Of a stretch of 64,000 nucleotides of DNA, positions 1-64,000 are shown piece after piece (the stretch's first letter is position 1; each line of letters begins with the position of its first letter). This DNA is from a virus. Lineage: Duplodnaviria > Caudoviricetes. The stretch spans positions 143,752 through 207,751 of IMG/VR virus record IMGVR_UViG_3300033068_001989. One strand, given 5' to 3'. The notes beneath the pieces were generated by a model. That model searched no databases. It was not told the DNA's origin and saw nothing but the letters and a program-made list of their open reading frames with translations. The position numbers and the translations under genes are program-made.

Positions 1-1541
1 GAATTCTTCTGAAGAACTCTTAGTATGGATGTAACACCATCAGGGTCAACAGAACTAAATAATTCATCCAGAAAGAGAAGATTTATAGAGCTAAATTTTA
101 ATTTCATCAATTTCATTATAGCAATCAGTACGACAAAATCAACTTTTTTCATTTCACCAGTGCTTAGTGTTTGTACTGGTATTTCTATACCCATCTGATA
201 TATTGATGCTTTAAACTCATCGTCAAATATAACCTGATATTCCAAATGTAGGGATTCAAGTAAATCCATTATTTCGGAATTTAAGGATGGAAGTATCGTT
301 TTTATTGCCATCTGCTTAACACCCTTTTCGCTAAGTATATCATCAAGAGTTTTTACCCATGCATTCTTTTCAGCAGATTTGAAAACGTCATTCTTTATTT
401 TATCCCTATCAATCTCAAGATTCTTTATTATATTTTCCAATGATTTTAATTGCCCATCATTTTTTTTATTATTGAGCAATTCTATATCACGAATAATATC
501 CCTTATTCTCTGAGATATCTTGGTATTTTTTTCCTGCAGATCAGATTTTATAACTTTCATCTCAGATTCTTTATTTTTAAGATTAGTTATAACAACCTCT
601 GACTCATCTAATTTAGAAACAGATTCACTTAATTCATTCTCCATGGATTCTTTCTTATGTAAATGAAATCCACCACTTAAAGAGCCTTCACATGTTGGAC
701 ATAAATCGGATTCGTATAGTTTTAATCTACGATTAAGTGAATCAATATTACCTCTTATCTCCAAAAGTTCTTTAGTTGATTTATACAAAAGGTCCGCTAA
801 TTTTGTTTCCTCTTCCTTAAAATTATTTATCTTGGTCGTGTGTAATTCCTGTAGTTTTTTAAATGATTCAAGCGATTTATTTAGTTCGCTCATCTCATTT
901 TTTATATCCTCTTCCATCTGATTTAATAATGTCTCCATCTCCTCGGACGATCTTGAAATAGCAGATTCTGTTGTTGATAAGCTTCCAGAAAGTGTATCTA
1001 GAGATTCCTTTATCTTTTTGATCTCTCCCTTTAATAATTCCCTCATCTGATTCAATATATTAAACCCAAATATTTTATCGATGATTGCTCTTTTATCCTG
1101 AGGTGACATTTTTATAAAAGATTTGAAATCATTTATTGATAATGATATAGTGTTATTAAATACGTAATATGGTATTCCTATAAGATCATCAACAAGATAA
1201 GATTGTACGTTACTATTTCCTGCCTGATCGTAAGGAATCCCATTTATAGATAATGAGAAAACAGATGGCTCGAGACCTCTCTCGACCGTAATTATCTTTC
1301 CGTTATTCTCGAATTCTATTTTAACCCATGCATGACCATTTATTCTATTAGGAATATCACCTAATTTCTTACCTTCAACCTTCCCATATAAAGCAAATGC
1401 AATAACTTGGGATATTGTAGTCTTTCCTGCACCATTCTCCCCAACTATCTGAAAAAGACAAGCTTCGTTTGGGAATTCCAAAGTCTGTAATCTATTCCCA
1501 TATGATGAGAAATTTCTCCATTCAATTTTTAATATTTTCAT
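1..1541 (-). CDS. Rad50/SbcC-like recombination ATPase (T4 gp46-like), 3' end outside the window
   Basis: Translated by hand from ATG at 1541: MKILKIEWRNFSSYGN..GENGAGKT (Walker A), coiled coil with CPTC zinc hook, LSTGE signature, LLFLDE Walker B; start overlaps the stop of the Mre11-like gene. Confidence 0.92.
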   Translation of the reverse strand, partial: MKILKIEWRNFSSYGNRLQTLEFPNEACLFQIVGENGAGKTTISQVIAFALYGKVEGKKLGDIPNRINGHAWVKIEFENNGKIITVERGLEPSVFSLSINGIPYDQAGNSNVQSYLVDDLIGIPYYVFNNTISLSINDFKSFIKMSPQDKRAIIDKIFGFNILNQMRELLKGEIKKIKESLDTLSGSLSTTESAISRSSEEMETLLNQMEEDIKNEMSELNKSLESFKKLQELHTTKINNFKEEETKLADLLYKSTKELLEIRGNIDSLNRRLKLYESDLCPTCEGSLSGGFHLHKKESMENELSESVSKLDESEVVITNLKNKESEMKVIKSDLQEKNTKISQRIRDIIRDIELLNNKKNDGQLKSLENIIKNLEIDRDKIKNDVFKSAEKNAWVKTLDDILSEKGVKQMAIKTILPSLNSEIMDLLESLHLEYQVIFDDEFKASIYQMGIEIPVQTLSTGEMKKVDFVVLIAIMKLMKLKFSSINLLFLDELFSSVDPDGVTSILRVLQKN

Positions 1542-2659
1542 TATAACTTTTTCTCTTGTTCCTGATTTATTACTATATTATGGAGCTTAAATAAGCTTGA
1601 AATTATTTTTTCTTTAGTTTCGTCAACAACATCCATAGATTCTACGTACGATCTTATAAAATCCAGAACATTGAATTGTCCATTACCCTCAGATTCGATC
1701 ATCTGGTCGGTTAGTGTCGTACTTTTTCCAGGATCGTATGGATGGAATTTAAGAAATCTCTGAGTAGTTATCATATCAGTAAGCATACTAAGAGGAGCCT
1801 TTAAAGCCATTGTTGGGTCGATCATAATATCAACAAAATTATTCCTGAATTTAGGCTCAAGTTCATCTGGCGTTGATTCTAGTATATCAGCAAAATAGAA
1901 TTTCTTAAATCTAGGGGAAAATGTATTGGGATAAATCGTTTCTTCCATATCAGAAAGATCCAAAAGAGTTATCGATTTCTGATTATCCATATCCGATCTA
2001 GTCAACTCGTAAGGAGATCCTAGCATAGTTATGTTATCATGTTTCTGAGCATAATGTATATGGCCAGAATAAACTTTAGTAAACTTCTTAAATTTACTAA
2101 TATCCGCACCAGATTCGACATTAACAAACCTATTGAATTTCAATCCTCTTATATCGGCATGACAACATAAGACATCGTGAGGTTCTATGAGATCAAGCGT
2201 TTCCGCCTCTGTGTTATGATCCTTCCTCCATGGCATTAGGAAAAAATCTTTATCCATCAATTTAAGAGTAACAGGATCCTCAAATATATTTATTCCAGGT
2301 ATCCATTTTATTGACTTGAGTGAATTGACATCGTTTGTGTTCTTACCAAATATGTCATGATTTCCTATTATTACATATACACCATCAACAAAGATTGAAG
2401 ATAGTTCTTCAGCAATAGATATACCAAGATTAAGTACCTTTAGGTTTATACTTTGTCGAGAATCAAAAAAATCGCCAAGATGAATAAGTACATCACCTGG
2501 CTTATAATTTTTTCTTACTAAAGGAAAAAACCAATCAAAGAAATACTCCCTTGTTTGGTCTATCCATTCATTTGAATTGTTTCTTACACCTAAATGAGTA
2601 TCCGTTATAAACCAAACTCTCCGTGCTTTATCGTTTACTAATTTTAAGGGCTCATTCAT
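1541..2659 (-). CDS. Mre11/SbcD-like nuclease (T4 gp47-like)
   Basis: Metallophosphoesterase motifs DTHLG, GDFFD, GNHD, SGHIH; adjacent to the Rad50-like gene. Confidence 0.92.
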   Translation of the reverse strand: MNEPLKLVNDKARRVWFITDTHLGVRNNSNEWIDQTREYFFDWFFPLVRKNYKPGDVLIHLGDFFDSRQSINLKVLNLGISIAEELSSIFVDGVYVIIGNHDIFGKNTNDVNSLKSIKWIPGINIFEDPVTLKLMDKDFFLMPWRKDHNTEAETLDLIEPHDVLCCHADIRGLKFNRFVNVESGADISKFKKFTKVYSGHIHYAQKHDNITMLGSPYELTRSDMDNQKSITLLDLSDMEETIYPNTFSPRFKKFYFADILESTPDELEPKFRNNFVDIMIDPTMALKAPLSMLTDMITTQRFLKFHPYDPGKSTTLTDQMIESEGNGQFNVLDFIRSYVESMDVVDETKEKIISSLFKLHNIVINQEQEKKL

Positions 2660-2660
2660 A

Positions 2661-3149
2661 CTAAAACAATTTTCTAATTTTTCTTTTTGACAAAATGCTA
2701 TATTTTATTTCTAGCTCATTTATGATCATCTCCTTGTATTTTATGGGAGTTATCTCATATGCTTTGGCGTATGGTATTTGTACATAATCACATATAGAAA
2801 CAAATTTTTCAGAAAATGAATATTCAGTATCCTCTAATTTTTCAAGTATCTCCTGAAATAGATGCGGAACCAAATCCTTCGGTATCTTTTTTTTGTAACT
2901 CAAAGGAAACCATCTAGAAGTTTGGAATGCCTCATATACGAGCTCTTCCAGTTTCTTACGATGAAGATATTCCTCTTCGTCGTACGTTTCACTTAATATG
3001 TTATGGCTTTGATCTATATCAAAACTATCATTATAATCGTTATCCTTAGTGGGATTATTATGTGCTCCAAATATCTTATCACCAAGCTGTTTTTTTGCAA
3101 CTTCCGGAGTTCCATTTTCGTTTTCCGGAGTTTCTTGGGTTTCTTCCAT
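2661..3149 (-). CDS. hypothetical protein
   Basis: 162-aa ORF tightly packed in the replication operon. Confidence 0.75.
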   Translation of the reverse strand: MEETQETPENENGTPEVAKKQLGDKIFGAHNNPTKDNDYNDSFDIDQSHNILSETYDEEEYLHRKKLEELVYEAFQTSRWFPLSYKKKIPKDLVPHLFQEILEKLEDTEYSFSEKFVSICDYVQIPYAKAYEITPIKYKEMIINELEIKYSILSKRKIRKLF

Positions 3150-3165
3150 TTTTTAATGGTTATTT

Positions 3166-4464
3166 TTACTCTACGTGCATAGGTACATTAACGTCCTCAG
3201 TAATTCTCATATACTTGTAATCAACGCTAAATACCTTGTAGGCATTTTTATAGCCATCATCTCTATTTGCTAATATTTTTAATTTATATTCCTTATTAGC
3301 ATACATTATTGGATCTTGAATTATACCGAACATTCCGTCAACGGTAGCAACAAGACCTGATGATTCAGCTGCTGAGTTTATACTTAAATCAGAAGCATCA
3401 AAGTCACCTTGTTTGGTTTGTGTAGCAGTAATAATAGACCAATTGTTTTGCATGGCCATACCCCTTAAATCCTCAGCAATTTGTTTTATCTTCATGTAGG
3501 TATTCTCAGAATTTGCATTCCTCCAATTCTTCATAATATTAATATAATCAACCACAATAACCTTAAATTTAATACCTTTAATTTCCTCCATCTTTTTGAG
3601 ATATCTCTCAATGTCATTAACAGATGCTTGTGAAGTTGGAAACTCCTTAATTGCTAAATGACCAGGGACCTTCAGATTGTCATACATCATAGATCCCAAT
3701 TTTTTCTTCATTGCTTGTTCATCATCAGCAATTTTATTATATTCAGAGACAGGGACACCTAATATATTTGCACCCATTCTCTTAACGTATTTTCTGTCAC
3801 TCATTTCAAGAGATAATACTGCAACATTATGTCCAGTTTTAACTGCCTGTGCTGCTATATTACCAAGCCATAACGATTTACCAACTTTTGGCATTCCCAT
3901 AAAAACATATAATGCCTTGGCAGAAAATCCTCCACCCAGGACAGTATCAATAAAAGGAAATCCACTAGAGAATGTATTCTGTGTTAATTGCTTATGGTTC
4001 TCAGGATTAAAGAAATCTAACCCTTCATCGAAGCTGAAATTTATACTGTTTCTTTCAACTATAATATTCTTAAAAGTGTCAATAACAGTCTTAATATTCT
4101 CTGATGAAACTGGGGTTGATTGTATATACTTAAGACCATCAACCGCAGATTTAGTTAGATTCTTATATTCAACAAAGAATTCAGTTGTTTCTTTTAACCA
4201 TGCATCCTCGTATTTTGAAAGGTCTATACCATATATGGATCTTATCTCAGAGTGATCCACTAGATTACCACCCTTCATTTTAAAGGATTCTATCATTTGC
4301 TCAGCTGATGGCATTTCGTGATATTTCTCCCAAAATTCCTTAACACCAGAAAATATTAAACCTAACGATTCATTCTTAAAGAAATCAGATTTGCAGGTAT
4401 CAAGATAAGGTGAATTTTGGAGTATATACCTAAGTATTACGTTCTCTGAGTGTGTTAAATCCAT
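3166..4464 (-). CDS. DnaB-like replicative helicase (T4 gp41-like)
   Basis: Walker A GMPKVGKS, SLEM, VIVVDYI, TATQ, AAESSG motifs of SF4 helicases. Confidence 0.92.
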   Translation of the reverse strand: MDLTHSENVILRYILQNSPYLDTCKSDFFKNESLGLIFSGVKEFWEKYHEMPSAEQMIESFKMKGGNLVDHSEIRSIYGIDLSKYEDAWLKETTEFFVEYKNLTKSAVDGLKYIQSTPVSSENIKTVIDTFKNIIVERNSINFSFDEGLDFFNPENHKQLTQNTFSSGFPFIDTVLGGGFSAKALYVFMGMPKVGKSLWLGNIAAQAVKTGHNVAVLSLEMSDRKYVKRMGANILGVPVSEYNKIADDEQAMKKKLGSMMYDNLKVPGHLAIKEFPTSQASVNDIERYLKKMEEIKGIKFKVIVVDYINIMKNWRNANSENTYMKIKQIAEDLRGMAMQNNWSIITATQTKQGDFDASDLSINSAAESSGLVATVDGMFGIIQDPIMYANKEYKLKILANRDDGYKNAYKVFSVDYKYMRITEDVNVPMHVE

Positions 4465-4469
4465 TTTTT

Positions 4470-4802
4470 TTAATTTTTATAATAAGGGTTATTATTAATC
4501 CTATACCATATCTTACTTGCGGTGCTTTTTTTTGTTTCTATAAAATCTCCATCATCGATCATTTTTTTAATAATCGCTCCATGAGATTCGCTTTCCCACC
4601 TTGGGCCAAATATTGAATTGAATGTTTGCGGTGAGAATTCACCATTGGGTCTTTTATCCTTAAGAAGATATAGACTAATTTCATAGACTATATCTTCCTT
4701 AGTTGGGTAATTAGGAAGAGTCTTCCAAACGCCCATGATATATTTGAATTTTATGTTATTCTTCTCCATTCTCTTCACCAGCTTCTTCGTCAAGTTCATC
4801 AC
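4470..4802 (-). CDS. hypothetical protein
   Basis: ORF between uvsX and the helicase; true start may be internal (MEKNN). Confidence 0.65.
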   Translation of the reverse strand: MMNLTKKLVKRMEKNNIKFKYIMGVWKTLPNYPTKEDIVYEISLYLLKDKRPNGEFSPQTFNSIFGPRWESESHGAIIKKMIDDGDFIETKKSTASKIWYRINNNPYYKN

Positions 4803-5955
4803 TTAGTGAACCTAGTAATTCTGAGTGATCCGCAAGATCTGGAAATTTAAACTTGTTCTGTATGACATTATTATCAAGCATTTCCAAAACCTCCTGAGTG
4901 AAAACTTTATCAGTAAACAATTCAGTAGAAGCTACCGTTTTACCTAGATGTTTAACTCCCCATCTTGTTGACGAAGCACTAGGTTTAAAAACTTGTTCTT
5001 TTTTTCCATCTGCATTTTTTACTTCCTCGAATTTACCTCTTTCTATTCCACAAGCTTCCCAAGAAACATAATCCTGTAAACCAACATAAGGATTCATACC
5101 ATTAGAAAAGGAGATGTGAAATTTTATAGGTTCTGGGATAGTAAATCTACTTTTCTTAAGTGTTGATGTACAAACGATACCGGTTTTTGTACCAGCACCA
5201 TCCTTTAATTGAGCCTTAGATAAGAAAGCAACAACCGACATAGCAAATATTGGTCCATCACCACCAGAACTTTCCTTCGTCGGAATATAAGCTCCACCTC
5301 CAGCATAAACGTGATTGGTACAGATCAATGGTACTTTAGCAGCAGTAAGATCAAGTGTTATGACACGAAATAATTTTCTAAGCTCTTTGGCTTTAGCACC
5401 CATATCGGAAGCATTGTGTCCTTTCATCGCATCAGAAAGTTCCTTATCTGTACTTAACATACCTAAAGAGTCAAGAACTATAAGAATTTTTGGTGCTTCT
5501 CCATTCGCTTTTGCCTTCTTGACCATATCAAGAACATTAGAAACAAATGTTTGGAATTGAGAAACCGTCTGTATAGGCTGATATCTAATTTTATTCATAT
5601 CAATACCAAATTTAACAGCCCCAGATTTATCTATCGCTCCTTCGGTATCACAATAGATAACGTCATAACCAATTTTTTGGGCCTCTCTAACAACATTTAG
5701 ACAGAAGAATGATTTCCCTGTACCAGGATCACCCATAACTCCGAAGGACCTTGAATTAGGTACACCTCCAAATAACGAGCCGGAAATTTGTGCATTTAGT
5801 AGATAGTTACCTGTAGGTATCCATTCATCAACCTCACTAAAAGTATTTGTTGCTAGAATAGAACCAGTTTCAAATCCTGATATTTTGGATAATGCTTTGT
5901 CCATGTTCATAAAAGAGAAACCGGACGATGTTTTTGTTGTTTGCGTTTTAGCCAT
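4756..5955 (-). CDS. uvsX: RecA-like recombinase (UvsX-like)
   Basis: GDPGTGKS Walker A, DTEGA, LDSLGML, NHVY, SGG motifs; T4-like gene context. Confidence 0.9.
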   Translation of the reverse strand: MAKTQTTKTSSGFSFMNMDKALSKISGFETGSILATNTFSEVDEWIPTGNYLLNAQISGSLFGGVPNSRSFGVMGDPGTGKSFFCLNVVREAQKIGYDVIYCDTEGAIDKSGAVKFGIDMNKIRYQPIQTVSQFQTFVSNVLDMVKKAKANGEAPKILIVLDSLGMLSTDKELSDAMKGHNASDMGAKAKELRKLFRVITLDLTAAKVPLICTNHVYAGGGAYIPTKESSGGDGPIFAMSVVAFLSKAQLKDGAGTKTGIVCTSTLKKSRFTIPEPIKFHISFSNGMNPYVGLQDYVSWEACGIERGKFEEVKNADGKKEQVFKPSASSTRWGVKHLGKTVASTELFTDKVFTQEVLEMLDNNVIQNKFKFPDLADHSELLGSLSDELDEEAGEENGEE

Positions 5956-6217
5956 ATTAAATTAATATTTTTGTCTATTATAATATGGTAAATCCCATGG
6001 TTTGTTTCTTTTTTAAATGAATTATTAAGATTTGGGTATCTTATTCTATTTAAAAATTGGGGGGTAGTAATAAGTTTATATATAATTAAAGTTTGGGCTC
6101 TTAGTTGTACTAGATAGATAATAGATTCTTCGCCGGGGTAATTAAGATAATTATCTTATCCGACATTTTGGATTTTGTTTCCGATTTTTTAGCCTTTAAC
6201 GAAACTTTAACGATTTA

Positions 6218-7231
6218 TTATATTTTTGGTGCTTTTATTAGCTCCTTTATCTTTTTTTGATTTTTTATTATTGAATCCGCATCTTTCTGTAGCTCCTTAA
6301 AACTTTTTTTATCCTTGATGTTATATTTTTTCTTCGTTGAAGAGCTTACTACAGTTGCAGCTTCTTCCGCGCACGGGTCGTCTTTCTCTGACCATATATC
6401 CTCATCAGATGTTTCTATCTGCAATTTTCTTAGATTCTCTCTAAATTTTCTAACTGCTTCTGGTACTTGTTTTGACGGTTCAGCTTCTCTATCTATTAAT
6501 ATCATAGATTCAGCTTCACTTCCTGGTTTATATTTTACAGCTTCTGATCCCTTTTTTCCATTAATAACACCTTCTATAGCATCGAGTCCTCTTTTCACTA
6601 CCTTATCCATATCCTTCTGTGCTATCTCAAAATCTCTCATCTCTGCATTTTTAATTTCGACGAGTACTTCTATTGCTTTAGCTACTAGATCATTACCAGT
6701 TGATAAATATTCATTAGATTCGAATCCCTCGTTGTTCTTTCCTAAAAATTCTCTAACCCAAGTATCGAGTGCTCCTCCGCCGCCTCTTTGTATTATCTTA
6801 TCTAGTTTATCTGATATTTCATCTAGCTGTTTTTTTCTTCCCTCCTCTAATCCTCCATTTTTTTCATATTTGAATTTATTTGTCATCTCCTGCTCACCTG
6901 CTTCAGAAATTATAGACTGTACTGTTTTTATAGATTGCTGTAGAAATGTTATCATTTCTGCACCAGATTCCTTAGCTCTTTTATATAGATCAGTACCTTG
7001 CAAACTTCTGAGAACGCTATCTATTGTATTTGCAGCATCAAAAATTGCAGTTTGTAATATCTCGGCTCTGTATAATTGATCTTGTACCTGTGTATTATAT
7101 GCTGGCTTTTCTCCTTTATCTAATACCGTACCCGACATTGCTCCTTGTCCAACTCCGCTAGCCCACTGTCTTGCTTGATTTAACCAAGATCCGAAGCTCT
7201 CATTTATTATTTTATTTCTAGTATCCGACAT
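6218..7231 (-). CDS. hypothetical protein, putative virion-internal
   Basis: 337-aa helical ORF with IINE near the N-terminus; in an operon under a late-type promoter. Confidence 0.7.
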   Translation of the reverse strand: MSDTRNKIINESFGSWLNQARQWASGVGQGAMSGTVLDKGEKPAYNTQVQDQLYRAEILQTAIFDAANTIDSVLRSLQGTDLYKRAKESGAEMITFLQQSIKTVQSIISEAGEQEMTNKFKYEKNGGLEEGRKKQLDEISDKLDKIIQRGGGGALDTWVREFLGKNNEGFESNEYLSTGNDLVAKAIEVLVEIKNAEMRDFEIAQKDMDKVVKRGLDAIEGVINGKKGSEAVKYKPGSEAESMILIDREAEPSKQVPEAVRKFRENLRKLQIETSDEDIWSEKDDPCAEEAATVVSSSTKKKYNIKDKKSFKELQKDADSIIKNQKKIKELIKAPKI

Positions 7232-7960
7232 TTAATTTTTACCTAGTATATTTTTAGCTTCCTTAGTTATTATTTCAAGATATCTTTTACCTGATTTGCT
7301 ATTTTCTTTCTCTTCAGATTCAGATTCCATATTTTGTAGACAAACAATAGCACCTTTTTTATAAACCTTTACTGCTTGCATATAATAATCCAAAGCTTTT
7401 CCTATCTTCATGAAATATAGTGAATTTGATTTAGTTAGTTTGGAATTTGCTTCGAGTCTTATTTCTTTAGCCTGCTCCTCGTACTGAGTATCACTTATTT
7501 TTTTGGTGTTTCTCTGTTGATCCAAATCCGTTATACTTTTTCTGAACGCATCTAGAACCAATCCCTCCTGATCAAATGCATTTATTGACGATAGTTCACC
7601 TTTGCTTGCATTTTGCCAATCCCCACCTAGATAATCACTTATTTTTTCAATTTCGTCCCATAGTTTTCTATGTGATTCGTATGTAGGTTTAACGTTTCCT
7701 GATATTGCAGTTATTCTATTAATACTAGTGTTTCCCTTATCTGGATTTATAGGTGCTAAGTTAGTAGACATACTCTTGAGAACTGATGCTGCTTGAGTTA
7801 GAAATATAGTATACAATCCGGCCGAGTCATCACCTGTGTCCTGTTTAGGTATATTCATATTATCCCTATAAGTATCACCAGTTTTTGATGGCGTGTTTTG
7901 CTCTACTGGATCTCCTTTTTTCTCGTAGATTCTAAAATCGTGAAATTTCTTTATTTCCAT
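7232..7960 (-). CDS. hypothetical protein, putative virion-internal
   Basis: N-terminus MEIKKFHDFRIYE matches the shared N-terminal motif. Confidence 0.7.
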   Translation of the reverse strand: MEIKKFHDFRIYEKKGDPVEQNTPSKTGDTYRDNMNIPKQDTGDDSAGLYTIFLTQAASVLKSMSTNLAPINPDKGNTSINRITAISGNVKPTYESHRKLWDEIEKISDYLGGDWQNASKGELSSINAFDQEGLVLDAFRKSITDLDQQRNTKKISDTQYEEQAKEIRLEANSKLTKSNSLYFMKIGKALDYYMQAVKVYKKGAIVCLQNMESESEEKENSKSGKRYLEIITKEAKNILGKN

Positions 7961-9339
7961 TATTTACTCTTTCCGCTAACTATATCCTGTATTTTAGCTT
8001 GTATTTTTGGATCTGTCCAGTTTTTAACCATTGTTTGGAATTCTGGTGTTAATTTTTTACCATCATCGGTTGATTTTACTAGATCATCGCCGGTATTACC
8101 ACCTATCAATTTAGCGACTCTTCTTATAGCTTCCTCTGTATTTTTTCCATATCCTCCATCAGCTTTTATCTGTTGGCTATCCGGTAATATTGCATTAAGC
8201 TTTTCCTGGAAATCTTTTATCGCTTGATAATTAGAACCGCTTTTTTTAAGATTTTCCTTTTCTATATTACCTGATTTTATCTCTTTAAGATCTGAGGATG
8301 TATCTTCTTTCTTATCGCCCTCTTTCTTCTTAGCTTCGGCAGCAGCCTGCTTATTAACAAGCTCTGATGCTTTAGTTTTTATTTCCTTAGATTTATCTTC
8401 AACTGAGGTAAGACTGTCTGTTACTTCTTTATCTATTTTTATCTGAGATGTGAATTTAGTTGTAGCGTCGTTCATTGAGCTTTGTATTTTTTCAACCTCT
8501 GCCGGTATTTCAGCTAATCTCTCTTTTCTCTCTCTCCTCTTCATTTTGTCCCATGTATCATCCTTGCTTAATTCATCAGATAATTTACTCATTGCATCAA
8601 ATGCTGTTTTAGCAGCTTGTTTATATGTGCTATCTAGAGTTGTCTCCTCAACAGTTTTAAATTGGGCCATTTTCGGTGTTACTATCGTTGTTAGCAATTC
8701 GGATCTTCTTTCAGGGAATAGATTTTTATCAAATAATCCTTCATTTAATTGTAATTCTTCTCTCCAAGCCTGGAATGATTCCTCCACTGGGGTTTTAGCT
8801 TTTTTAAGCTCAGCTGCAAGCTCTGTAACATATTTATTGATAGAATCATCTATTCTTTTATTGATACCATCCAAAGATTTTTTCCCTTCCTCTGAAGTAA
8901 CAAGAGTTGTGTACGATTTCTTTAATAAATCAGAAAATGCTGTAACGTCTCCACCGATTTGTGATTTATAATCGCCATTAAGTTTTTGAGATACTTTTTT
9001 AATTATATCCGCCATGGTATCACCTTTTTTAAGTGGATCTGTTTGTTGTGATATACTTTGAAGATCCGCAACTACATCGCTATATCCACCATCTATACCT
9101 GAAATTATAACGAAATAGATATCAATAAATGCGTTATATAACTGATCACCAACTGATGTAGCTGCTGTTGGTGCATTATTGCTTTTGGCTGCATCTTTTT
9201 TATCAGCTGGTTCTACTGGTGCTGGTGTTGCTCCCGCAGCTGGTGCTGGTGTTGCTGGTGTTGCTGGTGTTGCTCCCGCAGCTGGTGTATCAGCTTCGAA
9301 TATTTTTCCGTATGAATTAAAATCTAATACTCTTTTCAT
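7960..9339 (-). CDS. putative virion protein with a C-terminal peptidoglycan-binding-like domain
   Basis: MKRVLDFNSY..FE N-terminus, Pro/Ala/Thr linker, C-terminal AIKDFQEKLN..ADGGYGKNTEEAI resembles PG_binding_1. Confidence 0.7.
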   Translation of the reverse strand: MKRVLDFNSYGKIFEADTPAAGATPATPATPAPAAGATPAPVEPADKKDAAKSNNAPTAATSVGDQLYNAFIDIYFVIISGIDGGYSDVVADLQSISQQTDPLKKGDTMADIIKKVSQKLNGDYKSQIGGDVTAFSDLLKKSYTTLVTSEEGKKSLDGINKRIDDSINKYVTELAAELKKAKTPVEESFQAWREELQLNEGLFDKNLFPERRSELLTTIVTPKMAQFKTVEETTLDSTYKQAAKTAFDAMSKLSDELSKDDTWDKMKRRERKERLAEIPAEVEKIQSSMNDATTKFTSQIKIDKEVTDSLTSVEDKSKEIKTKASELVNKQAAAEAKKKEGDKKEDTSSDLKEIKSGNIEKENLKKSGSNYQAIKDFQEKLNAILPDSQQIKADGGYGKNTEEAIRRVAKLIGGNTGDDLVKSTDDGKKLTPEFQTMVKNWTDPKIQAKIQDIVSGKSK

Positions 9340-9371
9340 AATATAGTTTGTATTTTTTAATAGTATATATC

Positions 9372-9406
9372 AAAAAAAAAACACATAACTAAAGTTATGT
9401 GTTTTT
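9372..9406. terminator. intrinsic terminator after gmd
   Basis: aaaaacacataact/agttatgtgttttt inverted repeat flanked by A/T tracts. Confidence 0.75.
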
Positions 9407-9475
9407 GCTTATTATAGATTCCAATATCCCATTATTAGTAAATATTTCTATTCGCTAAATTTCACATGCCTATTT

Positions 9476-10462
9476 TTAATTATTTTTATAATACTCGATC
9501 CAATGTGATATCATCTCGTCTAGCATCGTTTCGAATGTATAACTAGGGAGCCATCCTATTTCTTTTCTTAATTTAGTTGAATCACCTTTTAGATCCTCTA
9601 ATTCTTCGGGTCTAAGGTATTTTTCGCTAGTCTCTACATAATCTTCCCATCTAAGCTCCAATTTATCAAAAACATATTCAACCAATTCTTTAACAGTGTG
9701 TGATTCACCAGTGGAGCAAACAAAGTCTCCTGGTACATCCTGCTGTAACATCATCCACATAGCTTTAACGTAATCTTTTGCGTGACCCCAATCTCTAGAC
9801 GCATTTAGATTGCCTAGAACGAGCTTTTTTTCAAGACCCAACTTAATCTCTACCGCTGTCTTTACAACCTTGTTAGTGACAAAATTAACACCTCTACGGG
9901 GTGATTCATGATTGAATAAGATACCATTGCTTATGAACATATCATAGGAATTCCTATAATTTCTACAGATATTATAGGAAAATACTTTAGCACAGCCATA
10001 TGGTGAAACTGGATTCATCTGTGTTGATTCCCTTTGATATCCATCCTGGTCTATCGTATTCCCAAACATTTCTGATGATGATGCCTGATATATTCTTATA
10101 TTTTTATTATGTAATCTTATTGCTTCGAGTAGATTAAGCGTACCTATTCCTGTTGCTTGTGCAGTATATACCGGCTGATCGAATGATATTCTTACATGCG
10201 ATTGTGCAGCTAGATTATAAACCTCAGATGGATCTGATATTTTTAATGCATGAAGAAGTGAGGGTACATCTAGTAAATCTGCATAGATGAGATTATCCTT
10301 TATTTTATCATATATGGTATCAAGTCTGGATGTTTGATTTTCTGATACCGAGTTTCTTTTTATTGTACCAAATACTTCGTAACCCTTATCAATTAAAAAT
10401 TCTGCAAGATAGCTACCATCCTGCCCATTTATACCTGTTATTAATGCTCTTGTTTTTTCCAT
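9476..10462 (-). CDS. gmd: GDP-mannose 4,6-dehydratase
   Basis: ALITGINGQDGSYLAEFL, LAAQSHV, QASSSE, SPYGCAK, NHESPRRG, RDWGHAKDYV. Confidence 0.97.
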   Translation of the reverse strand: MEKTRALITGINGQDGSYLAEFLIDKGYEVFGTIKRNSVSENQTSRLDTIYDKIKDNLIYADLLDVPSLLHALKISDPSEVYNLAAQSHVRISFDQPVYTAQATGIGTLNLLEAIRLHNKNIRIYQASSSEMFGNTIDQDGYQRESTQMNPVSPYGCAKVFSYNICRNYRNSYDMFISNGILFNHESPRRGVNFVTNKVVKTAVEIKLGLEKKLVLGNLNASRDWGHAKDYVKAMWMMLQQDVPGDFVCSTGESHTVKELVEYVFDKLELRWEDYVETSEKYLRPEELEDLKGDSTKLRKEIGWLPSYTFETMLDEMISHWIEYYKNN

Positions 10463-10467
10463 GTATA

Positions 10468-11394
10468 TTATAGTCTAACTTTTGGATAGTTTTCATTGAA
10501 CCACGATATGGATTTCTCAAGACCCTCTCTTATTGGGGTAAATTCGAAATTTGGAAATATTTCTTTGATGACTGAATTATCACTAGGCTTCCTGTATTGT
10601 CCATCAGGTTTTGATTTATCGAATATAATTTCTCCGTCATATTCCATTATATCTGCAATCATTTCAACAACGGATCCTATGGATATTTCCTCGGAGGTTG
10701 ATAGTATAACTGGATCGGATCCATCGTAATTATCATAGAGCAATCTTGTTAATTTTGCAACATCCTCGGAGAATATAAATTCTCTTAGAGGTCTACCTGA
10801 ACCCCAAACTTTAAATTCTGTTTTATTCTTTTTTGCAAGATACATCTTATGTATAAGCATCGGTATAACATGGCCAGACTCGAGATTGTAATTATCGGAA
10901 GGTCCATAGATATTGCATGGGATCACACTAAAATAATTAACACCATATTGCTCTCTATATGATTTTATCTGTATATCAGCCATTCTTTTTGCATATGCAT
11001 AAGCATAGTTTGACGGATGTGGTGGACCCAGATGTATTTTATCTGGTGATAGTGGATATTCAACATTATCTGGAAAAACACACGTTGAAAGGAATGCAAT
11101 AAATTTTTTTATTCCAAAATTTCGGGCAGAATCTATTATTGCTGTGTTCATTGATATATTCTCATAGAAGAACTGTCCTTGGCCGTTCATATTACCTTGT
11201 ATACCTCCTACCTTTGCTGCGCAATGAATTATACCCTCCGGTAAATCACCAATTTTTTCAGACCAGTAGAAATGCTCATCTATGTATTTTTGATTGAGTA
11301 GGTTTAGATCGCTTGAACCGATTCTTTCATATTCTGTTCCTTTAAATTGTGAACCAACCAGGCCATATGCTCCTGTTACTAATATTTTTCCCAT
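10468..11394 (-). CDS. fcl: GDP-L-fucose synthase
   Basis: GAYGLVG, AAKVGGI, YAYAKR, PCNIYGP, HVIP, VWGSGRPLREF, KPDGQ. Confidence 0.95.
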   Translation of the reverse strand: MGKILVTGAYGLVGSQFKGTEYERIGSSDLNLLNQKYIDEHFYWSEKIGDLPEGIIHCAAKVGGIQGNMNGQGQFFYENISMNTAIIDSARNFGIKKFIAFLSTCVFPDNVEYPLSPDKIHLGPPHPSNYAYAYAKRMADIQIKSYREQYGVNYFSVIPCNIYGPSDNYNLESGHVIPMLIHKMYLAKKNKTEFKVWGSGRPLREFIFSEDVAKLTRLLYDNYDGSDPVILSTSEEISIGSVVEMIADIMEYDGEIIFDKSKPDGQYRKPSDNSVIKEIFPNFEFTPIREGLEKSISWFNENYPKVRL

Positions 11395-12207
11395 TTACAT
11401 TTTTTTATATTTTCTTATATAATCCTGATTTGTATAATATTCAAGAGTTTCGTGCATATTTAATGTTTCCAGATAATTATAGATGTCCCAATTTTCTCTA
11501 AAGAAATTATTAGCAGGACTGCTATCATTTCCCCTATGATGTTCTAGATGATATACCATAAAATGATCAACCCACCTTACATTTAATCCAAGTTTAATGA
11601 ATCTTTTCCCTCTCTCTTTGTCTTCCGGTCCATATGATATGAAGTTTTCATTTTCACCTCCATATGCTCTATATGAATTTGTATTAAAGAATATGCAATG
11701 TCCGTATTCCGTATAAAAATCTGAAAATAATGAGGGGTCTGAATCTATATAGTCCAGATTTAGATCGTTGTTGAATAGATTTTCGTGTATGTTTGGTGTT
11801 TGTAAAACTGTTCTTTGTGTCATTCCACCGAAAGAATAAGGATACAGTACATCTACGTTTTCTTCTAGTATCATTCTGACCGATTCTGTATACACTTCTG
11901 GTTTCATCAGAACGTCTATATCATAATTAGCAACTACCGGGGTTTCCACTGAATCTAACATTATATTTAGATATTTTGTTCTATGAAATGCTTCCTCTGG
12001 TTTCTCTACCCAGTGCTTTATTTCTATATTCTTAAGGGTATCTAGAAAATCTAATCTGGATTCATTATCTGATACCTCATAGATAAAAACATTCGTATTG
12101 AAATTCTTGTTTATATAATTTAGAACAGTTTTTGCATTATTATATCTGTCCTTATGTTCTATTAATATTGGTATAATAATAGTACAGTTTTTTAAATCTC
12201 TAACCAT
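11395..12207 (-). CDS. glycosyltransferase (GT-A fold, GT2/GT7-C-like)
   Basis: YDID DxD motif, GGENENFISYGPED, YHLEH. Confidence 0.8.
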   Translation of the reverse strand: MVRDLKNCTIIIPILIEHKDRYNNAKTVLNYINKNFNTNVFIYEVSDNESRLDFLDTLKNIEIKHWVEKPEEAFHRTKYLNIMLDSVETPVVANYDIDVLMKPEVYTESVRMILEENVDVLYPYSFGGMTQRTVLQTPNIHENLFNNDLNLDYIDSDPSLFSDFYTEYGHCIFFNTNSYRAYGGENENFISYGPEDKERGKRFIKLGLNVRWVDHFMVYHLEHHRGNDSSPANNFFRENWDIYNYLETLNMHETLEYYTNQDYIRKYKKM

Positions 12208-12916
12208 TTCTCAATTCTCTTTTTTTGTCCTCGCCTCCCTTATCAAGAAAGACTATAGTTGGGGTATTACCATATTCATATTCGCTTGGACAGGAAAATC
12301 CTATACCTAATATTCTATCCGGTTTATTATCCATGAAATATTTATTTAGATGTGATTCATCATGCCATATAGCTATTATACCATCCTCCAGATCTAGATC
12401 TATATTTTTACTAATTTTTTCGGACATTTCTATAAATGATTTCGAATCAGCACCAAAAAATCCACCGCAATAGTAATGCTCATTTTTACCAGTTTCTATA
12501 AATGCTCTGGATTTAGGATTTCTTTCAGGTGTTCCCTGTGGGTTCCAGGATATTAGTGTAAATCCAGGATGTAGGGTACCTATGGTTCCATTATCTCCAC
12601 TTATCATATCGGATAATGGTAGTTGTTTTCTGAATATGCTATCAACATCTATATAAAACGAAAAGTCGGATTTTTCTATCGTTTCCCTACCTAAAAGAAA
12701 ATAGTGGAATCTTTTCAATGTCGGCATTGGCCAAGGCTCTCTAGATATTTCAACTTTTTCTATATCTTGTGAATCCGTGATATCTTGTGAATCCGTGTAT
12801 ATTATAAAACTTAATTCGCAATCATTAACAAACATATCTCTTGCTGATTTGATAATATCATCTAGAAATAGCGTATATTTATTTGTTGCTATAAGATTTA
12901 GAGTAACTTTTTTCAT
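12200..12916 (-). CDS. GT6-family alpha-1,3-Gal/GalNAc transferase (ABO-like)
   Basis: IATNKY, WPMPTLKRF, YIDVD, LHPGF, YYCGGFFG, WHDESHLNKY motifs typical of GT6. Confidence 0.9.
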   Translation of the reverse strand: MKKVTLNLIATNKYTLFLDDIIKSARDMFVNDCELSFIIYTDSQDITDSQDIEKVEISREPWPMPTLKRFHYFLLGRETIEKSDFSFYIDVDSIFRKQLPLSDMISGDNGTIGTLHPGFTLISWNPQGTPERNPKSRAFIETGKNEHYYCGGFFGADSKSFIEMSEKISKNIDLDLEDGIIAIWHDESHLNKYFMDNKPDRILGIGFSCPSEYEYGNTPTIVFLDKGGEDKKRELRNG

Positions 12917-12959
12917 TTACTTTTTATCTTTATAGTAATAATCGGGTAAATTATTTCCA

Positions 12960-13400
12960 CTATATTTTGTATTTCTCTATAAAATCACTACAAACACCGG
13001 AACATCCATCTATTGGATCCTGATTAATTTCTGGCATTACAGCTATGCTATTCCTTATCGGTTGTTTCCCAGGATATGCCCAAATATGGTTATGACTTGT
13101 TAATGTTAACGTATCTTCTTCGTGCCAAAAATAATTTACATCATAACCACATTCTTTAAAAAACACTACGGCTTCAACGTTCTTACAGTGGACCCAAAGT
13201 TTAGATAACCTATCACGAATAAATCTAAAATCGATATCATAATCTGGTTTATCATGACCCAGCCACAACATATTGTCTTTAAACCAAACATCAATTTCAA
13301 CATCATATCCTTTTTTTATAGCTAAATCGATGTACGTTGGCTCATTCTCCCATGACTCAAATTTACCATTAATATTACCCCTATGTGCGATTAATATCAT
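12960..13400 (-). CDS. glycerophosphodiester phosphodiesterase-like protein
   Basis: LIAHRGN, DVEIDV, LGHD, HCKN, GVCSD. Confidence 0.75.
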   Translation of the reverse strand: MILIAHRGNINGKFESWENEPTYIDLAIKKGYDVEIDVWFKDNMLWLGHDKPDYDIDFRFIRDRLSKLWVHCKNVEAVVFFKECGYDVNYFWHEEDTLTLTSHNHIWAYPGKQPIRNSIAVMPEINQDPIDGCSGVCSDFIEKYKI

Positions 13401-14368
13401 ATCTTGTTTATTAAATTTAATTTATAATATTCCTCTATTTCTTTTTGATAGATTCTATGTGGAGTGTTTATTGTGTTATATGCCATATGTAGGCAGAATC
13501 CATTCCTTATGAAAACCATATTCAGATTATTTTTTTCCATGTATAGATTAAGAGGAACCTCGTCGTAGGGATCTCTAAAAAGGGATTTATCGTTGATTAT
13601 TTTTTTCCACGTATCTGTTTTTATAAAATAAAAACTGTTACAGAAATATGGGAATTTTAATTTTTCTAGTCTATAATTATTTGGCCCCATTAATTTTAAT
13701 GGTTCCCCGCAGATATATTCAGCTAATTTATTATGTGCTTCTATTGATACCCTAACTGGATGTATTCCCTTATAATAATGATCTATTTTATAGATATCTT
13801 CATAGAATTCATAATTCCATTTTTTTCTAATTTTATTCAGGGATTCGTAATTTGCACCCCACATATTATCTATTTTTGTTTTTATAAATATCTGGTGCAT
13901 TTCATTTTTTTGTTCATCTGTACAAAAGTCCTCTATGAATAGATCAACAGAAGGAATACCGTTTGATATAAGTGGAGATACGAACAGATTGGAGTTATCG
14001 TCTAGAATTTCGAGATTATCTATTATATAATCCCATACATGTGACGATATTAGTATATCATCATCCATGGAACAAGAATATTTATATTCGGAATTTGCAA
14101 GATGTTCTATCTTGCTCATATAATTGGTTCCTATCTCATCTCTCTTGTCTATGCATATCGAATTTGAACTTATACCTAATCTTACAAATTCGGAAGATTC
14201 TGTTTCCCATATGCTACTTTCTTGAATATTAGAAAAACATATAACAACATATATTTTTTTATTATTTCTTATTTTTCTAATCTCATTCAGTGATTTTCTT
14301 GTAAATTCTATTCTATCTGTATTATGAGCTAGTATATTTATTTGTAACATTTTTTCCATATTATTCAT
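13397..14368 (-). CDS. putative glycosyltransferase (paralogue of next gene)
   Basis: MDDD; shares SPxISxGIPSV, YKGxHPVR, DEVP and HMxYN with 14361-15401. Confidence 0.6.
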   Translation of the reverse strand: MNNMEKMLQINILAHNTDRIEFTRKSLNEIRKIRNNKKIYVVICFSNIQESSIWETESSEFVRLGISSNSICIDKRDEIGTNYMSKIEHLANSEYKYSCSMDDDILISSHVWDYIIDNLEILDDNSNLFVSPLISNGIPSVDLFIEDFCTDEQKNEMHQIFIKTKIDNMWGANYESLNKIRKKWNYEFYEDIYKIDHYYKGIHPVRVSIEAHNKLAEYICGEPLKLMGPNNYRLEKLKFPYFCNSFYFIKTDTWKKIINDKSLFRDPYDEVPLNLYMEKNNLNMVFIRNGFCLHMAYNTINTPHRIYQKEIEEYYKLNLINKI

Positions 14369-15401
14369 ATAAGGATTTTATAAAATCCATCTCGTATAAA
14401 TCTAACGAGTTTTCCGGCTTCTCTATGTTACTTCCACCGTCTACCTCATTTAGATACCATCTCCAGTTATATGTCATATGGATTGCATAACCGCCTCTGA
14501 TTATTATATGATTAAGATTGTTGATCCATGAGAATCTATTGATTGGTACCTCGTCACACCCATCAATTATAAGATTCTCGTGATTTATTATTTTATCATA
14601 TTTGTCAGTTCTTATAACAAAACACATATCACAAAGATATGTTGAATATTCTGCTCTAATTGGTTTGCAATCTTTAGAGGCAAAGAATTTTTCCCTGTTA
14701 TTTATAATTCCATCATTTATGAGCTTATTACCAAATCCATGTCTTACTGGGTGCATTCCCTTATAAAATTTACAGTAGTTATTTATTGTTCTCCCATTAC
14801 CTATATCGGTAAGCCCATCCATGTAAGAATTAATGGACCTATAATAATTTATATAATCCCATGGTTCTTGACTATTTACTGTGTGCTGATTTAATGGAGT
14901 ATAATCCATTATTCCATCCTGTACCTGAAATACACATCTACTGAATTCCCTCCTTATTTCGTTAGCATATTCAGGATCAAAAAAATCATCTATAAAATAT
15001 TCAACCGATGGTATTCCTGTTGAGATCGTAGGTGATAATGTTAGTGTTGAGTCGTCATTCAGAAGTTCGCATTCTTGAATTATATAATCCATTGTATATG
15101 CTGGAACTATTACATCATTATCAAATTTCATGATGTATTTATACCCATTAGTTTTTGCATAGTCTATAGCATATCTAACTTTTGGTAGATAATTACTTTG
15201 CGGACATTCAACTCCTGCCAAATCATAATCTAGCCCACTATTTCTGAGCTCGTTGTCATAGAATGAAAGATCGTTACTAGAATTAACTATTAATATTTTT
15301 ACATCCTCTTTATTTTTCATCTTTTTAATTTCATCAATAAACTTTCCAAATACAAAGTATCTGTCATTGCTTGTTAGATAAAATATTAATAATTTATTCA
15401 T
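14361..15401 (-). CDS. putative glycosyltransferase (paralogue of previous gene)
   Basis: FDND DxD motif; shared motifs with 13397-14368. Confidence 0.6.
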   Translation of the reverse strand: MNKLLIFYLTSNDRYFVFGKFIDEIKKMKNKEDVKILIVNSSNDLSFYDNELRNSGLDYDLAGVECPQSNYLPKVRYAIDYAKTNGYKYIMKFDNDVIVPAYTMDYIIQECELLNDDSTLTLSPTISTGIPSVEYFIDDFFDPEYANEIRREFSRCVFQVQDGIMDYTPLNQHTVNSQEPWDYINYYRSINSYMDGLTDIGNGRTINNYCKFYKGMHPVRHGFGNKLINDGIINNREKFFASKDCKPIRAEYSTYLCDMCFVIRTDKYDKIINHENLIIDGCDEVPINRFSWINNLNHIIIRGGYAIHMTYNWRWYLNEVDGGSNIEKPENSLDLYEMDFIKSLYE

Positions 15402-15414
15402 TTTATAATGCTAT

Positions 15415-16782
15415 TTATTGTTTATGATTTTCTAAGTAATAATCTAAATCCTCAGGAGTTCCCAATCCCCACATACCGCTTGTATTGAAGGTTCTTATTA
15501 TTAATCCTCTTTCGATTGCTTGATTGAAAACTGGACAAACGTAAAATTCATTATTTATTCTGATATTCTTGTCTATCATCTCCTCTGCGCAGCTTACAAA
15601 ATCTGAACCTCTCTTCCAATAGTAATAGCCAACCGTTGCTATATCCGATATTGGATTTTTTTCTGCTACCTCTGTAACTATTCCAGCTTCATCTATTTTT
15701 GCAAATGACCATTTAGGATGTGTAGCCGTAAATGTAACTATTCCTCCATCGGAGTTGGTTTCATTCATTTTATACATAAATTCATTGGAATCCCATTCAA
15801 CGAATTGATCTGAATTTGCAAAAAATAATGGTGAATCATTATTTATGTAATTTTTTGCTAATAGACTCGTACATGCTGCACCCTCAGTTATTCCGTCAGT
15901 TTCAACTATTGTACATCCTGGTGTTATTAAATTAAGAAGCGTGTCAAGATTGTATTTTTCTCTATGGCTTTTCTGTACTATATAGATATAATTTGCATCT
16001 ATATTTAAGTTCTCTACCACGAGTTGTATCATTGGCTTTTTATTAACCTCTATTAGTGGCTTGGGAAATGTATATCCCGCTTTTTCGAATCTGCTTCCTG
16101 CCCCTGCCATAGGTATTAATACATTTAGCCTCTCGTCCTTCCATTTTGGGGTACTCTTCATAATTTCTGTATTTAATTTATTTTTAATTCTGTTGTATGT
16201 TACATCAGCTGGAGAATTTACCCTAAGTACATCCGCTCTGCTTCTTGATGCTGCTAATAATCCATATGGTGAATCCTCTATTATTAGGGTTTCCTCTGGT
16301 AGAAATCCTAATTTTGACATAGCACTCCAATATATCTCTGGGTGTGGTTTGCTATTAGAAACATCCTCGTTTGATAAAATAAGATCAAAATATCCTATTA
16401 TACCCAACTTTGATAATACTATTAATATTGTTTTTCTTATGCTGTTTGAACATACTGCAAGTTTATAGCCATCAGAAACCAATTTTTCCATGCAAGATTT
16501 TAAATCCTCGGATTCTCTAAGGTTTGATAATTCTAAAGCTGTATATTTTTGCTTATCCTCCCATATCTTTTTATAACTATCAATAGGAAGACCCTTTTTT
16601 TCGGTTAACATTTCTAGTTTTTGTATTGTCTTAAGTCCATCATATATTGAAAGATGCTCATTCCAATCTATCGAATATTCCTCACCGAGAGCTTTGTTTA
16701 AAGACTCGTAATGAATATTTTTTGCCTCGACTATTACTCCGTCGAGGTCAAATATTATTAGTTTTCTCATATTTGATTTCAT
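15415..16782 (-). CDS. HAD phosphatase - sugar nucleotidyltransferase fusion
   Basis: FDLDG, CSNS, KPHP, IEDS (HAD) followed by PMAGAGSRF..PKPLI, ANSDQ, GLGTPEDL (NTP transferase). Confidence 0.88.
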   Translation of the reverse strand: MKSNMRKLIIFDLDGVIVEAKNIHYESLNKALGEEYSIDWNEHLSIYDGLKTIQKLEMLTEKKGLPIDSYKKIWEDKQKYTALELSNLRESEDLKSCMEKLVSDGYKLAVCSNSIRKTILIVLSKLGIIGYFDLILSNEDVSNSKPHPEIYWSAMSKLGFLPEETLIIEDSPYGLLAASRSRADVLRVNSPADVTYNRIKNKLNTEIMKSTPKWKDERLNVLIPMAGAGSRFEKAGYTFPKPLIEVNKKPMIQLVVENLNIDANYIYIVQKSHREKYNLDTLLNLITPGCTIVETDGITEGAACTSLLAKNYINNDSPLFFANSDQFVEWDSNEFMYKMNETNSDGGIVTFTATHPKWSFAKIDEAGIVTEVAEKNPISDIATVGYYYWKRGSDFVSCAEEMIDKNIRINNEFYVCPVFNQAIERGLIIRTFNTSGMWGLGTPEDLDYYLENHKQ

Positions 16783-17564
16783 CTATATTTTAAATATTCA
16801 TAATTTTCAGATTTTGATTCTAGTGGTCTTGATTCATTCCCGCTATGTAGATCATTCGGCTTAAAAAAATCATGAGGAAAAAATTTATACTTGAGAGAAA
16901 GTATATTGCACTTAGGATTCATGACATATTTTAAACTATGGACGTTTTTTCCGTTTTGTATTAATTCATCCCTATTTTTTAACCACATTGGTGGAAATCC
17001 ACCAATCACTCGCTTGCTCCATTCGATATCCTCACCTTCTCCCCAATAGAAATCCTCATTTAATGGATATTTGCACATTATTGATTTTTTAGCAACCCAA
17101 AAATAACCAGGTATATACATGCCACTCGAACCTTCGTAATCATATGGAAGAAGGACATTCCCGTAAACTCGATCGTCAGGTAATCCCATCCAGTCTAACA
17201 TTCTTGATCCGTCTTGATTTTTTATGGAGTTCATGCATATATCCCAATCAGTTCCAAATTCTAGAAATTCTTGATACCAATTGGCATCGAGAATTAGGTA
17301 ATCATGCATGTATACTATATTATCATACTTTGCTTCCGTAGTTATTATATTTTTTTTCTTCGTTATCCACATATTTCTTAATGATTCGTCAAAAGGAATA
17401 ATTCTTATATTATTGCTTTCCATTAAAGAACAGTTTCCAATTATTATTATTTCATACGAATCGCTGGGTATACATTGGTTCTCTATACTTCTTATTATAT
17501 CATTAAGATACGATTGTGTGTTTTCTGTTGTTATTATCCCAAATGTTATTTTCATTTTATCCAT
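16779..17564 (-). CDS. GT2-like glycosyltransferase
   Basis: TFGIIT, YEIIIIG, KKN, HDY, GEDIEWS; paralogue of next gene. Confidence 0.75.
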   Translation of the reverse strand: MDKMKITFGIITTENTQSYLNDIIRSIENQCIPSDSYEIIIIGNCSLMESNNIRIIPFDESLRNMWITKKKNIITTEAKYDNIVYMHDYLILDANWYQEFLEFGTDWDICMNSIKNQDGSRMLDWMGLPDDRVYGNVLLPYDYEGSSGMYIPGYFWVAKKSIMCKYPLNEDFYWGEGEDIEWSKRVIGGFPPMWLKNRDELIQNGKNVHSLKYVMNPKCNILSLKYKFFPHDFFKPNDLHSGNESRPLESKSENYEYLKYR

Positions 17565-18289
17565 TTTGATATATGGTTTTTAATTAGGTCATCATATGCA
17601 TTAATATTATGATAATCTGACATTTTGATAATATTGGATATCTCATATTCCGTTATCTCGTTAAATATTCGATCTTTTTGTTTTATGAGTCTAACTACGG
17701 ATTTTTCATTTATCGAAAAATCTGTTATCTCTCTAACTCTTATCGACCATTCAACATCCTCACCCTGACCCCATCTTAGATTTTCATTTAGCTGGTTTTC
17801 TAGCATGAAATTTTTCTTTGCTACCCAATAAGCACCTGATATATACATCATTTTGCTTAGTGTTGTTATATTATAGGGTATTAGATAATTCCAATCCTTT
17901 ACCTTTCCGCTAGCATCATCCATCCATAAACACCAATCCCTATACCTTGTCATATCAGGATTTACTATTCTGTTCATACAGACATTAAAATTGTTTCCAA
18001 ATTTCTTAAATTCTGAATGCCATTCAGGTAAAAATTCTATATAATCGTGTAGATATACTATATTTTCATATTTTGATTCTCTTGTGATTATATTCTTCTT
18101 CTCTGATACTCTAGCCGGTCCTTGATCCTCGTAAAAAGGTATTACTCTGGTTTTTTCTCTCTTTATATGATTTCCACCTATTATGATGACTTCATAATCA
18201 TCAGACATAGTTATTTCTATGGAATCTATTATCCTGTTTATTCTATCTTCCGAATTTCCGTCAGTTATTATACCGAAAGTGAAATCCAT
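17552..18289 (-). CDS. GT2-like glycosyltransferase
   Basis: TFGIIT, KKN, HDY, GEDVEWS. Confidence 0.75.
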   Translation of the reverse strand: MDFTFGIITDGNSEDRINRIIDSIEITMSDDYEVIIIGGNHIKREKTRVIPFYEDQGPARVSEKKNIITRESKYENIVYLHDYIEFLPEWHSEFKKFGNNFNVCMNRIVNPDMTRYRDWCLWMDDASGKVKDWNYLIPYNITTLSKMMYISGAYWVAKKNFMLENQLNENLRWGQGEDVEWSIRVREITDFSINEKSVVRLIKQKDRIFNEITEYEISNIIKMSDYHNINAYDDLIKNHISKWIK

Positions 18290-18290
18290 A

Positions 18291-19049
18291 TTAAAAGTAA
18301 ATTATTATATTATCTTCAAATGTTTTTGGATTTTCTTCTAGAATTTTTATATTTTTTTCTGAGAATTTATTAAATATTTCTTCCTTATTATACGAATCTA
18401 TGTTACATAAGCCACTTATAAAATTGTATGTTAAATATCCATTTTTTGATCTTTTGATTATTCTTTCGTAATATAAATCTTGTAGATTTTTATCTAGTTC
18501 CGAATATGCATAGTTGCTTATTACTATATCGAAATCCTCATCCATACTTGGTACGTCTGATATCTTTACTATTCTTGAATCTACTCCATTTATACTTAGA
18601 TATTTATTACTTAAATATGATGCTTCGTCAAGATCAATTATTGAATATTCGAGAGAGTTAAATATCTTACTTAGAATTAAGCACTGTCCTCCATATCCTG
18701 CTCCTATTTCTATTATTTTCTTACCCGATATGTCACCGAATTTATTTTTTATATCTGACAGAACTTTAATATATCTTAGAGTTGATGGTGATATCTCTCC
18801 AATTTCAGGATAGTTAAATTTTAACGTACCTCCGTGTTTATCATTTTCTTTGAATTCGTTGATATTATCAAGTAATTCTGGTGAATTGTTTTTAATATAA
18901 TCTAAATATAGTCTACCTTGTTCTTCCGATACATGCTCAAGAATTCCATTATATACAGGATTTCTTTTGAATGTTTTAAAGAAATCTTCATCGTTTGCTG
19001 CTTGCACACAAACGCTTTTATATTGTTGAGTATCACTTATGCTATTCAT
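18291..19049 (-). CDS. putative sugar O-methyltransferase
   Basis: SAM-binding IIEIGAGYGG, IIDL, FDIVISNYAYSEL; lies in the glycan cluster. Confidence 0.8.
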   Translation of the reverse strand: MNSISDTQQYKSVCVQAANDEDFFKTFKRNPVYNGILEHVSEEQGRLYLDYIKNNSPELLDNINEFKENDKHGGTLKFNYPEIGEISPSTLRYIKVLSDIKNKFGDISGKKIIEIGAGYGGQCLILSKIFNSLEYSIIDLDEASYLSNKYLSINGVDSRIVKISDVPSMDEDFDIVISNYAYSELDKNLQDLYYERIIKRSKNGYLTYNFISGLCNIDSYNKEEIFNKFSEKNIKILEENPKTFEDNIIIYF

Positions 19050-19053
19050 ATTA

Positions 19054-19755
19054 TTATTTTAGATTATTTTTAATTAATATATCGTTTACGGTAAAGGGAA
19101 GTTGTTTTGCGTTAAAGTTACTTTTTGAATGGATCCTATGTAAAACTAGAAACTTTTGTATATTATGGAATGTTTTATTTTGTTTTGATAGTCTTATCCA
19201 GAAATCAAAATCCTCGATACCTTCAACCATTTCGTCCCATCCACCTATTTCAATTGCATCAGATGTTCTGAATAATGATGATGAATTTACTATCTGGTTG
19301 TGTCCTATCGAAAATCCTCTTCTTATATCAATATCATCCTGATCCAAGCTCAATGAATTTGTTTTGTTATTATGTGTATCTATATAGTATGCCAGTGTAC
19401 CAATAACATCAAAATTTTTACATAATTGGATTTGCTCCGTTAATTTGTCGCTTTCCCATATATCATCGCCATCTATGAGTGAGATATATTCGGTGTCCAC
19501 TATCTTTAGTAATTTATTAAGTGTTTTTGCCTTTCCCTTATCGTTGCCATAATCTATTAATGTGAATCTATCATCTGAACCAATTAGCGATTCTGCTATT
19601 TCTTTGCTAGAATCTACGGTCCCATTAAAAGCTATTATACATTTAAAATTTTTGAATTCTTGTTCTAGTATGCTTTTTATTGTATATTCAATGAATTCTT
19701 CATCGTTATATACTGGTAGAAGTATCGTTATCATGTTTATTATAAAATGATCCAA
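19054..19755 (-). CDS. GT2 glycosyltransferase
   Basis: LLPVYN, IDGDD, EDFDFW. Confidence 0.88.
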   Translation of the reverse strand: MDHFIINMITILLPVYNDEEFIEYTIKSILEQEFKNFKCIIAFNGTVDSSKEIAESLIGSDDRFTLIDYGNDKGKAKTLNKLLKIVDTEYISLIDGDDIWESDKLTEQIQLCKNFDVIGTLAYYIDTHNNKTNSLSLDQDDIDIRRGFSIGHNQIVNSSSLFRTSDAIEIGGWDEMVEGIEDFDFWIRLSKQNKTFHNIQKFLVLHRIHSKSNFNAKQLPFTVNDILIKNNLK

Positions 19756-20534
19756 TTATCACAATATACACCAGATGCATCCTTATTCATATATGGTCCG
19801 AACCAATTTGATGGTGCTATTGTTTTTTTACTTTTTGCCAACCATGATCCCCACCAACTAAAAGAGCTATTTGCTATTATGTGGCCATGACACAATGACA
19901 TCAAATACATATCAATATAGGGATTACCAGATTCAACTATTATTGAATTATTTATATGTAGATTTTGTCTGCACCATTCAGGATCATCGGAGAATATATA
20001 AAAATTTGAATTAGGATCGAAGTGTTTCGATGCCTCTATGTAATATTCTATTGTCTGTGTTGGGTGATGACCAGGCGATGTTAGATAATCACCTCTTCTT
20101 ACATGGACAGACACACCATTTTCGATGGCTATATAATTTTTTGAATTTTCTATTATGTCATCTCTGAATTTGAAAATTTCTCTTATCTCGGATTCTATAA
20201 AATTGAAATACTTTTCTGTTTGGAAATATCCTGATAATGATGTATGATCAGGCAAAATCTCTGTTTGTGGATTGAACCCGAAATCATTTTCGTAATATAT
20301 GTGATTTATCTGTATTTCGTTGCTTGGCTTTATTAATTTTTTTGGTATATTAAAGCAATCTAGCAATTTACAACCATCGTATGAATTCGGATCTAAATCC
20401 TGATGGAATCTTTCCTCTGGAAAAACTGGATCAAATCCAAGTTTTCTAGCTATCCCTACAGTTGATGCAAATTGGAACATTTGATTACCAAATCTCCCCA
20501 TGTGCCCAATATTATTAAAAGTTATCATAATCAA
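19740..20534 (-). CDS. GT11 alpha-1,2-fucosyltransferase
   Basis: GRFGNQMFQ, GYFQ, VHVRRGDY, FSDD, NSSFSWW. Confidence 0.93.
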   Translation of the reverse strand: MIMITFNNIGHMGRFGNQMFQFASTVGIARKLGFDPVFPEERFHQDLDPNSYDGCKLLDCFNIPKKLIKPSNEIQINHIYYENDFGFNPQTEILPDHTSLSGYFQTEKYFNFIESEIREIFKFRDDIIENSKNYIAIENGVSVHVRRGDYLTSPGHHPTQTIEYYIEASKHFDPNSNFYIFSDDPEWCRQNLHINNSIIVESGNPYIDMYLMSLCHGHIIANSSFSWWGSWLAKSKKTIAPSNWFGPYMNKDASGVYCDNWIIL

Positions 20535-20624
20535 TCATTTATAATTTTACTCATTTTACTGATTTTAGTTCCATTTTTAAGGAACAAAAGGTAACAAATA
20601 ATCTAAAAATATAAAAGTGAAGTT

Positions 20625-21281
20625 ATGAAAAAATTATCAGTTGTTGTACCATATAGAGATAGAGAAGAACACCTTAAACAGTTTGTTCCATATATGGAGA
20701 AATGGTTGACAGAGGAGGAAATACCATTCGAGATAATAATAGTAAATCAATCTGACGGTAAGGGGTTTAATAGAGCGAAATTATTAAATATTGGGTTTAT
20801 CGAGACAGAGAATTGTGATTACCACGTTTTCCATGATGTCGATATGCTTCCTATAGATTCTGATTATGACTATACAGATGGTCCAACACATCTTGCATCA
20901 CAGGCTGAACAATTTGGATATAAACTTCCGTATGATGGATATTTTGGAGGAGTTACAATCTTTGATAAATCTAGTTTTATTAAGATAAACGGTTATTCCA
21001 ATGATTATTGGGGATGGGGAGCTGAGGACGATGATGTTTTATATAGATGCTCAATAATGGGGATCGCAATATATAGAAAACAATGTAGATATAGATCTTT
21101 GGAACATGAAAGAAAAATAGAGCACGATCCATATATGAAAAATATCGATAGACTAAATACTTTCATCAATAGTGCATCAATTGAATCTATAATGAATGAC
21201 GGGCTATCAAATTTATCATATAATAAGATAGACGATAAAATGTTAACCGAACATACTAGATTTATAACTGTTGATATCTAA
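20625..21281 (+). CDS. GT7 beta-1,4-galactosyltransferase-like
   Basis: VPYRDR, FNRAKLLNIG, FHDVD, YFGGV, INGYSNDYWGWGAEDDD. Confidence 0.92.
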   Translation: MKKLSVVVPYRDREEHLKQFVPYMEKWLTEEEIPFEIIIVNQSDGKGFNRAKLLNIGFIETENCDYHVFHDVDMLPIDSDYDYTDGPTHLASQAEQFGYKLPYDGYFGGVTIFDKSSFIKINGYSNDYWGWGAEDDDVLYRCSIMGIAIYRKQCRYRSLEHERKIEHDPYMKNIDRLNTFINSASIESIMNDGLSNLSYNKIDDKMLTEHTRFITVDI

Positions 21282-21490
21282 AAATTGCTCTTGAGATCAC
21301 TAAGAACTCTATCTACCGTATTTTTTAAATGCTCCATATTTTTGCTTAGCATTTCTGGGTCATCGTTTTTCAATAAATAACTTATCGTTTCTAGTGATCC
21401 TAGAGAATATGCTATTCTGCTTTTAAGTATAGAATTTTCTATAAGTAACTCTTTTGTCCCTTTATTTTCATCCTCCTGAGATATACCCAT
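21278..21490 (-). CDS. hypothetical protein
   Basis: 70-aa ORF with an AT-rich translation initiation region. Confidence 0.6.
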   Translation of the reverse strand: MGISQEDENKGTKELLIENSILKSRIAYSLGSLETISYLLKNDDPEMLSKNMEHLKNTVDRVLSDLKSNF

Positions 21491-21542
21491 ATTATTTTAT
21501 TTTTATAATATATAATCAATCTCAGAAAAAAAGTAAAAAGTA

Positions 21543-21572
21543 AAAAAAAACCTAGATAAATCTAGGTTTTTT
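21543..21572. terminator. intrinsic terminator after the clp gene
   Basis: aaaaaacctaga/tctaggtttttt hairpin. Confidence 0.75.
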
Positions 21573-21574
21573 GA

Positions 21575-23668
21575 CTATTTCTTTTTCGATGATATTTTAA
21601 CTTTTACTGGTGGCTGTATTCCTCCATCTTTTGTTTTATCGAAGGATAGGGTTATCGTATCTCCCTCTGATATTTTTGTTTGTACCATTAGATCAGCTAA
21701 TGTATCTTCGATGTACTTCTGTATTATTCTCTTTAATGGTCTAGCACCAAATTTGGGATTAAATCCATCCTCGCATATCTTTTCTTTAAGATCTACAGAA
21801 ACCTTTATTTTATATCCGAGTGATTCTATTCTCGGTAATGTTTTTGTTAATTCTACATCAAGTATATCAAGCATATTCTCTTTACCAAGCTCCTTGAAGT
21901 AGATGATGTCATCCAATCTGTTTATAAATTCAGGTGAGAATTTTTTTTCTAGTTCCTTCTTAAGAAGAGCCTCATTTTCAAATTCTTTATTTGCTGATTT
22001 TACAGATGTTACAAATCCACTACTTGTACCAAATTCTGATAATTTTCTTTGGCCGACGTTGGAGGTTAGAATAATTAGTGTATTTTTAAAATTTATTTTT
22101 CTACCTTGACCGTCTGTTAAATGTCCCTCATCTAATATCTGTAAAAGAGTATTGAATATTTCTGGGTGTGCCTTTTCAATCTCGTCGAATAATACGATAG
22201 AATATGGTTTTCTTCTAACTTTTTCTGTTAATTGTCCTCCGTCCTCATGACCAACATATCCTGGAGGTGCTCCAAACATTTTAGTCGCATCGAACTTTTC
22301 TCCATATTCACTCATGTCGATTCTTATTAAAGAATCACTACCGCCAAACATATGCTTAGCAAGTTCTTTTGCTAATTGAGTTTTACCAACCCCAGTAGGA
22401 CCAAGAAAAAGGAATGTACCAATTGGTTTATTTGGATCTTTTATACCCATTCTATTTCTTAAAACTGCTCTTGATACTTTTTCTATCGCATCATCTTGAC
22501 CAATAACCTTACCTTTAAGGTCCGCACTCATATTAGCAAGCTTAAAGTTCTCATCTTGGTTTACTTTTTTAAGTGGTACACCTGACATCATGGCTACTAC
22601 CTCGGCAACCTTTTCTCCGTCAACTGGTTTTTTTTTGCCTTTAAGTTTTGCTTCCCAAAGTTTTATCTCAGATTCGAGTGATACCTCAGTGTGTCTTTGG
22701 AGGTCTCTATATTTTGCTGCACCTTCATAATCCTGTTTTTTAACTGCAAGATTCTTATCTATTGCTATTTGAGCTAGATTTTTCTCCAATCTCGTTATTG
22801 TCTCTGGTACTTTAACATCGCTTAGCTGAGTTCTACTGCCCGCTTCGTCCAATGCATCTAAAGCCTTGTCTGGGAAGTTACGATCCGTTATATAGCGTTC
22901 TGTGAGCTTTACACAATTGATTATTGCATCATCCGTGTATTTTACATTATGATGATCCTCATATTTGGATTTTACGCTGTTTAAGATTTCTATTGTAGTT
23001 TCCATATCTGGTGGATTTACAAGTACCTTCTGAAATCTTCTCTCGAGTGCACCATCTTTTTCGATATGCTGACGGTATTCATTAAGTGTTGTTGCACCGA
23101 TACATTGTATCTCACCTCTAGCTAATGCAGGTTTAAACATGTTTGACGCATCAAGGGATCCTGAAGATCCTCCTGCTCCTATGATGGTGTGTAGCTCATC
23201 AATAAAAATAATAATATCTCTATTTTTTTTAAGCTCGTCAATAATTGCTTTGATCCTCTCTTCAAACTGTCCTCTATATTTAGTTCCAGCTACTAGTGAT
23301 CCCATATCAAGAGTTAGAATCCTCTTGTTTAGTAGGGTTTGTGAAACCTTTCTTTGAACTATCTTTAAAGCTAATCCTTCAGCTATTGCAGATTTCCCGA
23401 CACCAGGCTCGCCTATAAGTACAGGATTATTTTTCTTCCTTCTCGAAAGAATTTGTGATATCCTTTCTATTTCTGGATCTCTACCTATAATGGGGTCGAG
23501 TTCTCCTCTCGATGCCATATCGGTTAGATCGGTTGAATGAGAGTCAAGTATCGGTGTTTTACCGGTACCTTTTTTAGACTTATATTCGCTTTGGTAATCT
23601 TCATCATCTCCACCTGTATATTGGTCCATCGATGGCGAGATTTTCTTTTTGTAGTCTCCGTTTTTCAT
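21575..23668 (-). CDS. clpC: ClpC/ClpB-like Hsp100 AAA+ ATPase lacking the N-terminal repeat domain
   Basis: Two AAA modules (GEPGVGKS/IFIDE; GPTGVGKT/LFDEIEKAH), UVR-like middle segment, GARPL; start placed after the promoter at 23695-23727. Confidence 0.9.
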   Translation of the reverse strand: MKNGDYKKKISPSMDQYTGGDDEDYQSEYKSKKGTGKTPILDSHSTDLTDMASRGELDPIIGRDPEIERISQILSRRKKNNPVLIGEPGVGKSAIAEGLALKIVQRKVSQTLLNKRILTLDMGSLVAGTKYRGQFEERIKAIIDELKKNRDIIIFIDELHTIIGAGGSSGSLDASNMFKPALARGEIQCIGATTLNEYRQHIEKDGALERRFQKVLVNPPDMETTIEILNSVKSKYEDHHNVKYTDDAIINCVKLTERYITDRNFPDKALDALDEAGSRTQLSDVKVPETITRLEKNLAQIAIDKNLAVKKQDYEGAAKYRDLQRHTEVSLESEIKLWEAKLKGKKKPVDGEKVAEVVAMMSGVPLKKVNQDENFKLANMSADLKGKVIGQDDAIEKVSRAVLRNRMGIKDPNKPIGTFLFLGPTGVGKTQLAKELAKHMFGGSDSLIRIDMSEYGEKFDATKMFGAPPGYVGHEDGGQLTEKVRRKPYSIVLFDEIEKAHPEIFNTLLQILDEGHLTDGQGRKINFKNTLIILTSNVGQRKLSEFGTSSGFVTSVKSANKEFENEALLKKELEKKFSPEFINRLDDIIYFKELGKENMLDILDVELTKTLPRIESLGYKIKVSVDLKEKICEDGFNPKFGARPLKRIIQKYIEDTLADLMVQTKISEGDTITLSFDKTKDGGIQPPVKVKISSKKK

Positions 23669-23745
23669 AGAAAAAATTTTATCCTTTATTTTATGCAAAT
23701 ATAGGATAAAATTTCGGATTATAAAAATAAATGTTAATTATTTTT

Positions 23746-24942
23746 TTAATCTGTTGTCTTTGTAAATTCTATTATAACTATAATATTGGCTTGGTATGGT
23801 GTTGATAGGTTATCGTTATAAATCTTAACTGTAAAATTTGGTGTTGAACTCGAATTTGAATAAGGGATTACTATTAATTGTTCAGTACCGCTTATAGAAA
23901 TCTCCTTTGTAGTTTGATAATTACCTGCCACGAATCCATTTTCTATTAAAACATTCATCGAGGTAAAACTTTTTAGATTTAGTGAAGTATGTAGATTTGA
24001 TTGCGTATATGTTCCTCCTGTTGCTGTTCCCGCGTAACATTTTCTGTATATTGGCTTACCGTCTATCCATGTACCTACTACAATTTCAGATGCTGTTGCA
24101 GATGGATAAATATTGGAATATCCAGTTGCACCTGTTGCCCCGATCTTACCGTTGGATGACCATGAAATGCTATAATTTCCTGATGTTGCAACCCCGCTTG
24201 AAGCTTTAACTGAACCAACATAGAAAGTATATACATTAGCATTTTTTGCAGCGCCTGATATTAAGTAGTTGCCATATATCTCTGGTGATGATAGATTTCT
24301 ATTTTGCATATATACGGGGTTTCCTGCTATAATGTCATTATAGAGATCATCTAACCATGTTGATACTGCAGATCCATAAACATTTAAAGTGGAAATATAA
24401 ATTGTAGTAACATTTGACATAATTGTTGAATCGAATGATACTCTATATTCAAAATTTAAAAATGGTGGTGTTGCCGATGCTGTTCCGTTAAATGTCCATC
24501 TCATTGAATTTGCACCATCTGTTCCTGGACTTCCTGTTACTCCAGATACTCCGGATGAACCGGTAGGACCAGTAACTCCAATAGGACCAGTTGATCCTTG
24601 TGGACCAGTAGGACCAGTAACTCCGATGGAACCAGTGGATCCTTGTGGACCAATAGGACCAGTAACTCCAATAGAACCAGTTGATCCTTGTGGACCAGTA
24701 GGACCAGTAACTCCAACAGAACCCGTCGCTCCTGTTTCCCCGATTGGACCAGGCACATCAGAAATTCCTGCAGGACCAGTCACGCCAGAATAATATGGAA
24801 GTTGAGACCATGGTGTTTGTCCGTCACCCATCTTGAATTTTCTAGTGTCCATCTCATATCCAGGCTCACCTGACATCAATACGGGATCATTATAATTCCA
24901 ATTTTGTGATAGATCCCTCCTGAGTAGTATTCTATATGGCAT
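23746..24942 (-). CDS. collagen-like tail/whisker fibre protein
   Basis: N-terminal RILLRRD..W..PVL..GEPGYE..GDG.TPW fibre domain, G-x-T repeats, [13 protein letters not shown]-terminal domain. Confidence 0.8.
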
Positions 24943-24984
24943 ATTACTATATTATTTATACCTATATATCAATATATTTACACA

Positions 24985-25265
24985 CAAAAAAGGAGCCCCA
25001 GAGGGGCTCCTAAAGTATCCCGAAGGAAACTTGTTGATGTCGCATATTCTAACTCGCACTAGTGCAGATACAATATGCTCTATCCCTAATATCTTACCCC
25101 TTTCGGGTTGGGATATTAACCCTACTAACCGCTCGTTAATTATGCGAGCTGGCTGGGTATGATCGCGTCATTCTGTGTGAGACCAGTATGGATCTTAAGC
25201 TTACCATCTGGCTGAAATACGGGGTTCCCCCCTGCAGAATATTGACAAATGTCAGTGACACGTAT
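24985..25265 (-). ncRNA. unidentified ~280-nt structured RNA with its own promoter and terminator
   Basis: GC-richer ORF-free interval with at least 7 helices, GATATATA motif upstream (25277-25285) and terminator at 24985-25011. Confidence 0.6.
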
Positions 25266-25296
25266 ATTTTCTTATCTTATATATCCTATTACTAAT

Positions 25297-27504
25297 CTAT
25301 TTTTTTGAAATTTGTGATTTTGAATCACTAATATTTTTGTAGCTGTAATCTATTGAAACCGAACCAAAATCAATTCCCCTGTTCAATTTATATACGTATT
25401 TATTAGCTAATCTTTTATATGTCGAGATTTCGTCGGTATTTCCCTGTACCAACGAGTTTATTTTATGCGGACAGCTCTTTATTGACTCCAGATATTCAAA
25501 TGACAATTTATTGAATATAAGATTTGCTTTTTTTGAATTAGCTACTGGATTTCCATAAATGTCAATAAATCCAGGTGACGATGCTATACCGTTTGATTTT
25601 TTATTCTTTCTTAATCCACTCCCCCATACTTTATTATCTGTTATTGATATATTCTCAGTTGTACCATTAACTTTCATTGTTATAATATATTCTCCTGGAA
25701 TTCCAAATTTGCTATTCATATTTGTATTCTCTTTTAAATATCTATTCTCCGTCTTTATCGTTTTAAATAACCAGTTAATTTGATCTGATGTATATTCTCT
25801 ATTATCCGGACCTATAAATCTAAAATTTTTAATTCTTCTTAGCTTATCCTGGTACGAATCCCAAATTGTATTTTTATATTCACTATTGCTCCTAAGTTCT
25901 GATAAGAAGCCTATAGTGTATACTGGTAATGATACATCATCAATCCTCCATTCCAGAGTCATTATCACATTTTTAATGTATGCATCAATGGTTGATTCTA
26001 TTGGTCTCAATAGTAAAGATATTGCAGATTTTATATTATGTGAATTTCCATCTAAGGTATTTATCTGGTATGAATTTATATAATTCTCTATCTCTAACTC
26101 GATTTCTGATATTCTATTTTCTAAATTAGGAAGATCATCAGTGTTAGGTTTTGAGTACTCTATGAAGTAATTGATTTTATCGATTGACCTTCTTAATTCT
26201 ATTATATTTGAATTTGAATCCCCGAATTTAGTATTATAGCTGTCCCATAATTTTAAAATAATATCTGAATAAAGCTCACCTAACTTAGATTCGCCTATAT
26301 TTACACATAATGATTCTATTATATCTGCGTATTCCTGTATACTCTTGGGTTCGGCGTGTAATCCGTTTCCGTTTATGAGCCCTCCTTCTATTGCATCTAT
26401 TAGCTTTCTTTTTTCTGTTATCTCTTGATTGATACTCGTATATTCTGTTTCTAATAGATCCTTATTTCTTAATAGTCCATTATAGTCTCCAATTCTAGAA
26501 TCTCTACCCTCGTCATATTTAACGGACGGTGAATTTTTAATGATTCTGTATAGATATTCTTCTGTTAACTCTGTGTTTCTTCTTATATCAAGAGTAACTG
26601 TATACCATTTTTCTAATTCAAATTTATAATCAGTATACAGAGACATTTTTTTATTTCCGTCGTATGTTAGGCAAGCCGCTATAGCGAAGGGTGTGTAGAC
26701 ATTATCATACGATCTTCTTCTTTCACTTGATGTATTAGATATTCCTCTTTTTTTATTACCTAACTCTATGTATGGAGCAATTGCACCAAATTCTATTTTA
26801 TTCCCAGCTTTGGATGTTGATCTATAATTGAACTCGATTATGTCGCTTCTTCTGGTCGTGTATTTTTTTGTTACTATACCAGTGGATTTATTATATGCAT
26901 GACCCTGGCCTGAATCTTGGTGGGCTTTACTTGGGAATCTATTCATTCTAAATTCGAAAGTAACCGAGTATTCATCGTCTATATCTAAAAGTTCATGTAT
27001 GTTTCCTGATTGTATTTCAGGTAATCCTGGAACTGTGTTATAGATACTTAAATTTGATTCTCCTGTATATTTATGTGTATCGTCAATTATGCCAAGAAGC
27101 TTTATATTCTCACCTATTGCTTTATTATTATTTACCCTCGCATGTTTACCAAAAATACCAAAATTTGAATTTCTCGTATTTGTTAAGGTATTATTAGGGT
27201 CCTGTTGATTTGTACGAGGTGTATAGGTTAGCGCATTTTTAAAACCTCCAATTTTCTTTATGCTCGCTTCAAGATTGATTATAACTGATGATGGAAGATC
27301 TTCTACTACATTTTTTTGACCAGATATAAACTTAACTCTCTCTTTCGATATCTTTAGTGTTTTTTCCTCTTCTTCGTCTAGCTTCTCTTTTTCCGATAGC
27401 TGCTTTATGAGTATGTTATCGTTTATTATAATATTACAAACCGTTTCAAGATATTCGGTTTTAGTAAGATTCTCATTGATCCCTAGTATATTTTCTTTCG
27501 ACAT
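25297..27504 (-). CDS. hypothetical protein
   Basis: 735-aa ORF coupled to the fibre operon; no motif recognised. Confidence 0.75.
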   Translation of the reverse strand: MSKENILGINENLTKTEYLETVCNIIINDNILIKQLSEKEKLDEEEEKTLKISKERVKFISGQKNVVEDLPSSVIINLEASIKKIGGFKNALTYTPRTNQQDPNNTLTNTRNSNFGIFGKHARVNNNKAIGENIKLLGIIDDTHKYTGESNLSIYNTVPGLPEIQSGNIHELLDIDDEYSVTFEFRMNRFPSKAHQDSGQGHAYNKSTGIVTKKYTTRRSDIIEFNYRSTSKAGNKIEFGAIAPYIELGNKKRGISNTSSERRRSYDNVYTPFAIAACLTYDGNKKMSLYTDYKFELEKWYTVTLDIRRNTELTEEYLYRIIKNSPSVKYDEGRDSRIGDYNGLLRNKDLLETEYTSINQEITEKRKLIDAIEGGLINGNGLHAEPKSIQEYADIIESLCVNIGESKLGELYSDIILKLWDSYNTKFGDSNSNIIELRRSIDKINYFIEYSKPNTDDLPNLENRISEIELEIENYINSYQINTLDGNSHNIKSAISLLLRPIESTIDAYIKNVIMTLEWRIDDVSLPVYTIGFLSELRSNSEYKNTIWDSYQDKLRRIKNFRFIGPDNREYTSDQINWLFKTIKTENRYLKENTNMNSKFGIPGEYIITMKVNGTTENISITDNKVWGSGLRKNKKSNGIASSPGFIDIYGNPVANSKKANLIFNKLSFEYLESIKSCPHKINSLVQGNTDEISTYKRLANKYVYKLNRGIDFGSVSIDYSYKNISDSKSQISKK

Positions 27505-27833
27505 TAGTTTGTTATTTGATTTATTGATTCGTGATATTCTGTTTTTAGTTCTTCCCTCTTATCCACTATATCCTGTGGTATTGGTGTTCCGTCGATTGCG
27601 AATCTTTCTAGAGCTTCTTGCATCCCTGGGATTTCTGATATTCTCCTTGAGTATGCTATTCTTAATAATTCTATTCTTTCAAGTTCATCCTCATTTGGAT
27701 CATTCATTTCCATTACTGTACCCCCTGATTCAAGGAAAGATTTATAATCGATATATGTCTGTTCATTTTCATTCATAATTACTTGGACATTTCCAAGAAA
27801 TATTTGACCATTTCTGTTTATTACGTAACTCAT
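27504..27833 (-). CDS. hypothetical protein, possible fibre assembly chaperone
   Basis: Small acidic ORF directly after a fibre gene. Confidence 0.55.
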   Translation of the reverse strand: MSYVINRNGQIFLGNVQVIMNENEQTYIDYKSFLESGGTVMEMNDPNEDELERIELLRIAYSRRISEIPGMQEALERFAIDGTPIPQDIVDKREELKTEYHESINQITN

Positions 27834-27837
27834 AATA

Positions 27838-29493
27838 TTAATTTGATATTAGATTTCTTCTTAATAACTGACATCCATAATTTTTGAAAGAAACTGAACC
27901 TGATGCTGCTGTATTATTACCCATCCATATAAGTGGATAATATGTGGAAACCCCAGTATTATAATCTGATGTTATATTAAGTGAGGTAACGGTCGTAGCT
28001 CCTGTAGAGTTTACTATTTTAGTTAGTTCTAGATTTATAGATGCAACTCCGGAGATTTTATAGATTCTAAGTTTATATGTTGATGAGGTTTCAGTTCCTA
28101 AAAATCCGGAACCAAGATCTAATGATGATGCTATCCCGCTGGCATCATTCCATATGAAATATAAATTTGCTGTTGCCTGTAACTTAGCAACACCTATTGA
28201 GTTTATCTGAGTTGTTGGTTCCACGTTTGTTGGTGCAACACCAGAATATGCTGCTGATATACCAGCAAAGAACCTCTGTGCTCCATTGTTTGTATTTATT
28301 CTGAATTTATGGATATATTCAAATTCGAAATTTGTACCGATTTGCGTTGAGAATGGACTACCATAGATACCAGCAACCGAAGATGATGCTGAAGATGTTG
28401 TATATAATATGCATACCGGCTGCTCACTTACTGTGCTTACTGTTCCTATATTTGTTAAAGTACCGCCCCATCTCTGTGAAGAGTATGTTGTTGCGCCATC
28501 ATCTGGAAGAATGAACGCATACTGATTTGTCATATTCTTTGAATATAAATAATTATCAAAGGTTAGTTGTAAATCAGTCTGTGCTGACAATGTACCTGTT
28601 ATACTTCCCCATGGACCTGCAATACCCTGAATCCCTGGATTTCCTGCTATTGAAACTGTAAATCCTGTATATATACCGGATCCTGAGAATGTATCGGAGA
28701 GAAATAATAAACTATTACCCGTAAACGATGTAATAACCCCTTCCATCCAAACCAGACTATCAGCTATTGCTGTAGCTCTTATCCTAGTTCCGACCGTATA
28801 TGCAGTTTGTGAAGAAGTTAAACTTAGATTCGAAAGACCTCTCGTTGATACACCTATGGTGAGAGATTGTGTGGTTGTAAAAAGTCCATCATAACCCAAT
28901 CCTGTTGGACCTATTGGTCCAGGTACACCAACTGCACCTGCTAGATTGATTGTCCAAGAATCGTAGGATATATCTGATTCTGAATTAACCTCGGTGCAAA
29001 ATACATCAATTAGTCCACTTGTAGGAGAGTACGATATTATAGTCGCATGAAAATGGTTTATTGGTAGGGCATCTGGCGATATTATTACCGTTTGTGACGG
29101 TGAATATGCTAATCCAGTTCCAACGGTAAAAGAAACACTCGCACCTGTTGCAGGTATCGTTATAGTGTCGTTTGATGTTGTTGAATACCTATCCCCATTA
29201 CTTCCTGTTGGACCAATAGGTCCAGTAGAACCAGTAGGACCAGTAGAACCAGTAGGACCAATAGGACCAGTTGCTCCGCTAGGTCCAGTAGAACCAGTAG
29301 GTCCAGTAGAACCTGTTGCTCCTATAGATTCCGGATCAATCCAGAATGGTAGATAATTCCAAGGAGTAGCCCCGTCGCCGATTTTAATTTTTCCGGTGTC
29401 CGTTTCATATCCAAATTCGCCACTTAACAATATTGGATTATTTACTATCCATTTACCAGATGGATCTCTTCTTATCTGAACTCTAAATGCCAT
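27838..29493 (-). CDS. collagen-like fibre protein
   Basis: Same N-terminal fibre domain ([25 protein letters not shown]), GPTGST repeats, Ser/Thr-rich beta regions. Confidence 0.8.
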
Positions 29494-29507
29494 TTTTCTT
29501 TAATTTT

Positions 29508-30137
29508 TTATGAAAGATCACCAAATAGTGTCCACGTATCAGCTTGATTTTTTATTAATGTTGCAACAGAGTATTGATATTTTAGATTTCTTAATCCTTG
29601 AGCAGAATTAATGGTAACTCCACCACCACCAGTAATACCAACTCCGCCAGTTCCACCTCTTGATACTAATATTCTTGTCCCTATCTCAAAATCGGTTGCG
29701 ACGTCATTTTGTATTGTCAGATATGTCTGAGTACCCGATGTAATATTTATTATCTTGTTTTTATCGCTAAGCTCTAGCGCATATGTTCCAGTTTGACCAT
29801 TTGTCAATATGAGTGAAAAATCTAATCCGGTAGCTCCTGTTGGCCCAATCGGACCTGTTGCTCCTGTTATACCTATCGGACCTGTTGTTCCAGTTGAGCC
29901 AGTAGCCCCAGTTTCACCAAGTCCTCCAGTAGGTCCAGTTATTCCGATTGAGCCAGTAGCTCCAGTTGGACCTGTGGCTCCATAATAATAATCAAGCTGG
30001 TTCCATGGTGTAATTCCGTCTCCAACTTTTAGTTTTCCGTTATCTGTTACATATCCAGGTTCACCGGATAATAGAACTGGATTATTTGCTTGCCAGTTTC
30101 CTAATGTATCCCTTCTTAATAATATTCTATAAGCCAT
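29508..30137 (-). CDS. short collagen-like fibre protein
   Basis: Same N-terminal domain, GATG repeats, C-terminal ..DTWTLFGDL. Confidence 0.8.
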
Positions 30138-30183
30138 TTTGGTTTAATTTTTTTACTTCTTTGTATATATTCAAGTATTACGC

Positions 30184-30990
30184 CTAATTTCTTCTGGCTG
30201 CTAATACTTTATTGTAATCCATTCTTATCTTATTTGCTGATAATATATCTTTTATTTGAGCATCACTTTCGTTATACCATTTTTTATATTCTGGATCAGA
30301 TCCCATTGGATCATAATTCATCTTATATGGCTGCTCGTCAACATCTATTGATTCGTTTTTGTCGTATGTTTTATAATCAACTATTAACTCTATCGTAGTG
30401 TTTCCAGTCTTTTGAAGCCAATCTTTATAAAATTGACCAAAATCCCTTATTCCGGTAACTAAATCTATGCATCCGATAGATCCTGGTAAACTTCCGCCAT
30501 GTAGAAAAAATCCACTTCTCCCGAGAGTATTGGTTCCTTTCTGTGGGATTATTGAAAATCTAAAATTTCCCCAAGCTATTCTGGATGGATCCGTTATTTC
30601 TTTGAAGTTATCACTGCTTAGTGTTACTTCATTATCAGGAAGGAGAAAAACAGTTTGCTTAGCTAATGTCAATTTTACAAAATTTTCATCGTTTCTCCAT
30701 CTTGCGTTAAGATCTCTTTCCTCTGTTGGTCCTAATTTATATTTCCCTTGTGGTATTGGACCTTCAGCTTTTATTTTCGACCATTCGACTGGAGACATAT
30801 TATATCTTCTCTTCCATGAATCTGGCTTAACATACCATTGATAATAGCTCCTTCCGGAACATGCTTTCCATGATTTAATAACTCTACCATTCTCTATGAA
30901 ATCTAATTTATTTCCATTGAATAATAGATGAGCTGAATCCTGAGATTCTGCTTCATTGATAAATACCTTAAAGTTTAATATATTTTGCAT
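30184..30990 (-). CDS. Tlde1/DUF2778-like L,D-transpeptidase-fold protein
   Basis: GPIPQGKY..GRSGFFLHGG..GSIGCID (His..Cys catalytic motif). Confidence 0.72.
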   Translation of the reverse strand: MQNILNFKVFINEAESQDSAHLLFNGNKLDFIENGRVIKSWKACSGRSYYQWYVKPDSWKRRYNMSPVEWSKIKAEGPIPQGKYKLGPTEERDLNARWRNDENFVKLTLAKQTVFLLPDNEVTLSSDNFKEITDPSRIAWGNFRFSIIPQKGTNTLGRSGFFLHGGSLPGSIGCIDLVTGIRDFGQFYKDWLQKTGNTTIELIVDYKTYDKNESIDVDEQPYKMNYDPMGSDPEYKKWYNESDAQIKDILSANKIRMDYNKVLAARRN

Positions 30991-31110
30991 TTATAGGTTT
31001 GTTTATAATCGAATACGACAAACTATATATTCAAAAAGTATCTAGCTATTTTCACTATAAACAAAAAAGCCCAGATATTAATACCTGGGCTTTTTAACTA
31101 TCATCGATTG

Positions 31111-31440
31111 TTATTTCTGTTTTTTAAGAATAGCTGCTTGTAATGCTTTTGGTAGGGTTTTTTGTTTAGCACTTAGTCCTTTTTTTGGTGTTTTTGTTGT
31201 ATCACCATCATTTTCTTTTTTGTCGGCTGCTGCTTTTTTCATGGTCTCTTCCTTGTCTCCATCCTTATCAAGATCTAAAAAATCAGGCTTTGCCTTGCTT
31301 TTTGACTTATCTCCGGATTTAGCTTCCCTTTTAGCTTTCTGTTTATCTAGATAAGCCTTAAATCCTGCATTCATTTTTTCTGATATTTCATTTCCTGATT
31401 CCTCGTTAATGAAGTTCTCAAACGTTTCTATATTTTTCAT
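31111..31440 (-). CDS. small Lys-rich putative virion protein
   Basis: MKNIETFENFINE N-terminus, KPDFLDLDKDGDKEE motif; late-type motif upstream. Confidence 0.7.
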   Translation of the reverse strand: MKNIETFENFINEESGNEISEKMNAGFKAYLDKQKAKREAKSGDKSKSKAKPDFLDLDKDGDKEETMKKAAADKKENDGDTTKTPKKGLSAKQKTLPKALQAAILKKQK

Positions 31441-31482
31441 ATCGAATTTTTTATTTATAGTATATATTCGATTTATTTTCAT

Positions 31483-31515
31483 AAAAAAAGTCAAATCTTA
31501 AGATTTGACTTTTTT
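31483..31515 (-). terminator. terminator ending the tRNA array
   Basis: aaaaaaagtcaaatct/agatttgactttttt palindrome. Confidence 0.8.
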
Positions 31516-31642
31516 AATCTGATATCCCGCTGCCACGCTAGCGAAGGTTTCTAATCCTATGCTCTATTAAGAGCTTTAAATCGAAATTAAATTCCCCGAG
31601 GCTTAATCTCGGCAAGGCCGAACTTAATCTTATCAGATCTTT

Positions 31643-31770
31643 GTGGGGAAGGGTGGATTCGAACCACCTATTATAACATATGAAATTAATTTTATCCTTC
31701 GAAGTAACTCAAAATCTTACTACTTATCAAAGAGAATGTTGATACGAGTGTCTTTTTTGTTGCTTCCCCA
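31643..31770 (-). ncRNA. Y-RNA-like element 1 (tRNA acceptor ends, internal permuted conserved stem)
   Basis: TGGGGAAG/CTTCCCCA ends, T arm GGTGGTTCGAATCCACC, internal CATTCTCT then AGTAGTAA..GAGTTACTTCG. Confidence 0.65.
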
Positions 31771-31867
31771 ATTATTTAAAAATCCAACCGGACGTTTCTG
31801 TACGCCCCATTCTCCGATTACGATCGATTACGGTGGTCCCTGTTATATCAGGCCCAGTTGGATTTAG

Positions 31868-31939
31868 TTGCGGGAGGAGGATTCGAACCTCCGACCTTTG
31901 GGTTATGAGCCCAACGAGCTGCCTCTGCTCTATCCCGCT
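31868..31939 (-). tRNA. tRNA-fMet(CAT)
   Basis: Cloverleaf, unpaired first position, GGG/CCC in the anticodon stem. Confidence 0.9.
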
Positions 31940-32087
31940 ATTTATATTTTCTGTGTGGCGCCCAAGGGAGGCTTATAAAGTTGTATAAGCCACTCCTCAA
32001 ACAAAGACATAGTTCTGGTTACCCTTGATATGCTTAGCACGGACTTCTACCGGCATTTCCTTAATTTTACAATTAAAGCGATATTCT

Positions 32088-32164
32088 TGGCGGTTCCAGG
32101 GGGATTCGAACCCCCGACCTCCGCCGTGACAGGGCGGCGTTGTAACCAACTCTACTATGAAACC
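32088..32164 (-). tRNA. tRNA-Asp(GTC)
   Basis: Cloverleaf with encoded CCA. Confidence 0.95.
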
Positions 32165-32170
32165 GTTTAA

Positions 32171-32292
32171 ATAAGGGAATACTAAAGAAAGTATTTAATT
32201 TTCCGACTGGACTCGAACCAGCTACCCATTGTGAGTGAAACAATTGATCTAACCAAATGATCTACGAAGTAACTCTCTTAATTACCACTTAT
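32171..32292 (-). ncRNA. Y-RNA-like element 2 (conserved stem enclosing D, anticodon-like and T arms)
   Basis: AGTGGTAA..GAGTTACTTCG, GATC/GATC D arm, GCTGGTTCGAGTCCAGT T arm, TATTCCCT. Confidence 0.7.
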
Positions 32293-32379
32293 TTATACTT
32301 TAGCCGATATGCTTCATTGCAATTTAATTTCATGCTAATTTGAAACTTGCAGGGATTTCTCCACTCTCTCGGTTCTTTG

Positions 32380-32449
32380 TAGCGTAACGTGGACTCGAAC
32401 CACCCCCCAAGCTTATGAGACTTAGATGCAACCTTTACACCTTAACGCA
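32380..32449 (-). tRNA. tRNA with CAT anticodon (Met, atypical)
   Basis: Cloverleaf with CTCATAA loop; mismatches in acceptor and T stems. Confidence 0.7.
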
Positions 32450-32453
32450 ATAT

Positions 32454-33101
32454 TTATTGTTTTTTGATCCTTCCAAATTCCCATCCTTTTGACAAATGTT
32501 CATTTAGATCTATTTCTTTTATCTTCTTATCTGTCTGTCCATCATTGATCCATCTTGTGCCAAATTGAGAGTTTTTTTCTCCTTTTTGGTTCAATGAATT
32601 CTTAAGACCCACTGATAATTTTGCCTCTTCCGTATGAGATCTTCCTGAGAAGGTGTCATACTTATATTTGCCATCTCTGTGATTTTTTTTAGCCAATTCA
32701 GAGAGATGCTTTCTTAAATTTTCTTTAAAATCAGAATCGTTGTTTACTTTTATCGAAAATGCTCTAGCACCAGATTCTGTAAATTTCTTAAGATGCTCTA
32801 TACCACTAATACCTCCGCCTCCACCTGGCTGTAAATTCATACACATTGGATCGTTTAAAAGATCCTCGTTAACTAATTCGATTTCTCTCTTTCTTAAAGA
32901 TTCTCGATCTTCAAAATATTCAAGAATTTCCTTAGTGTGTGCTTCCTTACCGTGCTTTCTTATCGATTCTCTTATTCTTCTACCACTTCCCATGTAACCA
33001 TCATCTAAGTTATGCGTAGAGTGAATCCCTATGTAATATTTACCATTTTTTGTATTTGTTATTTTATACGAATAATGATATTTATATTTTTTTCTAGCCA
33101 T
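32454..33101 (-). CDS. GIY-YIG homing endonuclease (Seg-like, NUMOD3-like tail)
   Basis: YSYKITN..KYYIGIH..YMGSG; HTEEAK; free-standing in the tRNA array. Confidence 0.88.
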   Translation of the reverse strand: MARKKYKYHYSYKITNTKNGKYYIGIHSTHNLDDGYMGSGRRIRESIRKHGKEAHTKEILEYFEDRESLRKREIELVNEDLLNDPMCMNLQPGGGGGISGIEHLKKFTESGARAFSIKVNNDSDFKENLRKHLSELAKKNHRDGKYKYDTFSGRSHTEEAKLSVGLKNSLNQKGEKNSQFGTRWINDGQTDKKIKEIDLNEHLSKGWEFGRIKKQ

Positions 33102-33155
33102 CTCTATACCCTATTTTTATCTATATATCAAAAATAGGGTACGAAATCGCGGGCG

Positions 33156-33227
33156 TAGCCCGTAGGGGAATCGAACCCCTCTTACCAGGATGAAAACCTG
33201 GCGTCCTAACCGATAGACGAACGGGCC
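33156..33227 (-). tRNA. tRNA-Glu(TTC)
   Basis: Cloverleaf. Confidence 0.95.
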
Positions 33228-33375
33228 AAATTTAGGAAATAATGATGGAGTACCCGATATCGCTCCAATCTTTACTGCTTAATAATAGTTTTACAGTGCA
33301 CCGGCAGAGGGTGTGTGAATCCTATAGAGCTGAAGGTGGCGTCGACACCTTGTCTTCAGCGGAAACCATTATTTC

Positions 33376-34026
33376 CTATTTTTTATTTCTTCCTAGTAAC
33401 CATCCATCATTCAGATATTCGTTAAGGTCGCATCCCTTAATCTTTTTATCCTCCTGATTTTTATTTACCCATCTTGTACCAAATTGTGAATTTTTATTAC
33501 CAATTCTATTTATAGAATTTTTTTCACCTATTATTTTTTTGGTATCTTCTGTATGTTTTTTATCTTTGAAAGTTGGAGATCTCTCTGAATATGCTCCGTC
33601 CTTCCATGCTTTTTTAATCGTCTCGGAGGTCAACTTTTTAAAATGGAGTCTAAAATCCGCATCATTTTTTAACTTCTCTGAAAATCCCCTTCCCCCCGAG
33701 GAGCTGCATTTTTTCATATGCTTCTCGTTTATAAACCCTCCACCACCACCGGGCTGTAGATTCATGCACATTGGATCATTTAATAAATCCTCATTAACTA
33801 ATTCAATTTCTCTTTTTCGTAGGGATTCTCTGTCTTCGAAATATTCCAAAATTTCCTTGGTGTGTGAATCCTTTCCATGTCTTCTTATTGAATTTGTAAT
33901 CCTTTTACCACTTCCAAAATAATCATCATCAAGATTATCTGTAGAATGCATACCTATATAATATTTACCATCCTTTTTGTTGGTTATCTTATAGATATAG
34001 TGAAACCTCTTTTCTTTTCTTGCCAT
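33376..34026 (-). CDS. GIY-YIG homing endonuclease (Seg-like, NUMOD3-like tail)
   Basis: YIYKITN..KYYIGMH..YFGSG; KKHTEDTKK; close paralogue of 32454-33101. Confidence 0.88.
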   Translation of the reverse strand: MARKEKRFHYIYKITNKKDGKYYIGMHSTDNLDDDYFGSGKRITNSIRRHGKDSHTKEILEYFEDRESLRKREIELVNEDLLNDPMCMNLQPGGGGGFINEKHMKKCSSSGGRGFSEKLKNDADFRLHFKKLTSETIKKAWKDGAYSERSPTFKDKKHTEDTKKIIGEKNSINRIGNKNSQFGTRWVNKNQEDKKIKGCDLNEYLNDGWLLGRNKK

Positions 34027-34080
34027 TTCTATACTTTAATTTAGATTATGTATCTAAACTAAAGTACGAAATCGCGGCTG

Positions 34081-34154
34081 TGGTCCCTGTAGGGCTTGAA
34101 CCTACGACCCCCTGATTATGAGTCAGGTGCTCTAACCAACTGAGCTAAGAGACC
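34081..34154 (-). tRNA. tRNA-Ile2(CAT)
   Basis: Cloverleaf, CTCATAA loop, Ile2-like body. Confidence 0.85.
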
Positions 34155-34430
34155 GTTAATAAAAAAAGAAATATCCAAACCAATTTCACATCCCTTTACT
34201 CTTTGGTTTACCAGTCTTGCGGACTGTGCTGGTCATCTTCCGTTCTTTTCTCAAAATCTTTAGGTGTTCTTACTATCTCTATCAGATCACTGGGATTTTT
34301 GTTGAATTGAGTTTATTATGATCGGTCTATTGCGTCAGGGTATGGCAACCAATAGACTTGTACCTCTCCAAAAATATTTCTTTTAATTCTTTATGTTAAT
34401 GAACGTTGTTTCTTTGTTTATTATTGTATT

Positions 34431-34463
34431 GCAAAAGTATGATATTCTTTCGGGATAAAAAAA
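34431..34463 (-). promoter_or_regulatory. host-sigma (Bacteroidota-type) early promoter
   Basis: TTTTTTATCCCG-N11-TACTTTTG; the same motif recurs about 13 times in the window. Confidence 0.75.
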
Positions 34464-34516
34464 TTATTTTTGATATTTTTTTGAATTTTTTCAAAAATAA
34501 TTTTTTATCACCTTTG

Positions 34517-34590
34517 CCGAGATAACGGGAATCGAACCCGTTTCGCACGCCGTGACAGGGCGGCATCCTTCGCCAGTGGACCTTACCTCG
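34517..34590 (-). tRNA. tRNA-Asp(GTC), second divergent copy
   Basis: Cloverleaf with CTGTCAC loop. Confidence 0.8.
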
Positions 34591-34599
34591 AATATTTTG

Positions 34600-34689
34600 C
34601 GGAGGGTGAGGGGCTCGAACCCTCGCGACCTATCACTAGATCCTACCTGTTTAGCAAACAGGCCTCTTCACCAACTTGAGTAACCCTCC
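34600..34689 (-). tRNA. tRNA-Ser(GCT)
   Basis: Cloverleaf with long variable arm. Confidence 0.95.
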
Positions 34690-34743
34690 GAATACAAGCC
34701 CAGAAAATTGCGCATGCTAGCAGAGGCGTTCTGGGAATTGTTG

Positions 34744-34830
34744 TACCCCGAGCCGGAGTCGAACCGGCACGCTCCTTTCGGAACACCAGATTTTAAGTCT
34801 GGGGCGTCTGACCATTTTCGCCATCGGGGC
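34744..34830 (-). tRNA. tRNA-Leu(TAA)
   Basis: Cloverleaf with long variable arm. Confidence 0.95.
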
Positions 34831-34837
34831 ATTAATT

Positions 34838-34929
34838 TGGTACAGATGGCGGGAATCGAACCCGCGTTTGATGCTATCTCAACAACCGCTACGAGTATAG
34901 AAGATATAAGCTTCCATCGGTACATCTGC
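34838..34929 (-). ncRNA. tRNA-like RNA with a rearranged core
   Basis: Acceptor GCAGATG/CATCTGT+ACCA and canonical T arm, but no canonical D arm. Confidence 0.65.
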
Positions 34930-34935
34930 TAATTT

Positions 34936-35012
34936 TGGGTGACTGGTGGGGTTTGAACCCACGACCTCCTGAACCACAATCAGGCGTTCTAACCAGCTGA
35001 ACTACAGCCACC
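34936..35012 (-). tRNA. tRNA-His(GTG)
   Basis: Cloverleaf, G-1, encoded CCA. Confidence 0.95.
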
Positions 35013-35067
35013 ATGTTACGATCTATAAGGCCAGATCGTCAGCCAGTGCCTTCTCCCTAGGGAGATG

Positions 35068-35346
35068 CTATTTATTATCTCTATTTTTACCTAGATGATA
35101 TCCGTCACAGAATATACATTTATAAACACTGAAATATTTACCATGTTTCCTTTGCATTGAATCTGCTGCCTTTCTTGCTGATTCCTTTGTTGGAAATCCC
35201 TGTTTTTCCTTTCCGTCCATTCTATAATGGCTTCTTTTATCAAATAATCCTAATGCATTACCTGTTATAAAGAAATTACGAAATGCTCTTTTTAAGGGAA
35301 GCTGATCCTTCAAACCAAGAATCAAATTCTTTAATTTAATTGGCAT
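35068..35346 (-). CDS. hypothetical basic protein with a CxxC..H motif
   Basis: YKCIFCDGYHLG. Confidence 0.7.
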   Translation of the reverse strand: MPIKLKNLILGLKDQLPLKRAFRNFFITGNALGLFDKRSHYRMDGKEKQGFPTKESARKAADSMQRKHGKYFSVYKCIFCDGYHLGKNRDNK

Positions 35347-35782
35347 TTTCTTTTGTTTTATTAAATTCGTCCGCGGTTACTTTTTTTATCGGTGTAAATA
35401 AAGCGAACCCATCGTCGTCTTCGAAGTGATTGCATTTATCGATGAAATAGTTTCCCATCTTAAATCTCCAATATTCAAAAACGTTCATAGTTTCATTCCA
35501 TCTTCCGATTTTACCTCTTCTATGATCACCTAGATAGAAAGCACCATCTTCGAGTTCATTCTTAGGTATTGCACCAGCTTTAATGAGTCTTGGTATATAG
35601 TATTCTTTATACTCCTTCTCGTTAACTTTTGGTATTTCTGGTACGTCTTGCGGAATTTTAAAAGTCTTAAGATTATCCCATCTTTTTCTTCTAAGCTCCT
35701 CAAAATTCTTTTTATCAATTTCCCTTTTTTCCTCAAGGAACTTTTTGATCTGTTCGATTTTTTGTTTTTTGTCTGGTTCCAT
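35336..35782 (-). CDS. hypothetical protein
   Basis: 148-aa ORF directly after tRNA-Cys. Confidence 0.7.
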   Translation of the reverse strand: MEPDKKQKIEQIKKFLEEKREIDKKNFEELRRKRWDNLKTFKIPQDVPEIPKVNEKEYKEYYIPRLIKAGAIPKNELEDGAFYLGDHRRGKIGRWNETMNVFEYWRFKMGNYFIDKCNHFEDDDGFALFTPIKKVTADEFNKTKENAN

Positions 35783-35800
35783 GACTATGTTTTTAATTAG

Positions 35801-35883
35801 AGGTACCTGTCAGATTCGAACTGACGTGAGATTTCTCTAGCGGTTTTGCAGACCGCTCCTTTCAACCACTCAGGCAAGGTACC
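35801..35883 (-). tRNA. tRNA-Cys(GCA) with long variable arm
   Basis: CTGCAAA loop, U73, GAGA/TCTC variable stem. Confidence 0.85.
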
Positions 35884-35891
35884 GTGTTTAG

Positions 35892-35964
35892 AGCCTAAGA
35901 CAGGGGTCGAACCTGCGACCTGCTGATTACAAATCAGCTGCTCTACCAACTGAGCTACTTAGGC
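35892..35964 (-). tRNA. tRNA-Thr(TGT)
   Basis: Cloverleaf. Confidence 0.95.
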
Positions 35965-35972
35965 ATTTTTTG

Positions 35973-36058
35973 AGGAGACCAAGGGGATCGAACCCTATGC
36001 AGTTGCCCGCACCCGATGCTTTCCAGGCATGGACTATCACCGTTTAGTATTGATCTCC
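35973..36058 (-). tRNA. tRNA-Ser(GGA), 8/4-type fold
   Basis: 8-bp acceptor GGAGATCA/TGGTCTCC, 4-bp T stem, long variable arm. Confidence 0.7.
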
Positions 36059-36172
36059 ATTGAGGGTTGACATATAGAATCTTTCCTATTTTCTGCGGTA
36101 TAGGTACCATCATGGATTCCGTTGACCGATTCGTCTTTATAACCCCATACGGAACAAGCAGGGTAACCTAAG

Positions 36173-36260
36173 CGGAGGGAGTGGGATTCGAACCCACGGG
36201 AGTAATTAGCTCACACAAGATTTCAAGTCTAGGCGCTTTTGACCACTTGCGCACCCCTCC
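36173..36260 (-). tRNA. tRNA-Ser(TGA)
   Basis: Cloverleaf with long variable arm. Confidence 0.92.
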
Positions 36261-36291
36261 AATTTACTTTTACAATATTTCAATGAACAAT

Positions 36292-36439
36292 AAAAAAGGT
36301 CTCCTTTTTAGAGGAGACCTTTTTGATATTATTATATGTCTTAATATCAATACTCTCTCCTCATTACAATAGACGATTCACAAGTTGAACTCGTGTGATC
36401 TAAATGTAATGTATCTAATATGTACTGTATTTGTGACAT
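36292..36439 (-). promoter_or_regulatory. leader-peptide attenuator 1 (30-aa uORF 36347-36439, terminator 36292-36324)
   Basis: uORF MSQIQYILDTLHLDHTSSTCESSIVMRREY*; its GAGGAGA can pair with TCTCCTC in the terminator 5' arm. Confidence 0.65.
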
Positions 36440-36546
36440 GATTTTTATTTTTATAGATTTATATATCTAATTGATTTTAATATTTTATGCAAATTTAATG
36501 AAATGTTTCGAATAAAAAAAATTATTTTTTATTTTTTTTTCAATAT

Positions 36547-36822
36547 TTATTGAATTTCGTTTAATTGCTTAGGTATAAATTCACCAGTTTCTGTGATGTC
36601 TGCATATCTAGAAACAATATCACTCAATCCTCTTAGTAATTCCTCGAGGTTTTTTTCTTTTTCTGTTGGTCCATTTGTTGAACTGAAATTAGGTACAGCA
36701 ATTTTTTGTTTAACTAATCTATCAAGATCAGATTTCAATTCATCAGCTACGGATTTTTCATCACCGTAGAATTTTTCGTTAATTTCCGATTTATCAGAAT
36801 CGTAATGTTTAAGATATCTCAT
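36547..36822 (-). CDS. hypothetical protein
   Basis: MRYLKHY..INE N-terminus. Confidence 0.7.
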   Translation of the reverse strand: MRYLKHYDSDKSEINEKFYGDEKSVADELKSDLDRLVKQKIAVPNFSSTNGPTEKEKNLEELLRGLSDIVSRYADITETGEFIPKQLNEIQ

Positions 36823-36827
36823 CCTTT

Positions 36828-38318
36828 TTATATAAATTTGAAGTCCTCGAGTGATCTAAGATACTCTAGATTGTAATTTTCCTTTAATTCCTTAATTTTC
36901 TTAGAATCTTTATCATCCACAATCGCAGGAACTGAATTTATTGTTTTTAATCCAACCGATACTGCTTTCGGTAATGGTCCCATTAGTCCAGATGATGATA
37001 ATTTATCTATAGTTTTTGAAGTTTTAGGATATTCCGTTGCTAAATCTCCTAAAAAATCTATCATTGGTTGAGCTATTGGTTTTATATAAGTTCCTACTAA
37101 TTTCTTAATAACATCCAAAGCAGGTCCCAAGAAAGACTTAAATGCATTAGCTATTATTTTAGCAGCTGGTGTAACCGCAGATTTTATGAAATTTGATATT
37201 GCTTTTGAGAATTTTTCAGGAAGTGATATAAGGAATTGAAACAATTCTGATATTTTTCCGCCAGCATAAATTATACCATCAAATACTTTACCTAAAAGGC
37301 CTTCACCGACCATCAGGAATATTGTCGATATTGTTGTCGCTGCAAGAGCAGATCCACCTGATCCCATTATCGCTCCGATGTTCTTTGCTGAATTTGCTCC
37401 AATTTTACCAACTAGTTTTGATGCTCCGTGTGCAAGAAAATGCTCTGTACTATGAGCAAATTGTCCAGCAAATGTACCTGCCCATTTTTCGGAAGCTTTA
37501 AGAGATGCCGTGCTTGCTGCCGCTATACCAGGTATTGCTGCTTTTGGTGCCATTATAACATCATTTAGACCAAGTAAGATGGAACAAGAACCAGCTATTA
37601 CTAGCGGTGCGCCGACAGCTAAACTTTTTTTGGTCTTTTCTAACTTGTTCATTTCAATTTCGGATAGATGTGACCACGCTTTTTTCATTTTATATACACC
37701 TATTCCTATTTCAATTGCACCTGCAATTCCAAGTAGAACCGGACCTAATATCTGACCAGCTGCTGGTATTAAGGGTGTAACTGCTGCAGTCATCTGTAGT
37801 ACTATTGCTACTGTTGTCCAAAAATTTGAGCTAGTTGTTATTTCTTTTATAGCAGATACTATTCTTTTTGTAAATTTCCAAACTCTTTTTGCACCATCGG
37901 ATATACTATTCCATATATTTGCACTCTTAGATTTAACTAAATCCACTGCTGATTTAGCATTAGATTTAACTTTATCCCAAGCTGCTGACATATCGTCAAG
38001 AATTCCTTCATTTATAGCATGCATCGTATAATTATCGATTATAAATGCTGATCCATTTTTAAATAAAACCGTTCCACTATCACTCTCAAGCATCAATATC
38101 TTCTCATCATCGTTGAACCAGTCTTTCTTATTCTCGTAAAGCATTCCTAATTCGTACATAGCATACGATTTTTCCAATAGCATCTCCTCGGACTCAGATT
38201 CAAATACCTTAGATTCAAACATATTAGAAAATTCTGGCAATGTTAATTTCACCATTATGTCTTCACTTAACTTTCCGAAATTGCTCGAGGAAAGAAATCC
38301 ATCATATTTATTAATCAT
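36828..38318 (-). CDS. hypothetical protein with hydrophobic Ala/Gly-rich helices (possible ejected or membrane-interacting virion protein)
   Basis: Several LLE/INE sites, hydrophobic segments, late-type motif at ~38340. Confidence 0.7.
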   Translation of the reverse strand: MINKYDGFLSSSNFGKLSEDIMVKLTLPEFSNMFESKVFESESEEMLLEKSYAMYELGMLYENKKDWFNDDEKILMLESDSGTVLFKNGSAFIIDNYTMHAINEGILDDMSAAWDKVKSNAKSAVDLVKSKSANIWNSISDGAKRVWKFTKRIVSAIKEITTSSNFWTTVAIVLQMTAAVTPLIPAAGQILGPVLLGIAGAIEIGIGVYKMKKAWSHLSEIEMNKLEKTKKSLAVGAPLVIAGSCSILLGLNDVIMAPKAAIPGIAAASTASLKASEKWAGTFAGQFAHSTEHFLAHGASKLVGKIGANSAKNIGAIMGSGGSALAATTISTIFLMVGEGLLGKVFDGIIYAGGKISELFQFLISLPEKFSKAISNFIKSAVTPAAKIIANAFKSFLGPALDVIKKLVGTYIKPIAQPMIDFLGDLATEYPKTSKTIDKLSSSGLMGPLPKAVSVGLKTINSVPAIVDDKDSKKIKELKENYNLEYLRSLEDFKFI

Positions 38319-38360
38319 TTTATAGATTTTTTTCTTTTATATATCCAAATTACAAACAAC

Positions 38361-38389
38361 AAAAAAGCCATTCTATATGAATGGCTTTT
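38361..38389 (-). terminator. terminator after the TROVE gene
   Basis: aaaagccattc/gaatggctttt hairpin. Confidence 0.75.
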
Positions 38390-38409
38390 ATAATTTATGC
38401 AAAATATTA

Positions 38410-39990
38410 TTAGATAACAATAGCTTCGATTTCTCTTAAAATCGCTTTTGGATCGATCTCAGCTTTTTTGATCATCTCGTAGATATCAGCAGAGTAACCA
38501 AAAAGTTGAACTAATTTGTTACCTGGTTTGAACATGGTTGTACCATATCCTTGAATATCAACAGTGTAGATGAAAGGTTCGCCATGTGCAGATTTGTAGG
38601 ATTGGAAAGAACTGTTTGTAACGATTCTATCACCACCTTGTAAATCTGATATGATGAAGATACGATCATATTTACCGCTTTTTTGTAAAGTTGAGAAGAT
38701 TGAGCCGAAGTCAGTACCATGACCAACTCTACCTTGCAAACTTAAACATGTATTTTTGATCGTATTGATGCTATCGCCAGGATTGTATCTGATACCTTCT
38801 GTTGTTGTCGCAAATTGGTATAAATCTGCACCGATACCTTTTGCTAACGTTGCTCCAATAAGAGCAGCTTTATCAATACAATGTTTGTTTATAGCTTTAC
38901 CATTCATGGTAACTCCATGTCCCATTCCGTGCATAGATCCAGATGTATCAATAACAACCGCTGTTCTGCCATGTGAGAATAATTCGAGCAAGTTTGGTAT
39001 TGCTAATTCGTAAGCTCTATTCAAAGCAGTAACGAATGGTCTAGACGCAGAAGCACTAGTTTCTTGTAAAAGAATCTCCAAAGCAATATCTATTTGGTGA
39101 GGAAAGACCAAAGATTTTCTGATCAATTTCTCATCGATTAAAAGCTCACACGCACCACTAACTAATTCAGAATTTGAACTTGTGTTGATGATGTTTCTTA
39201 AATTACGAAGCAATGCCAAGTAACCAATTTTTCTAGTTTTAATCAATTCAGCATAGTTGCTTTCTTTAGCTTGTGTCAATTCAACCTCTGCTTGGGCTTT
39301 AGTGATTTCACCGGATTTAACTTTTGCAGCAACTTCCTGTCCTGATTTTGTGTTTTTGTCCTCGACAGTGTTGAATTGTTTTAACTTACCAGTCATAAGT
39401 TCTTTGAAAACCCCCTCCATTTGTGGTGTTGTTGGTTTTGGACGAACCAAGTTAACAACATCAACAAGTGAAACTGCTTTCCCTTTACCTTGATATTTAG
39501 CTAATTCGTATGCATCTGCTGATTCTAAAGCTGCTTTAAAGCCTTTCTTCATTGAGTTAGGTAATGGTTTACCAGGATTGAAGTGTTGGTAAGCTGCGAT
39601 AATCTCCAATACGTCATCTAAACGGTATATAATACCACCAGTTTTAGCATTCTTATCTCTTTTTGAGAAGAATCTTCTACCTATAGCTGATCCGGATAAA
39701 TGTTTAACTAATGATACAGATCCGAAATGTGTTACTGATCTTTGACCAACAACAGTTCTCGCGTATACAAGAGCTTTAGCAACGAATTCGATATCTTTCT
39801 TGGACAATTCGTCGATAAGTTGAACAAATCTGTTCTCTCTATCTGATAATTTTTCATAGTATGAATTATCCAATCCTGTGGTAAGAATAGCAATTAATTC
39901 TAATTTTGGATCATACTTCACACCGGTACCACCTTGATGGTTTGTAACTGTCTCAACAGTTCTTTTTACTTTTTGATTGTAACGTGACAT
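38410..39990 (-). CDS. TROVE-domain Ro60/Rsr-like RNA-binding protein
   Basis: N-terminal TNHQGG, YELAKY, ALLRNLRN, C-terminal vWA domain with DTSGSM, GTDF, IISDLQ. Confidence 0.9.
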   Translation of the reverse strand: MSRYNQKVKRTVETVTNHQGGTGVKYDPKLELIAILTTGLDNSYYEKLSDRENRFVQLIDELSKKDIEFVAKALVYARTVVGQRSVTHFGSVSLVKHLSGSAIGRRFFSKRDKNAKTGGIIYRLDDVLEIIAAYQHFNPGKPLPNSMKKGFKAALESADAYELAKYQGKGKAVSLVDVVNLVRPKPTTPQMEGVFKELMTGKLKQFNTVEDKNTKSGQEVAAKVKSGEITKAQAEVELTQAKESNYAELIKTRKIGYLALLRNLRNIINTSSNSELVSGACELLIDEKLIRKSLVFPHQIDIALEILLQETSASASRPFVTALNRAYELAIPNLLELFSHGRTAVVIDTSGSMHGMGHGVTMNGKAINKHCIDKAALIGATLAKGIGADLYQFATTTEGIRYNPGDSINTIKNTCLSLQGRVGHGTDFGSIFSTLQKSGKYDRIFIISDLQGGDRIVTNSSFQSYKSAHGEPFIYTVDIQGYGTTMFKPGNKLVQLFGYSADIYEMIKKAEIDPKAILREIEAIVI

Positions 39991-40020
39991 GATTATAATT
40001 GTTTATTCGTTTATATTATA

Positions 40021-40402
40021 AAATTGAGTTATCGGAAAGATAAAGCATATAGACTAGGTCAAATGCAAGATCAACGTCAAAGACCTTCTTCTATTGCAAA
40101 GACAATGACAAAAACTAAGTCTCTTTCGCTAGCCAATTATCTGCCTAGTGGTAAAGATTTCTCTTTCTCTATGGCTTTCAGTAACTTGTCTAGCTATTGA
40201 GTTCTATCTCAGTTTTATTTATTTTTATAGAAGAAGCGGAGTGATGAGAGTTCCCGAAGGATCCTCTCTGATTGCTGTATATGATTAATAGTCATTTATC
40301 TTATAAGATAATGGCCAGGAGCCATTAATTAAAGGACTTTATCTCTCCGAATCAAAGCATCAGGGGAATCGGCTTTTGCTTACCCCTTCAGCACCTCAAT
40401 TT
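40021..40402 (-). ncRNA. ~380-nt structured RNA with hexamer repeats, upstream of TROVE
   Basis: Closing helices AAATTGAG/CTCAATTT and TCGGAGAGATAAAG/CTTTATCTTTCCGA, UUCG hairpin, GNNNTW array at 40049-40121. Confidence 0.65.
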
Positions 40403-40406
40403 ATTT

Positions 40407-41330
40407 TTATTTTTCTAGTTGTTTCAAAAATTCATCAACAACTGGTTGGAATCTAGGATCAATCTGAATCTTAAGATTTACAGCTTCACCGATTCTATTT
40501 TGACGCTCTGTTTCAAAATCAAGACTTGCTTTCTTGTAGTTTGCTAACCAAGCTTCTCTCTTTTTTGTGTATTCGTTCATCGCTAGTGAATTCTTTTCAT
40601 TAGCTTCTGCTTGAGCATCAGCATTGATTTTAGAAATCCTTGCATTTTCCTTAGTTACAGCATTCTTAACCTTCGATTTGAAATAATTAACTCTTTGCTC
40701 GTAACTTCTATGAAGAGCTGCCAACTCTTCGTGTGTTTTTAACAACTCCTCAGGTTTGTGATGCACATTAACTTTAATAGGAGTTTTCTTTCCTGTTTCG
40801 ATTTCCATAAACTCAAGAAGCTGAATTTTAGGTAATTCTGATCTCAGACGATCTAATGTTCCACCCTTATGAATAAATTGTCCTATATGTGAAGCATAAG
40901 CCTCCGCCTCGATGAATTCGTTATATTCATCAATTGTTAGTTGATTCCAGCCCCAATCCTCTGCAACTTGTACCAGAACTTCAGGTTGAATATTAGGTTC
41001 TCTTTCAGGTGAAGGATTTTGATCCTCATAATCAAAATATTCTCTCTTGATTCCGTTTATCAATTCGTCTTTGGCTTTTATATTCTCCATTAGAAAAGCC
41101 TGTGTTGCATGCAACCTTGCTTTACTTTTAAGAAGTTCAACAACATCTTTAGGTAAAGGTTTTGCAGCGGTTAAATTGTGATCCTCTTTGGATATCCTTA
41201 TCGTTTTTGATGCGTTATTAATATCTGCTAAAGCTGCAGTAATATCCTTTGATCTTTGGTTACAAAGATTCGATATAGATTGAGCTTGAGACATTGATAA
41301 TCCTTTTGATGCTAATGAATTTCTTTTCAT
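40407..41330 (-). CDS. hypothetical coiled-coil protein between the Y-like RNAs and TROVE
   Basis: 307-aa helical ORF; no family recognised. Confidence 0.8.
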   Translation of the reverse strand: MKRNSLASKGLSMSQAQSISNLCNQRSKDITAALADINNASKTIRISKEDHNLTAAKPLPKDVVELLKSKARLHATQAFLMENIKAKDELINGIKREYFDYEDQNPSPEREPNIQPEVLVQVAEDWGWNQLTIDEYNEFIEAEAYASHIGQFIHKGGTLDRLRSELPKIQLLEFMEIETGKKTPIKVNVHHKPEELLKTHEELAALHRSYEQRVNYFKSKVKNAVTKENARISKINADAQAEANEKNSLAMNEYTKKREAWLANYKKASLDFETERQNRIGEAVNLKIQIDPRFQPVVDEFLKQLEK

Positions 41331-41373
41331 GATTTCTAATTTTTGTTTTTATATTTTACTTTAAATTTCTACA

Positions 41374-41413
41374 ATAAAAAAGGGATTAAGTCGCTTGGCG
41401 TCCTAATCCCTTT
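41374..41413 (-). terminator. terminator-like hairpin after the Y-like RNA cluster
   Basis: AAAGGGATTAG..TTAATCCCTTT followed by a T tract. Confidence 0.65.
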
Positions 41414-41422
41414 ATAAAACTA

Positions 41423-41563
41423 ACAGAGAATGATGTAAGAAGTGTGAACAATTTAATGTCTGATTTTCATTCAGATGACTTAACCACTTGTCTAAATTTC
41501 CAGTTTAGCGGAAACTATCGGAGTCGAACCGATGTGCGATGTAACTTCTATACTTACTACTGT
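41423..41563 (-). ncRNA. Y-RNA-like element 3 (YrlA-type permuted order T - acceptor loop - D - anticodon)
   Basis: AGTAGTAA..AAGTTACATCG, ATCGGTTCGACTCCGAT, AGTTTCC/GGAAATT, D arm, TCTGA/TCAGA arm, CATTCTCT. Confidence 0.75.
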
Positions 41564-41571
41564 CGTATGTT

Positions 41572-41731
41572 TTATAAGGGAATGATGTAAATAGCGTTTT
41601 TTCTAACGTGCTCTACCAACTGAGCTATTCCCCCCAAATTTTTAATTTGTTTAGTGGGGGAAGATGGATTCGAACCACCGACACCGTGCTTTCAATGCAT
41701 ACGAAGTAACTATTTTACTGACCACTTATAA
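41572..41731 (-). ncRNA. Y-RNA-like element 4 (YrlA-type permuted order T - acceptor loop - D)
   Basis: AGTGGTCA..TAGTTACTTCG, GGTGGTTCGAATCCATC, TTCCCCC/GGGGGAA, TAGCTCAGTTGGTAGAGC, CATTCCCT. Confidence 0.78.
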
Positions 41732-41739
41732 TATGTTTT

Positions 41740-41874
41740 TTGTAAGGGAATGTTCGGGTGAGTTTCAATGGATGTTTTTGCTGGAGTTGAACCAGCTACC
41801 TAAAGTTTAAGAGACTCTCGCTCTACCAAGTGAGCTAAAAAACGAAGTAACTCATATTCCGTTACCACTTACAA
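41740..41874 (-). ncRNA. Y-RNA-like element 5 (normal D - anticodon - T order inside the conserved stem)
   Basis: AGTGGTAA..GAGTTACTTCG, GTTTTT/AAAAAC, D, anticodon-like and T arms, CATTCCCT. Confidence 0.75.
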
Positions 41875-41965
41875 TAATACTTTTTCAATGAACGTTTTGT
41901 GATTTTTATATGGAGGGAAATCCTCTTTGTTTCATAAAAATCAATATTTTTTTAAAATTTAACGA

Positions 41966-42121
41966 TCTTAGAGATATTGGGAAGGGAATGTTTAGAAAGG
42001 GATGCTAATAGTTTTTGCGGGAGTTGAACCCGCGACCTTAAATACCAAAAATTTACGCCCTACCAACTGGGCTAAAAAACGAAGTAACCTTTCAATTTAC
42101 CACTAACCAATATTTCTAAGA
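41966..42121 (-). ncRNA. Y-RNA-like element 6 (normal D - anticodon - T order)
   Basis: AGTGGTAA..AGGTTACTTCG, D, anticodon-like and T arms, CATTCCCT, extra 15-bp outer stem. Confidence 0.75.
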
Positions 42122-42130
42122 ACGTTTTTG

Positions 42131-42204
42131 TAGGCAAGGAGAGACTCGAACTCTCGACCTTCGCGGTATCAGCGCGACGCTCTAACCAACTGAGCTACCT
42201 GCCT
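42131..42204 (-). tRNA. tRNA-Ile(GAT)
   Basis: Cloverleaf. Confidence 0.95.
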
Positions 42205-42215
42205 ATTTTATTTCG

Positions 42216-42286
42216 AGATCCCGGAGGGATTCGAACCCCCGTCTTCAGATCCGTATTCTGAAATTCTTCCGCTGAACTACGGGACC
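42216..42286 (-). tRNA. tRNA-Arg(ACG)
   Basis: Cloverleaf. Confidence 0.9.
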
Positions 42287-42291
42287 TTATT

Positions 42292-42458
42292 TAATTCTCT
42301 GCGCCTCCATCTACAAGTAGCAATAAATGTGTTTATCCTTTCGCTGAATCGCCCTATAGACTCAGTTGCAGCTAATCAGCACTTAGATACCGCCTTCCTT
42401 TCTCACGGATTAAGGTTACACTTTGGAAATTCACCTCTACGGACACACAGAGAACTAA
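42292..42458 (-). ncRNA. ~165-nt rod-like RNA, possibly 6S-like
   Basis: Terminal stem TTCTCTGTGTGTCCGT/ATGGAGGCGCAGAGAA; length and shape fit 6S. Confidence 0.4.
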
Positions 42459-42461
42459 TTC

Positions 42462-42635
42462 TTATAATCTGTTTCGAAGAATCTCTATCTCCTTGTTAAG
42501 TCTTTTGATATCAGAATCGCTCAAATCGACTTTTTTATCTCTTGTACCTTTTTCGGTTTTAACGCCGCTTTTCAATTGTTCCTCCAACATAGACAATGCT
42601 CTTGCTTGTCTAGATCTTCTTTGGGTTGTTGCCAT
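42462..42635 (-). CDS. hypothetical 57-aa basic protein (not in ORF track)
   Basis: MATTQRRSRQARALSMLEEQLKSG..; directly after the early promoter at 42660-42692. Confidence 0.7.
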   Translation of the reverse strand: MATTQRRSRQARALSMLEEQLKSGVKTEKGTRDKKVDLSDSDIKRLNKEIEILRNRL

Positions 42636-42692
42636 TTTTGTATGTTTAATTATTATGATGCAAATATATGATATCCTTTCGAGATAAAAAAA

Positions 42693-43154
42693 TTAATTTG
42701 CAATTTTTTCAATAATAATTTCCTTAACCTTAACTGGACTCGCCATACCTGGAAACTTTTTATTAAAAGCACCGATAACTTTACCTGTTAAAACCTGTGC
42801 ATTTAATCCAAGACCATCCATTTCTGAAAGTAGTTCCATAACAGCGGATGTTATTTCTGAATCCTCCATTTGTTTAGGAAGATAAGATTCAATCGGTTTC
42901 AACTCAGCTGTTTCTTGTTCTACAAGATCCATTCTTCCGGCCTTTGTGAATTCCTCTACTGATTGTTTTCTTTGTTTGATTGTGCTTATAACAATCTTTA
43001 AAACATCAGCATCACTAAGCTCTGTTCCAGCTGGACCAGCTTTCTCAGCTTCTAGTATTTTGGACTTCAGACCACTTAAAGCACTTTTTGCTACTGTGTC
43101 TTTTGATTTGAATGCTGTAATATAATCAGCATTGATTTTCTCCTTTAGTGTCAT
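42693..43154 (-). CDS. GatB/YqeY domain protein
   Basis: MTLKEKINADYITAFKSKD..IKQRKQSVEEF..GRMDL..ESYLPKQ; start corrected to avoid the tRNA-like element. Confidence 0.88.
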   Translation of the reverse strand: MTLKEKINADYITAFKSKDTVAKSALSGLKSKILEAEKAGPAGTELSDADVLKIVISTIKQRKQSVEEFTKAGRMDLVEQETAELKPIESYLPKQMEDSEITSAVMELLSEMDGLGLNAQVLTGKVIGAFNKKFPGMASPVKVKEIIIEKIAN

Positions 43155-43169
43155 GTTTTCAATTTTTAG

Positions 43170-43238
43170 TGGAATATTGGGACTCGAACCCTGCCTCCCA
43201 CTGTTTAGTGGTTGCACATCCGCTTGTGCTTTTATCCC
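43170..43238 (-). ncRNA. degenerate tRNA-like element
   Basis: Acceptor, D and T arms present; anticodon loop TAAACA is non-canonical. Confidence 0.55.
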
Positions 43239-43302
43239 GTGGCCGGGGTTTATGGATATTTCTTAATCACCTCCAATGGGCCGACCCTTGGTGACAAATT
43301 AT

Positions 43303-43692
43303 TTAGATTGCTCCTTCTCCGCCACTTATGAAATATAGGACTGATCTAATATTTCTCTGTTCGTTACCTAGAGCTTCTATCTTAATTCTTTTCTCCTGTA
43401 CGGATCTCTGTGTTTTAGCAAGATCTGTCTTAGCAACAATCAATTCATAATTGTCTGCAGTTTTTTCAACAAAAGCAGCATCTCTTGCCTCTGCATTACT
43501 GTAAGCCTTTTTACCAGCACCGTCTACAGTAGCACCTATCTCAGCTTTAATTACAGATTCAATCTGCGTAATCTTCTCTGATTGAGATTGAGATGTTTCT
43601 GTTAATGTTAATAGCTCCAACTGGGCTTCAACAATCTTTGCCGGAATCTCCAATAATCTATTAGCTAATGATTCCAATCTTTCCTTGTCCAT
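43303..43692 (-). CDS. hypothetical coiled-coil protein
   Basis: 129-aa helical ORF. Confidence 0.75.
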   Translation of the reverse strand: MDKERLESLANRLLEIPAKIVEAQLELLTLTETSQSQSEKITQIESVIKAEIGATVDGAGKKAYSNAEARDAAFVEKTADNYELIVAKTDLAKTQRSVQEKRIKIEALGNEQRNIRSVLYFISGGEGAI

Positions 43693-43713
43693 TTCGAAAT
43701 GTTTAAAAATTAG

Positions 43714-43803
43714 TGATCAGAACAGGAATCGAACCTGTGCTCTGCCGAAGATACCCCGATTTCTCGGATCGACGACCAAATACTCCCACTATATCATCTG
43801 ATC
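43714..43803 (-). ncRNA. tRNA-like RNA with an enlarged anticodon arm
   Basis: GATCAGA/TCTGATC acceptor, T arm ACAGGTTCGATTCCTGT, extra hairpin in place of the anticodon loop. Confidence 0.6.
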
Positions 43804-43811
43804 AATTTCAT

Positions 43812-43890
43812 TTGAAGCTCACAAAAGACCCAACTTTAAGCTCAAAAATGCTCGAAATTGAGCTTCATTTTGAGTTTTTGTGAGCTTCAT
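43812..43890. repeat. long imperfect palindrome
   Basis: tgaagctcacaaaa/ttttgtgagcttca with nested aagctcaa/ttgagctt. Confidence 0.7.
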
Positions 43891-44094
43891 TTCCTATTGA
43901 GATCCAATTCAGACTTTAGACCGCTACTAACACCCTTATTCCATACCCTCGGGATCTGATGTGAAGGAATCGAACCTTCCTAGAGCCGTCGCTCCATACT
44001 CAGAATAACATCTATTCCCTACTCTTTGGTGATGACTTTCGTCTGTTCATCTTATTCCTCCTTTTTTATTCTTTCGAACTAATTGGATCTCTTG

Positions 44095-44169
44095 TGATTC
44101 CTGTAGGATTCGAACCTACGACCCTCTCGGTGTAAACGAGATGCTCTGAACCAACTGAGCTAAGGAACC
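44095..44169 (-). tRNA. tRNA-Val(TAC)
   Basis: Cloverleaf. Confidence 0.95.
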
Positions 44170-44191
44170 AGTTGCTGATATTTATATCAGG

Positions 44192-44752
44192 CTATTTTAT
44201 TTTCTTATTTTTTGGAGCTTCCACTTTGGATGAGAATATCTCTTTTACACTTCCGTCATGATAGAATATTCTAGCATCAGGATAGGTACATCCATATTGA
44301 TCAGCCATTACCTGTGCATAATCTTCTATGGTATTAAGCTTAATTAATCCTTCGATTATTTTTGATCCGTATTTTTCTCCTATCTCTGGGATTTTGATCC
44401 ATTCCATGTCAGAGTATCTTTCAAGTAATACCTTCAATTCATCTTCAGCACTTAAACCATATCCACTAATCCATCTTTCAACCGGATATCTACCATCTTT
44501 TTCTTGAGTCATTGAAGTTATATCTATGGAATGAGATCCATACCAACGATCACCACAACATTCACAATCCATGCCCTCATCAACACCATTCCAATAGCAT
44601 CCGAGATCTTCAGCGATAGAATCTGCTTCAGCTGAGCTCCTTGCTTCTATGAATAATCTGTGACATAATTTATCATCTGTCACAAAAGAACCTCCTGAGT
44701 TGTTTTGTGAGATTTCATAAAATTTTAAGCTACCGTCTTCTTTTCTTTTCAT
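44192..44752 (-). CDS. hypothetical protein with a CECCGDRW motif
   Basis: QNNSGG and CECCGDRW motifs. Confidence 0.75.
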   Translation of the reverse strand: MKRKEDGSLKFYEISQNNSGGSFVTDDKLCHRLFIEARSSAEADSIAEDLGCYWNGVDEGMDCECCGDRWYGSHSIDITSMTQEKDGRYPVERWISGYGLSAEDELKVLLERYSDMEWIKIPEIGEKYGSKIIEGLIKLNTIEDYAQVMADQYGCTYPDARIFYHDGSVKEIFSSKVEAPKNKKIK

Positions 44753-44762
44753 TTTTATGTTT

Positions 44763-44993
44763 TTAGAAATAGATCCATCCTGCACATCTCTTTGGATATT
44801 TTGATGAGAAATCTATGAAATCTGGATCCTCACCTCTGATGAATTTATGAATTGATACATTTTCTTTTGTCCTGTTTGCTTTATTAAATTGTCTAACAAA
44901 ATCACTGGGAACGTTGCACCAGTAGTTATATCTACCCGGTGTGTGTCTTCTTCTTTGTGCTTCGGTCCAAGACCATCTCTTTTTTGTTTTCAT
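44763..44993 (-). CDS. small basic protein preceded by uORF MKKKFDMY*
   Basis: 76-aa Arg/Lys/Trp-rich ORF; uORF at 45014-45040. Confidence 0.7.
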   Translation of the reverse strand: MKTKKRWSWTEAQRRRHTPGRYNYWCNVPSDFVRQFNKANRTKENVSIHKFIRGEDPDFIDFSSKYPKRCAGWIYF

Positions 44994-45053
44994 TTTGTAT
45001 TAGGTTATTTTACCTAATACATGTCGAATTTCTTTTTCATATTTAATTATTTG

Positions 45054-45126
45054 TGGAGCTGATGGGATTCGAACCCACATCCTCCTCCGTGCAAGGGAGG
45101 CGCTCAGCCAGTTGAGCTACAGCCCC
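45054..45126 (-). tRNA. tRNA-Ala(TGC)
   Basis: Cloverleaf, G3:U70. Confidence 0.95.
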
Positions 45127-45134
45127 AAATTTTG

Positions 45135-45208
45135 TAGCGAGAGTGGGTTTCGAACCCACGACCTCCGGGTTATGATTCCAGCGCTCTGACCATCTGAGCT
45201 ATCTCGCC
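45135..45208 (-). tRNA. tRNA-Met(CAT), elongator
   Basis: Cloverleaf. Confidence 0.9.
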
Positions 45209-45248
45209 AATTCATAGACCTTAATAGAACCTATGAAAACAATCATTT

Positions 45249-45482
45249 TTACTGGTGATGTTTGACATATCTGCCAAACCTATCAACTCTAACCTCCATC
45301 TTAGTGAGGTTAAAATTCCAGTTTTGAAAAACACCCAAGCCAGATCTTTGTCTTGCTTGTTTAATAGCAGATTGCTCTGCCTTTTCGCGACCTTCTTCCG
45401 TAGTCTCTACGAAAAAAGTGGGAGCCTGAACACCAGTCTTACTGGTAGGAACTACTCTCCAAATTCTCAAATTTTGAGTCAT
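45249..45482 (-). CDS. small basic protein preceded by uORF MKTIIDST*
   Basis: 77-aa ORF; uORF at 45505-45531. Confidence 0.7.
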   Translation of the reverse strand: MTQNLRIWRVVPTSKTGVQAPTFFVETTEEGREKAEQSAIKQARQRSGLGVFQNWNFNLTKMEVRVDRFGRYVKHHQ

Positions 45483-45554
45483 AATATTTAGCTAATAGCT
45501 AAAACTATGTTGAGTCGATGATTGTTTTCATGTTCTTAATTTATTTTAATTTTG

Positions 45555-45627
45555 AGCAGAAGACGGGACTCGAACCCGCAACAACCTGCTTGGAAGGCAG
45601 GAGCTCTACCAATTGAGCTACTTCTGC
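45555..45627 (-). tRNA. tRNA-Gly(TCC)
   Basis: Cloverleaf. Confidence 0.95.
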
Positions 45628-45671
45628 ATGGAGCCGGCACGATGATTCAATCGTGGATCTTCCGGAATGTG

Positions 45672-45744
45672 AGCGATAGACCGGGGTCGAACCGGCGACC
45701 TTTGCCTTGGCAAGGCAACGCTCTACCAACTGAGCTACTATCGC
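45672..45744 (-). tRNA. tRNA-Gly(GCC)
   Basis: Cloverleaf. Confidence 0.95.
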
Positions 45745-45835
45745 ATGATCGGGTAGCGTCGAACTAAGTTTAATGTTAGTCCTATACCCGCTGGTTACAT
45801 TTCCACGAAGGAAAGAGGCTTTACCAGGCACCCTG

Positions 45836-45907
45836 AGGGCAGAGTGGGATTCGAACCCACGACCAGTTGATTAACAGTCAACTGCTCTACCGCTGAGCTA
45901 TCCACCC
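45836..45907 (-). tRNA. tRNA-Asn(GTT), atypical acceptor
   Basis: Cloverleaf, CTGTTAA loop, GGG start and U73. Confidence 0.85.
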
Positions 45908-45962
45908 TTTTTAATCTTAGTTATTGCTAATGGATAAGTTTCCTTATACTATTGGATATTTG

Positions 45963-46035
45963 TGGGACCGGGCGGGATCGAACCGCCATCATCGGATTTT
46001 CAGTCCGCTGCATAGACCAACTTTGCTACAGTCCC
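45963..46035 (-). tRNA. tRNA-Phe(GAA)
   Basis: Cloverleaf. Confidence 0.92.
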
Positions 46036-46048
46036 TTTTTTATTTTTG

Positions 46049-46122
46049 CTCTTCTGACTGGATTCGAACCAGCAACCCCAGGTTTAACAAACCTTCGCTC
46101 TGACCGTTGGAGCTACAGAAGA
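46049..46122 (-). tRNA. tRNA-Asn(GTT)
   Basis: Cloverleaf, G73. Confidence 0.9.
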
Positions 46123-46128
46123 ATGTTG

Positions 46129-46239
46129 TGGAGTAGCTGGAATTGAACCACGCTATCTGGGATAAGTACTAATAGTCTTACTCTTGCTATCTAGAATCTG
46201 AAGCAGACCCTATCAGACATTTCCCAGCCCTTTTACTCC
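46129..46239 (-). ncRNA. tRNA-like RNA: acceptor and T arm around a branched insert
   Basis: GGAGTA/TACTCC ends, TGGTTCAATTCCA T arm, CTGGGA/TCCCAG inner helix. Confidence 0.6.
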
Positions 46240-46244
46240 GTTTG

Positions 46245-46326
46245 TGCCAGCAGAGGGACTCGAACCCCCGAACCCTTAAGGGAACAGATTTACAGTCTGC
46301 AGTAATTGCCGCTATACGATACTGGC
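46245..46326 (-). tRNA. tRNA-Tyr(GTA)
   Basis: Cloverleaf with variable arm. Confidence 0.92.
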
Positions 46327-46331
46327 TTTTG

Positions 46332-46405
46332 TGACCCCGATGGGACTCGAACCCATGACTCCCTCATTAAAAGTGAGGTGCTCTAGCCAGCTGAGCTACG
46401 AGGTC
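46332..46405 (-). tRNA. tRNA-Lys(TTT)
   Basis: Cloverleaf. Confidence 0.95.
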
Positions 46406-46579
46406 ATTATAATAAAGTTGTTTTTGTTTAATAAACCTGCCTGGTTTATTATGATTTTTCAACTTTAGTGTATTGATTTAGTTTCCGTTATGCCAAAGAT
46501 CATATTTTTTTAACATTGCAAATATATGAAATGCTTTCGAATTAAAAAAATATTTTTTTAATTATTTTTTTAATTTTTG

Positions 46580-46650
46580 TTGGGATACCAGGATTCGAAC
46601 CTGGAATAACTGGACCAAAACCAGTTGTGTTACCGTTACACCATATCCCA
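46580..46650 (-). tRNA. tRNA-Gln(TTG)
   Basis: Cloverleaf. Confidence 0.95.
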
Positions 46651-46659
46651 TTAAATTTG

Positions 46660-46730
46660 CACGGACTGGAGGATTCGAACCTTCATCGTCGGTTTTGGAG
46701 ACCGGTATGCTACCATTGCACCAAGCCCGT
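46660..46730 (-). tRNA. tRNA-Trp(CCA)
   Basis: Cloverleaf. Confidence 0.93.
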
Positions 46731-46734
46731 GTGT

Positions 46735-46962
46735 TTATCTGGTTGCTTTATGAAACTCGTTATTATCTAAAGCCTTCCTGATGTACCTCATAAAGAAGAT
46801 GGCATTATCTTCTGCTAACAATGTTGCTTCTCCTATATCATTCAATCTAACAGGAAATGTGTGATCCGAACCATCAACGAAAACGTTGTAATAAGCGATG
46901 TCATTCTTTAGATGTGAAAATCTAACTTTGTTGTCTTTTACGATTTCTTTTATTGTTGCCAT
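46735..46962 (-). CDS. hypothetical protein
   Basis: 75-aa ORF between tRNA-Pro and tRNA-Trp. Confidence 0.75.
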   Translation of the reverse strand: MATIKEIVKDNKVRFSHLKNDIAYYNVFVDGSDHTFPVRLNDIGEATLLAEDNAIFFMRYIRKALDNNEFHKATR

Positions 46963-46978
46963 TTTGTTTATTTATTTG

Positions 46979-47054
46979 TCGGGATACAGAGACTCGAACT
47001 CTGATGATGTCCTGCTCCCAAAGCAGGCGACTTAGCCAATTAGTCCACATCCCG
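46979..47054 (-). tRNA. tRNA-Pro(TGG)
   Basis: Cloverleaf. Confidence 0.92.
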
Positions 47055-47073
47055 TTAATTTTAATTTCAGTCC

Positions 47074-47271
47074 AAAAAAAAACTCCAGATCTTTTAAGAT
47101 CTGGAGTAAAAATATTTAATGCTTATTTGACTAGTTCTTACATTAAATTATATCGTGACCTCCAGATCCCTTGCTGTACCCATTATACCATTTGGCAATG
47201 CCCACCTGATTAAAGGGTGCAACGCTCTGCGGCATAAACGGTTTTACATTATTTCGGAAAGTTGTTTTCAT
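47074..47271 (-). promoter_or_regulatory. leader-peptide attenuator 2 (42-aa uORF 47143-47271, terminator 47074-47107)
   Basis: uORF MKTTFRNNVKPFMPQSVAPFNQVGIAKWYNGYSKGSGGHDII*; its GATCTGGAG is complementary to CTCCAGATC in the terminator 5' arm. Confidence 0.68.
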
Positions 47272-47369
47272 TGTTTTTTAAATTATAGATTTATATATCT
47301 AATTGATTTTAATATTTTATGCAAATTTATGGAAAAGTTTCGAATAAAAAAAATTATTTTTGATTTTTT

Positions 47370-47615
47370 TTAAATATTTTTAATTATTTCATCTAAACCA
47401 ATCTCTTTTACTGAGTCGAAATCGGAAGCATCATATGGTGTATCCTCCAGAATATAATATTTTTCCATGAAATATGGTCCTGATCCGTATCCTATTGCAA
47501 GTGCCTTCATTTCCTTTCCCCCGTATGCTACCAAAACAGTTCTTAGCGACGTGTTAGTATTTTTATTCATTACTTCCTCTAGCAAAGTAGAATTAAATTC
47601 CTGTATATGTTTCAT
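47370..47615 (-). CDS. hypothetical protein
   Basis: MKHIQEFN..LLEE N-terminus. Confidence 0.7.
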   Translation of the reverse strand: MKHIQEFNSTLLEEVMNKNTNTSLRTVLVAYGGKEMKALAIGYGSGPYFMEKYYILEDTPYDASDFDSVKEIGLDEIIKNI

Positions 47616-47624
47616 ATTTTTATT

Positions 47625-48317
47625 TTATTTTTTGCTCCATTCCTTCTTAGCATCCTTAGCTCCTGCTTTAGATACCCCACATTTGGTTGATTTAAAACTT
47701 GGTCCTTGTAAACCGTCTAATGGTTGATCTTCTCCTTTTGCTCTTTCCTCCTGCCATGCATAATACTCCTCAACAGATTTAAAACCAAGTCTTTTTGCTC
47801 TCTCCTCAACATCCTTTCTCATTTTTGCAACCTTGATCTCCTTTTTCATATTTGCATAATCCCTGGCTGATATTCTTTTATGTGATTCCAATTCCCCTTT
47901 GGTTACATTGGTCCCATTTTCTACTATTTTAATAGTAACCGTTGTTTGGTATCTACCATCTTCGAGCTTTAATGTTATTTCGTCGACAACTTCATATGAA
48001 ATATTGGATTCTGGTGGTACACATTGGCTGATATTTACTATTGCGTGTGATAGAGCTATCCTTTTTGATTGTGATTCGTCAGATGATATGCATACGCCTG
48101 TTCCTATGCTTTCCTCCTCGTCATCTCCAGCATTTTTATATTTTCCTGCTATCTCATTTTTAATGTTAGCACTTATGTCTGGTGATGCTAATAATGAAGC
48201 TATTATTGCAGTTGTGGCAAATCCTGATTTTGCTCTTGATATTAAGGAATTAAGATCCTCGTTTATTGGTTCGTCTTTTAAAGAATTAAATTCCTCGAAT
48301 AGTTGTAAATGTTTCAT
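47625..48317 (-). CDS. hypothetical protein, putative virion-internal
   Basis: MKHLQLFEEF N-terminus; GATATATA immediately upstream. Confidence 0.75.
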   Translation of the reverse strand: MKHLQLFEEFNSLKDEPINEDLNSLISRAKSGFATTAIIASLLASPDISANIKNEIAGKYKNAGDDEEESIGTGVCISSDESQSKRIALSHAIVNISQCVPPESNISYEVVDEITLKLEDGRYQTTVTIKIVENGTNVTKGELESHKRISARDYANMKKEIKVAKMRKDVEERAKRLGFKSVEEYYAWQEERAKGEDQPLDGLQGPSFKSTKCGVSKAGAKDAKKEWSKK

Positions 48318-48346
48318 CCCTTATATATCCGGGATGTATTAGATTT

Positions 48347-48769
48347 TTATCTATTGGAATGGTTCCACTTGGCTCTTATGCAAGTCTGTGGTTTTCTTCT
48401 TTCCTTCAAATACATATTAATATATCCCATCATGTTACCAGATCCTATTGGATTAGCGCTATGTACGTAACATTGTGGGATCTCAAGATTATTTTCTCTT
48501 GCTAAATTAACTAACCATTTAACAACATCCATCCCAGTTTTTTCTGTTATAGAATCGTAGCATATGGTGTAATTGAACCTTGTATTTTTAAAGAAGTGAT
48601 CTATTGCGGAAGGACCAAGATCATGATCCAATGATATCAATTCGACGTTATTTAGACCTGTATTAAGGACTAATTTAACAAATTCATCATAATCTCTTAC
48701 CGTAACCCATTCTTTCCCTAGCGGGTGCTCTAATGGTGTTCTAGTGTCGTCTAGATAGATTGATATCAT
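48347..48769 (-). CDS. cyclic-phosphate-processing receiver-domain protein
   Basis: IYLDDTRTP, ISLDHDLG, TGMDVVKWL, VHSANPIG. Confidence 0.8.
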   Translation of the reverse strand: MISIYLDDTRTPLEHPLGKEWVTVRDYDEFVKLVLNTGLNNVELISLDHDLGPSAIDHFFKNTRFNYTICYDSITEKTGMDVVKWLVNLARENNLEIPQCYVHSANPIGSGNMMGYINMYLKERRKPQTCIRAKWNHSNR

Positions 48770-48782
48770 TTAATTTTTTTTG

Positions 48783-48864
48783 TGATCTGAAAGAGATTCG
48801 AACTCTCACGCTTATTAGCACCGCCCCCTCAAGACGGCGTGTCTACCAATTCCACCACCAGACC
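48783..48864 (-). tRNA. tRNA-Leu(GAG)
   Basis: Cloverleaf with variable arm. Confidence 0.93.
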
Positions 48865-48874
48865 TTATTATTTG

Positions 48875-48948
48875 TACCCGAGGAGGGACTCGAACCCTCA
48901 AAATCTAGATCCTAAGTCTAGCGCGTCTGCCAATTTCGCCACCCGGGC
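48875..48948 (-). tRNA. tRNA-Leu(TAG) lacking the long variable arm
   Basis: Leu-type D arm, CTTAGGA loop, only about 4 nt of variable region. Confidence 0.85.
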
Positions 48949-48955
48949 AGGGTTA

Positions 48956-49204
48956 CTATTTATACTGTGTAATCCTATTATGTTTCCAGGTTCTGTAAGA
49001 TCTAGCATCAAATGTAGAAATTAATTTACCATTACCGTGTCTACCCCTTCCTCTCATAGACATAGGTGAACAATCATAATAGAAGCTTCCACTCCTTTTG
49101 CAACATATAAAGCAGTAATCATATTCATGCTTTAGATATGTTAATTTATACTCCCTTGGAGTTGAACATCCGTTGAGCTTTGCTCTGTTTCTGTTTCTTG
49201 ACAT
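48956..49204 (-). CDS. small basic Cys-containing protein preceded by uORF MKKKFDMH*
   Basis: CFICC, C-terminal RSYRTWKHNRITQYK; uORF at 49227-49253. Confidence 0.75.
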   Translation of the reverse strand: MSRNRNRAKLNGCSTPREYKLTYLKHEYDYCFICCKRSGSFYYDCSPMSMRGRGRHGNGKLISTFDARSYRTWKHNRITQYK

Positions 49205-49269
49205 TTTGAATTAGGTTATATTAAACCTAATGCATATCGAATTTTTTTTTCATTTTTTTTAGTTATTTG

Positions 49270-49343
49270 TGACCCCGACAGGATTCGAACCTGTGACCTA
49301 CTCATTAGAAGTGAGTTGCTCTATCCAGCTGAGCTACGGGGCC
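49270..49343 (-). tRNA. tRNA-Arg(TCT)
   Basis: Cloverleaf. Confidence 0.95.
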
Positions 49344-49476
49344 AGTTTTATTTTATTTTTTAATTACATTGCAAATATATGAATCATTTTCGGAATAAAA
49401 AAATTATTTTGGATCTTTTTTAAATTAAAAAGGGTCTAGTAAAACTAGACCCTTTAGATATAAACCTTATTCTGAT

Positions 49477-49656
49477 TTATGCCTTTGTTGTGTCTACTTT
49501 AACTGCTGCTGTATCTACTGCTGTAGAATCAACTTTAGTTGTATCAACCTCTGTGGTGTCAACCGCTGCATCAGTAGAATTTTTAGTATCTACATTTTTG
49601 CATGAATTTAGTCCCAGAGAGAAGATTACTGCAAGTAAGAATAACGTCCTTTTCAT
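49477..49656 (-). CDS. 59-aa lipoprotein with VD(T/S)(T/A) repeats (not in ORF track)
   Basis: MKRTLFLLAVIFSLGLNSC signal/lipobox, then DTT, DTT, DST, DTA, DTT; terminator at 49427-49455. Confidence 0.75.
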   Translation of the reverse strand: MKRTLFLLAVIFSLGLNSCKNVDTKNSTDAAVDTTEVDTTKVDSTAVDTAAVKVDTTKA

Positions 49657-49741
49657 TTTTATTGATTTTTAGTGTTTAATGATTTTATATATCAATAATT
49701 ATACCAAAATTTTGAATTTTGTTTCAATTATCAAAATTTTT

Positions 49742-50194
49742 CTATTTACATATTGAATCTGCAATAGAGATAGACCAGTTAGATGCGCTTTTGTATCTAG
49801 CCTTTAATCCCATTCCCTCTATTAAACCGACTGCGGATCTTAGAAGCGTGTTAGATTGATGCCTTGGATCTGGATTAAGATCAATATCAATAAAGTCAGG
49901 AGTCTTTCCACAATTCTCCATTATCCAGTGTGCTGTTTCAACACTCAATTCAATCTCTTTCCACAATCTTTCATATCTAGCTTGAATTCTAGGTACAATC
50001 ATCTTGTTATAAAGCACGTGTCCGCCCTTATTCGGTTGGTGTAATACAATAACCGTAGCGAATGTTGTGGTGCCGTTGTGATTTTGCGAATCACACCCTA
50101 TGTAGATCTTGTCTTCTGGGTTTTTTGCCATCCACTCATCTAGATAGCTAGATAGATCGATGGTCTTTTTCGTCGTTAGGCTTTTCCATTCCAT
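49742..50194 (-). CDS. RNase H-like YkuK/DUF458 family protein
   Basis: IYIGCDSQ, GGHVLY, RLWKEIELS, IDIDLN, SIAD. Confidence 0.8.
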   Translation of the reverse strand: MEWKSLTTKKTIDLSSYLDEWMAKNPEDKIYIGCDSQNHNGTTTFATVIVLHQPNKGGHVLYNKMIVPRIQARYERLWKEIELSVETAHWIMENCGKTPDFIDIDLNPDPRHQSNTLLRSAVGLIEGMGLKARYKSASNWSISIADSICK

Positions 50195-50300
50195 GGTTAA
50201 AAATATTTATTGTTTTATTTAAGCTATATATTGATCTTTTGTTTCCTTATACAATAAAGATTTTCTATTTATTGATATATAATTAAAATAATTCAATTAT

Positions 50301-50873
50301 ATGGACCCAAGAGTATTAAATCTAAGCGCATTCGGAGAAGTTATCAAAAACCCAAAAGATGCAAAACAAGTTGATGTTGAAGAGCCACAGAGAGCATTGC
50401 CGCCTCCTAGTAGATTCCCATCACCTGCAGATTTTGATGACCTTCCTTTTGTTAAAAATTCAAAAAAAGAAGATTCTGACGATTCGACCAAATATGGAAG
50501 AATAACACAAATGGTTCTTCAAAATATGGCACAAACAAAATTGCTACATTGGCAGTCTATGTTATACGGACAACACAAAGCTCTTGATGGCCTTTTTGAT
50601 AGTATCATAGAAATAGGTGATACCCTCATCGAAACATTAATGGGCAAATACGGAAGACCTGTATTAACCAGCGAAGAGCTTACTATAAAGCTTTATAATT
50701 TCGAGAATGCTAAGGATGGTGATCTTTCCAGATTCATTGACGATCTATATAAATGCTATAGAGACGAATGCAGAGCATGTTTTGATTCTGATTCAGATAG
50801 TGAATTAATCAATATAATCGATGAAATGCTAGCTGCAGTAGACCAAACTAAGTATCTAATATCATTAAGATAA
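50301..50873 (+). CDS. ferritin/Dps-like four-helix protein
   Basis: LLHWQ..HKALD..DTLIE..GKYGR..NIIDEM..KYL. Confidence 0.7.
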   Translation: MDPRVLNLSAFGEVIKNPKDAKQVDVEEPQRALPPPSRFPSPADFDDLPFVKNSKKEDSDDSTKYGRITQMVLQNMAQTKLLHWQSMLYGQHKALDGLFDSIIEIGDTLIETLMGKYGRPVLTSEELTIKLYNFENAKDGDLSRFIDDLYKCYRDECRACFDSDSDSELINIIDEMLAAVDQTKYLISLR

Positions 50874-50874
50874 T

Positions 50875-51612
50875 CTAGTAGACATTCGATTTTGTTTGAT
50901 TTTTTACTATTATTATAGTGTGACATGCAAATACATCATATTTCCACATTCTTGATTTTGAATCGTATTGCTTAGATATTATAATCATGGTACTACAGCC
51001 AAACTTCCAGTTCCCATACTTATGTATTGAACTTTTGTGTGATGGTGAATTTAGATATCCATTTAAAAAGTTATCCTCCTTTGATTGATCTTCGTTTTTC
51101 CTCATGAAATTCGAATATTTCTCTATGATATCTGCATCTGGTATGCTGCTATTTTCGGATTTGTAAGAATAAGCATCTTGAATAAACAATTCAGAATTCC
51201 AAACAAGGTTGTTTCTCTTTAATATAGGGAGATTGTCTTTATCTGGAAATATGCATCCCTTTGGCTCCTTAAATAGTGACGGATTTCCATAGAATCTTTT
51301 ATGTGCGATCTCTCCATCGGGTACATTATCCAATAAAGATTTAAAAGAACATTGTTTAGAGGATTCCTTAAATACTAATACTGAATATTCGCTTCTCCCT
51401 GCAGCAACAGTATCTAAAACAGGATCCCTCTCTATGATCCTTCTTTCCCCTGTTGTTTTGTAAAAATAGTTAGCAACATATTTTTTATAATGCTTACTAA
51501 AATGATTGTCCATCTTCTCTGATAAGTATATTCTAGAATATGTCTTTTTATTGTTTTGTGCTGTACAAGATAGCGTAACAAATATACCTATTAATAATAA
51601 TAATTTTTTCAT
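50875..51612 (-). CDS. exported protein or lipoprotein, possibly CAP-like
   Basis: Signal peptide MKKLLLLIGIFVTLSC; YLNSPSHK. Confidence 0.6.
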   Translation of the reverse strand: MKKLLLLIGIFVTLSCTAQNNKKTYSRIYLSEKMDNHFSKHYKKYVANYFYKTTGERRIIERDPVLDTVAAGRSEYSVLVFKESSKQCSFKSLLDNVPDGEIAHKRFYGNPSLFKEPKGCIFPDKDNLPILKRNNLVWNSELFIQDAYSYKSENSSIPDADIIEKYSNFMRKNEDQSKEDNFLNGYLNSPSHKSSIHKYGNWKFGCSTMIIISKQYDSKSRMWKYDVFACHTIIIVKNQTKSNVY

Positions 51613-51666
51613 TATGTTTATTTTTGATGATGCAAGATTAATAAATTATCGCGAAATAAAAAAATT

Positions 51667-52221
51667 CTAGCTTATTATTTCATAAATTTTTTGGTGTATC
51701 CATCCAATTTTTCCAGGATATAGTGAAATCATTCCAAATATAAGACCTATTATATGCATACTGTGCGATATTGTGTCATCTTGGAATATACCTATAAATT
51801 CAATGAATAATATAATTGATACCTGGACATATCCTATCCACTTAAATCTACGGATTGAGCATATTGCTCTAGTCAATAGAAAGTAGCAGGTTCCTGATAT
51901 TCCTATTGCTGTGAATTCATTGTTTATTATTATCACCGGGAGATGAAATATTGATATGAGAGAGGTTACCCAAAATATTTTCTCGAACGTATAGAATCTG
52001 TTTATTTTTACATTCAGACATAAAAAAATAATAAGAAGATTACTTAGTAGATGTTCTAGATTGGAATGTAGTAATCCGCTAATTAGTGGATTTATTGAAA
52101 AGTAGTAAGAATAAATACCACCCATAAATAAGTCTATAATTATATACAGTAATATTGAAGCTATACACATTAATGCTACCTGTAGTGTTGTTATGGATGA
52201 GAATTTCATTCTTTCGATCAT
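51667..52221 (-). CDS. rhomboid-family intramembrane serine protease
   Basis: Multiple hydrophobic helices, HSNLEHLLSN, GISG, SHSMHIIG; start placed after the promoter at 52235-52268. Confidence 0.78.
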   Translation of the reverse strand: MIERMKFSSITTLQVALMCIASILLYIIIDLFMGGIYSYYFSINPLISGLLHSNLEHLLSNLLIIFLCLNVKINRFYTFEKIFWVTSLISIFHLPVIIINNEFTAIGISGTCYFLLTRAICSIRRFKWIGYVQVSIILFIEFIGIFQDDTISHSMHIIGLIFGMISLYPGKIGWIHQKIYEIIS

Positions 52222-52307
52222 ATCTTTATTTTTTGCAAAGATAAATAAAAAATACGAAATAAAAAAAATAATGGAGATCAATTTTTAATATTGATCCCCA
52301 TTATTTT

Positions 52308-52550
52308 CTAACAGATCTTATCATCCAGTCTTTTTATGAATAAATCAGGATCGACCTCGGAATGTTCAGATATACTTATTCTTATAGTTGCAACGTCCTT
52401 CTCGTATTCAATCTCACATTCGCATTTATGTCTATATTCACTGTGGAATTCTCTAAATAGTTCAACAACCTCCTGGCTGTATCCCTTCACACTAAATTCT
52501 CTGATATGCCGAGCATCCTTGTTATACCTAGCCGTTAATACTGTTGCCAT
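52308..52550 (-). CDS. hypothetical protein
   Basis: 80-aa ORF with a late-type motif upstream and a terminator downstream. Confidence 0.7.
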   Translation of the reverse strand: MATVLTARYNKDARHIREFSVKGYSQEVVELFREFHSEYRHKCECEIEYEKDVATIRISISEHSEVDPDLFIKRLDDKIC

Positions 52551-52605
52551 TTTTCTATTTTTTTAATTTATATATTCTAAAAGCAGAAATGCTTGTCAAT
52601 TTATT

Positions 52606-52872
52606 CTATCTTATCTTTCTGATCTTTATTATCACTTCAGAATCGCCCTTTATCAATCTGTGCCATACACCCTTTTTAATCTCAATTGGTCGATCTAATT
52701 TTATTGGTAATTGGTTATCAAACTGGAAAGTCCAGTTCGTTTCTTTCATTGATTCTATTATTCTGTCCTCTTCATCAAAATGCCATTTAAGCTCATCGCT
52801 TTCGACATTCTCACTAAATGTTCTTATTATCTCGTCATTAGATACAACTATCTCGTCGTACGGTACTACCAT
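52606..52872 (-). CDS. small cupin-like protein
   Basis: ELKWHFDEEDR..WTFQFDNQLP..WHRLIKG. Confidence 0.65.
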   Translation of the reverse strand: MVVPYDEIVVSNDEIIRTFSENVESDELKWHFDEEDRIIESMKETNWTFQFDNQLPIKLDRPIEIKKGVWHRLIKGDSEVIIKIRKIR

Positions 52873-53444
52873 GGTCTATTTGATTTAATGCCTAGTAATT
52901 TTCTATATCTCGAAACGTTGCATGCCCACCATCTTGGTTTCCATCTTGGTCCTGGATTATCACATCTCATTCTTGCCCTGAATGATGCGGCTTTACCTGG
53001 ATCGTTATTATTTACTCTCATTCCCGGCTGACCAAATCTAACCTGAACAACCTTACCACTTTCATTTTTAGTATAGACCGCAAATTTCCTAGGTCCTCCT
53101 GGAGTTCTTCTTGGCTTGTTCAGCTGTACTTTTTTACCTTGGTATTCTGCCTCGTCGATTTCATCCCATATCATATACGGAACGTCAAGCATTACACTCT
53201 CACCCTCATAGATGTCATATAATCCTGCATCAGTGCTTATTAGAAAAATATCATCATCCTCAAGATCTATCATATTACTCTCCCACATTTCCCTTGCCTC
53301 GTTAACTAGATTAAGCCAGGCGTCAGATTCTATCCTATATACGCTTTCCATCAATGGTATACCCTCATTGAGATGGTATCTAAGTCCCTCACTTATTTCT
53401 GAAAAATCGTTTGTTTGAGATTCGAATGTTTTTATGTATTTCAT
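52866..53444 (-). CDS. putative virion protein with a basic C-terminal domain
   Basis: MKYIKTFES N-terminus; EAEYQGKKVQLNKP..VRFG..SFRAR..C..WWAC. Confidence 0.75.
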   Translation of the reverse strand: MKYIKTFESQTNDFSEISEGLRYHLNEGIPLMESVYRIESDAWLNLVNEAREMWESNMIDLEDDDIFLISTDAGLYDIYEGESVMLDVPYMIWDEIDEAEYQGKKVQLNKPRRTPGGPRKFAVYTKNESGKVVQVRFGQPGMRVNNNDPGKAASFRARMRCDNPGPRWKPRWWACNVSRYRKLLGIKSNRPW

Positions 53445-53445
53445 A

Positions 53446-54075
53446 TTAATTTAGATATTGTTCAGCGTACTGATATATGTATTTATTATATTTTTTCAAT
53501 ACATCCTCACTGACAACTTTCTTTATATCGTTGTAAAGAGGATTTGTTTTTAATAGATCTCTTAATTGTGACATCTGCCTTATTCTTTGATGTGAAAGCA
53601 TAATTTCAACTATCGATTGTGAGAAAGCCATAATCTCGTCCTTGTTGGAGAAGTACTTAGCTCGATCATTAGCATCAGGTAATGTATATTCAACATTTGC
53701 TCTTCTTTCCCATTGACCTTTATGTATGCTCTCGTGTTGTATCATATGGGATATAAATCCAAGCTCTCTGAAACCTATTCCTGGTATATTTAATACTATT
53801 GTCACGTTATTATCATCGTCAATATAACCGAAGAGCGGTGTATTTTGAGGTGGTGCAGTATGTTTCAGATTATCTGGTAATGCTCTATAGAACTCATCAT
53901 ATCTTTTGAATTTAACATCATGATTCCATGCTATCATATTTGCCTGGTCTATTGATATGGGTCTTTGGGAACATGCTTCAGCAAGTTCTCTCATGAGCTC
54001 ACTATAATCTATTGGCATTATAACTGCTTCACTAATCGATCCAGTATAATCTTTGAATTTTTTTATATTATACAT
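53446..54075 (-). CDS. putative zincin-like metalloprotease
   Basis: QHESIH (HExxH) with downstream Y..N.DEIMAF. Confidence 0.6.
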   Translation of the reverse strand: MYNIKKFKDYTGSISEAVIMPIDYSELMRELAEACSQRPISIDQANMIAWNHDVKFKRYDEFYRALPDNLKHTAPPQNTPLFGYIDDDNNVTIVLNIPGIGFRELGFISHMIQHESIHKGQWERRANVEYTLPDANDRAKYFSNKDEIMAFSQSIVEIMLSHQRIRQMSQLRDLLKTNPLYNDIKKVVSEDVLKKYNKYIYQYAEQYLN

Positions 54076-54191
54076 TGACTAATTTAATTTTATCTATATA
54101 TCAAAAAAATCAATTTTTTATTTTTTTATCCCGCACGTATTCTATATCTTTGCATAAAATTAATAAAGGAACTGAACTATAAATTAAAAAA

Positions 54192-55094
54192 ATGAGACAA
54201 ATCAAAGTTAACAAAGAGGCTTTTACTCCCAGGACAACTAGAGCTTCCGCGTTATATTTAAACGAGGTTGACCGAACCAAGGTCATGGATCCACAAAAAG
54301 AAGCAGAAATTGCATTTTTAGCATTTAATGGAGACGAGGATGCAAAATTAAAATTAATTAATTCGAATTTAAGATTCGTATTAACAGTAGCTAAGAACTA
54401 TGCTAAAAATCCCGACGATTTTGCCGAGATAGTTGCTGTTGGAAACATCGGATTGGTTGAAGCTGCATCACTGTTCGATCCAAGTAGAGGATTTAGATTT
54501 ATATCGTTCGCAGTTTGGCACATAAGAAAACAGATATTAGCACACCTTAGTGATAACGGTAGAACTGTCAGAATACCATTAAATCAGGTTAATACACTTA
54601 AAGCTATGAGAGATGCATCAAACGTGATCTCCATGAAAGAAGGTAGAAATGCAACATTTGATGAGACCATAGAGGAGATAAAAAAACTTGATAAATTCTC
54701 TAGAATAAAAACAAATATAATTCATAATGCTATTGGTGCTGATTCCAAACCATCCTCATTTGATACACCACTAGGGGACGAAACAGGAAGCTCTACGTTG
54801 ATAGACATCATGGACTCTGGTGAATATTATACCGATGATGAAATAGATACCGATCAGAAGAATTCAATATTGCTAAAATTAACTGAGGTTCTCGACTCTC
54901 ACGAAACCGAGATAATATTGAGAAGACATGGGATATCTCCATATGATGAAGGAGAAGAAAACTATTCACAAATATCTATTAATATGGGTATGGGTCTAAC
55001 TGGTGAATGTGTTAGAATAAAATATATGAAAGGAATAAGGAAGATGAGTAAATATGCAGAAAGACTTAACTATAAACTAACTGACATTTTCTAA
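54192..55094 (+). CDS. sigma-70 family (RpoD/RpoS-like) sigma factor
   Basis: YLNEV, NLRFVLTVAKNY, GNIGLVEAA..FDPSRGFRFISFAVWHIR, RTVRIP; early promoter at 54121-54153. Confidence 0.93.
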   Translation: MRQIKVNKEAFTPRTTRASALYLNEVDRTKVMDPQKEAEIAFLAFNGDEDAKLKLINSNLRFVLTVAKNYAKNPDDFAEIVAVGNIGLVEAASLFDPSRGFRFISFAVWHIRKQILAHLSDNGRTVRIPLNQVNTLKAMRDASNVISMKEGRNATFDETIEEIKKLDKFSRIKTNIIHNAIGADSKPSSFDTPLGDETGSSTLIDIMDSGEYYTDDEIDTDQKNSILLKLTEVLDSHETEIILRRHGISPYDEGEENYSQISINMGMGLTGECVRIKYMKGIRKMSKYAERLNYKLTDIF

Positions 55095-55097
55095 TAA

Positions 55098-55460
55098 ATG
55101 AGCGAGATATTATACATATTAATGACATCGTCTGGTTCATATGATGACTATATGACACATATACTTGGTGTATATTCAAGTAAAGAACTAGCGGAGGAAG
55201 GGAAGATTAAATATATCGAAGCGCTTGATCAGTTTTTCGCTATGAATCCATGTCCTGTAGATGAAAAGACACGTGAAAAAATAGAATCCTATGAAATAAC
55301 TATAGATGATAACGGTGAAAACACATTGATAGATTTATATCAAGATTGGTACTTTAAAACCTGTTCTGTTTTTGAGCTGTCTAGAGACCCGTGGATAATC
55401 GAGAAAATAATAGATCAAATAGATCTTAAAGTAATAGAGGATAGATCAATAACGGTTTAA
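55098..55460 (+). CDS. hypothetical protein
   Basis: GSYDDY..ILGVYSSKELAE. Confidence 0.7.
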   Translation: MSEILYILMTSSGSYDDYMTHILGVYSSKELAEEGKIKYIEALDQFFAMNPCPVDEKTREKIESYEITIDDNGENTLIDLYQDWYFKTCSVFELSRDPWIIEKIIDQIDLKVIEDRSITV

Positions 55461-55493
55461 AAAAAAAGCAGATCATAAGATCTGCTTTTTTTT
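55459..55493. terminator. bidirectional terminator between convergent genes
   Basis: aaaaaaagcagatc/gatctgcttttttt. Confidence 0.8.
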
Positions 55494-56598
55494 ATTTTTT
55501 TCTTGGTATATTAACCTTACCTGTTACCTTGTCCATTGTTGGTATAATACAATCTGTTTCTATCTTGAATACAGTATCATCAAGAGGTGCAAACACCATA
55601 AGTTTTATAGCTTGGTTATAATATGGTTTTTTAACTATTGATATTTTATAGTCTGGATCTCCACTAACGTCACCCTTCTGAACTATTCTAAACTTTCCTT
55701 TTTCGTCTAGTATTTTTGTTTTTATTACCTCTTCTATTTTATCGGAAGGGATACCAATTTCTGCTAATTTTGTTCTCATTCCCTTAAGGATTTTTCCCTT
55801 AATTGTATTAAGCGAGCTTACAAAATCATCAGGTGATTGAGCTTCTCTTTTTCTCTTTCTTAATCCAAGAAATGGTGTTATATAGAAATTATCAGATCCT
55901 TGGTACACAACGAAACAATCGGGTATTTCTAATGGATCTAGACTTAAATTTATTACTGTATTAGGTGAAGCGTATAATCCTATCTCGTTCTCAGAATAGT
56001 AACCAACGTATCCGTTTCCTTCGTTACCTTGTTTACCTTTTTTGCTTATGCCTTTTGTACAAGTTATTAGCTCTCTATATTTCTCACCTGAGAATTGCAA
56101 TTCCGCTTCTATGTATTGGAACGATTCCTCCTTTCCTTGATCAGGGAGAAGTGTATTTTTGAATATGAAATTTTTACCAAATCCTATTTTCTGCTCTTCG
56201 GTTTCAACCCCAAGCATTTCCATAACCAATTTCTTAATGGTATCAAGTCTAGCTCTACATAATTGAGCATTATCAGATTTATCGCCAGCTAATCTTTTGT
56301 ATCCATCCTTAGAAAGCTGAGCCTTTAATGCTGGTGTTACTGGGATTGTAGATGTTGATGCAGTTAACATTATTGTAGTTACACCTTTGTATATACTACC
56401 GTTTATAAGCTTCGATATTATATTTGTAGCAACATCATTTTTAAGCTTCAATAGATCCTCAGGTTTTAGGTTTTCTAATTTATATTGACCAAGCGGAAAT
56501 TGAAATCTAGCTTTATCAACCACTCCTGTAACCTTCTCATATTCAGCTGGCTCGTCACCTTCATTTAGAAAGGTTAAGAAATCTTTTATTCTACTCAT
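55492..56598 (-). CDS. hypothetical protein, putative virion-internal
   Basis: MSRIKDFLTFLNE N-terminus; GATATATA upstream. Confidence 0.75.
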   Translation of the reverse strand: MSRIKDFLTFLNEGDEPAEYEKVTGVVDKARFQFPLGQYKLENLKPEDLLKLKNDVATNIISKLINGSIYKGVTTIMLTASTSTIPVTPALKAQLSKDGYKRLAGDKSDNAQLCRARLDTIKKLVMEMLGVETEEQKIGFGKNFIFKNTLLPDQGKEESFQYIEAELQFSGEKYRELITCTKGISKKGKQGNEGNGYVGYYSENEIGLYASPNTVINLSLDPLEIPDCFVVYQGSDNFYITPFLGLRKRKREAQSPDDFVSSLNTIKGKILKGMRTKLAEIGIPSDKIEEVIKTKILDEKGKFRIVQKGDVSGDPDYKISIVKKPYYNQAIKLMVFAPLDDTVFKIETDCIIPTMDKVTGKVNIPRKK

Positions 56599-56665
56599 TA
56601 TTTAGATTTTATTTGTTTATATATCTAAATAATAACCAATAAAAAAAAAGAGCCAATTGGCTCTT

Positions 56666-57367
56666 TTATAGTGTTAGTAGCAGAGAATAGTCATCGGGAT
56701 CTTCAGGGTTTATTATAAGATCTACTGTTTCTAATTTCTCTTTCTTTTTTATCGGTTCAGTGAACCATTCTGAATAAATATCGTCCCATTGAGGGTCTTT
56801 ATTTTTAGAATATGTGATGATATCTTTCTGAATTATAGAATCACATTCATCCCACTTATGCCACCTTGTTGTTGGTTTATCCGTATCACTAGGATCGAAA
56901 ATATCATCGATAGTAGCTACTGATTCCTTCATATTGAAATGCTCGATCATACTGGAATTCCTTCTTTGAAGATGTATATCCCCGTAATTAACGTAGTTAG
57001 TTTCGTTTGTTATGTTCCAATAATCAGGAGTAGAGAATTCAACATATGCTATATCTTTATTATCACATAAACCATATGCGGTAATTAGAAGTATATTGTT
57101 TATTTTCCCCTTCCTATTATAGAAATATTGGGTTTGCTGGAATATACCTCTTCCTACACTTGCAACTTCAGAGACCCCTGGTTTTTTTTTCGGTAAAGAA
57201 GGTGGAAGAACGATAAGGAATTCACAGTCATCCATAGCAGAATTGCTATACGTCCCTCCTGAAAATTCCTTTAAATCTACATCAAATCTTAAAATATATC
57301 TCCGAATCTTATCAACCGTCTCCTTAGGTACAGCATTACTCTTCGAAAAATATATCTTATTTTTCAT
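56666..57367 (-). CDS. hypothetical protein
   Basis: ORF coupled to the upstream gene, in an early unit. Confidence 0.7.
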   Translation of the reverse strand: MKNKIYFSKSNAVPKETVDKIRRYILRFDVDLKEFSGGTYSNSAMDDCEFLIVLPPSLPKKKPGVSEVASVGRGIFQQTQYFYNRKGKINNILLITAYGLCDNKDIAYVEFSTPDYWNITNETNYVNYGDIHLQRRNSSMIEHFNMKESVATIDDIFDPSDTDKPTTRWHKWDECDSIIQKDIITYSKNKDPQWDDIYSEWFTEPIKKKEKLETVDLIINPEDPDDYSLLLTL

Positions 57368-57719
57368 TAGTTCCGAACCACTCGTCAACAATTGCCTGTG
57401 CTGCTTTCAATTCAATCTCTTTCAGATTCAATTTAAGCTTGGTTTTATGTAGTGTATTAACCCAAGAAGCAGCATCGAAGTCATCACCACCAGGCTTTAA
57501 AGAGTAGCTGTTATTAGGAGCAAGGTCAGTAAGCTTAGAAATCTCCATTTCCAAAGCAAGCTTCTCTGTTTCTACTCTTTGTACTAAAGCGTTTGCTGCG
57601 ATAGATGCACCCTTTGATAATAAGGTTGCTCTTGTTTCCTTGATTGATGCATCAGATGCACTTAAATTCGTAATGAATTTGTTTTTAGTTGGTTTTTGAT
57701 TACCTGATAAATTTTCCAT
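57357..57719 (-). CDS. hypothetical coiled-coil protein
   Basis: 120-aa ORF after the early promoter at 57754-57786. Confidence 0.75.
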   Translation of the reverse strand: MENLSGNQKPTKNKFITNLSASDASIKETRATLLSKGASIAANALVQRVETEKLALEMEISKLTDLAPNNSYSLKPGGDDFDAASWVNTLHKTKLKLNLKEIELKAAQAIVDEWFGTNEK

Positions 57720-57822
57720 TTTTTTATTTTTTATTGTTCCTTATAATTAGATTGCAAATATATCATAAAATTGCGGGATAAAAAAATAAAAGCACAAAAA
57801 ATCCATCAGGAGATGGATTTTT

Positions 57823-58137
57823 TTATTTTCTGAATTTGGATGGGAATAACATTCTGAGCTCGTGCCCCTGAGGAATATCCTTTGTTCTTATACCGAAAAC
57901 TTTCTTTTCTGGGCATGGGTCCTTTCCGTCTATCTTAAATCCATTATTACATGCCCATGTCTCAATAGAGCGCGTATAATGCTCTCCTTTTCTATATGGG
58001 AAGTTTACCCCTGATTGATTATCGATTGTGTCTATACGACCTCCTAATAAGGTAATATTAATATCTCTATTCTGTCTTGACGTTAGAACAATTTTCTTCT
58101 CGCTTGAGAATGCTTCAAATAATAATAGATTTTTCAT
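57823..58137 (-). CDS. hypothetical protein
   Basis: MKNLLLFEAF N-terminus; GATATATA upstream. Confidence 0.75.
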   Translation of the reverse strand: MKNLLLFEAFSSEKKIVLTSRQNRDINITLLGGRIDTIDNQSGVNFPYRKGEHYTRSIETWACNNGFKIDGKDPCPEKKVFGIRTKDIPQGHELRMLFPSKFRK

Positions 58138-58208
58138 TTTTTATATATCAATAATATCAGATTATATTCTAGTATTATTTGGGCTTATTTATAATATTAT
58201 GGTATAGT

Positions 58209-58496
58209 TTAGACTGATTTTACTGTATCCCATTCAATCTTTGTTTTTTCGATTATCGAGTTGAATTCTTCTTCTCTTAATTGTATTTTCATTTCTACTA
58301 ATTCACTATTGTATCTTCTAAAAAACTTTCCATGTAGATATGGAAATATCCTGACCCTACCTCTATATCCATAATATTCATCTTTCTCCAATTTTACCAG
58401 ATATTCCTCGTCGTCTATCATAAGATAGTCACGACTAGCTATATCTGCAAAACCTATATGCTCGAAATACGTAAATTTGTATGTCTCTCCCATCAT
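58209..58496 (-). CDS. paralogue family member (KFxY..DxEEY..W)
   Basis: YKFTY..MIDDEEY..IEW. Confidence 0.7.
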   Translation of the reverse strand: MMGETYKFTYFEHIGFADIASRDYLMIDDEEYLVKLEKDEYYGYRGRVRIFPYLHGKFFRRYNSELVEMKIQLREEEFNSIIEKTKIEWDTVKSV

Positions 58497-58780
58497 CTTA
58501 TTTTAATCGTATCGAACAAAACGATAGAATCAGTTTCACTGGTTATTTTATTAATTTCATTCATATCTATTGCCCAGGTATTCTGTAATTTTGAAAAATC
58601 ACATCCCCCAAATTTTTCAATAAATAAACCGGATATAATATATTTCGGCTCTGCATTATCGGCATCAATATATTTTAATATTGTATAGACCTCACCATCG
58701 TCCATATAATTTTTTATATAATCCAATATGTTTCCAAATTTATAATGGTCATAATAAACAAATTTATATTCCTCCATCAT
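58493..58780 (-). CDS. paralogue family member
   Basis: YKFVY..MDDGEVY. Confidence 0.7.
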   Translation of the reverse strand: MMEEYKFVYYDHYKFGNILDYIKNYMDDGEVYTILKYIDADNAEPKYIISGLFIEKFGGCDFSKLQNTWAIDMNEINKITSETDSIVLFDTIKIR

Positions 58781-58781
58781 C

Positions 58782-59132
58782 TTATCTGATATTAATCCAG
58801 GTTATAAAAGCCTCCTTTATTATAGTATTAACTAGATCTATATAAAAATCCCTACCCCTCACGGTGCTTACACATATTTTACTATCCCCCTCAACCCCTG
58901 GTATTGGGGTAAAGGTCCCATCGTTTCCTATAATGTTCCATCCTGGATCTATTATAAAGCAGCCACTTATAGAAAACTCATATATGTCAGGATTTGAATC
59001 TGTGTGTTCATTCAATTCTGTAAATTCTATGACATACTCCTCACCATCTATCATTTTATGCATATTCTGATCTAGCCTATCCTGGTATGTATGATGTTCG
59101 TAATAAATGAATTTCTTTGTCTCTTTCTTCAT
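58782..59132 (-). CDS. paralogue family member
   Basis: KKFIY..MIDGEEY..ITW. Confidence 0.7.
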   Translation of the reverse strand: MKKETKKFIYYEHHTYQDRLDQNMHKMIDGEEYVIEFTELNEHTDSNPDIYEFSISGCFIIDPGWNIIGNDGTFTPIPGVEGDSKICVSTVRGRDFYIDLVNTIIKEAFITWINIR

Positions 59133-59204
59133 AATACAAATTTATGAAATGCTATCGGAATAAAAAAATAAAGAACAAAAAAATAGACTCATTAGAGTCT
59201 ATTT

Positions 59205-59603
59205 TTATTTTGAATATATTATCTTACATGGAGATCCTCTATGTGTGGATTCCTCTACGTCATATTCTTTTGATAACTTGTCCCATACTATATTTGCTCC
59301 AGGACTTCTGGAGGTATTGCTTGACACAACGTCATTTCCCTCACTAAGAAGCTCATCTATGCACATTTTTATGAACTTGTACCCAATTCCTGGTTCAGAT
59401 TGTATGTATTTATATCTAGCGTAACTAACTATTGATGCCCTGTTATTTTCTATTGCAACCATCATTTCGCCAATCTCTCTACCGTTTAACATCCATCCAA
59501 AACTAACACCATATTTGGTTCCTTCTATTCTTTCTCTTTTTAGTGTCATTGAATCGGATTCATTCTCACTTAGAAATTCATATGCAGTTTTTATATTTTT
59601 CAT
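59205..59603 (-). CDS. hypothetical protein, GNAT-like
   Basis: PGIGYKF..SPGANIVWDKL; MKNIKTAYEFLSE N-terminus. Confidence 0.55.
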   Translation of the reverse strand: MKNIKTAYEFLSENESDSMTLKRERIEGTKYGVSFGWMLNGREIGEMMVAIENNRASIVSYARYKYIQSEPGIGYKFIKMCIDELLSEGNDVVSSNTSRSPGANIVWDKLSKEYDVEESTHRGSPCKIIYSK

Positions 59604-60358
59604 TATATCAATCCATTTTTTAATCCTCTACCCAATTTACTAAAATCCTTTATACCGGTCTTAAGAATTATTTTTTCCTTTATATCCTTATCGTGTATAA
59701 CGTGCAATTCTAATGGATTCTCCTTGAAGTATTCATATATCCAGTCCGAATCTTTGGAGTCGAATATTGAAATAAGGATATCCTTGTATTTTTCACCTAT
59801 TGTCAGCATGTGATTATTTTTTCCAACCGAGTTACCAACTTTCGAATTAAATAATTCTAACACGTTTACTAGATTGCTATCTCGATCACCTCGGAGGTAA
59901 TTCATTATTAGCCATGCTATGTTATTAGTATCCCCATAAATTTCAGTGTATTCATCCGCAGCTGCCTCGTCTTCAAATGCATCTAGAAATTCTGGGAAAT
60001 CCATACCATTTTCTATTACTCTTCCTTGCACGAACATTTTATCTAAACCTGCACCATTTGAAATCTCGTCGATATTATCGTGTATCCATTCTCCAAATTT
60101 TAAGAATCCTTCTATATTTGGCGTTTCTATATCTGGTGAAAGTGTATATAGTGAATCAAATCCTAGATATTGCGGGAGAAGATCCTCTAAAAATTTTGTT
60201 GTTATAGTTTTTGAAGAATCACCCGAAACCAAGAATCTAGCAAGTCTGGTCCCGTCTATTCTTGAATCATTAAAGAAAACAACGAAAGACCAATAATTGG
60301 ATGGTGTCAATTGAACAGAACTTTCAAATAACTGGTAAAAAGTTTTGATATTTTTCAT
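59603..60358 (-). CDS. hypothetical protein
   Basis: MKNIKTFYQLFE N-terminus; GATATATA upstream. Confidence 0.72.
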   Translation of the reverse strand: MKNIKTFYQLFESSVQLTPSNYWSFVVFFNDSRIDGTRLARFLVSGDSSKTITTKFLEDLLPQYLGFDSLYTLSPDIETPNIEGFLKFGEWIHDNIDEISNGAGLDKMFVQGRVIENGMDFPEFLDAFEDEAAADEYTEIYGDTNNIAWLIMNYLRGDRDSNLVNVLELFNSKVGNSVGKNNHMLTIGEKYKDILISIFDSKDSDWIYEYFKENPLELHVIHDKDIKEKIILKTGIKDFSKLGRGLKNGLI

Positions 60359-60406
60359 ATAACTATATATCGGAAACATAACATTATAATTTTATATAAT
60401 AGCAAT

Positions 60407-61162
60407 ATGGAAAAGATATACACACAGAAGGAGATAGATCAATTGGAAGCATCCAATGACCCAAAAATGGTGGGCCTTCTCCATAGGAATCGTCCTGGTA
60501 TAAGAAGATCCGGTATCAATATGAGGATTACTGATCTGGAAATGGTTAAGTTATATGAATATGATAGAAATCCTGTTAGCTTTATAAATGATTATGGATT
60601 GGTTTTTCCATCTGGTAACAAATCGAAGCCAATATTAAATTCCGAACAGGAGAGAATTCTACTAGATCATGAAGTAAAAAGATTTTACCCTGTATCGTTA
60701 CCGAGACAATTAGGTCTAAGTTCATCCATACAATTTATGGCTCTTCATGATGTTATATTTAAAGGAAGAGATGTTGTAATATCTTGCGAATCCATGGAAA
60801 GATCGGCTCACCTAATAAAGATGATAATGGGAATGTATGCAGAAATACCTTTCTATATTAAACCTGGAGTGGATAGCATGGAAGATGTTAGTGTGAGGTT
60901 TGAAAATGGTGGGAAATTAACAGCTTGGCCTCAGTGTAGACCATTCGGTAGAAATATAGATGTGCTTCTTGTTGATAATTTTCAGTATCTGAGAAGAGAA
61001 AGTCGAGAATACGTTTTGCATAATTGGCTTCCTGTAATGATGAGTAGTACTTCAACTAGGGTTTTTATAGGAACCAGCGGGGAGATTCCTAACGAGTTAA
61101 AAGGAATGAAGGATTTTGCTATATTTATGTCCGATGCTATTGATTGGCTCAAGGTAAAATAG
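60407..61162 (+). CDS. degenerate terminase large-subunit ATPase-like protein (no nuclease domain)
   Basis: NPVSFINDY, LPRQLGLSS, MYAEIPFYIKPGV, VRFENG, GRNIDVLLVDNF parallel the T4 gp17 ATPase domain. Confidence 0.62.
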   Translation: MEKIYTQKEIDQLEASNDPKMVGLLHRNRPGIRRSGINMRITDLEMVKLYEYDRNPVSFINDYGLVFPSGNKSKPILNSEQERILLDHEVKRFYPVSLPRQLGLSSSIQFMALHDVIFKGRDVVISCESMERSAHLIKMIMGMYAEIPFYIKPGVDSMEDVSVRFENGGKLTAWPQCRPFGRNIDVLLVDNFQYLRRESREYVLHNWLPVMMSSTSTRVFIGTSGEIPNELKGMKDFAIFMSDAIDWLKVK

Positions 61163-61481
61163 ATATCCATTTTTTTGCTCCGCCTATTAATTCTATCATT
61201 TCCTTGTGCTTTATATCACAAGCCCAGCCCTGGAACTCCATATCTATTGATGTCCATCTATCCTTTCCCATAAATACCCCATATATCAGAAAATATGTAT
61301 CACTTCCGAAGGAAACCGAGTATGAATTCTCATGAATAAATCTAATCGGTCCGCTTCCTAGTATTTCCCAGGTATCAAATTGGTCAAATCTTTCATCATA
61401 TATGAATGTCATCATCTTATTCTGTTCCACCTTAGATCTAGTAGCTTGATGATATCCCAATTCTTTCCTGATATTGCCCAT
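61149..61481 (-). CDS. paralogue family member (true start probably ~61428)
   Basis: MTFIY..FIHENSY..YGVF..KKW. Confidence 0.6.
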   Translation of the reverse strand: MGNIRKELGYHQATRSKVEQNKMMTFIYDERFDQFDTWEILGSGPIRFIHENSYSVSFGSDTYFLIYGVFMGKDRWTSIDMEFQGWACDIKHKEMIELIGGAKKWISILP

Positions 61482-61735
61482 CCGTGATCAAATGTTGATT
61501 CATGGACAGTCAATGCACTTCCGTTACTCATAAGAAACGTTCCATACATTTCCACTATCATCAGAGGTTCTCCTGTGTCTTTATGTTTGGTCCAACGTGT
61601 TTTTGCTGCATATTTAAAGTCCGGTATAAAATAATCAGATACTTCTCCTATAACATCGCCACCCAACCCATATTCTTTCATGATTGGATCGTATATGAAT
61701 TCAACTCTTTCCTCTTTTATAATATCTTCTCCCAT
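61412..61735 (-). CDS. paralogue family member
   Basis: VEFIY..FIPDFKY..YGTF..LRW. Confidence 0.65.
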   Translation of the reverse strand: MGEDIIKEERVEFIYDPIMKEYGLGGDVIGEVSDYFIPDFKYAAKTRWTKHKDTGEPLMIVEMYGTFLMSNGSALTVHESTFDHGWAISGKNWDIIKLLDLRWNRIR

Positions 61736-61965
61736 CTCACTAAAAATTTTCTAAGCTCTTCTATATCCGGTTTAATCAGTGATAATCTTTGGTCCACCGG
61801 AAAATGTGCATGAATATCATCAAATAGTGCAAATTTACCAATAACGTGGCCAGTATCATCAATCTCATACTCTTCCCCGTCTATATAACGGAAGAGATAC
61901 ATTTCGTTCCTCTGTGGCATTCCTTTCGTCCAGGTGAATTTAAAACCTACTTTATCTTCTCCCAT
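61717..61965 (-). CDS. paralogue family member
   Basis: FKFTW..YIDGEEY..IGKF..VRWEKI. Confidence 0.68.
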   Translation of the reverse strand: MGEDKVGFKFTWTKGMPQRNEMYLFRYIDGEEYEIDDTGHVIGKFALFDDIHAHFPVDQRLSLIKPDIEELRKFLVRWEKIL

Positions 61966-62300
61966 TCAACAATGCTCTTTTTAATTATATCAACCAGATC
62001 TCTACCACTATCATCATGTCTATCCATCGATGTACCATATCTTGAATCCACTCTGGTGGTTTCCCCGGTTGTCCTGTTCGCACTAATATATGAATTCCCT
62101 GTGATCGCTATTCTCGATTTTTTAATCAATCGACCATCAGCATCTATTCTATATTCACCGGTGGGAACCGGCATTTCCAGCTTCTTCATCTCCTCATACT
62201 TCACCACATATTCCTCCCCCTCCACAAGGAAGTTTCCAAGTGGCTGATTGATGTCCATTAGGTTGCTATATACAAATTTGATTGTTCGATAATCTGGCAT
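61947..62300 (-). CDS. paralogue family member
   Basis: IKFVY..LVEGEEY..VEWEKI. Confidence 0.7.
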   Translation of the reverse strand: MPDYRTIKFVYSNLMDINQPLGNFLVEGEEYVVKYEEMKKLEMPVPTGEYRIDADGRLIKKSRIAITGNSYISANRTTGETTRVDSRYGTSMDRHDDSGRDLVDIIKKSIVEWEKIK

Positions 62301-62400
62301 GTGTTTCGTGCATCTTCATTAGAATGCAAATATATTAAAAACCCTCGGGAAGATTCAGATAAACAAAAAAAAAGTTCATCTTGTTGATGAACTTTTTTAT

Positions 62401-62511
62401 TTAGGATTTTAACTTGGAGAGTAGCACCTCATTGGCTTTGATTACTCTTGCTCTCTTTACCTGGTTACCTCTGTTGGCTTTTTGTTTGCCAACTGTTTTT
62501 GCTTTTGACAT
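62401..62511 (-). CDS. 36-aa very basic protein (not in ORF track)
   Basis: MSKAKTVGKQKANRGNQVKRARVIKANEVLLSKLKS*; late-type motif upstream, terminator at 62365-62398. Confidence 0.65.
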   Translation of the reverse strand: MSKAKTVGKQKANRGNQVKRARVIKANEVLLSKLKS

Positions 62512-62697
62512 CGTTTGTTTGTTTTTTTATATATCGCCCACGTCTCATTGAAAACGTAAGAGTTTTCGTATGTTGCTCGTGTGCTTCCATTGCATCCAAG
62601 GAGAAGGCGCATCGAGCCACTTTTTCATCGCTTTTCTTGGGCCCGGGGCCATGGGCTGGGATTTATAGAACTCCTTCAGAAATCCGGGTCCCTGTGA

Positions 62698-63015
62698 TTA
62701 CACCTTGAGATCCGCTGCTGTTATAGAAGAGGCAGGGATGATATCGGGATGAAGATCCATGACAGCATATCTGATAGGTCTCTCACAATCATCACCGTTA
62801 ACAAAGAGTATCTTCTTGGCATCTGATGCCACAGCATCCTTGATGTCATTGAGGTTGCAAGATGACATATCCACTATGGCCAACTCTCCGGTCTCCTCCA
62901 TGCCATCTATAATGGATTGGATCTCAGGAAGAAAGGGCTCTGTGCCTTCCACGATGATCAATCTTGTAGCTTCTTCAAAGTAAAAGAACTCGTTGATGTC
63001 TTTTAAATGTTTCAT
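62698..63015 (-). CDS. hypothetical protein
   Basis: MKHLKDINEF N-terminus; GATATATA upstream. Confidence 0.7.
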   Translation of the reverse strand: MKHLKDINEFFYFEEATRLIIVEGTEPFLPEIQSIIDGMEETGELAIVDMSSCNLNDIKDAVASDAKKILFVNGDDCERPIRYAVMDLHPDIIPASSITAADLKV

Positions 63016-63121
63016 AATTTCATTTTTGTTTTCCTTATATATCCAAGACATCTCAGCCCCTATTCAGACGGAACAATCATAGGTACACATTATATAAAGA
63101 TGTGAATGAATCCAAATCAAA

Positions 63122-63373
63122 ATGGGAAAGACAAAGAGAAGAGTACATATAGAAGAGCAGGAGTGGAACTGGTGGGTGTCTTATGGGAGATACAGAGAAC
63201 CACATAGAGTGACTATAGGCTCACCCGACAAAAAATACTACATGCACTCTCCCGAAGAGATATTAGGCAAGCCATGCTTCTATTATGGCGAGCATGGATA
63301 CAGTTCTCCTATAAGAATAACACCATCCGCAATCAAAGCATTCATAGAAAGAACCATATTGAAATTGTCATAG
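63122..63373 (+). CDS. hypothetical protein
   Basis: 83-aa ORF after a GGAAC-type promoter motif. Confidence 0.7.
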   Translation: MGKTKRRVHIEEQEWNWWVSYGRYREPHRVTIGSPDKKYYMHSPEEILGKPCFYYGEHGYSSPIRITPSAIKAFIERTILKLS

Positions 63374-63378
63374 ACAAC

Positions 63379-63493
63379 CATGTCATACTAGTTAACAGAA
63401 TCCCAATTAGACATCCAGACATACTAGTTAGCCGAATCCCGCCATGTCATACTAGCTAGCATGATACAACTAGTTAGCCGAATCCCAATTAGA
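63379..63493. repeat. direct-repeat cluster
   Basis: actagtta(a/g)c(a/c)gaatccc three times; catgtcatactag twice. Confidence 0.75.
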
Positions 63494-64000
63494 AACGCTT
63501 AAGCGGTCCCACGGTCTTCTACACAAGCCACACGCGAGGCCCCCTTAAATTGGCCCTTCAAATAAGGGTCCCCTAACTGTGATAACCCCTCCTTTTAGAA
63601 AATTAGGGGTCCCTTCTAAGCGGTTTCCACCCCCTCATATACACCATATACGAGGGGGCTTCATAGCCCTATTAGGGGACCCTGATTTTACCCCCCTCCA
63701 ATATTATGGAGGGGGACTAGATTCTCCCGGTGTTCCAAAGGAAAGCAAAACAAAAATTTTTGGAATAGGAAAGGGAATTCACCTCGGGCAGGATCCCATG
63801 CAAAGCAAAGGCATTGGAATTCCTTTGCCTTTATCACCTCGGGTGGGATCCCTCATTAAATCAAGGATGTGATAATCCCAGCCACCGTGGCCAGCGGTGG
63901 GTTCATAGGCAATAATAGATATTTGGGGTCACCCCACAAAAAGGGCCCAGGTTTCCCTGAGCCTCTTTTCGAGCTGTTCTTAGTGTAATTAAAACATGCT

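Follow-up and report, generated by a model that had tools for sequence, protein, structure and literature searches.

Among the attenuators of enterobacterial operons, which also include trpL, hisL, leuL, and pheL, the leaders of ilvGMEDA and thr are multivalent, the former carrying regulatory codons for Ile, Val, and Leu and the latter for Thr and Ile. These two share with the phage locus described here a short leader, translated in the operons and presumably also in the phage, an intrinsic terminator ahead of the genes under control, an antiterminator that excludes the terminator and has its 5′ strand governed by ribosome position, and regulatory codons that match the regulated genes. The T-box riboswitch of Gram-positive synthetase and amino-acid genes recognizes uncharged tRNA directly by means of a specifier codon and the T-box sequence, with no need for translation, and resembles the phage locus in coupling the state of a specific tRNA to the choice between terminator and antiterminator ahead of translation-related genes. 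Two further systems are alike in part: in pyrBI of E. coli formation of the terminator hairpin depends on how far the leading ribosome trails the polymerase, and in TnaC and SpeFL the translation state of a short conserved leader peptide controls downstream transcription. Full-text literature searches returned no description of leader-peptide or attenuator control of phage tRNA genes or of tRNA operons; one paper examined (PMC3082878) deals with pheL only.

The window, by which we mean the whole 64-kb stretch analyzed here, is the final part of a 207,751-bp IMG/VR viral contig (34% G+C, estimated completeness 73%) and contains 34 tRNA genes, all on the minus strand. The module region is present in several sequencing runs, one of them a metatranscriptome. 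On that strand a promoter block, a leader open reading frame (ORF), an intrinsic terminator, and tRNA-Pro follow one another in this order. The tRNA-Pro(tgg) gene, located by tRNA gene search at 46978–47054 (−), is the first of array A, which runs from 47054 to 41769 (−) in the order Pro, Trp, Gln, Lys, Tyr, Asn, Phe, Asn, Gly, Gly, Met, Ala, Val, Arg, Ile, Gln, Lys. A second module, copy 1 (36293–36524, −), has a matching promoter block, a 30-codon leader at 36439–36347, and a terminator at 36324–36293, and lies 5′ of array B (−; Ser-Ser-Thr-Cys-His-Leu-Ser-Asp-Met-Glu). We observe the parts of an attenuator at this locus, their conservation, the alternative RNA pairings, and a match between leader codons and tRNA array, and we consider it probable that together they form a multivalent leader-peptide attenuator that gates the array, with slow decoding of the leader raising array transcription.

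The promoter block upstream of 47272 and the one at 36451–36524 are 96% identical over 74 nt, in agreement with the near-identity described in the earlier note, and they are the only full copies in the contig, one for the leader of array A (leader A) and one for copy 1. The block opens with a host-type promoter (47320–47358, −) made up of a T-run (47358–47345), a TTCGAAA box (47344–47338), and a −7 box, TAAATTTG (47329–47322), and continues with GATATATAA (47291–47299, −), the core of a candidate second, phage-type promoter, 28 nt 5′ of the ATG. In the window, 13 occurrences of the extended −7 motif compare with an expectation of 2. All clades of relatives (described below) keep a T-run, a TTCGAAA-like box, and a TAnnTTTG-like box 5′ of the leader, and GATATATAA is invariant in all 27 versions of the module, 27–31 nt from the ATG. 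The contig holds 23 copies of GATATATAA, 21 of them on the main coding strand (for example 47291–47299, 36459–36467, and 56617–56625, all −), and 15 precede an ATG-initiated ORF of at least 30 codons by 22–37 nt, several of these ORFs being large; the element is likely a phage-specific promoter or start-region element. An inverted repeat around GATATATAA was also considered as a conserved 5′-UTR hairpin; the idea was rejected, since 4 of 18 distinct versions lack the repeat, whereas none departs from the core or its spacing. We take the −7 box to be that of Bacteroidota sigma-A (TAnnTTTG), and our assignment of the host to Bacteroidota rests on this consensus together with A-rich start regions lacking a Shine-Dalgarno sequence. 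The dual promoter posited earlier remains plausible, as a Bacteroidota-type −7 box followed by the genome-recurrent GATATATAA, and to read the pair as a host-type promoter and then a phage-type promoter is reasonable.

Two different promoter-like elements in tandem, the second of which recurs before many phage genes, would also suit a temporal gate, in which the terminator stops host RNA polymerase coming from the early promoter and is later ignored by a phage polymerase or by an antitermination factor acting from GATATATAA, translation playing no part. We give this account little credence, since it explains neither the antiterminator strand within the ORF nor the codon roster, both set out below. 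Gating by an attenuator has a difficulty of its own in the same region: the host-type promoter motif is found a third time within array A, at 46541–46517 (−) between tRNA-Gln and tRNA-Lys, and this promoter-like site would provide the distal tRNAs with an attenuator-independent route, which counts against gating. The region 46400–46541 (−) contains no leader ORF or terminator, and an 8-bp hairpin without a T-run precedes tRNA-Lys.

The leader ORF of array A (47143–47271, −) comprises 42 codons and TAA, and is open throughout, as the earlier note had it. Relatives were collected by exact-pattern and peptide-pattern scans of viral and metagenome contigs and by a protein search, yielding 27 distinct nucleotide sequences of the module and 40 distinct peptides of 40–42 residues from at least five clades (50–95% peptide identity). 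The near relatives have complete phage genomes of 430 and 434 kb that carry terminal repeats, and more distant ones measure 343–373 kb. An intrinsic terminator lies 27–37 nt after the stop codon in the relatives and 36 nt after it in the window. In all 25 relatives with enough DNA a tRNA starts about 10–25 nt after the T-run (about 20 nt in the window, where tRNA-Pro(tgg) starts at 47054), so that it can be transcribed only through the terminator. In most clades the array opens with Phe and continues with Lys, Pro, Ala, Trp, and Gln; arrays that begin with Pro occur only in the clade of the window. The peptide family spans 40–45 aa, and 14 residues are invariant across all 40 distinct peptides, while third codon positions vary synonymously between clades. 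As far as sequence can tell, the leader is thus conserved as a coding sequence; its translation has not been observed. Neither leader peptide, that of array A or that of copy 1, matched a Pfam or PHROG family, and none of the peptide relatives found by the pattern scans and the protein search was seen in any other context.

Residue order, for example in the invariant QVGIAKWYNG, is more conserved than a match to the array would require. Codons 12–14 and 28–30 (47231–47237 and 47183–47189, −), which encode the two most conserved peptide motifs, are complementary at the RNA level over 7 bp in 13 of 13 representatives. This helix does not involve the antiterminator strand and shows no covariation, which cannot be assessed here because both strands are invariant; it might be a pause hairpin, or else the peptide might have a role of its own.

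Several observations on the surroundings of the module are recorded here. The cREC_REC domain has been linked to RNA repair. A gene at 48350–48769 (−), located in the tRNA region between a tRNA-Leu pair and the leader, encodes a 140-aa cREC_REC protein (cyclic-phosphate processing receiver, Pfam PF20274, E = 1e-22). In one relative (L018, 117 kb) the leader cassette directly follows the cREC gene, and the genes for the 230-aa and 81-aa proteins of the window (47370–48317) are missing; its module carries a G-to-A substitution in the −7 box and, in the terminator 5′ arm, an A-to-G substitution that keeps both helices through G·U pairing. When window positions 46978–48317 are compared with the 434-kb phage (L015/L016), the 230-aa protein shares 49% identity and the tRNA-Pro genes clearly differ, whereas the leader cassette is nearly identical from promoter to terminator; such uneven conservation points to strong constraint on the module or to module exchange. 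Two odd tRNA-like genes lie at 34841–34929 (−) and 43713–43803 (−); of this pair, one is found by Rfam only (32 bits, 89 nt) and the other is called by ARAGORN with a two-base anticodon.

The terminator (47074–47107, −) is a strong intrinsic one, with an 11-bp stem (47107–47097/47092–47082), a TAAA loop, and nine T residues. Across 24 distinct sequences its helix is paired in 100% of alignment cells and includes three covarying pairs, a result equaled by none of 500 shuffles. The complementarity between the ORF and this hairpin that drew attention to the locus proved exact: GATCTGGAG (47168–47160, codons 35–37) is identical to the terminator 3′ arm and a perfect complement of the 5′ arm, CTCCAGATC. 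With flanking bases the duplex between ORF strand and 5′ arm reaches 10–11 bp and −17.1 kcal/mol, and the putative 5′ strand of the antiterminator, GGGATCTGGAG (47160–47170, −), falls within codons 34–38. The second pairing, said to extend the first, is also present: ATTTAATG (47148–47141), which includes the stop codon, is complementary to CATTAAAT (47121–47114), and the two form a hairpin (47114–47148, −) that has the stop codon in its 5′ arm and is nested within the antiterminator. Read directly, the sequences of the relatives do not show this hairpin clearly conserved in every clade.

None of 2000 shuffles of the last 45 ORF nucleotides reached −17.1 kcal/mol (mean −5.7, s.d. 1.9). We also scanned the contig for terminator-like hairpins and took, for each, the best duplex of its 5′ arm with the 75 nt located 20–95 nt upstream. 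The window terminator ranked first of 39, the next value being −11.4 and the overall mean −5.3 (s.d. 3.1). The earlier note had named common complementarity of this kind at ordinary terminators as grounds for refutation. Such complementarity is uncommon at the contig's other terminators, and with the window terminator far ahead of the other 38 hairpins that refutation does not apply.

A partner for the terminator 5′ arm is present in the ORF tail of all 27 versions, 8–15 nt before the stop codon and at −6.8 to −17.6 kcal/mol, the search having been limited to the last 45 ORF nucleotides. Shuffle p was ≤0.01 in 8 of 10 representatives. Both exceptions fall in the clade with arm CTCCGATTCT, where bulges interrupt a weak helix (−6.8 to −9.5 kcal/mol) and where shuffle p was 0.25 for one of the four representatives tested and 0.01–0.04 for the other three. 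A natural variant (L074) has a C·A mismatch in the antiterminator helix. In nascent-RNA folds that stop at the terminator loop, i.e., before the 3′ arm exists, the minimum-free-energy structure pairs the 5′ arm with the ORF strand in 10 of 12 representatives if the complete leader is folded, and in all 12 if the ORF is cut down to its last 36 nt. In a MAFFT alignment, 81% of antiterminator cells pair, compared with 27–57% for slid partners. Covariation in the antiterminator is thin: a single pair changes on both sides (21–87; UA 7, CG 6, UG 5), its 5′-arm base covaries with the terminator 3′ arm as well, and the shuffle control was not significant because most columns never vary. Direct reading of the sequences shows the paired core in two codon phases, as TCT|GGA or TCC|GGA in one and as CCG|GAT or CCG|GAA in the other, and the peptide tails cannot be aligned between clades, yet the pairing of tail with terminator persists; the constraint therefore acts on the RNA and not on the amino acids.

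These results bear on whether the locus might be no more than an ordinary small phage protein gene with a strong promoter and a leaky terminator, allowing constitutive partial readthrough, its complementarity being non-regulatory. Small early phage genes with their own terminators are common, and the peptide is conserved with synonymous substitutions; in copy 1 the variable sites are all synonymous (4/4). We nevertheless regard this explanation as improbable: it would have to accommodate a complementarity between tail and terminator that occurs in all clades, in two codon phases, and uniquely among 39 terminators, the absence of any peptide relative seen in another context, and a reciprocal codon-to-array match, described below, that is very unlikely by chance.

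In the full-length window transcript the terminator conformer is favored by only 3.2 kcal/mol over a forced antiterminator conformer, a difference that fits a kinetic switch. When a 31-nt ribosome footprint is masked at codon 14 or 28, all 10 antiterminator pairs form in the predicted fold; moving the footprint to codon 32 or onto the stop codon leaves only 6 pairs, which close a loop of ~60 nt. In the clade of the window the antiterminator strand lies 15–25 nt before the stop codon, so that a ribosome parked at the stop would cover just its last 3–4 nt, at the 3′ end. Its presence in all 27 versions, the nascent-RNA folds, and its rank among the contig's terminators nonetheless mark the module as having a mutually exclusive antiterminator helix with its 5′ strand placed for ribosome masking, with covariation limited to one pair.

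The attenuator proposed in the earlier note is supported by the conserved layout of the 27 versions, by the universal pairing of ORF tail with terminator 5′ arm, and by the uncommonness of such pairing at other terminators. It would operate as follows, although translation of the leader, the direction of the switch, and the signal sensed are inferred, there being no transcript, translation, or experimental data. Transcription would start at the promoter block and enter the 42-codon leader, in which codons 5–32 form a roster of codons read by the tRNAs encoded downstream and codons 34–38 supply the RNA strand able to pair with the terminator 5′ arm. A ribosome delayed anywhere in the roster, or absent altogether, would leave the strand at 47170–47160 free as the 5′ arm emerges; the antiterminator helix would then form in place of the terminator, and polymerase would read on into tRNA-Pro and the rest of the array. 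With fast decoding, the ribosome would instead overrun the strand and sit at the stop codon, leaving the 5′ arm free to enter the terminator hairpin, and transcription would end. The predicted outcome is that tRNA supply feeds back negatively on tRNA gene transcription. The signal might be a shortage of host tRNAs for the AT-rich codons of the phage or a loss of host tRNAs during infection, which is speculation. Since no upstream element is seen to sequester the antiterminator strand, readthrough is the outcome predicted for an untranslated leader, in contrast to trp.

The case for tRNA supply as the signal rests on the codons of the leader. The earlier note had pointed to Pro, Trp, and Gln codons as a suggestive link to the first three tRNAs downstream. 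These are indeed the first three, but the suggestion was too narrow, as the leader samples all 15 distinct anticodons of array A (15/15). The conserved portion of the peptide is built solely from amino acids for which a tRNA is encoded downstream. Under standard wobble rules, with a sole U34 tRNA taken to read its whole four-codon box, 34 of the 42 codons of leader A are readable by array A, including 27 of the 28 in the roster (codons 5–32; 47176–47259, −); Thr3, Thr4, and Ser16 are unmatched. For copy 1, array B can read 22 of 30 codons of its leader (leader B), 17 of them consecutive, and 10 of its 11 anticodons are sampled. The match across arrays is poor (11/42 codons for leader A, 8/30 for leader B), and the reciprocal 2 × 2 table of leaders and arrays gives a Fisher p of 9e-6. 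Readable codons make up a background fraction of 0.54 (set A) or 0.40 (set B) in the 169 long ORFs of the phage. Among windows of these ORFs, none of 55,877 28-codon windows attained 27/28 for set A, and 16 of 57,736 attained 17/17 for set B; array A had all its anticodons covered in 14 of 17,892 such windows, and array B in 65 of 18,568. Each array tRNA is sampled by 1–4 scattered codons, without the single-codon runs seen in trp or his, and low sensitivity to a mild shortage is therefore to be expected. The regulatory codons would then correspond to the products of the regulated genes, as a roster rather than as runs. Two narrower proposals were set aside. One, a leader dedicated to sensing Pro, Trp, and Gln, fails because the first tRNA is Phe in most clades and the whole array is sampled; the other, that the number of Phe or Pro residues in the peptide tracks the identity of the first tRNA, was ruled out by reading the peptides.

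Replacements among the relatives follow the same set. At positions 5–31 of leader A, the 40 peptides contain 27 replacement residue types within the array-A set and 10 outside it, where single-base neighbors would give an expected within-set share of 52% (p = 0.007). The replacements tolerated are often radical for a protein (K/I/N, P/N, A/N, N/V), and the restriction to the array-A set lapses past position 32, where the antiterminator strand begins. This pattern is relevant to the possibility that the switch is real and senses not tRNA supply but the nascent peptide, through a TnaC- or SpeFL-like arrest near the stop codon that would respond to some ligand or factor and so choose between terminator and antiterminator. 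An arrest peptide would be in keeping with amino-acid-level selection, evident in the 14 residues invariant across 40 distinct peptides and in the synonymous changes, and with the position of the conserved block, which ends 9–14 residues before the C terminus and would be in the exit tunnel at the stop, a spacing that invites comparison with TnaC and SecM. An arrest peptide would leave unexplained, however, why each of the two unrelated leaders is composed of the amino acids that its own array serves and why radical replacements (K/I/N, P/N) are tolerated provided they stay within the set; copy 1, moreover, has a different peptide in the same architecture. We think it unlikely, and prefer a switch that senses the decoding of the roster.

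Copy 1 has the geometry claimed for it, with an antiterminator strand in the last codons of the leader, a hairpin over the stop codon, and then the terminator. Its peptide differs from that of leader A while the architecture is alike, and its stop codon is covered by a 9-bp hairpin analogous to ATTTAATG/CATTAAAT. The antiterminator duplex is weaker here (7 bp, −10.9 kcal/mol, shuffle p = 0.024), and in the contig-wide scan of terminators copy 1 ranked 6 of 39, at −8.4. A degenerate DNA pattern for the copy 1 leader turned up no clades beyond the two already known. One complete 373-kb phage carries both modules in diverged form, with a leader A that is 50% identical and a second leader, B′, of 33 codons. 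Its arrays can read 34 of 42 codons of leader A and 23 of 33 codons of leader B′, 19 of the latter consecutive, and the reciprocal table gives a Fisher p of 1e-6. The Leu codons of leader B′ include CTG besides TTA, and array B′ has a tRNA-Leu(tag) that is absent from the array of the window. Three Ile codons are unmatched in this phage, no tRNA-Ile(gat) having been found in its array. The diverged copy 1 module of the 373-kb phage (L106) is located at 13090–13375, with the 33-codon leader and the same terminator, and is directly followed by a Ser(tga)-like tRNA for which ARAGORN made no call.

In logic and parts the module is closest to the multivalent ilv and thr leaders, and it departs from them in several respects. 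It would regulate phage tRNA genes rather than biosynthetic enzymes. Its leader has no codon runs, offering instead 1–4 codons for each of about 11–13 amino acids (15 anticodons). The antiterminator strand lies within the ORF just before the stop codon, and no 1:2 anti-antiterminator hairpin is seen to sequester it; relative to trp, loss of translation is predicted to produce readthrough and not superattenuation. From the T-box riboswitch it differs in having a conserved ORF, whose translation is inferred, and in giving no T-box match even at E ≤ 1. The pyrBI system works in the opposite direction, in that a close ribosome prevents the terminator and allows readthrough, whereas in the phage module the arriving ribosome is predicted to favor termination. 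TnaC and SpeFL are Rho-based and sense Trp or ornithine in the exit tunnel; the phage module has an intrinsic terminator and an RNA antiterminator, and the composition of its peptide tracks the downstream tRNA set. At gathering score, Rfam found only tRNAs in the window and no Trp, His, Leu, Thr, or Phe leader or T-box. At E ≤ 1, the module region gave six matches below threshold, judged to be chance hits; no T-box and no leader of an amino-acid operon was among these, and the sole "leader" family was L10_leader, at 19.7 bits against a gathering score of 44.

The control of phage tRNA genes is essentially unknown, and it is debated whether the near-complete tRNA sets of large phages serve codon adaptation or replace host tRNAs that have been degraded or cleaved. 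A leader that lists the array downstream of it would show that expression of these genes is tied to actual decoding speed. Such an attenuator would extend classical attenuation from amino-acid supply to tRNA supply, and its leader would offer a compact, naturally occurring sensor that registers how available many tRNAs are simultaneously. It is quite possible, though we stop short of calling it probable, that giant phages more generally place a homeostatic "codon checklist" leader before each tRNA block, with one or a few codons per tRNA of the block for the ribosome to read and a delay at any codon switching that block on. Such a delay might reflect a host tRNA pool ill-suited to the AT-rich codons of the phage, or cleavage of the tRNA concerned by a host anticodon nuclease. 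If this is true, these phages would have direct product feedback on tRNA gene transcription together with a built-in sensor of tRNA-targeting defense.
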